NCBI GenBank assembly: GCA_018812705.1
Contig: JAHJCZ010000184.1
Location: forward strand, 1 to 58,102
Direction of reading: 5' to 3'
Origin: Candidatus Omnitrophota bacterium
GTDB taxonomy: Bacteria > Omnitrophota > Gorgyraeia > Zapsychrales > Zapsychraceae
DNA length: 58,102 nt
Part shown: piece by piece, positions 1 through 58,102 of the stretch
How positions within the stretch are numbered: the stretch's first letter is position 1
Layout: each line of letters begins with the position of its first letter
The notes under the pieces: model-generated
The model's database searches: none
Told to the model about the DNA's origin: nothing
The model's input: the letters and a program-made list of their open reading frames with translations, nothing else
Made by a program: the position numbers and the translations under genes

Positions 1-3000
1 AAACTATCTATTTCCTGCTGAAGCCTGTCGCTTAAGTCTCTTCCAACTAACATCCAAGCATGTCCCGCCTTAGCGATCTCTTCTAGCTTAACAGCATAAT
101 CATCGTCAAGCTCCACACCATAATCTTTAAGATCTTCCATATACTCTAAGAAGTACTTAAGCATGCTTAATCTTTCCCCAAAATATTCAAAAGACAACTT
201 TCTGGCTTCTTCTTCATCTAGCCCAAGAAGAATATGGCCTAGGATTTCATGCCTATCTATATCACTAACAAGATGTACTGCTTTCTTTTTGTTGACGACA
301 TTAAAATACCAAGTATGTATGAAGAGTATATTCTGAGTCCTGTTGTATGTCATGATATGCTTTTCAGTTGCTTTTACACTATCAGTAATAACGATACCAA
401 ATTGTGAAGGTAAGGAAGGAACTCCTCTTTCTTTCACATCATCTAAAACTGTATTAATTCTATGTTGCAAAGTGCTCTCTTGGCCTACAACAAAGCTGTC
501 TCCACTAACATATTGAATTCTATATTCTTGCCCCCGAAGACCATTAACCAAAACGGCTTTTGCCACTGTTCGCTGTCTGCCAGAACCAAGCACGACTTTC
601 ATCGGAACAGCTACTGGATATGCTTCTAAATCTGATCCAGGATCTTGCTTGTTGCCCTTGCCTGAATATTTTTTGCGCATTGTAAATGTTCTTTTAACTA
701 CTAGCAATGATCCTGCAAAAGCAAGCATAGCTAAAATAAATCCCACCCAATGATCAGCTGCTGACTTAACAGCACTTCTAATTGAGTGTTTGATCTCGAA
801 AACAACTATCTCTCGATCAATTGCATCAAGATGTACGTTCAATTCTCTAGCAATACTTTTATATGCTTGTGATATTTTATAAAATTCATCTGAATCTTGA
901 GATACGGTCAATACCTTTTCTTGTGCTACTGCATATTCAACAACCTTGTCTTCAATATATGGATTAACTGGATATCCTGTTGTTTTTAACACCTCCGTCA
1001 TTGGCTGATGCATATATCCCATTAATATGATTACACGCGTATTTGCATCCATAGCTAAATCCTCAATAACATCCTTTGCTAATTTTCTTCCACGAAGCTG
1101 ATTAATTGCCTTCCAGTCATAATCAACATGTCCATATATAACTCGATCTAACTCAGAAACCATATATTCTAAAGATGGCTTTTCTGATACAACATCAAAA
1201 CTATACCCTTCATTTTTCTTGCGAGCCAAGTAAGTCATCATTGCGCGGTAATAACCATTAAGCTCAAAGTCTAATCCATCAACATTTCCAGATACAAATG
1301 CCTGTAAAATCATGTCCATATTTTCCTGAGATTTACTATGCTGTGCTGTCAAAAATGGTTCAAAAGCAAATTGATATTCTTTACTGTCTACCAATTGTTT
1401 TGGGTTCATTCCTGGGAAATAAGCATTGAAACTTTCTACTGCATATCCTGGCATTAACAAATTGTTCTCAATATAAATTTTAAGTTTTTGACCGTTGTCT
1501 TTTGCCTCACCAAAAAGATTATCTAAGTGCTCGCTTACTAACTCAAAACACTCTTTTGAAATATGAATTGCATAAACTGGATGAATATCTATATTTTGAT
1601 TTTGTCTTTGTACTTCTGAAGCGTTTGTAGTTAGTGTATTAGTTGAACCTCCAGCAGACGACGGTGCAAATGCAATAACTGCCATGAAAAACAAGGCAAC
1701 AACAATTGTTGCCTTGAATAATTTATTTTTCAACAATCTTCGTATTAATAAAATACTCGTGATTACTGCTCCAACTCCTGCCAATACCGAAGCAACTACC
1801 CAGCCTGACATAACTACTGTTCCAGTTGCCCCTACAACAGCTAACACTTCAACAGCTGCGAACCCTGCATTATTACCTTTCGGCCCTAATGTCTTGCTTG
1901 GATCAGAAGACTCATTCTCACTGCGCTCTGAATCAGCCGCATCAATAGATTCTATTATCTTAAGGACTGCCTCACTGTACTTTCTGCTAATTTGCTTTGA
2001 TGACTCTTTCTGCCAATTAATACTTTTTCCTAAGTCAGCAGCTTCAGCTGCCTTTGTAAACCCTGTAAAATATTTCAACCATGCTACTTGTCTTGGATTT
2101 ACGCTTCCTGTAATGTCATACCCCTTCTTTCGCAGAGAAATACCTATAAGCGCGAACTCATCAAAGTTAGCAAGTTCTCCACACACACATACTGGAATAT
2201 TATAAATTTTTGCAATAGCACATGTTTGAGCTATCCAAACAATGACTTGTTTATTCAAAATATTACGCCCTACTTCAATTCCCATCTCCCTATCAGTATG
2301 AGTTATACAAGCTTCCGCATCATTACTTCCAAAATTAATAACTGCTAGCTTTCCAAAAACCTTTATCATCTCTGCTAGCTCATCTACAGCCTGAGGTGTC
2401 TCAACCATGATCCCCAAGTTTGCAAGGACCTCTTCCTTAAACTCAGCCCTAACTTCATCAACTATCTCTTTAATTCCTTTTGCTTCACTTTCAGTATTTA
2501 ACATTGGGAAAATAACCTGAACTTCGACCATGGGCTTTTCTGTTGTTTCCAAATACTGCTTCTCTGCTGAAGCTGTTGAACGAAGAGCAACTTTTAAACA
2601 CTCCCTGCCAATATCACTAAGCAAATACCATTGTGAACCTTCTAAAGTTGAAGTTGGGTCAACATTTGGCAGTTTAATATTTGCTTTATCTTTGTCTGGC
2701 ATTCTTATTGTCAGCTTTAACCTCTTACCATAAACTTCTGCGGTCTCCTGCAATTGCTTTATAATACCTAGGATCGATCCTGCAAAAAGATCTACTAATT
2801 TCCAGTCGCCATATCCTATTTTAAGAATTAAGAATTCAAATCTTAATAATCCAACTCCTTCAAGGTCTGCCTTTCCTATTAATTCTACGATTTTATTGCT
2901 ATCTGCAATATTATCCAGATTTACTGATATTGGTATTTTCGCGCCATCTTTTGTCTTACAAGTTGAAGTTACTTTTCTATGGGCTTTTTGCAGGAGTCCT

Positions 3001-6000
3001 TTTAGAATATTTTCAGAATCAGAATATTTAGCATACATTTCTTCATTAGGATTTATTATTAGCTCGCCGGCATGAGCATCAATAATCCCATATTCTCCTC
3101 CGAGTAAATTCTTGTAAGCAGAACCTTTTGCAATATTTCCATCTAAATACATTCCAGTAAGAGTTACCAGCCCTAAACTTCTTGCAAGAATTGAAGCATG
3201 TGCATTTTGTGTTCCAAGTTCAGAAACGATCGCTACTACATTATATTGATAAGCAATCTTTATAATTCTTAACGGCGTCATTTCATGCATAACTAGAATG
3301 ACATCTTTATTTTCAACACCGTTTTCTTGATTTAAATATTCTGAATTCTTAAGGCCTGAAAGTATTACCGGTAGATCTTTAGCAAATTCAACAATGGTCA
3401 TACCAATATTTGGGCTGGTCTTCATCATATCTTCACCCATTTTAAATATCTTGCTGATACCAATTTCTACAGCACCGATTGCACTTAAAATGCGGCCTTG
3501 TTCATCTTTTTCTCCAATTAATTCCTTAGATTTCTTTTCTAGTGAAGAATATAGCCCTTGTCCAATAGCAAAGCCTTGTGCTTCAGGGTTATCTTTTAAG
3601 CTTTCTTGAATTTTATCGAACAAAGCAACTTCTCGCCTATATACTAAAAGAAATTTGGCTTTTTCTTTTCTTATCAATCCTTCCAAATCATCAGTCTCTT
3701 CTAAATATCTATCTTGGTCACTTATAACAACATCCCCTTCTACAACGATCGTTCCTTTTGCAATTCTATGTTCATATGAAGCATTACCTCTATAAATAGC
3801 TTCCTTTCCGTCGCTTGAAATATCGTTAAGATCTGCTTTAAAAATGGCCTCTGTTCGTACTCCATATATCTCTGGATTATTAAGAACACTGATAGTCGCT
3901 TTTAATGTTTTAAGATTTTCGGATAAATACTCAATTGTCTTTAGGAGGGCTGTCGCTTCATCATTAATACCTTCTGCGTGGAATCTTTCATGTCCTTCAA
4001 AAACACCCTTAAGGAATTCTAGGTAAGTCTCTTTTTCTGTTGAACTTAATGCAGCGATTCTGTCTAATACAGACGTGTGGATAAATATCTTGTCTTCATC
4101 ATTATTGAATAGTACGATTTGTGCAGTTTCAAATGCAGTGATTGCACCCTTTGTGTTGCTAAGGTTATCTGTTACATACACAGGTGGAGCATTTGACAAG
4201 TATGTAACAGCTTCAAACAGATCTTTCAATGCCTGCAATTGTTGATCGTCTAAAATATTTTGGGCTGGATCAAGGTCAAATACATTACCAACTCTTAGAT
4301 CTATTGTTGTAGCACCATCTAAGACTTCTTCATTATCAGCATAGCTTATCGGTGTATACGGTGCGGCCATTGGCATATCGTATACTTGCGGTACCATATT
4401 CCAAGATCCGACATCATTTCCATTGCTATAAACACCTGAAGCTGCGATCTCAACAGTTTCAGTCTCATTGCTTGATCTCTCAACATCTGCAACAACAAAT
4501 GTTCCTGCAGCAGTTACATATTGACCATTGTCTGATGATACAGCATCAGCCTGTATTAATCTTTCTTTTTGATCTCTTGATTCCTTAGCACCATCAATGC
4601 ATTCTGTATTATCGGCTATTTTATTATTTAACCCAAACCCTGCTGTAATAATGAACTCAAATAATTCTATTGCTGCAAGGGCTAGAGAGAGAGCCTTTCT
4701 TCTTTTACTAGATGTAGTGCCCACATTCACAACCTTCACATCATTATTATTACGAGCCACTCCAGCCACGGAAAGAGTCGATAATTTTGAATGTGATGGT
4801 TGTGAATGCTTTGAACGGGCGAAATGTTTTCTTAATAGTGAAAACATTAATATTCCAGCTGCTGCAGCTGCGATAGTTGCAACAACCCAACCTAATCCGT
4901 TCATTGCTGAAATAACGACAATGCCAATACCTGCTATTGCTACAGGGACTTCGATCGCTGTAAATCCTTCCTGGCCTCTTTTTCTTGAAATTTGTTTGCT
5001 TTGTTTATTTACTGCGGCAGGAATAAGATTTTCATCGCCATTTGCTTCGCGTATCAATCTTGCAACCTTAGAATCAACTAAACTTAGAATATATTGTTTT
5101 GCTTCTCCTTCTCTTCTTGAATCAACTTCCTGAACATCGACCAATGAATGCTCATCAACAATTGTCAATCCTGGATTTTCAGCTTTAACAGCCTCAATTT
5201 CTTTTTCTGATAACCATCGTACAGGTCCATAATACTGCAATTGTTTTGATTTGAAGATGTCTATTCTGTCGCCTAAAGTCTCTTTACTCTGTTTGTAATT
5301 ATTTAGAAGAAGGACTTTCACAGCTGCGTCAAATCTTTGTCCAACCCATCTCGAGATCATTTGAGTCATTTGATGAATAGTCAGTCCAATATTTTCAGAT
5401 TCATAATTTGCGTTCAAGATCATTGTTGAATCTTTCAATACTGTTCCGATTCTCTTATCCATTAAAAGTGGTGCTGATGAAGTAACAAAACTTGAAATAC
5501 CTGTTAATTTAATCTGAGCTCCTTCGATAGCTTCCTGAACACCAGGAACATCTGCATCAACTCTTGCACCATAAAATTCAACATGAGTTATTGGTAATTG
5601 GCCGAAAGCAGGTGAATGAGAAATTTGATCCTGATCATATATTGTAACGCTGTACAATGAGTTCTCTTCTTGTCTAACTGTTTTAAGAGCCAAACCTTCA
5701 TAATGAGTAGGTGTTGGGCTGACATTGATTCCCATTGTTTCAAAATATTTTTTGTAAGCTGCGATAATTCCATAAGGATTGATCGTTTGATCTTCATAAC
5801 CTTTATATTGTAAGATCATGCCCTTCATCATAAGGTTCTTCATGCTTTGGCCGACTAGATCGATCTTTCCGTTTGTTACAAACTGAGCATCTATTACTGC
5901 AGCTGCTGCTAAGCGTGATCTTCTATATTCTTCGAATAAAGTCTTCTCACTTTCAAGGAATGTTACTCTTGCAAAAGCTTCTGTCAATACTGCTACCACA

Positions 6001-9000
6001 CTGTTGCCATAATATTCTGCAGTCGCTCTATCCTTGATACGCATGCTTTCAATTTTATCCATCCATCTTGGGATGATCCCTGAAACAGCTTTAGTTGGAT
6101 CTCCGTCTGCTGTAACCCTTAATCCCCACTCTTGTAAAAATCCACCTTTGATCAAGATAGTAGAGCCTCCAGCATCTTCCTGATTATGCAATGTCATTAC
6201 ACGCGGCATATCTCCAGATACTTTTCCAAGATCCTTTAGCTGTCTCCAAAGTTCTTGCAATACTGTCAATAATGCTTTACTGCTTCCACCACCGGCAAGA
6301 ATAACTGCCCAGTAAGGTTTTCCGTTAGAATAGATATCTTCTACCGTCCCTTTATTATTCTTAAGCGTCTCTAGGTTTGACAAGATTATCTTTAAATATG
6401 ATGTAAGATTTAAAACACCTTCAACATCATTAGCTTGTTTATAATAATCATTGAATGTTACAACTACATTATTCATTGAAGTGTAAGCAATTTTTGTTTC
6501 ATAAACAGCAGCTGCTATTCCTCTTACTGCAGCTATTATTGCTTTCTTAATATCTTCATTTGTTTCAGCAACAAGTAAATTCTCTAGTGCGTAAATAGCC
6601 TTAACTGCTGAATATCCAATTAAACCAAGTGTTTCTATTGCGATCATCTGCTGTCTTGCATCAGGCTTTGCAGCCATAATAATGATTGCATCTAGCGCTG
6701 CTTGTTTTCTTACCACGATGCTTGATTCATATGCTGCAACGATCTCCTGTGCATTTTCTGATACTTGAATCTGCTCCGCGAACACAACGCGATCTTGTTC
6801 ATAAACAACAGTTCCAATTGCCAAGCGTAGATTTGGAATTGGGTTTGCAGCTAATGCACCTGTCATAAGAATTGTATTTGCTGTTGCATCTGCTCTTTGA
6901 TCTTTTGCATCAAGCAGCTTTTCTAAGAAGAAAACAATTGTTGCTCTGAAAGCAGGATTCATTATTGGCATGATCCTGTCAGCTAGGACATATATTGCCT
7001 GCATGCGTACCCAGTAATAACCTGATACCTGTGTTTGATTATCAGCAATGATCTCTGTAAAGAATTCTGTAATACGGCGAAGCTGCAACACTGTGCTTCT
7101 GCGTGCAATGCGGCCTAAAGCTTCAACAATAAGGATCATTTTTTCTGTTTCAAGAATAACCTTTGGATGTGCAGCAACTATTCTTGCCTGAATTGCATCC
7201 ATTTCGCTAGCGATCTCTTCATTGTTTGCATCTTTTTCTAATTGTGCTCTTAACTCTTTATATCTAATATTGTCTTCTACATATTGTGTGTTGCTGCTGC
7301 TCGATACTCCTTCTCTGAACCATTTTATCAATGCTGCAATATCCTCTTTGCTATTTGCCTGAGCAATGTTTTCTTTAGAAGATCTGCGAAGAATGATATT
7401 TCTAATAACATTCTTATTTGTTGTACTTCTCCAAGCTTTAGTCTTATTGCTGTATATAGAAAGCTTTGTAATCGTGTCAATTGGGAATCCGCCTTTTAGA
7501 TCGTGCCATTCATTTTCATGACTATCAGACATAGGAGGTTGAGGAAGACGTCCTCTGACCTTTTGAACCAAATCATAATCTGCTTCAATAATAACTGGAA
7601 CGCTACCAGTAGCCTCTAAAGTGTGTGTATCCATAGCAAACTCTTTAGCAACAACAGGACTGAAGCTCCATGGAACATTATTTAATCCATCAGCCCATCC
7701 AAGCGCGATCTGCCCATTATCATCTCTATACAAATTCTTTCTTAATGACCAAAGCGTTACTCCTCTAAACATCTTTAACCCGCTAGTAGTCACAAGTTGT
7801 CTTGCTTTCTCTATATCTTTAAACTCACTAAGTAAACCGCGTGCATTGCGAACAATTGTTTGAATGTTTTCATCAGTAAATAATACCTGGCCTTTATTTG
7901 CTTTTGCAATTCTGATGATTTCTTGAATTGCAAAAGTCATTCCTTGCTCATTACCTGCGATCAATACAGGATGTAATTCAGATCTCATGTCTGCTGCAGT
8001 TTTATTTGCAACGATCAATGATCTGTTAAAACCTGCTTGCTGGTAACCTGGATAATCATTTCCATTTTCACCAACATTATCACCTGCATAAACCATATCT
8101 AAAGCAACTGGCTGCTCTTCTCTTACTACTGTTAACGCGTTTTGGTTATAATCATCAACTGAAATAAGCTTTCCGTATTTTGTAAAAACCTTCATGTCTG
8201 CTGCACCATTTCCAACAATGATCAAACCTTGTCTAACAAATGCATTGCGCTCGATCAAACGACCAACAAGCCTGCTCATATTGTTTCCACTGATAGCGGC
8301 ATAAACGCCACCCATATCGATCAATTCTTCTATTCCGTCTCTTGTAGGACTATTATGAATACCTTGAATACCTTTAACATCTGGACGTGGTGATGATAAT
8401 ACTGTTCCATCAACATCTGCGGCAAAAATAGTTCTTGTCTTTCTTACATCAATATACTCACCTGCACGATATCCCATAAGATCTAACAAATCACTTAAGC
8501 GTCTTTCTAAATAAGCGATCGCAAGAGATTTGTTAACACCTTTTCTATTAAACTCAAGCGTTGCTTTTCCAGCTTCTAAGACATCTACTGAATATCCAGC
8601 AAGTTGTGCCTCTAACCTCTCGCGAATAGTTCCACGGCTTAGGAAAAATCCTCTTACAGCTACTTGTGATGCTGATCCGTCTGCTTGAAGATTTCTTAAC
8701 TCGATGCGTATTTGTTCATTTTTTGTGCTTACATCATCAGAACCTTTTCTGATAAGTTCTCCGTCGCTAAGGATAGTTCTGTCATTTGCAAATGCCTCGG
8801 CTATTTCAACAAGGAAAGGATTCCTTCTGATCGCTTTAATGAATGCTTCATCACGAGCATCTTCTGAAGAAGCAACAGCATTGCTTATGTTTTTAAATAA
8901 TTCGCGAATTGCAGCTGCTGCTATTTTGACAATTTGATCAACTTGCTTTTTAGATAAGTATGTTGTTCCATTGTTTGCTGCAGGAGCAGCTTTAACTTCT

Positions 9001-12000
9001 CTTGATGCAGATGCTTCAGGAGCAGAGAACTCATCTCTCTGTCCGTGTAATGCTGGGTCATTTGCATATGTAACATTTTCCATTCCTTCTTGAGACATCT
9101 CTTCATCTAAGTACCATGCATTCTTTACATCCGTGAATGAGCTGTTTGACAATGCTGATCCTGTACTTAGAATGCCATTAATATCGCTATCTTTGTTCAA
9201 GTATTGTGTAATTGTTAAATCAATATAAACAGGGTCGTTGAAATCTTCAACAACTACAAATAAATGCGGGGTATATTTCTCAGCACCATCTTTTTTGATT
9301 TGTAATAAAACTCTTCTTACAGATACTTTATTATACCCAAGCGCTTCCAAAGCCTTGACCACAACTGCTGAAACAAAGTCACAATATCCGAATTTAGCTA
9401 CATCTAGTTTTTCTTTAATAACAATTCTATTAAACATCCAATTAACTGCTGCTTCGAAAGATGCTTCCTGTAAATATGCTTTACTAGAATTTACATCTTT
9501 CAAGATATTCTCTGCTGTTTCAACAACATTGATTTGCGCGGTATGAACTACTGCTGCTCTTTCCAATAATCTCTCTGCATCTTGTCTTTGAACACTGCTT
9601 GAAATCATAGAGCCCTCATTTCTGCGGAAAGAACCAACATATTGACCAGCAACATTATTGTTAGCCGCAAATAAAGCTTCTAGTTCTGACTTCTTCATCA
9701 TCATATATGGACGAACATTTGCATCAGTTTTGCTGTTTGCTAAAAATCCTTTTTCCCCATTGATCATTTGAATAATCATGACAATCGCAGCAATTGCTAC
9801 AGCAGCTGCGATACTGGTAACAACCCATCCTAATCCGCTCACGGCTGATATAATCACACTGCCAATGCCTGCAAGAGAAACTAAAACTTCTATGCTTGCA
9901 GATCCGCTGTTTGCATAATTGTTATTGCTTGCTCTATTATTGGTTGGCCTTGGATTTCCTTCGATCTTTCTTAGTGGTTTATAAACATCATATTCAATTT
10001 CAACATCGTCTTGAACTTCACCATTAGCATCAACTACTCTAACAACACCATTGATTATCACTGCATAATTACCATCTTCTAATCTTACCAATGCTCTTCC
10101 TTCATCATCTTCGTCATCCATTTCAACCAACTCATCATATTCAATGCTTACTGTATTTTCATTATTCAATGTATCAATAATTGTTGCATCAGTTAGAATA
10201 TCAATTTCTACCTTGCTTACTTGCTTTCCATTTAGAGAAAGCTCATTATCATCTTCCATAGTTGCTAATACTAAACGTGCTGCCAAAGGATTCTTGATCG
10301 ATCTAACAATTAATTTCTTTCCGGTCATTTTAGCTTTTTGTGCAAACCAATTGTTAACTGCCCTTGCAACTCCTCTTTCTCTGAAATATTTTTCGACTTC
10401 AATATCACTTAGTTCAACTGCATCATCAGTTTCTTTGAAATCTGTAAATCCTGCATATTGATTGCCAACATAAATATCAAAATATTCATTATCCCATTTC
10501 TGCTCTTTACTCTTGATCAACTTAACAGTAGCGCCATCTCTTGTTATTCCGACAACAATAACCGTGTTTGATTCGTTTTTCTCTGTTCTTCTTGGCTGTC
10601 TGTTTGATGTTTTAACTGCTGCACTTCCAGCTGCAACTGCATTTAATACTAGCGCTGGAACTAATTCTTCTTTTCTCATCATCATTACTGTTGTAGCTGC
10701 TGCTACTAACATAGCTGTGATCATCATCAATGTTTGAACTGAAACACCTGCAACGGCTACAGCTGTGATACCAGCTAATGTAAGAGGAACTTCAACAAGT
10801 GTGAAAGCTTCTCTTCTTCTGTCTGTTAATGGCCTTCTTGTTGTTTTTACTTCTTTGGAAGGATCGATGAATAATTTGTTTAATAGAACAACAATAATTG
10901 TTGCAAGAATTGCTGCGATAATGAATGGCGTTACCGTAGCTGGGGTGCTGATCTTAACACCTGTGTTGATCACAGTTGTTGCTTTTGGAATGATGTTGAT
11001 CAATGTGACTGGTGATTCTGCTCTTGCTTCATCATAAATACCTTTCACTACAAATCTTCCTCTTGCCCCGGCATCAACTAACATTGCATCTTCATAACCT
11101 TGTGCGCTTAAGAACTTAGCCATATCACTTAAAGGATTTCCGTATTGTCCGACAAATACATCATCTGTGAAGATCAATGACCATGTACCGTTTGAATGCT
11201 TTGCTAATACTGATTTTGTTCCAGCTCTTGAAGATGTAAGCACGTGTCTGCCATATGTTCCGTTCTCTAATACTATTGGTCCTGCCTGGAATGCGCTGTC
11301 AACTTTACCAGTTTCTGTTGCTCTCTTAATTTCATATCCTTGTGCCTTTGAAGCGCTCATGATCTGTGGATTACTTCCTTTATATTGAACGAATAATGCG
11401 CCAGCTGATCCGTTCGCTTTTTGCTTTCCTTGTGTCTCGCCATCTGCATTGTAAGCCTTAACTTCATTCCCGTTGATAACAGCTAAAGCTGCTGGTGTTT
11501 TATTACCATTCTTCTTAAAGAAGTAATTAGCATTAATAGCTGCAATTGAATCTGGTCTTACCACTGTATCTAATACCATGTCGTATTTTGCTGTATCGAA
11601 ATTAAGAACATGTACTAATTCACCATGTAACATTTTGTATCTTGCGAATGTCATGTTTTCGCCAACTTCTACTGATTCATATTGATTGTAAGCTTGACGT
11701 GCTGCTGTTTGAGCGTTGCCAAAGAATGCGGAAGGAGTAACTTTCTTGCTGCTGAAATCAAATCCTGCAAAAGCCAAAGCGCTAAAGATAACTACTGCTG
11801 TAATAATACCAGTTACTCTCTTAGCTTTTGAACTAACAACAACCTTTACATTGCTCTTTGCTAATATTGTTTTTCTTAATGATATCGCGATAAGAATTGC
11901 TGCCGCGCTAAGGCCTATAACAATTACAGTAAATACTGATAATTCTGAGAAGGTAATAGCTGCTAGTGTGATGCCTGCAACTGCAAGAGGTGCCTCGATT

Positions 12001-15000
12001 ATTGTGAATGCGCGTCTTGCTGATGTTCTTCTTGAATCTGCAGAATTTCTATTTGATAAGCCAAATACTTTTGAAGTTGATACTACTGCCGCCACGTTCT
12101 TAATATTTCGAACCACTCCAACCACGGATAGAGTCGATAATTGTGTAACTGAAGGCTGTGAATTATTTCTTTGGGCTAAAAATCTTCTGAATGCCGCTAT
12201 AGATAAGATCCCTAATCCACCTGCGATCAAACTTGCAACTGCAGGTGTTAGGTCTGAAATGTTTTGTGCTAAGAAGCTTGCTGTCATAACCGCTAAACCA
12301 ACAACTGTGATCACAACAGGAACTTCGACTAATGTGTATCCGCTGTTGTTTCCTGCTTTTCCTCTATTATCGCTATCGTTACCTTCATCCTTTGAGTTAA
12401 GTCTCTTGATAGTTGCTCTGATATTTGCTTCCCAATCTAATGCGTCATTTCCTTCTTTATAAGCGTTTGCGAAAAGTTCAGCTGATTCGTTTAATAAGCT
12501 TAATGCTTTTGCTTGATCACCAGTATCATATGAAGCTGCAGCGACTACATAAGCAATAGCTGCTTTCATATAATTGATACTTGGAACATCTTGCTCTAAT
12601 ACATTTGTGTTTGCCTGGAAGAAGTTTTCAACTGTTTCTGCAGTTATGATAACATCTTCTTTTCTTCCTGCTTCATAATAGCTATCCATAAGTGAAGCAA
12701 ATACCATCAATCTATCCATTGCAGACATATGTGTTCTTTCAGAAGAAGCTAAGTGTTCCAACATCTCTACTGCTCTTGCAACTTCGCCATTATTTTTCTT
12801 AACTTCAGCAAGTCTTTCATAATTTCTGTAAGCTTCAGTTAATGCTGTAAGAATTTCAATAACATCATTTGCGTTCACTGCAGGGAATACTGCTTGTGGC
12901 AATACTGCTAAAGCTTCTTCATAACAGCAAATAGCTTCTTCAAAATCATTATTTCCAACTAATACATCTCCGATATCTTTCATGTTTGCTGCCTGAACAA
13001 CTTGACGTTTTGTTTGTGTATCGCTAAGGATCGCTTCAAAAGCTTTTCTTTGTCTTGCATCAGCAATGTCAGTTAGCTTGTTTCTTAATGCTTGGATCTT
13101 CTCTTTATATTGTCTGCTTAACATTTTGTTGATTTCAGATAATTCAGCTCCTGCATTCTCAACAGTTAGAGCATCTCTTCTAGCATTTTCAAGAACGGCA
13201 ATAGCTTCTCTGCTCTTATCGTCTTCTAATAATTCAATCGCTGTATCGAGAGCAACGTTAATATCTTCAATTGTTTTGGCCTTTGATGGGAATACTTCGA
13301 TGATAGTTACTCCGTTATAAGAAGATGCGCCAAACGCTCTTGTTTTTCTTGCTACTGCTCTTGCTCTTCTTGCATAATCAATTTCTACTATTCTGCTTGA
13401 TGTGTTGCCCGCATCCACAACCTTCACATCCTTATTATTACGAGCCACTCCAGCCACGGAAAGAGTCGATAATTGTGAAGATGATGGTTGTGAATGTTTT
13501 TTACGGGCAATATATTTTCTGATCAAAGCTAACATTAAGATTCCAGCTGCTGCAGCTGCGACAACTGTAGAAACCCAACCTGATCCGCTAACCTGCGCGA
13601 ACATAGCTAACATAATTGGCCACGCATGAGAATGTAATGTAGTGCTGTTATTGTTTTCTGGTTGATTTACTCTTGCTTTGTTGCTTACTTTTTGATTTTT
13701 AAGGGAAACTCTTATCTTTGAATATTTGGCAGGAACTATGAGGTTGATACTTGCGAATTCTATATTGATTTCAGAAGCAGGAACAACTCCCACTACTATT
13801 CCTTCAGCATTTATAGCCTTAACCAAGAGCGCACCTTCTTGAATAGCTTTTAATATTTTTGCTCTAACAGCATCTTGTAGTCCTTCAGGAACTTCACTTG
13901 CTAATAATGTAACTTTAATAACATTATTTTCTACTTCTCCAATAAGAGCATCTTTTGAAATATTCTCAATAACTTCCTTTACAATCGCCTGAACTTTTTT
14001 ATAATCATTTTTTCCTTCAGAAAACGCATTGAATATATGCATTACATTCCAACCTAATACGCGTAGGATATTCTCGAAAGCTACTTTAAACTTAACAACT
14101 AATACAACCGTTAATACCGCATTAATGATTGCAATTATGCCTACTGGGATAAAAGTGATCGGAGCAAATATAATACTTAACATTAATAAAGCCAACGTTC
14201 TAAACCATATTTTAACAGCCTGTCTTTGACCAAACATTTCTGACAATCGCCATCCAGATAATGTTTGTTTACTGCTATCATTCTTATCAGTCTCAACATA
14301 AGTATCAAATACATCTGTACCTGTTAAGAACGCTATAACCGCTAATAAATATGGGACTACAAACAACATACCAATTAATGTTGAGAACATCGTTGAGAAT
14401 ATAAATCCAGCAATTGCAACGATTGCAACGATACCAGAAACAGGTATTCCTTTTGTTGTAGCGTTATTCATATGGTGAATAATACCTGCAATAACAAAGC
14501 TAATAGCTGATCCAATAAGAGCATATTTAACTATCCAGCCAAGACCTGCTGCAACAAAACCGGTACCCACAAGAAGCCCGCCAACAAGACCTAATCCTGC
14601 AAGAATAATGCCGATTCTAAAGAATCTGTTCTTTACAGTACCATCTAACTGCGCTCTAAATTTGAAAAGCCTATTGCTTTGGAAACGTGTGCGACGATCT
14701 TGAACACCAAATACTGGCTGTTTTAATGTAGGAACAAACGAGAACATTTCATTAGCTACCTTAACACTTGCCTCCGCAAAACCGATGATCATTGATACTG
14801 TATAAGGGAAGGCTTGAACTGTATCTTTAGCAAATCTCCCTATTGCCTTCCAGAAATTACCGGTAATAAACATATGGCGCAAGAAGTTGAATAAACTGAC
14901 TGAATTCATCATAATAACGGTTAATGAAAGGAAGGCGATAACTGGTTTAAGGTAAGCAAATCCACTGAATGGTTGCAAGAATGGCAATGCAACTAATATA

Positions 15001-18000
15001 ACAACCGCAAGCATTGATGATAAATAATGGAAAGCGTTTTGTAATATGTTCAACTTGAAATCTGTCCCAACAAATTTATTTGTAAAGGTCTCAAACATAG
15101 CTGTCGGTAAAATTAACTGTGCTACGTTAAATGTATAACGGCTTTCTGTTCCAAAAACTGATTCCGAATGTAGAGATGGACGTGACCATTCCCAAACAAA
15201 GTATCCTTCACAAGTTGCTGTTGCTTCAGGTTCCATATTTTTCTGGATCATAAAAGCACCAGAGTCTTCTACAGGAGTCATTAATAATGTATCCCCAGAT
15301 GCTGGGTTAACAATACCTTTACCATAGAACAATGTTAGATCTTGGTATCCTAGCTGTGATACTTGCGTAAATGTTTGTTGCATCATTTTATACATGCGTC
15401 GTCCTGGGAAGGCATAACTACTTGCACCCCAGATCAAGAAGGCCGGGTTCATAACAACATATTCTGGGTTACGTCCCATATAAGCAGCCGTATTAAGTCT
15501 GTATGGGTTAGATCCTGGCATAACACGAACAAGCGCATCCTGGTTAGCAGATAAACTTCCTGTTAACCAAATATTCACCCCAATTCCACCATTCTTGAAT
15601 GTTGAAAGAATCTCATCACCTGCGTAAATAGGAACATGCGCATTGGCTTTATGTTGTGTATTAAATACATTCGCAAAGTCGACCATTTCTTTAAACTCTT
15701 TAGCTTTGGTGTAATTCTCCTCCATAAAGTGTTCATATTCTGCTTTTCTGAACCCAAGAATAACATTAGCGAATTCATCTGTTGACTCGAATAAGAAACG
15801 ATCCTGACTTTCGCCATCAACAGCAACAACGCGATTATGAGCTTCAGCTTCTCCATAAAGATTAACTATAAAGTGATAGAAAGCACGATGAACAGAAATA
15901 GGATCACCTTGTTGTGCAGCTTCAGATTCTTTTCTTCCTTGATTAAATAGTTTTGCTACTGGCAGAACACCCCACTGAAGTGTTTTTGATTCACCCTTTT
16001 CTACAACATTAACAAGTGTTGTTAATCGACGAATTAAACTGTTTTGTGGATTCGCATTTTGCCACATAGTAGTCATCTGCAACATTTGGAAGATCTTAAG
16101 TTCAGCCATCTTCTTATAACCCTTTTTGCCATCTTTGGATTCAAATTCATCAACAAAAACTTGCATAAGTCTTGCTTTTTCCACGTCAGAAGCTCTTACG
16201 GCAGCAATCTCTTGATCTGTCCAATTATCCTTAGCCAATTGAACCGAACCAAACTGCTCATCAGCTAACTGAACCGCATGACGATAATCAATATTTCCAT
16301 CGTTATAAGCTGCTGCCAAATGAACAGCAATAACATCTTTAGCAAAACCATCTAATACAGCCATATTAGCTGCATCAAGTTCATCAAGAACAATACCAAA
16401 TATTTCAGCTGCATCTGCATAAGCTTGAGGATATTTCTTTAATATCTCAAGGAAGTTTGTTCTTTCGTTAGCACCTTCAAGCTCTTTAACAAGAACATTA
16501 TGCCCACGCTTTCTAAGTTCCTTAAGAGCATTATTGTATTCATCTGGATGAGTACGCACTAAATAACCGAACATATTTGCTTCAATTGTACCATGCTCGC
16601 TAGCTATTTTTAGAGCATAATTAACAACTGTCTTAAGAATAAAGTTTGCTAAGAATAATCTCTTTTCAAGAGCTTCCTCATCAATTGCATATTTGTTAGC
16701 TATCGGTTCTAAAGGACCTTCCCATTTAACACTTTTACCATCTTTACTCATTACAGCTTTCAACTCTTTTAAAATATCATTTCGCTTGTTTTCTGGCCCT
16801 AATAAGATTCCCTTAAACACTGCCTCACCTAAATTACTAATAGTAAATTGTGGCATATTTTTCATTGCTGTTATTATATCGCCAAGCAGTGCAAATCTTT
16901 CAAACCAATTAAGTCTTTTTTCTTTTAGATGACCATTAATGATTCTCTCTAACTCTCGTATTTCCTTTCTCTTAATCATCAACGACATTGTTCCTGGACG
17001 AATATACTCTTCTAATTGATGACCAACGATTTCATTGTATGACTGAACATGTGTTCCCATTTGTTTATGGCGTGCATATGTATCCATTGGAGTTCGGCGG
17101 TATGCGGGTGACATCATGTTCATATAAAGATATTCGCGTGCCTGTTCACCTTTGAATTCTGGGAATTTTTTACCTAAGTATGCTGCTTTAATTAGAGCTT
17201 CGACGTCCTCATCAGAAATACGATATAAACGCTTTAGGTCTGTTGCAAGACTTCTAATATGCTCAACAAACAAAACGTTATTAGGCATAATGTAACCATA
17301 ATTATTTTCAGCTGAACCGTATTCTGCGTTAAGAGCTCTAAAATAACGTGCGTCAGATGCAAATATACGGAAAATAGCTGCGAACATATTAGCTCTACCA
17401 CGTGCACGCCTGCTCCAAAGATTATTGCGATAGTTATAATATGCCTTACCAGCACGGGCAACTTGAACTAATGACAAGACACTAACTACTGATAACATAA
17501 GTAACAATACAACCGTATTGATTGCACCAGCACTTAACCATACAACTGAATAATATTTTCCAAAAACTAACCATGACATACCACCCATCAAAGATGAGAA
17601 TGCACTTCCAACAAACGCCCATAATGCTTTCTCACCTCTAACTGGCATATATGCAAATAGCAATGGCAGTGTTATTAAGGACATCGTTGCCAAGAATACA
17701 AATAAACCAACTTGAGCCGTTAAATATATAGAAACTACAGAAGATGCAATACCTACCAACATTAATCCATATACTAACGCACGTACCTTAGCAGATCGAA
17801 TTCCCAAGATATCTTCCAAAGTAGTTTGATACTTGCGTCCGAATCGATTATTCTCAAATTTGGCTAAATAGCCTACGAACAATCCGAATATTCTGTAGCG
17901 CATGAAACTCCACCAGCCCTTGCTCTCAGCTTGTTTCTTTTCCGCTTTATTAGCATATGGTGAACGTTCCCCAACGATCTTTTGGAAATGATCTCTAAAC

Positions 18001-20945
18001 GGCCTAAATAAAGGCAGTAATATATTGTTGAAATATTTATCAAATGTATTTCCTTGTTTTACATTAGCTCTATAATTTTTACCGTAATCCTGCATATCTT
18101 TCCAGGTAGCTTTTGCTTTTGCAGCAAGTGCTTCAGCAATTTCTTCTGTATTTGTAGCTTTTGAATTCTCTAGTGCCGCTGCTGCTTGCTTAAGCATTTC
18201 TTCATACTCTTTAAAGATGCTTTTGTTGTATGAAAGGTCCGTCTCTGAACTTACTTCTTCTTTGCGCATACGTTTAGTTAAGTCAGCAAAGACAAGTGTC
18301 ATATTTTCATCATACAGTGTCTCACTTAAGCGTAAGTTAGGTTGTTGCTCATTCTTACCTGTTGTACCATCAACCTTACCTGTTGTAATATAGATATAAG
18401 CACCATCTCCACCATCATTTAACTGCTTAATATTATTCATGAAGAATACATAGCGCCAGTATAAACGATTATTCTTGATCAATTTATGATATTCAGCTAT
18501 CTGATGGCTGCCGTAAACATTATCGCGGTTATGTATCAAATATGCCGTTAAAAATAATACTTGTGTAAAAATAAGGCCATCCCCACCTAAAGATATGCCG
18601 TCTGTTTGTTCTTTAGGTGCTTGTAAATATTTAAAGACTACATACTCTTCATAAGTTACTGCTTCAGATGTTTTAAGAGCCGCATTTGGATTAACAATCA
18701 ATTTCATATCTTTTGGTTCAACTACACCATTCTTTATTGTTGGAAGACGTGATGGTCTTAAAGATACATAGAACATTAATTCAGCAATAACTTGCTGATA
18801 GAATAATTTTTTCAGCTCATCAAACTTGATTCCAAAACCATGCTTATTAAGAACTGTGTCGATCATAGGTGTTAATACATTGTCACGTACATAACCGATA
18901 ACATCTTGTTTAAAGTTTGTAAATCCTGCCAATTTCTCTGCAAACCTGTCATCTTTTGCAAGTAATTCAACGGCAAGGCGTGCTTCCGGTGTCATTAATT
19001 TCCTTAATAATACGTGATCTTTAGTGGCGCGTTGTTCAACTTCACGTTCAAGCTGTTTCTTCAATTCATTTAGAACAACCGCTTGTAAGATACTTGCATC
19101 ATCTTCAGCAGTCTTCTTATCTTTTGGTTCATATTTCTTTCTATCTCTTAAATACTTAGTACGTACCTTTACAGCCACTGTTACAAGGCGTTTTAATAGG
19201 TCTTCAGCCTCTTTATCTTTAAGGTCAACATTGTCAAGATAATAAACTATAGCAACCGCATCAATAACACCTGCTTTTGCCATTTTCTCAATTTGCTCTA
19301 ATAATGGTCTACTTGTATCGAATGTTACTTTTTTATTATCATAGTAATTTTCATGAACTTCTTTGAATGTTAATTTTCCACTTTCATAAGCTGCAACAAT
19401 GCTATCAATTTCTTGTTTATCAAAACCCTCTTCTCTTAATCTGTCTCTAACAACCCTACCATCACGTCGTTTTTCTAATTTCTCTAAAGAGCCATCCGTT
19501 TTTACACCTTTGACCAATTGATCTAAAGCTGCATCGAATGTTTTGTATTCCGCTGGTGTCAATTTACGCTCTTTGCGTTGAACATCTAAGAATATTCTTA
19601 ATACAGCAACCTTCATCTCAAATGAATAAGCACGTTTAAAGTTGGAGAAACTATCACGATCACGCTCTTCAAGTTTAAATTGTACTAAAATATCTTTAAA
19701 TAAATGTTCAACTTCCGGACGTTTACCTGCTACAAAAATGCCACCTTGTGCTTCACGGGATACTAGCTTCCTAGCTAAACGTTTAGCTTCAGGTTTGCTT
19801 ATTCCTTTTTGTTTTTCAAGAACACGGGCAATATCTTTTGTTATTCCTCGATTAGCATTAACAGAACCAAAAGTGCGATTCCATAAACGACTTATCATGC
19901 GATAAACTTTTGAGTCTTTGATGCTTGAGATAAGAGTTAATAACATTACAAGCGTTAGAGCAAGTCCACCTGCAACCCACCATATGTAAGAACGAACCTG
20001 ATCTTCATAAACATTTTTACTTAAGTGTTCTGGAACCTTACCATCCCAAAGCTGTGTTCCTTCTGTTGCAAGAATTTCAAATATTTGACTCTTTGATATA
20101 TCGCTGTCTCCTGTCCATAAGCCAACTGCTATTGTATCTACTATACGTCCTGGGAATGAGTTTCTAAATAGGTCTGTCCAGGTTTGCTCATAAACATCCA
20201 AGTAAACTCTTTCGCCTTCAATCTTGTTGATCAATCGATCATAAAATTTAAATAATTTATTTTCACTTTCTCTCTGTGCTTTAACGACTGCTACAAGCCT
20301 ACCGTTTTTAACATCAAAGATTCTCACATTAACTTCGTTAATATTGTTTGAATCTGGAACATCTCTTATAACTCTGTATTGACCAAATGAAGTGTTAACA
20401 ACTGTCATTTCATAATGGCTATATAATTGTTCGTCTAAATTAGACATATCTGCTCTTGGATCTAGGATCTTTGCTACTGCATCTCTTTTATGCTTGAAGA
20501 TACCGCCAATTTTAGTATTGTATATAGGCATATTTGAACGAGAATATGAAATACTATGATAATCTGCATTAATTTCTCGAACTACACCAGTTTTCACATT
20601 ATAGGCAATAAAGATATCCTTGTTAATAAATGCCTGTTCGCTACGATACTCAAATGGAACTTTATAAAGATATTCGTCACCATGTTGCATTAAGAATTCT
20701 GTTCGGCGAGTAACCATATTTAACGTTTTGTTAATAACTGTTTCCCCTGTTGTCGTACCTAACATAACTGATGCAGGTGCTTCATTTGCGCCTACTGAAG
20801 TACCGTCAACCGCGACATTGTCATCAAATTGCATGAACCTTATTACCTTACCTTCAACAACAACATAATCCCTTGCTAATGGATCGTTGTATCCTAAATA
20901 TCGGACAACACCCATATCAACAAATTTACTATCATCAGTATACTT
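1..20945 (-). CDS. Segment E of giant protein (>=6,980 aa, runs off left edge; absent from ORF track)
   Basis: Frame opens after TGA 20946-20948 (KYTDDSKFVDMGVVRYLG...) and is the same frame at the left edge (...AWMLVGRDLSDRLQQEIDS). No stop was found in manual translation, and the track lists no long closed ORF here, as expected if the frame has no stop inside the window. Confidence 0.93.
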
Positions 20946-23900
20946 TCACTGCTGTTTCCTGTCCAGATGCCTCTTCTGATCTCAACTAATTGTTTTTGAC
21001 TTTCATATCCAATATTACCTTGTGGCATTTCCGCACTTAATTTGGCATCTTCAGGCATTCCAAGCTTATTCTCTAATTGAGCAGGAGTTAGTCTAGTTAT
21101 TGAAGTAACCTTAAATATCTTGTTCAAACCTGAGAACTCTATAGCCTTCCTAGCACTTGCACCTTCGAAATCGATACCTATTGTAATATCAGGACTAAAT
21201 CTCTTTTCAGAAGATATAACAACAAATTTACGTGCTTGTGAATCTTGTTTAATGCGAACAACATAATCAATTACACCATTTGCTCTGATTGTTTCTGATA
21301 AAATAAATTTAAGATTATCAATTCTTTCTTTTGCTTCTTCAGCCGTCATTCCACCCATTTTTAATTCATTAGCAATATTTGCAAGCCCTAAATTAATTGC
21401 TTCTTCAACATGATCCGTTAGCACAGTTCCGTTATCTTGTGCCATTAAATATTGTCTTAATTCTGATGCAGTATCTATGGCCCTTGTATTTCTTGAAGAA
21501 TCTTTCAAAGTTATAATTATATATGGAGTAGCATTAACACCGCGAGTTGCAACATATGTCTCAACTGCATTATTATCAGGATCAACCTTTCCTTCTTTTG
21601 CTAATCTAAATTCAACATAGAAATACTTTCTGTTTTCATTAGAACTTTCTGTTGCCCTTGTTATTGTTGCTTTTACCACGTTTGATTTAGCATCAATGAT
21701 AAACCCTTTCAAGAATTCGCGGTCTTCTAAGCGGTTCAACATGATAGATAGATAGTCAACTTGACCAGCTAAGTATCTGATTACTTCCTTAGTGCTTTGT
21801 AGATTTTTTGCTGCCATAATAGCGTCTATTTGAGCCCATACATTACTATCTTTTTCTTCGTATGCTTTTAATACTCCTACAGGCACTAAACGTAATTTTC
21901 TAATTTGAGTCATCATACTTTCAATGCTATCCTGAGCTATAATTGAAGCTCTATCTTTTGCAAAATCTTTAACCAACATTGCATCAATAACATCAACTCT
22001 TGCCCTGTCAATACCTTCTTCTAGAGATACTTCAATAAACTCTGAATTTGTACGATGATGTTGCTCTACTCCTAGAACTGATCTTGCTTGTTCAAGTGTA
22101 GTAACTATCTTCTCAAGGCCTTGCTCTTCAGTAACAACTATCCTTCTACCCTTAGCTTTCAATGCAGCTATTATTCCACTGCCAACCATATCTAATTCAG
22201 GTCTTCTTACAGCGAAACCAACTGCATTGTCTTCAGTAAGCTCATTAATTATTTCGCCTTGAGCATCTACCAATTTATACTCACTGTTATAGTAGTAAAC
22301 AGGTCTTCTACTTAATTGTCTTTCTCCGTAGAATGCTTTACCTTCTATTCTTTTGCCATTTGTTAAAGTTTCAGGTGCTGCATATAATTCTATTTGCATA
22401 TAACCCTTAACTTCATTAATACCAACAGCTGATACTAATGCATGTGTTGCAAAATCTCTTCTTTCGATAATTCTGACTTCAACATTCCTGTCAGCTTCAG
22501 ATTCTGTCATGCCATCTCTAAATGCTATTTTACCAAGCTCTTGAGTCATCGCTTTAACCGCACCTCTTGAGCCATCTGCATTTAGATCATAAACTATACC
22601 CAAAAGAACTGGCTTTGCCATTGTTCCATGAACACCTACTGCAATATCCTCTAATACTTCCACTTCAGATTCATCTAATGACAATGTTTCAACATCTAAA
22701 GCCACTCTTTCTATAATCTGATAAACGCCATTTACCTTTTTGATCTTAAGAACTTCAGAAATATTCTCATATTCATCTGATGTAATATCACTAAGGGCTT
22801 TGTATGTTGGCACATCAAATCTCTTTGCTTTACCCTGATAGATAACTAAATATTTTGATGCAACATCAGCTTCAGAAGCAATATGTGAATCTGGAAGTTT
22901 TAAAGCTACTCGCTGCTTACCTGTTACATCAGTAAATGTTGTTACACCTGAAATTCCATCAGCTTTGATTGATAGAATAGGCATTGAATTTCTACCCTTG
23001 CTTGGATCTTTTGCCCAATCAAGATCTGATAATTCCAAGAACCTGTTAAATTCTTCAGTTGGATTTGTTAGTTCTTCAGATGTTACATATAATGTTCCAT
23101 TTGCAGTTGGTACTGCGTAGTATGGTGCTGTTAGGCTCTTGAAGATCGCCCATTTTGCTGCATCAGTTTTTCCTGCGAAGTCAACTACGTAGCTCTTTGG
23201 TTGTCCTGGATATACAATAACCGGTGTCTTTAATGGCTGGTATAGCTCTCCACTTTTAGCTGCATTTGGCTGATCTCTATATGAAAGAGTCTCAAGCTCA
23301 TCGCCTTCGGGAATTCCATTAAGATTTGCGTCTCTGAAGTAGATGTATTTTCCTGATCTTAGATCCTTTCTGTGTTCTAGCTCGATGTGTCCTGTTGGTG
23401 CCGATAATGCTTCTGGTGTTCTTGCAATGTACCCTCTTAACTGAGCTACTGTTAAGTATGTTGCCAATTTCTTATTAACAGTGTCTAATCTGTTGATCTT
23501 TGCTACTATCTTGTTAGCTGGTAATGCTGCTGATTGCTGAACAGCTGCTTGTCTTTGCTTTAACTCTTCTTGTATTTTCTTTTCATCTGCTTGTCTTCTG
23601 TTTAGTTCTTCTTGTATTTTCTTTTCTGCTTCTATTTTTCTCTTTAATGCTGCGATCTTTTCTTCAATTTCTTGCTTTGTTAAGTTGTTATTTGCGGCGA
23701 CTTCTATAGCCCATGCTGTCTTTAATACATCAGATGCTTTTCTGTTTCCGATTCCGTACCATTCTTCATTTGATATTCCGTCGCCTAAGATGCTTAATGC
23801 TGATCCCTTTGTATCATGTGCGTTTGGATTACCAGCCTTGAACAACTCATCTTGCCATGTCATGAATGTAACGCCCATGAACATATCTTTGTATGCTGGC

Positions 23901-58102: not shown

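What the first reader, a model, noticed from the sequence alone, without database searches (positions are those of the whole stretch)
1848..13313. Six internal prepilin-peptidase (class III signal) motifs punctuate the giant protein: a candidate PilD-processed bacterial polyprotein
Seen in manual translation, each followed by a hydrophobic TM hairpin and mostly preceded by basic residues: RGKAGNNSG|YTLVEVP (12341-12324), RRTSARRA|FTIIEAP (12011-11994), TDRRREA|FTLVEVP (10808-10791), NYANSG|SASIEVL (9905-9888), RKRGQEG|FTAIEVP (4967-4950), PKGNNAG|FAAVEVL (1865-1848). A seventh, TM-less relic G|VTIIEVFP lies at 13313-13296. All have G/A at -1 and Glu at +5. Established: this is the signature cleaved on the cytoplasmic side by prepilin peptidases (PilD/GspO/TadV), and it normally sits only at N-termini. 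Here the motifs lie thousands of residues inside the chain, between unrelated enzyme domains. Inference: the chain is cut into separate membrane-anchored modules. Pro at +7 in four copies and a second TM ending in K/R suggest anchors rather than pilus subunits.
Basis: partly seen in the sequence, partly recalled or inferred. Interest (0 to 1): 0.95.

Follow-up and report, generated by a model that had tools for sequence, protein, structure and literature searches.

The report
Prepilin-like hairpin cassettes inside giant protein
A giant membrane protein of an uncultivated groundwater bacterium (Omnitrophota) is divided by repeated copies of a sequence that looks like the cutting signal of pilus subunits, which suggests, but does not prove, that the cell's pilin-cutting enzyme chops the giant chain into separate anchored enzymes.

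Summary
ORF A (window 3-20915, minus strand, at least 6971 aa, no stops) carries all seven motifs at the stated coordinates.

- **Not chance:** six strict copies, against 0.0055 expected from shuffles. The motif opens 7 of 18 hydrophobic clusters in ORF A, but 4 of 2045 in ordinary ORFs.
- **A repeated cassette:** each copy has a basic, Asn-rich leader, G/A at -1, F/Y at +1, Glu at +5 and a helical TM hairpin. I found 22 internal copies in giant ORFs of this genus.
- **Homology blocks end at cassettes** when the two genomes of the genus are compared.
- **Link to pilins:** a profile of the cassette also finds genuine prepilin N-termini. The genome has one PilD-type peptidase.
- **Cautions:** only 1 of 7 copies passes TIGR02532, against 10 of 10 real pilins. 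Some orthologous sites have lost the motif. Cassettes are rare outside the genus.
- **Cleavage is untested.** I give PilD processing about 0.4 and an uncleaved anchor of pilin descent about 0.35.

My searches found no paper describing this, and it bears on the open question of whether Omnitrophota giant proteins are cut.

The parts
3..20915 (-). ORF A: giant multi-domain membrane protein, 6971 aa from its ATG, running off the contig at its 3' end
   Evidence: Pfam domains show that it is coding.
12183..12377 (-). Cassette 1: leader ...GKAGNNSG, then G|YTLVEVP (12341-12318) and a TM hairpin
   Evidence: 76.4 bits. It is the only copy to pass TIGR02532 (18.1 bits against a cut-off of 16.3).
11853..12047 (-). 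Cassette 2: ...RRTSARRA|FTIIEAP and a hairpin. A third TM follows and leads into the NAGPA module.
   Evidence: 73.7 bits
10650..10844 (-). Cassette 3: ...TDRRREA|FTLVEVP and a hairpin
   Evidence: 77.6 bits
9747..9941 (-). Cassette 4: ...NNNYANSG|SASIEVL and a hairpin
   Evidence: 79.9 bits
4809..5003 (-). Cassette 5: ...SRKRGQEG|FTAIEVP and a hairpin
   Evidence: 99.7 bits
1707..1901 (-). Cassette 6: ...GPKGNNAG|FAAVEVL and a hairpin. A third TM follows.
   Evidence: 66.8 bits. Its ortholog lies in G001:C38.
13497..13616 (-). Degenerate cassette: the second TM and the tail are kept, but the motif and first TM are replaced (..HSHAWPIMLAMFAQV..)
   Evidence: The best-matching G001:C19 cassette, at about residue 3234 (62% identity), is intact (G|FTIIEMP).
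13290..13313 (-). Relic motif G|VTIIEVFP with no TM after it
   Evidence: The matching position in G001:C19 has G|FVKIE followed by TMs.
4659..4682 (-). Weak second motif A|LAAIELFEF, with a doubtful TM, after the tail of cassette 5
12093..12212 (-). Conserved tail after the hairpin (..QPSxSxLSTLSVxGVxRN..). Other copies lie at 4737-4856 and 13425-13544.
   Evidence: DNA repeat families D1 and D2 and the protein text
4744..4786 (.). 43-nt exact repeat shared with 13432-13474. One contig in run X5 joins the two copies, skipping 8688 nt in frame.
11040..11546 (-). NAGPA (phosphodiester glycosidase) domain, predicted periplasmic, between cassettes 2 and 3
   Evidence: E 2e-07. Topology.
5271..5870 (-). 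CofD-like domain between cassettes 4 and 5
   Evidence: E 3.9e-09
2079..3308 (-). PEP-utilizers mobile domain and PEP-utilizers_C, between cassettes 5 and 6
   Evidence: E 2.4e-07 and 1.4e-17

Best explanation
ORF A is a giant, membrane-threaded, multi-enzyme protein of an Omnitrophota bacterium. It is divided by a repeated cassette about 65 aa long. Each cassette has a disordered basic, Asn-rich leader, a class III (prepilin-type) signature (G/A at -1, F/Y at +1, Glu at +5) and a tight two-helix TM hairpin. Some copies also have a conserved tail.

Shown:
- The cassette is real and far above chance, and I found it only inside giant ORFs.
- It is related in sequence to the N-termini of this lineage's own prepilins.
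- It marks the boundaries of modules that differ between genomes.
- The genome encodes one PilD-type prepilin peptidase / N-methyltransferase.

Inferred:
- Each cassette inserts with its N-side in the cytoplasm.
- PilD cuts after the G/A on the cytoplasmic face.
- The chain therefore behaves as a polyprotein that yields separate enzyme modules, each anchored by a hairpin or by three TMs. The modules are NAGPA (periplasmic), a 1600-aa CofD-containing module, a PEP-utilizing module, a C-terminal HExxH module and two or three small hairpin-plus-tail peptides of about 100 aa.
- The products are anchors, not pilus subunits.

The same cassettes probably also act as in-frame joints at which modules are exchanged or deleted.
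For: 1. G or A stands at -1 in 22 of 22 internal cassettes of genus g1, F/Y at +1 in 20 of 22 and Glu at +5 in 20 of 22. The copies are only 22-58% identical, and Glu+5 is the only invariant column of the 12-copy alignment.

2. The leaders prefer Asn at -4 and -3 (8 and 11 of 22), as do this genome's 21 N-terminal pilin-like ORFs (9 and 7 of 21). Those ORFs also mix G and A at -1 (15 G, 5 A, 1 S).

3. The cassette profile recovers genuine N-terminal prepilins over its positions of about 5-40.

4. In the copies from three other genomes (G158, G159, G379) the G at -1 is kept in 7 of 7 and Phe at +1 in 6 of 7, while Glu+5 is kept in 2 of 7. I recall, without checking here, that a prepilin peptidase needs G-1 for cleavage but not E+5. 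On that basis this ranking is what selection for cleavage, rather than for pilus assembly, would give.

5. Plain TMs flank the same kind of module in a distant giant protein (G035). The motif is therefore not needed just for anchoring.

6. There is one A24 peptidase. It has A24_N_bact (121 bits) and both Asp motifs visible in the text (IIPDE, GGGD), and it is complete in G001.

7. Large homology blocks shared with G001 start at -3 of cassette 1, end inside cassette 6, and restart at a TM that aligns with the second TM of a cassette.

8. Counting TMs puts every motif's N-side in the cytoplasm and NAGPA outside.

9. The ORF is continuous in contigs from other studies.

10. West-Roberts et al. 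2023 (passages read) say that whether and where giant proteins are cleaved is open, and that T2SS/T4P-like loci and small class III-signal genes lie next to giant genes.
Against: - No cleavage data exist.
- Only 1 of 7 copies passes TIGR02532 and 0 of 7 passes Pfam N_methyl. All 10 real pilins tested from this genome pass TIGR02532, at 19.5-36.7 bits.
- Pro or Leu at +7, a Gly/Ala-rich first helix and a second TM are not pilin-like.
- My searches found no report of a prepilin peptidase cutting far from an N-terminus.
- Sites are dispensable. The cassette at 13497-13616 has lost its motif and the site at 13313 has lost its TM, while G001 keeps both. The C-terminal module follows a full cassette in G001:C38 but a plain TM in ORF A.
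- Cassettes are rare outside the genus. There are 2 in a 54,849-aa ORF, 1 in the 6,666 aa I read of a 32,560-aa frame, and 1 strong plus 3 weak motif-plus-TM sites (no full hairpin cassette) in an 8,370-aa ORF. There are none in ORFs of 33,383, 11,238 and 3,209 aa.
- In a hairpin, Glu+5 lies near the basic end of the second helix. Its conservation could therefore be structural.
- The 22 copies include orthologous pairs and paralogs, so they are not independent.
- If the weak hydrophobic segment at aa 5407-5429 spans the membrane, the N-side of motif 6 would face outward.
- The core G-[FL]-T-x-I-E-[IV]-P also occurs in BspA-type leucine-rich repeats, which topped the library search by adding up many weak matches.
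Confidence: 0.4

Rival explanations
1. Uncleaved anchor of pilin descent. The cassette arose from a prepilin N-terminus, or converged on one. It now serves only as a TM hairpin that staples the continuous giant chain to the membrane. Its conserved residues have structural roles: a small residue at the interface, and Glu+5 paired with the basic end of the second helix. PilD does not cut it.
For: 6 of 7 copies fail TIGR02532, against 10 of 10 real pilins that pass. AlphaFold2 predicts a hairpin with Glu+5 near the cytoplasmic end, beside the basic end of helix 2. The motif or the TM has been lost at some sites without the ORF being disrupted. Plain TMs do the same job in relatives. My searches found no precedent for internal PilD cleavage.
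Against: This does not explain why G/A at -1 holds in 22 of 22 copies. It does not explain why the disordered leader keeps the same Asn preference at -4/-3 as real pilin leaders. It does not explain why G-1 and F+1 outlast Glu+5 in other genera. A near-consensus site in the right topology would have to escape a peptidase that I recall, without checking here, as being broad in specificity.
Confidence: 0.35
2. Recombination joint. The main role of the cassette lies at the DNA level. Repeated, in-register sequence lets modules be swapped, deleted or duplicated in frame among giant genes. The resemblance to pilins is then just inherited. This could hold together with either explanation above.
For: The repeats are diverged but include a 43-nt exact match (4744-4786 and 13432-13474). 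One contig in run X5 joins the two copies, skipping 8688 nt (2896 codons, in frame). ORF A and the giant ORFs of G001 are mosaics whose shared blocks end at cassettes. The 1595-aa module was not found in G001 with this query.
Against: Most copies are only 22-58% identical in protein, too diverged for frequent homologous recombination. The X5 joint rests on one contig of depth 4 and could be a k-mer collapse. A DNA-level role does not predict conservation of G-1, F+1 and E+5 at the protein level.
Confidence: 0.15
3. Docking element for the pilus or type II secretion machinery. With or without cleavage, the pilin-like helix would engage the assembly platform of one of the many T4P/T2SS-like systems, to place or export modules.
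For: The genome has at least 11 T2SSE ATPase matches and 7 T2SSF platform proteins. West-Roberts et al. 2023 report T2SS/T4P-like loci next to giant genes (passage read). Glu+5 is needed for pilin assembly in model systems (recalled, not checked here).
Against: The second TM returns the chain to the cytoplasm, so extraction into a fibre is hard to picture. Most downstream domains are cytoplasmic enzyme types (CofD, PEP-utilizing). No pilin globular domain follows.
Confidence: 0.07
4. Artefact: a misassembly, a miscalled ORF, or separate genes run together.
For: The contig is made only of giant ORFs and contains repeats. Logan contigs of run X1 break at the 43-nt repeat. Run X3 shows two single-A insertions (behind 3443 and 3998) and run X4 shows a 1-nt deletion at 15544.
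Against: The frame is stop-free for 20.9 kb at 37% GC and contains real Pfam domains. X3 contigs from another study span motifs 5, 4 and 3-1 at 99% or more. X4 covers 3998 without the insertion. No difference makes a stop. The sister genome keeps cassettes inside frames of 2352-5508 aa.
Confidence: 0.03

Closest known systems
Type IV prepilin / class III signal peptide (TIGR02532 IV_pilin_GFxxxE; Pfam PF07963 N_methyl), cut by PilD/GspO-type A24 peptidases
   Same: A basic leader, G or A at -1, F/Y at +1, T/A at +2, Glu at +5 and then a hydrophobic helix that enters the membrane with its N-side in the cytoplasm. The leader shares the lineage-specific Asn at -4/-3. The cassette profile finds real prepilins.
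   Different: The motifs lie 2,859-6,351 residues inside the chain and are repeated. Each is followed by a second TM (a hairpin) rather than a pilin globular domain. Position +7 is Pro or Leu. Only 1 of 7 reaches the curated cut-off, against 10 of 10 real pilins. Cleavage and methylation are unknown.
Omnitrophota giant proteins ('Archaeovorin'-type; West-Roberts et al. 2023 bioRxiv 10.1101/2023.11.21.568195, passages read)
   Same: The host is an Omnitrophota bacterium (GyrB). The genome has many giant ORFs with numerous TMs and scattered enzyme domains. A divergent SecA module lies in the neighbouring giant ORF. Whether such proteins are cleaved is an open question.
   Different: That paper proposes C39 and S8 peptidase domains as the cutters and says cleavage points are unknown. 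The passages I searched do not mention internal prepilin-like motifs (0 occurrences of 'prepilin'). ORF A itself shows no SecA, C39 or S8 domain at E up to 0.1.
Polyproteins cut at internal signal sequences by a membrane signal peptidase (for example flavivirus polyproteins cut by host signal peptidase; recalled, not checked here)
   Same: This is the same logic as proposed here. A single chain is threaded through the membrane by internal signal or anchor segments and cut next to them by a resident membrane peptidase into separately anchored products.
   Different: The enzyme class differs (A24 aspartyl peptidase against a serine signal peptidase). The side of the membrane differs (cytoplasmic against lumenal). 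The setting is a bacterial chromosome, not a virus. The comparison is an analogy only.
Predicted proteins with two or more prepilin motifs (P0019, P0048, P0053, P0082, P0099, P0110, P0149 from the library search)
   Same: A second class III motif sits internally, after a first pilin-like unit.
   Different: These are small (116-535 aa) and look like tandem pilin genes read as one, or like duplicated leaders. They have no hairpin, no enzyme modules and no giant context. I did not verify them.
BspA-type leucine-rich repeat (LRR_5), consensus ..CSGLTSIEIPNSVTSIG..
   Same: The core G-[FL]-T-x-I-E-[IV]-P-x-x-[IV]-x-x-I-G is nearly the same string. These proteins topped the library search.
   Different: Their scores are sums of 7-15 weak repeats. 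Those proteins are soluble beta-strand repeats without TMs. ORF A has no LRR_5 hit. I treat this as a chance resemblance of a short motif.

Membership tests
Prepilin-type N-terminal cleavage/methylation domain (TIGR02532 / PF07963) | Score over the curated cut-off of the family model | tested here: not met
   TIGR02532: 1 of 7 segments passes (cassette 1, 18.1 bits against 16.3). Pfam N_methyl: 0 of 7 (best 17.5 against 21.2). Control: 10 of 10 real pilin N-termini from this genome pass TIGR02532.
Prepilin-type N-terminal cleavage/methylation domain (TIGR02532 / PF07963) | G (or A) at -1, a hydrophobic or aromatic residue at +1, Glu at +5 and a hydrophobic stretch after | tested here: met
   7 of 7 in ORF A have G/A at -1 and E at +5, and 6 of 7 have the hydrophobic stretch. 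Across the genus, G/A holds in 22 of 22 and E in 20 of 22.
Prepilin-type N-terminal cleavage/methylation domain (TIGR02532 / PF07963) | Position at the N-terminus behind a short leader of about 5-30 aa | tested here: not met
   The motifs start at residues 2535-6351 of the chain. No stop or start lies just upstream.
Prepilin-type N-terminal cleavage/methylation domain (TIGR02532 / PF07963) | Cleavage after -1 by an A24 prepilin peptidase, and N-methylation of +1 | not testable with these tools
   The enzyme is present. No proteomic or biochemical data exist.
Type IV pilin / pseudopilin (structural subunit) | A single alpha1-N helix followed by a globular pilin domain | tested here: not met
   A second TM follows after a turn of 2-4 residues. 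The downstream domains are enzymes.
Flp / TadE-type pilins (PF04964, PF07811) | A match to the family model | tested here: not met
   Flp_Fap reaches only E 0.81 for one segment. TadE gives no hit at E up to 10.
Omnitrophota 'Archaeovorin'-type giant protein | A giant ORF with numerous TMs and a divergent SecA DEAD module | tested here: inconclusive
   ORF A has about 12 TM clusters but no SecA hit. SecA_DEAD, SecA_PP_bind and P-loop_SecA lie in the co-directional giant ORF at 32091-51503. ORF A is cut off by the contig end.
BspA-type LRR (LRR_5) | Tandem LRR_5 repeats and a Pfam match | tested here: not met
   There is no LRR_5 hit in ORF A at E up to 0.1. The segments are TM helices.

The most novel reading that the evidence does not exclude
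The prepilin peptidase PilD doubles as a polyprotein-processing enzyme. Giant ORFs of this Omnitrophota lineage are translated as one chain threaded through the membrane. PilD then cuts the chain on the cytoplasmic face at internal class III-like sites. The products are separate enzyme modules with N-methylated N-termini, each anchored by a hairpin, plus small hairpin peptides. The same cassettes serve as in-frame joints that let modules be shuffled between giant genes. This would be the first bacterial polyprotein matured by a class III signal peptidase, and the first defined cleavage points in an Omnitrophota giant protein.
Probability: 0.35. Interest if true: 0.9.

Novelty: new variant of a known kind. 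Interest (0 to 1): 0.7.

Why it matters
Omnitrophota encode the longest known bacterial proteins. Whether these work as single chains or are cut, and where, is stated as an open question in the passages I read of West-Roberts et al. 2023.

The cassettes found here give concrete candidate cut sites and name a candidate enzyme. Both can be tested with a simple reporter or by searching metaproteomes for N-termini at +1.

If cleavage is confirmed, the known substrates of prepilin peptidases would extend from short-leader pilins to internal sites in polyproteins. It would also show a bacterial counterpart to the way viral polyproteins are matured at membranes.

Even without cleavage, the cassettes are useful. 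They mark module boundaries in otherwise unannotatable giant ORFs, and they show that a pilin N-terminus has been reused as a repeated membrane anchor.

Tried and rejected
- **Near-length homolog search.** A search of ORF A residues 2400-6971 for proteins of 3834-12200 aa returned only the window's own protein. I did not run the 'shorter' or 'longer' searches, so split or fused forms were tested only through the cassette profile.
- **Cassette profile against 1.84 billion representatives.** It gave 163 hits at E up to 0.001, of which 150 were listed and I read 23. The top hits are BspA-type LRR proteins scored by summing 7-15 weak repeats, and I rejected them as relatives. Of the sequences I read, only two carry the full cassette. 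P0079 repeats the C56 ORF text, and P0005 carries the G001:C38 cassette. ORF A itself did not appear, so very long proteins may be missing from that library.
- **Complex prediction.** G001 PilD with the cassette alignment gave no verdict (scores 0.34, 0.24, 0.29; the mark is 0.32). This counts neither for nor against binding.
- **Sequencing runs.** No RNA holder is listed, so nothing can be said on expression.
- **First related-loci scan of genome contigs.** It found no relative. Records of the window's own genome may be left out of that tool.
- **DNA pattern search for GFTxIE.** It gives no frame lengths, so it could not serve as a census. Dropped.
- **The 1595-aa module (aa 3722-5316).** It was not found in G001, G004, G033 or G035 with this query. 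That answer had no positive control.
- **Flp and TadE models.** No significant match.
- **ORF N-termini.** I considered that the giant ORFs might each start with a class III signal. The N-termini of the five ORFs in the window do not.
- **Another genetic code.** Rejected, because the frame is already open under table 11.
- **Supplements.** The supplementary domain and TM tables of West-Roberts et al. 2023 and of the 2026 preprint could hold relevant topology calls that I did not see.

Full report
**What is there.** The window is one whole contig (C117) of a 2.69-Mb metagenome-assembled genome with 195 contigs, 92.8% complete. The contig consists of five co-directional giant ORFs on the minus strand. 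GyrB places the genome in Omnitrophota: the best hit is 93% identical and most of the 80 loci kept carry Omnitrophota titles. The finding lies in ORF A (window 3-20915), which is 6971 aa from its ATG, has no stop, and runs off the contig at its 3' end. The genome holds 17 stop-free frames of 2000 aa or more. Relatives hold frames of 33,383 and 54,849 aa.

**Checking the observation.** All seven motifs are in frame at the stated coordinates. G/A at -1 and Glu at +5 hold in 7 of 7. Pro at +7 holds in 4 of the 6 copies that are followed by TMs. Hydropathy shows two helices after each of the six motifs. AlphaFold2 on the 12-copy alignment predicts a disordered leader and a helix-turn-helix hairpin, with mean pLDDT 76. 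Pfam finds NAGPA, CofD and PEP-utilizer domains between the motifs.

The strict motif with a hydrophobic tail occurs 6 times, against 0.0055 expected (maximum 1 in 2000 shuffles). It opens 7 of 18 hydrophobic clusters in ORF A, 2 of 57 in the other giant ORFs, and 4 of 2045 in ORFs of 200-1999 aa. Three of those last four are N-terminal pilins. Genome-wide, the strict motif hits 22 places: 6 in ORF A, 1 in another giant ORF, 13 pilin-like N-termini and 2 junk ORFs.

**It is one repeated cassette.** The copies align over about 65 residues at 22-58% identity, and Glu+5 is the only invariant column. A profile of the alignment finds further copies in other giant frames of this genome: two in C56 and one each in C26, C21 and C152. 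It also finds copies in the same-genus genome G001, on C19, C38, C69 and C36. That makes 22 internal sites in all, and they include orthologous pairs. G/A stands at -1 in 22 of 22, F/Y at +1 in 20 of 22 and Glu at +5 in 20 of 22. Every full-length match lies in a frame of 2352 aa or more.

Three copies in ORF A belong to a larger unit: motif, hairpin, a tail of about 45 aa (QPSxSxLSTLSVxGVxRN), then a second motif. One of these units has lost its first motif (13497-13616), and its second motif is the TM-less relic at 13313. The G001 ORF keeps both of these features intact.

**Relation to real prepilins.** The genome has 21 N-terminal pilin-like ORFs. It also has many pilus or type II secretion ATPases and platform proteins, but only one A24 peptidase. 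That peptidase has the bacterial N-terminal domain and both Asp motifs. It is cut by a contig end here and complete in G001.

The cassette profile hits these pilins, and pilins of 168 and 401 other Omnitrophota genomes, over profile positions of about 5-40. It also finds prepilins in a library of 1.84 billion proteins. The cassette leaders share the pilins' Asn preference at -4/-3 and their mix of G and A at -1.

The curated models are less kind. TIGR02532 passes 1 of 7 copies and Pfam N_methyl passes none, while 10 of 10 real pilins pass TIGR02532. The cassette is therefore a divergent relative or mimic of the class III signal, not a standard member.

**Distribution.**
- In the order (168 genomes) and in a phylum sample (401 genomes), full cassettes in giant frames appear only in this genus, apart from single hits in two genomes of a sister genus.
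- Reading around those hits showed two cassettes in the 54,849-aa frame (G|FVTIP and G|FITVE) and one in the 32,560-aa frame (G|FATLN).
- One genome of another family has an 8,370-aa frame with G|FTTIE plus three weak sites.
- All other matches are small pilin ORFs.
- Three more distant giant ORFs have none. In one of them the NAGPA module is flanked by plain TMs.
- In these outside copies G-1 holds in 7 of 7, Phe+1 in 6 of 7 and Glu+5 in 2 of 7.

**Modules and mosaicism.** ORF A and the giant ORFs of G001 share only blocks:
- One block starts three residues before the cleavage-type site of cassette 1.
- A 63%-identical PEP-utilizer block ends inside cassette 6.
- The C-terminal HExxH module restarts at a TM that aligns with the second helix of a G001 cassette.

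The 1595-aa module between cassettes 4 and 5 was not found in G001 with this query. A 43-nt exact repeat in two cassette tails is joined in one contig of another sample, skipping 8688 nt in frame. This may be a real deletion or an assembly collapse.

**Assembly.** Ten runs from seven studies hold part of the locus. Contigs from three other studies match at 99% or more, and X3 contigs span motifs 5, 4 and 3-1. The 29 single-base differences (13 synonymous, 16 not) make no stop and touch no motif codon. One run has an in-frame extra Ser in the leader of cassette 1. Against continuity, X3 has two single-A insertions (X4 lacks one of them) and X4 has a 1-nt deletion at 15544, each in a single contig.

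**Mechanism.** Counting TMs puts each motif's N-side in the cytoplasm, NAGPA outside, and the CofD and PEP-utilizing domains inside. This holds provided the weak segment at aa 5407-5429 does not span the membrane.

I think the most likely reading, at about 0.4, is that PilD cuts after G/A and releases separately anchored modules. The reasons are as follows:
- G-1, F+1 and the leader features are conserved.
- G-1 outlasts Glu+5 in other genera.
- The motif is not needed just for anchoring.
- A matching site in the right topology would be expected to be cut.

The main rival, at about 0.35, is an uncleaved hairpin anchor of pilin descent. It is favoured by the failure of the curated models, by the dispensability of individual sites and by the lack of any precedent. 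A role as an in-frame recombination joint may be added to either reading.

**Literature.** West-Roberts et al. 2023 (passages read) state that cleavage of the giants is an open question. They suggest C39 and S8 peptidases as the cutters, and they note T2SS/T4P-like loci and small class III-signal genes next to giant genes. 'Prepilin' occurs 0 times in that text and 0 times in the 2026 preprint (passages read). Searches for 'prepilin peptidase' with 'polyprotein', 'prepilin' with 'Omnitrophota', and 'prepilin peptidase' with 'internal cleavage site' found nothing relevant, judging from the listings only. PMC12075869 (passages read) describes ordinary N-terminal cleavage motifs in predatory Tad pili.

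Noticed in passing
window 32091-51503 (minus): The neighbouring 6470-aa ORF carries SecA_DEAD, SecA_PP_bind and P-loop_SecA, plus a CheR-like methyltransferase segment. This is the divergent SecA module described for 'Archaeovorin'-type giants.
   Followed up: partly
window 20894-20915, 32091-32130, 51503-51507: The five giant ORFs run in the same direction and nearly abut. ORF A's ATG overlaps the end of the 2897-aa ORF by 22 nt. The 833-aa and 6470-aa ORFs overlap by 40 nt. The next pair is 3 nt apart. ORF A and the 2897-aa ORF begin alike (MGVVRY.. and MGVLDY..).
   Followed up: no
window 4744-4786 and 13432-13474: A 43-nt exact repeat lies in two cassette tails. One contig of run X5 (depth about 4) joins the copies, deleting 8688 nt in frame. 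Logan contigs of run X1 break at both copies.
   Followed up: partly
window 12341/12342: Run X1 has an in-frame GCT insertion, which adds a Ser to the leader immediately before the G at -1 of cassette 1.
   Followed up: no
G000:C152, giant ORF residue about 846: This internal G|FALIELL motif is followed by a single hydrophobic helix ending ..FFITGC, which reads like a lipoprotein lipobox. It may be a second kind of internal signal-peptidase site in a giant ORF.
   Followed up: no
window, ORF A C-terminal module (about 3-600) and aa about 5650: HExxH strings (..DRHEILGH.. and ..GHERFHAEG..) suggest metallopeptidase-like modules, which would be an alternative self-processing activity. Pfam gives no hit. 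A homologous module lies in G001:C38.
   Followed up: no
window 12093-12212, 4737-4856, 13425-13544; L025: The tail after the hairpin (QPSxSxLSTLSVxGVxRN) is also recognisable in the sister genus (..RRGPPSLRSALASIATIVREN..). Its function is unknown.
   Followed up: no
P0019, P0082 (library hits): These small predicted proteins have three or four tandem copies of a prepilin leader plus motif (for example AFTLVELPVVSTRRRA repeated) before a normal pilin-like helix. Pro stands at +7 in the extra copies.
   Followed up: no
G000 genome: There are at least 11 T2SSE ATPase matches over the cut-off and 7 T2SSF platform proteins, but only one A24 prepilin peptidase.
   Followed up: partly
window 3443, 3998, 15544: Single contigs of other samples show +A, +A (run X3) and a 1-nt deletion (run X4) inside ORF A. 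These may be sequencing errors or strain frameshifts. X4 covers 3998 without the insertion.
   Followed up: no

Follow-up and report, generated by a model that had tools for sequence, protein, structure and literature searches.

The five frames of one strand

Several large proteins have been deposited from adjoining stretches of a single Omnitrophota contig, which raises the question as to whether they are the products of separate genes or pieces of one very large gene. The window analysed here is one whole contig of 58,102 nt (C117 of genome G000), and its minus strand is tiled end to end by five open frames, A to E, with both outer ends open (Table 1), in line with the uninterrupted one-strand coding that an earlier note made from the sequence alone had described. 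The frames are separated by one in-frame TAA and three -1 frameshifts, and at the three shifts the neighbouring frames are both open over 88, 55 and 49 nt. The other two minus-strand frames contain 1374 and 1885 stops per ~19,367 codons, or about 1 in 10-14, a density that excludes chance as the source of the open frames. With three read-supported bases added (see below) the coding frame runs for 19,367 codons with a single stop (the remaining two frames have 1554 and 2090), in agreement with the earlier estimate of a fragment of more than 19,000 aa once four lesions are mended. None of the five plus-strand ORFs (170-296 aa) had a Pfam match. At least four proteins are deposited from the window (2194, 6470, 2897 and 6971 aa), and the fifth frame corresponds to 833 aa.

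Table 1 Features of the 58,102-nt window, in window coordinates
Feature	Position	Strand	Basis or remark
Frame A	58100-51510	-	2197 codons; 5' end open
Frame B	51506-32094	-	6471 codons
Frame C	32181-29632	-	850 codons
Frame D	29686-20897	-	2930 codons
Frame E	20945-1	-	6981 codons; 3' end open
Break 1, in-frame TAA	51507..51509	-	Glu in near-identical NCBI protein P0022
Break 2, -1 frameshift inside M23-like domain	32094..32181	-	Additional T after 32149 (+ strand) in read-derived contigs
Break 3, -1 frameshift	29632..29686	-	Additional T after 29660 in read-derived contigs
Break 4, -1 frameshift	20897..20945	-	Additional A after 20939 in read-derived contigs
CheR-type SAM methyltransferase domain	49503..49697	-	Pfam PF01739, 36.3 bits vs cut-off 27
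Tandem repeat, 273 nt x 2.5 (91-aa units)	39913..40605	-	Protein-level repeats at B aa 3590-3903
SecA-like motor core (NBD1, preprotein cross-linking domain, NBD2), without scaffold and wing	37200..38627	-	Pfam and PDB matches
Eight hydrophobic (membrane-type) segments, directly after the motor	35465..36590	-	Hydropathy scan
Amidase_3 (N-acetylmuramoyl-L-alanine amidase) domain	33117..33686	-	Pfam PF01520, 31 bits vs 27
Block collinear with aa 18,068-23,796 of the 82,151-aa frame of G040	14304..31971	-	21-38% identity, one frame
Two-helix membrane module, six copies	within 1698..12368	-	First helix opens with G/A-F/Y-x-x-x-E motif
Copies of the module	12174-12368, 11844-12038, 10641-10835, 9738-9932, 4800-4994, 1698-1892	-	Hydropathy and tiled comparison
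NAGPA (phosphodiester glycosidase) domain	11040..11546	-	Pfam PF09992, 36.4 bits vs 25
CofD-like (2-phospho-L-lactate transferase family) domain	5271..5888	-	Pfam PF01933, 40.2 bits vs 30
PEP-utilising enzyme mobile domain and PEP-binding domain	2076..3308	-	PF00391, 33.4 bits; PF02896, 60.9 bits

The host was placed using EF-Tu as a marker. The best named match to the EF-Tu of this genome is 96% identical and is labelled 'Omnitrophica WOR_2 bacterium', and among the 16 listed matches labelled with an organism or source 14 belong to Omnitrophica or Omnitrophota (including Ca. Aceula lacicola), the remaining 2 being 'hydrothermal vent metagenome', which backs the placement in Omnitrophota. A cluster mate of contig C152 is likewise named Candidatus Omnitrophica.

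The interruptions in public reads and near-identical records

Read-derived (Logan) contigs from four public runs (X2-X5) were compared with the window over positions 20000-39999, a span that takes in the three frameshifts and has the TAA site outside it. At each frameshift the extra base was present at full depth in all three of the runs that covered the site, these being X2, X3 and X5 at breaks 2 and 4 (X4 gave no cover) and X2, X3 and X4 at break 3 (X5 gave none). Runs X4 and X5 belong to other studies; X2 and X3 may be source samples and hence not independent, and rare variants get dropped from contigs built from reads. No RNA data set was listed as containing the stretch.

NCBI proteins of other assemblies tile the window, with P0022 covering 58100-48339, P0030 51197-32094, P0033 30843-15894 and P0026 15821-3. 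P0022 came from the protein cluster of ORF A. When aligned with the window it runs gapless over 3254 aa with 2 differences (99.94% identical), and a GAA-type Glu replaces the TAA. Breaks 3 and 4 are both spanned by P0033, and break 4 also by P0034. P0030, a separate NCBI record, ends with the out-of-frame tail of frame B, placing the 32149 deletion in at least two deposited records, and since P0030 carries it too this deletion could be a real minority variant.

The mending of the TAA draws on one other record and on a weak similarity in relatives. An exact DNA scan of metagenome contigs around this site, with the codon left free, gave 0 matches, and protein searches across it, with X at the stop, returned no near-identical protein among those of similar length and the window's own ORF A alone among longer ones. 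Overall the proposal of four lesions within one gene is borne out, in that the three frameshifts are absent in 3/3 covering runs each and the TAA is absent in a 99.9%-identical protein.

Relatives read through the four places

Consistent splitting of orthologs at these four positions, which the earlier note had set against a single gene, was looked for and the relatives are not split there. They read through all four places within open frames of up to 82,151 aa, the giant frames measuring 82,151, 44,966, 44,145 and 17,674 aa. The region of break 1 is open in 3/3 relatives' loci (G035, G003 and G014), where similarity is weak. The domain at break 2 is continuous in relatives, with Pfam Peptidase_M23 scoring 89.1 bits in G034 and staying below cut-off in G017 (25.0 bits) and G009 (19.7 bits). 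At break 3 the counterparts of C and D adjoin without a change of frame in five of eight relatives' loci, and at break 4 those of D and E do so in two of four.

The 82,151-aa frame lies at 721874-475422 of contig 1 of G040, a genome of the same order. Outside the collinear block of ~5,700 aa it has no similarity to the window at E<=1e-8. The frame contains no match to the strict GFxxxE pattern. Relatives of a 400-aa conserved piece were also sought in genome contigs and none was confirmed.

Continuation beyond the contig

That the true length exceeds the window had been predicted and is now demonstrated by P0022, which over its initial 1386 aa is 100% identical to C66, another contig of this genome, and joins C66 to the window's 5' end, adding 1,395 codons to give ~20,760 codons contiguous. 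Exact contig-end overlaps of at least 12 nt were not found (C66 and the window share 6 nt), and a search for cluster mates of 10 other frames found three, none of them bridging two contigs.

Open frames totalling ~221 kb are present on other contigs of the genome, and neither the G040 frame nor contig-end overlaps nor cluster mates linked them to the window. Other giant-gene contigs are also broken: C21 contains a stop within its frame, C194 is interrupted by two gaps and frames overlap towards the end of C180. On C180, which is not linked to the window gene, the end of the giant frame is followed by PhoB, PhoR, Na-Pi and PhoU genes, not by PilZ. Contig C185 was considered as the N-terminus of the gene and rejected, as it encodes a SpvB/TcdB-midN/FG-GAP/RHS-type protein, another large gene.

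Domain content and the SecA-like motor

Scanning 47 overlapping 600-aa tiles against Pfam at curated cut-offs gave 10 families above cut-off, at 7 places, and 13 more names below it (Glyco_hydro_2_C among them), with 31 of the 47 tiles empty at E<=0.01. The earlier count of more than 25 recognisable domains is thus not sustained at these cut-offs; the mixture of domain types it described, namely cytosolic-type enzymes, a SecA translocase motor and cell-wall hydrolases, was found. Neither glycosyl transferase nor NUDIX matches were seen in the Pfam tiles of the fragment. The Amidase_3 region had no sequence match in PDB, and the predicted fold of the conserved block in C (9-row alignment) reached a mean pLDDT of 50.6 and gave no Foldseek match in PDB at E<=0.001. 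Repeats were identified by tiled comparison, self-BLAST of whole ORFs having returned diagonals only. Two short motifs, R-S-E-x-R (0 observed vs 0.25 expected) and D-G-G (3 vs 4.4), were not enriched.

The SecA-like motor matches SecA_DEAD (52.9 bits), SecA_PP_bind (36.6 bits) and P-loop_SecA (27.3 bits), has the GKT and DE motifs and aligns with PDB SecA chains at E about 1e-17, the alignment ending at residue 573 of 822. Its NBD1, preprotein cross-linking domain and NBD2 align with those of canonical SecA (PDB 3jux, 3din, 1m6n); unlike canonical SecA, it is embedded in a giant protein and membrane helices replace the helical scaffold, wing and C-terminal domains. The window tiles gave no match to Pfam SecA_SW. 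By the crude measure of a 19-aa Kyte-Doolittle mean of >=1.7, there are ~41 hydrophobic segments in total, 12 in B and 29 in E, with none in A, C or D.

A repeated two-helix module with a prepilin-like motif

The two-helix modules lie between enzyme domains, separating them in the last third of the protein. The motif that opens the first helix is the best-conserved part of 13 aligned copies, with E at +5 in all 13, F or Y at +1 in 12 and G at -1 in 11; in a module copy from another genus the motif glutamate is lost. It resembles the prepilin N-terminus (class III signal, TIGR02532 IV_pilin_GFxxxE) in its residues G/A at -1, F/Y at +1 and E at +5 and in the basic stretch that precedes a hydrophobic helix. 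Unlike that N-terminus it occurs inside the protein and more than once, and a second membrane helix comes after it.

A whole-genome scan with TIGR02532 passed one of the six window copies (12279-12344, 18.8 bits vs 16.3) and left two copies on other giant frames below cut-off, and direct scans of seven segments gave no match to TIGR02532 or Pfam N_methyl. Against a profile built from the 18 pilin N-termini of this genome the copies scored <=6.4 bits, compared with 4.1 for a reversed decoy. With a profile of the module itself, the next-best matches were small pilin-size ORFs, in 59 of 61 genomes across the order. Two such ORFs of G000 overlap TIGR02532 matches, and the genome has a Peptidase_A24 gene.

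One reading, which we regard as rather unlikely, is that the modules start at genuine prepilin-type sites, at which a prepilin peptidase would cut the giant polyprotein into separate membrane-anchored enzymes; the GFxxxE-type motif could simply be a membrane-insertion feature. The cleavage points of giant proteins are stated as not known in a preprint (West-Roberts 2023, 10.1101/2023.11.21.568195) and, were this reading true, prepilin-type sites would supply those missing points. The repeated motif is the point that could matter more, as it offers a concrete hypothesis of how giant proteins might be cut.

One broken gene or several

We consider it highly likely that the contig is an internal piece of one giant gene, from an uncultured Omnitrophota, for a membrane-anchored multi-enzyme protein of the Archaeovorin-like kind, and that the four breaks belong to the deposited record and not to the natural population. 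Judged from sequence comparison, they would be faults or rare variants of the database record rather than real gene boundaries, comprising three single-base deletions, one of them common to another record, and one G-to-T change. A gene decaying in this strain, in which at least some of the four lesions are real and yield truncated products or none, would fit with the deposition of the record's proteins as separate entries, with the break at 32149 being common to P0030 and with the damage to the giant-gene contigs C21, C194 and C180. We nevertheless judge decay improbable, as every read-derived contig set that covers the three frameshifts lacks them at full depth, possible source runs included, breaks 1, 3 and 4 are read through in near-identical NCBI proteins and, the breaks aside, the window differs from these proteins at very few residues.

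The annotation itself implies five separate, translationally coupled genes in an operon, and predicted internal start codons do lie near each break (ATG 51503, 3 nt after the TAA; TTG 32130, or alternatively 32072; ATG 29587; ATG 20915). Such an arrangement is very improbable given that break 2 cuts the M23-like domain in two, that the relatives' homology crosses all four places without a change of frame, with orthologues unsplit, and that the read-derived contigs restore a single frame. All three shifts being in the -1 direction is what programmed recoding would give, by -1 ribosomal frameshifting at each of them combined with readthrough at the TAA, but the same DNA elsewhere has one more base per site and a GAA-type Glu for the TAA, and no slippery heptamer was seen at the shift sites, leaving recoding barely credible.

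If the contig is a piece of one giant gene, the deposited proteins would be pieces of one polypeptide that runs upstream into C66 and downstream past the contig. The domain families, together with two preprints, suggest that this protein would sit in the cytoplasmic membrane, where its built-in SecA-like ATPase, with a multi-helix membrane domain behind it, may help to thread its own outer parts across. The Amidase_3, M23-like and NAGPA parts may be directed at the wall of host or prey cells, and the cytosolic-type enzymes (CheR-like, CofD-like and PEP-utilising) would be kept at the membrane by the two-helix anchors.

Comparison with known giant-gene systems

As the earlier note had anticipated, the size and style of the gene are not new and its kind is already in print, the two preprints giving giant Omnitrophota genes of up to 85,804 aa (West-Roberts 2023, bioRxiv 10.1101/2023.11.21.568195) and proteins of up to 147,155 aa (Nielsen & Lui 2026, bioRxiv 10.64898/2026.06.07.730766). 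The window serves rather as a worked example of how giant genes are undercounted in fragmented genomes, with single-base faults that lack public-read support splitting one predicted polypeptide into several deposited proteins and the polypeptide continuing on another contig of the genome. [quoted passage not shown]

The Archaeovorin type is represented in West-Roberts 2023 (10.1101/2023.11.21.568195) by a cited 39,678-aa protein of Velamenicoccus archaeovorus LiM. As set out there, it requires a single ORF of more than 30,000 aa (90 kb), contains glycosyl transferase, methyltransferase, glycosyl hydrolase, peptidase and NUDIX domains, and has an N-terminal C39 or S8 peptidase with secretion-system genes upstream and PilZ genes downstream. 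Going by the preprint's main text, the window gene shares with this type an Omnitrophota host, many membrane segments, mostly unannotated sequence and fragmentation in short-read genomes, as well as a divergent SecA module of DEAD and preprotein-binding domains that has neither scaffold nor wing, and a mixture of methyltransferase, hydrolase and peptidase-type domains, represented here by CheR-type, Amidase_3, NAGPA and M23-like domains. It differs in being a fragment only (~20,760 aa with C66), in showing no glycosyl transferase or NUDIX match in the Pfam tiles of that fragment, and in carrying CofD-like and PEP-utilising domains not named in that main text, in which 'CofD' and 'amidase' have 0 occurrences (supplements excluded). 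The type's C39/S8 peptidase at the N-terminus, and the secretion and PilZ genes that flank it, would fall beyond the window.

The class of 'multi-enzyme metabolic cluster' described by Nielsen & Lui 2026 offers a second comparison. The window copy differs from that class in coming from a fragmented genome and in having its frame broken four times in the deposit; as far as the preprint characterises the class, the two are alike in having many Pfam families with none dominant, in membrane anchoring, predicted for the window copy, and in having few sequence-level relatives.

Open frames across the contig

The source genome, G000, comprises 195 contigs (2.69 Mb), and the window is one complete contig of it. 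ORF analysis showed the minus strand of the window to be tiled without gaps by five open frames, A to E (Table), in agreement with the earlier note, which had described the whole window as one strand of uninterrupted coding. Stops number 1374 and 1885 in the two remaining frames of the minus strand, so the openness of the coding frame cannot be a product of chance, and no Pfam match was found in the five plus-strand ORFs of the window (170-296 aa). Frames A and B share a reading frame and are separated solely by the TAA at 51509-51507 (break 1). Each of the later passages (B/C, C/D and D/E; breaks 2 to 4) is a -1 shift, with both frames open over 88, 55 and 49 nt respectively.

Table. Coordinates of features in the window and in other giant-gene contigs of G000
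Feature	Position	Strand	Remarks
Frame A	58100-51510	minus	2197 codons; open at contig end
Frame B	51506-32094	minus	6471 codons
Frame C	32181-29632	minus	850 codons
Frame D	29686-20897	minus	2930 codons
Frame E	20945-1	minus	6981 codons; open at other contig end
Inserted A	behind 20939	plus	in runs X2, X3, X5; X4 without cover
Inserted T	behind 29660	plus	in runs X2, X3, X4; X5 without cover
Inserted T	behind 32149	plus	in runs X2, X3, X5; X4 without cover
Tandem repeat	39913-40605		273 nt, 2.5 copies, 85% matches
Antisense ORF	39703-40593		296 aa
Two-helix module copies	12174-12368, 11844-12038, 10641-10835, 9738-9932, 4800-4994, 1698-1892	minus
Contig C21, in-frame stop	17268-17270
Contig C194, breaks	near 12374-13148 and 22590-22758		reverse-strand coordinates
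Contig C180, end of giant frame			64-nt overlap with next ORF

The breaks in reads, database records and relatives

The four breaks are a property of the deposited record, not of the population, and are not gene boundaries. Logan contigs of four public sequencing runs were aligned to window positions 20000-39999; X4 and X5 derive from separate studies, and X2 and X3 may be the source samples. Compared with the window, these contigs carry exactly three insertions that fall inside the zones of frame overlap, all at full contig depth. With these three bases the window reads as one frame of 19,367 codons with the TAA as its only stop, which bears out the proposal that repairing four lesions would yield a single frame. 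At 39606 the window has A versus G in all four runs, a synonymous difference.

Near-identical NCBI proteins cross the same positions. P0022 (4647 aa), a member of the cluster of ORF A, aligns without gaps to 58100-48339 at 99.94% identity and differs from the window at two residues, having Glu at the stop and Trp where the window encodes Gly (55148). P0033 (4984 aa) runs through breaks 3 and 4, and P0034 through break 4. By contrast, P0030 (6368 aa) closes on the out-of-frame tail seen in frame B, so that at least two deposited records carry the deletion at 32149; it may be a consensus error common to both or a genuine minority variant.

Orthologs consistently split at the same four positions would have pointed to separate genes, and the relatives show no such consistent split. 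Break 2 falls within a small domain whose first half lies in frame B and second half in frame C, and which is unbroken in the translated loci of relatives; Pfam identifies it as Peptidase_M23 in the related genome G034 (89.1 bits), with scores below cut-off in G017 and G009 (25.0 and 19.7 bits). Five of eight loci at break 3 have C-like and D-like regions adjoining in one frame; in two more the regions share a frame without adjoining, and the eighth lacks a D-like match. At break 4 the D-like and E-like parts adjoin in one frame in two of four loci; for the remaining two the match was confined to the E-like part, within open frames of 82,151 and 7,511 aa. At break 1, the 100 aa ahead of the match are free of stops in each of the three relatives that match the beginning of B, and in G035 weak similarity extends through the stop position. 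The exception is G010, where the frame homologous to the end of B has stops some 57 aa before the M23-like domain (locus L013, G010:C24 58000-77999, about 9090-9200), with similarity resuming directly after the last of them; this may be a lesion of its own near break 2, a boundary or a true start.

Continuation of the gene and other giant frames

The gene runs on into contig C66 of G000, as expected from the earlier claim that its true length exceeds the window. C66 is open over its full length (1395 codons) and has 6 nt in common with the end of the window, and residues 1-1386 of P0022 match it at 100% identity. P0022 thus bridges the two contigs to give about 20,760 contiguous codons, with both outer ends of the joined frame still open. 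Elsewhere in G000 about 221 kb of long open frames touch contig ends, including those of 11 further contigs with one strand open throughout (C21, C56, C139, C194, C28, C152, C26, C82, C153, C173 and C66); links sought between these and the window gave none besides C66.

Other giant-gene contigs of G000 also carry single stops or frame changes, and those in C21, C194 and C180 may be errors in the record comparable to the breaks of the window. On C180 (16001-24000, locus L060) the giant frame terminates in a low-molecular-weight phosphotyrosine phosphatase domain, followed by the overlapping ORF with a LOG/'lysine decarboxylase' domain and then by PhoB-like, PhoR-like, Na/Pi cotransporter and PhoU genes. 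The end of this frame is not followed by PilZ genes. A 2584-aa ORF running off the end of C185 (2-7753, minus strand) was considered as part of the giant multi-enzyme gene and rejected, its SpvB, TcdB_toxin_midN, FG-GAP and RHS-repeat domains marking a separate large Rhs/Tc-like gene.

Domain content

Pfam was searched with 47 overlapping 600-aa tiles at curated cut-offs. Ten families passed, at seven places (CheR; SecA_DEAD, SecA_PP_bind and P-loop_SecA; Amidase_3; NAGPA; CofD; PEP-utilizers; and PEP-utilizers_C, overlapped by an HpcH_HpaI match), and 31 of the 47 tiles had no Pfam match at E<=0.01. Thirteen further names, including GGDEF, Glyco_hydro_2_C, TPR, a GNAT and HEAT, fell below cut-off and several are probably noise. 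The more than 25 recognisable domains previously claimed are thus the sole error in a reading otherwise correct in substance.

Alignment of the SecA-like part with solved SecA chains begins at the nucleotide-binding GKT motif and stops at the end of the second nucleotide-binding domain; eight hydrophobic segments follow. A crude hydropathy scan found 41 hydrophobic segments, of which frame E has 29 and frame B 12, the other three frames having none, and helix counts between domains gave no consistent topology. At protein level the tandem repeat gives 91-aa units set between membrane segments. It falls on the GC-richest part of the window, where an antisense ORF with no Pfam match overlaps it.

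A repeated prepilin-like module

The last third of the protein contains six copies of a two-helix module, with further copies on other giant frames in G000 (C152, 2512-2706) and in contigs C19, C38 and C69 of G001. The first helix of each has a basic or Asn-rich stretch followed by G/A, F/Y, three residues and E, and among 13 aligned copies E is the sole invariant column (glycine 11/13, F/Y 12/13). The pattern G/A-F/Y-x-x-x-E is the signature of prepilin N-termini. The motif also occurs in pilins of G000 itself, where position -1 is G or A, and the genome has a Peptidase_A24 gene. One copy in the window scores above the NCBIfam TIGR02532 cut-off (18.8 vs 16.3 bits), and the next-best matches to the module profile are small pilin-size ORFs, in 59 of 61 genomes.

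Other results speak against a prepilin-like reading. Direct scans of seven segments gave no TIGR02532 or N_methyl match, only GspI in one segment (E=0.052), and a profile of 18 G000 pilin N-termini scored module copies at 6.4 bits or less, a reversed decoy reaching 4.1. The giant frame of G040 lacks the strict pattern, and Asn replaces the glutamate in a copy from G050. The modules may be cutting or insertion sites of the giant protein. The accessible literature on prepilins in Omnitrophota, or on prepilin peptidases acting on polyproteins, yielded nothing relevant.

Relatives and comparison with described giant proteins

The attribution to Omnitrophota was upheld by EF-Tu, which matches 'Omnitrophica WOR_2 bacterium' at 96% identity; among the matches listed with an organism or source name 14 of 16 were Omnitrophica/Omnitrophota, including Ca. 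Aceula lacicola, and the other two 'hydrothermal vent metagenome'. Relatives of the giant gene are patchily spread. Counting G000 itself, frame C matched in 11 of 41 genomes, the first 600 aa of E in 5 of 41, the first 600 aa of B in 4 of 41 and the CofD region in 3 of 61. Matching open frames reach 82,151 aa (G040), 44,966 (G013), 44,145 (G034) and 17,674 (G035); that of G040 is collinear with window 31971-14304 and has no match at E<=1e-8 elsewhere in the giant-gene contigs of G000. G001, of the same genus, has no match to frame C or to the starts of E or B and does carry hairpin modules, the open frames that contain them being 3826, 5508 and 2352 aa long; giant genes therefore differ strongly within the genus, or the assembly is incomplete.

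What is seen directly is one frame, its Pfam domain set and many membrane-type segments. Following the accessible text of two preprints on giant Omnitrophota proteins (West-Roberts 2023, bioRxiv 10.1101/2023.11.21.568195; Nielsen & Lui 2026, bioRxiv 10.64898/2026.06.07.730766), the protein would sit in the cytoplasmic membrane, where its built-in SecA-like motor may aid export of its own outer parts; the amidase, M23-like and NAGPA parts would act on the wall of a host or prey, and the cytosolic-type enzymes would be tethered at the membrane. The accessible main text of both preprints is silent on motifs of the prepilin or class III type within giant proteins. The gene is a further member of this already described kind, and specific to the present work are the assignment of the breaks to the record, the continuation into C66 and a prepilin-like module possibly marking cutting points.
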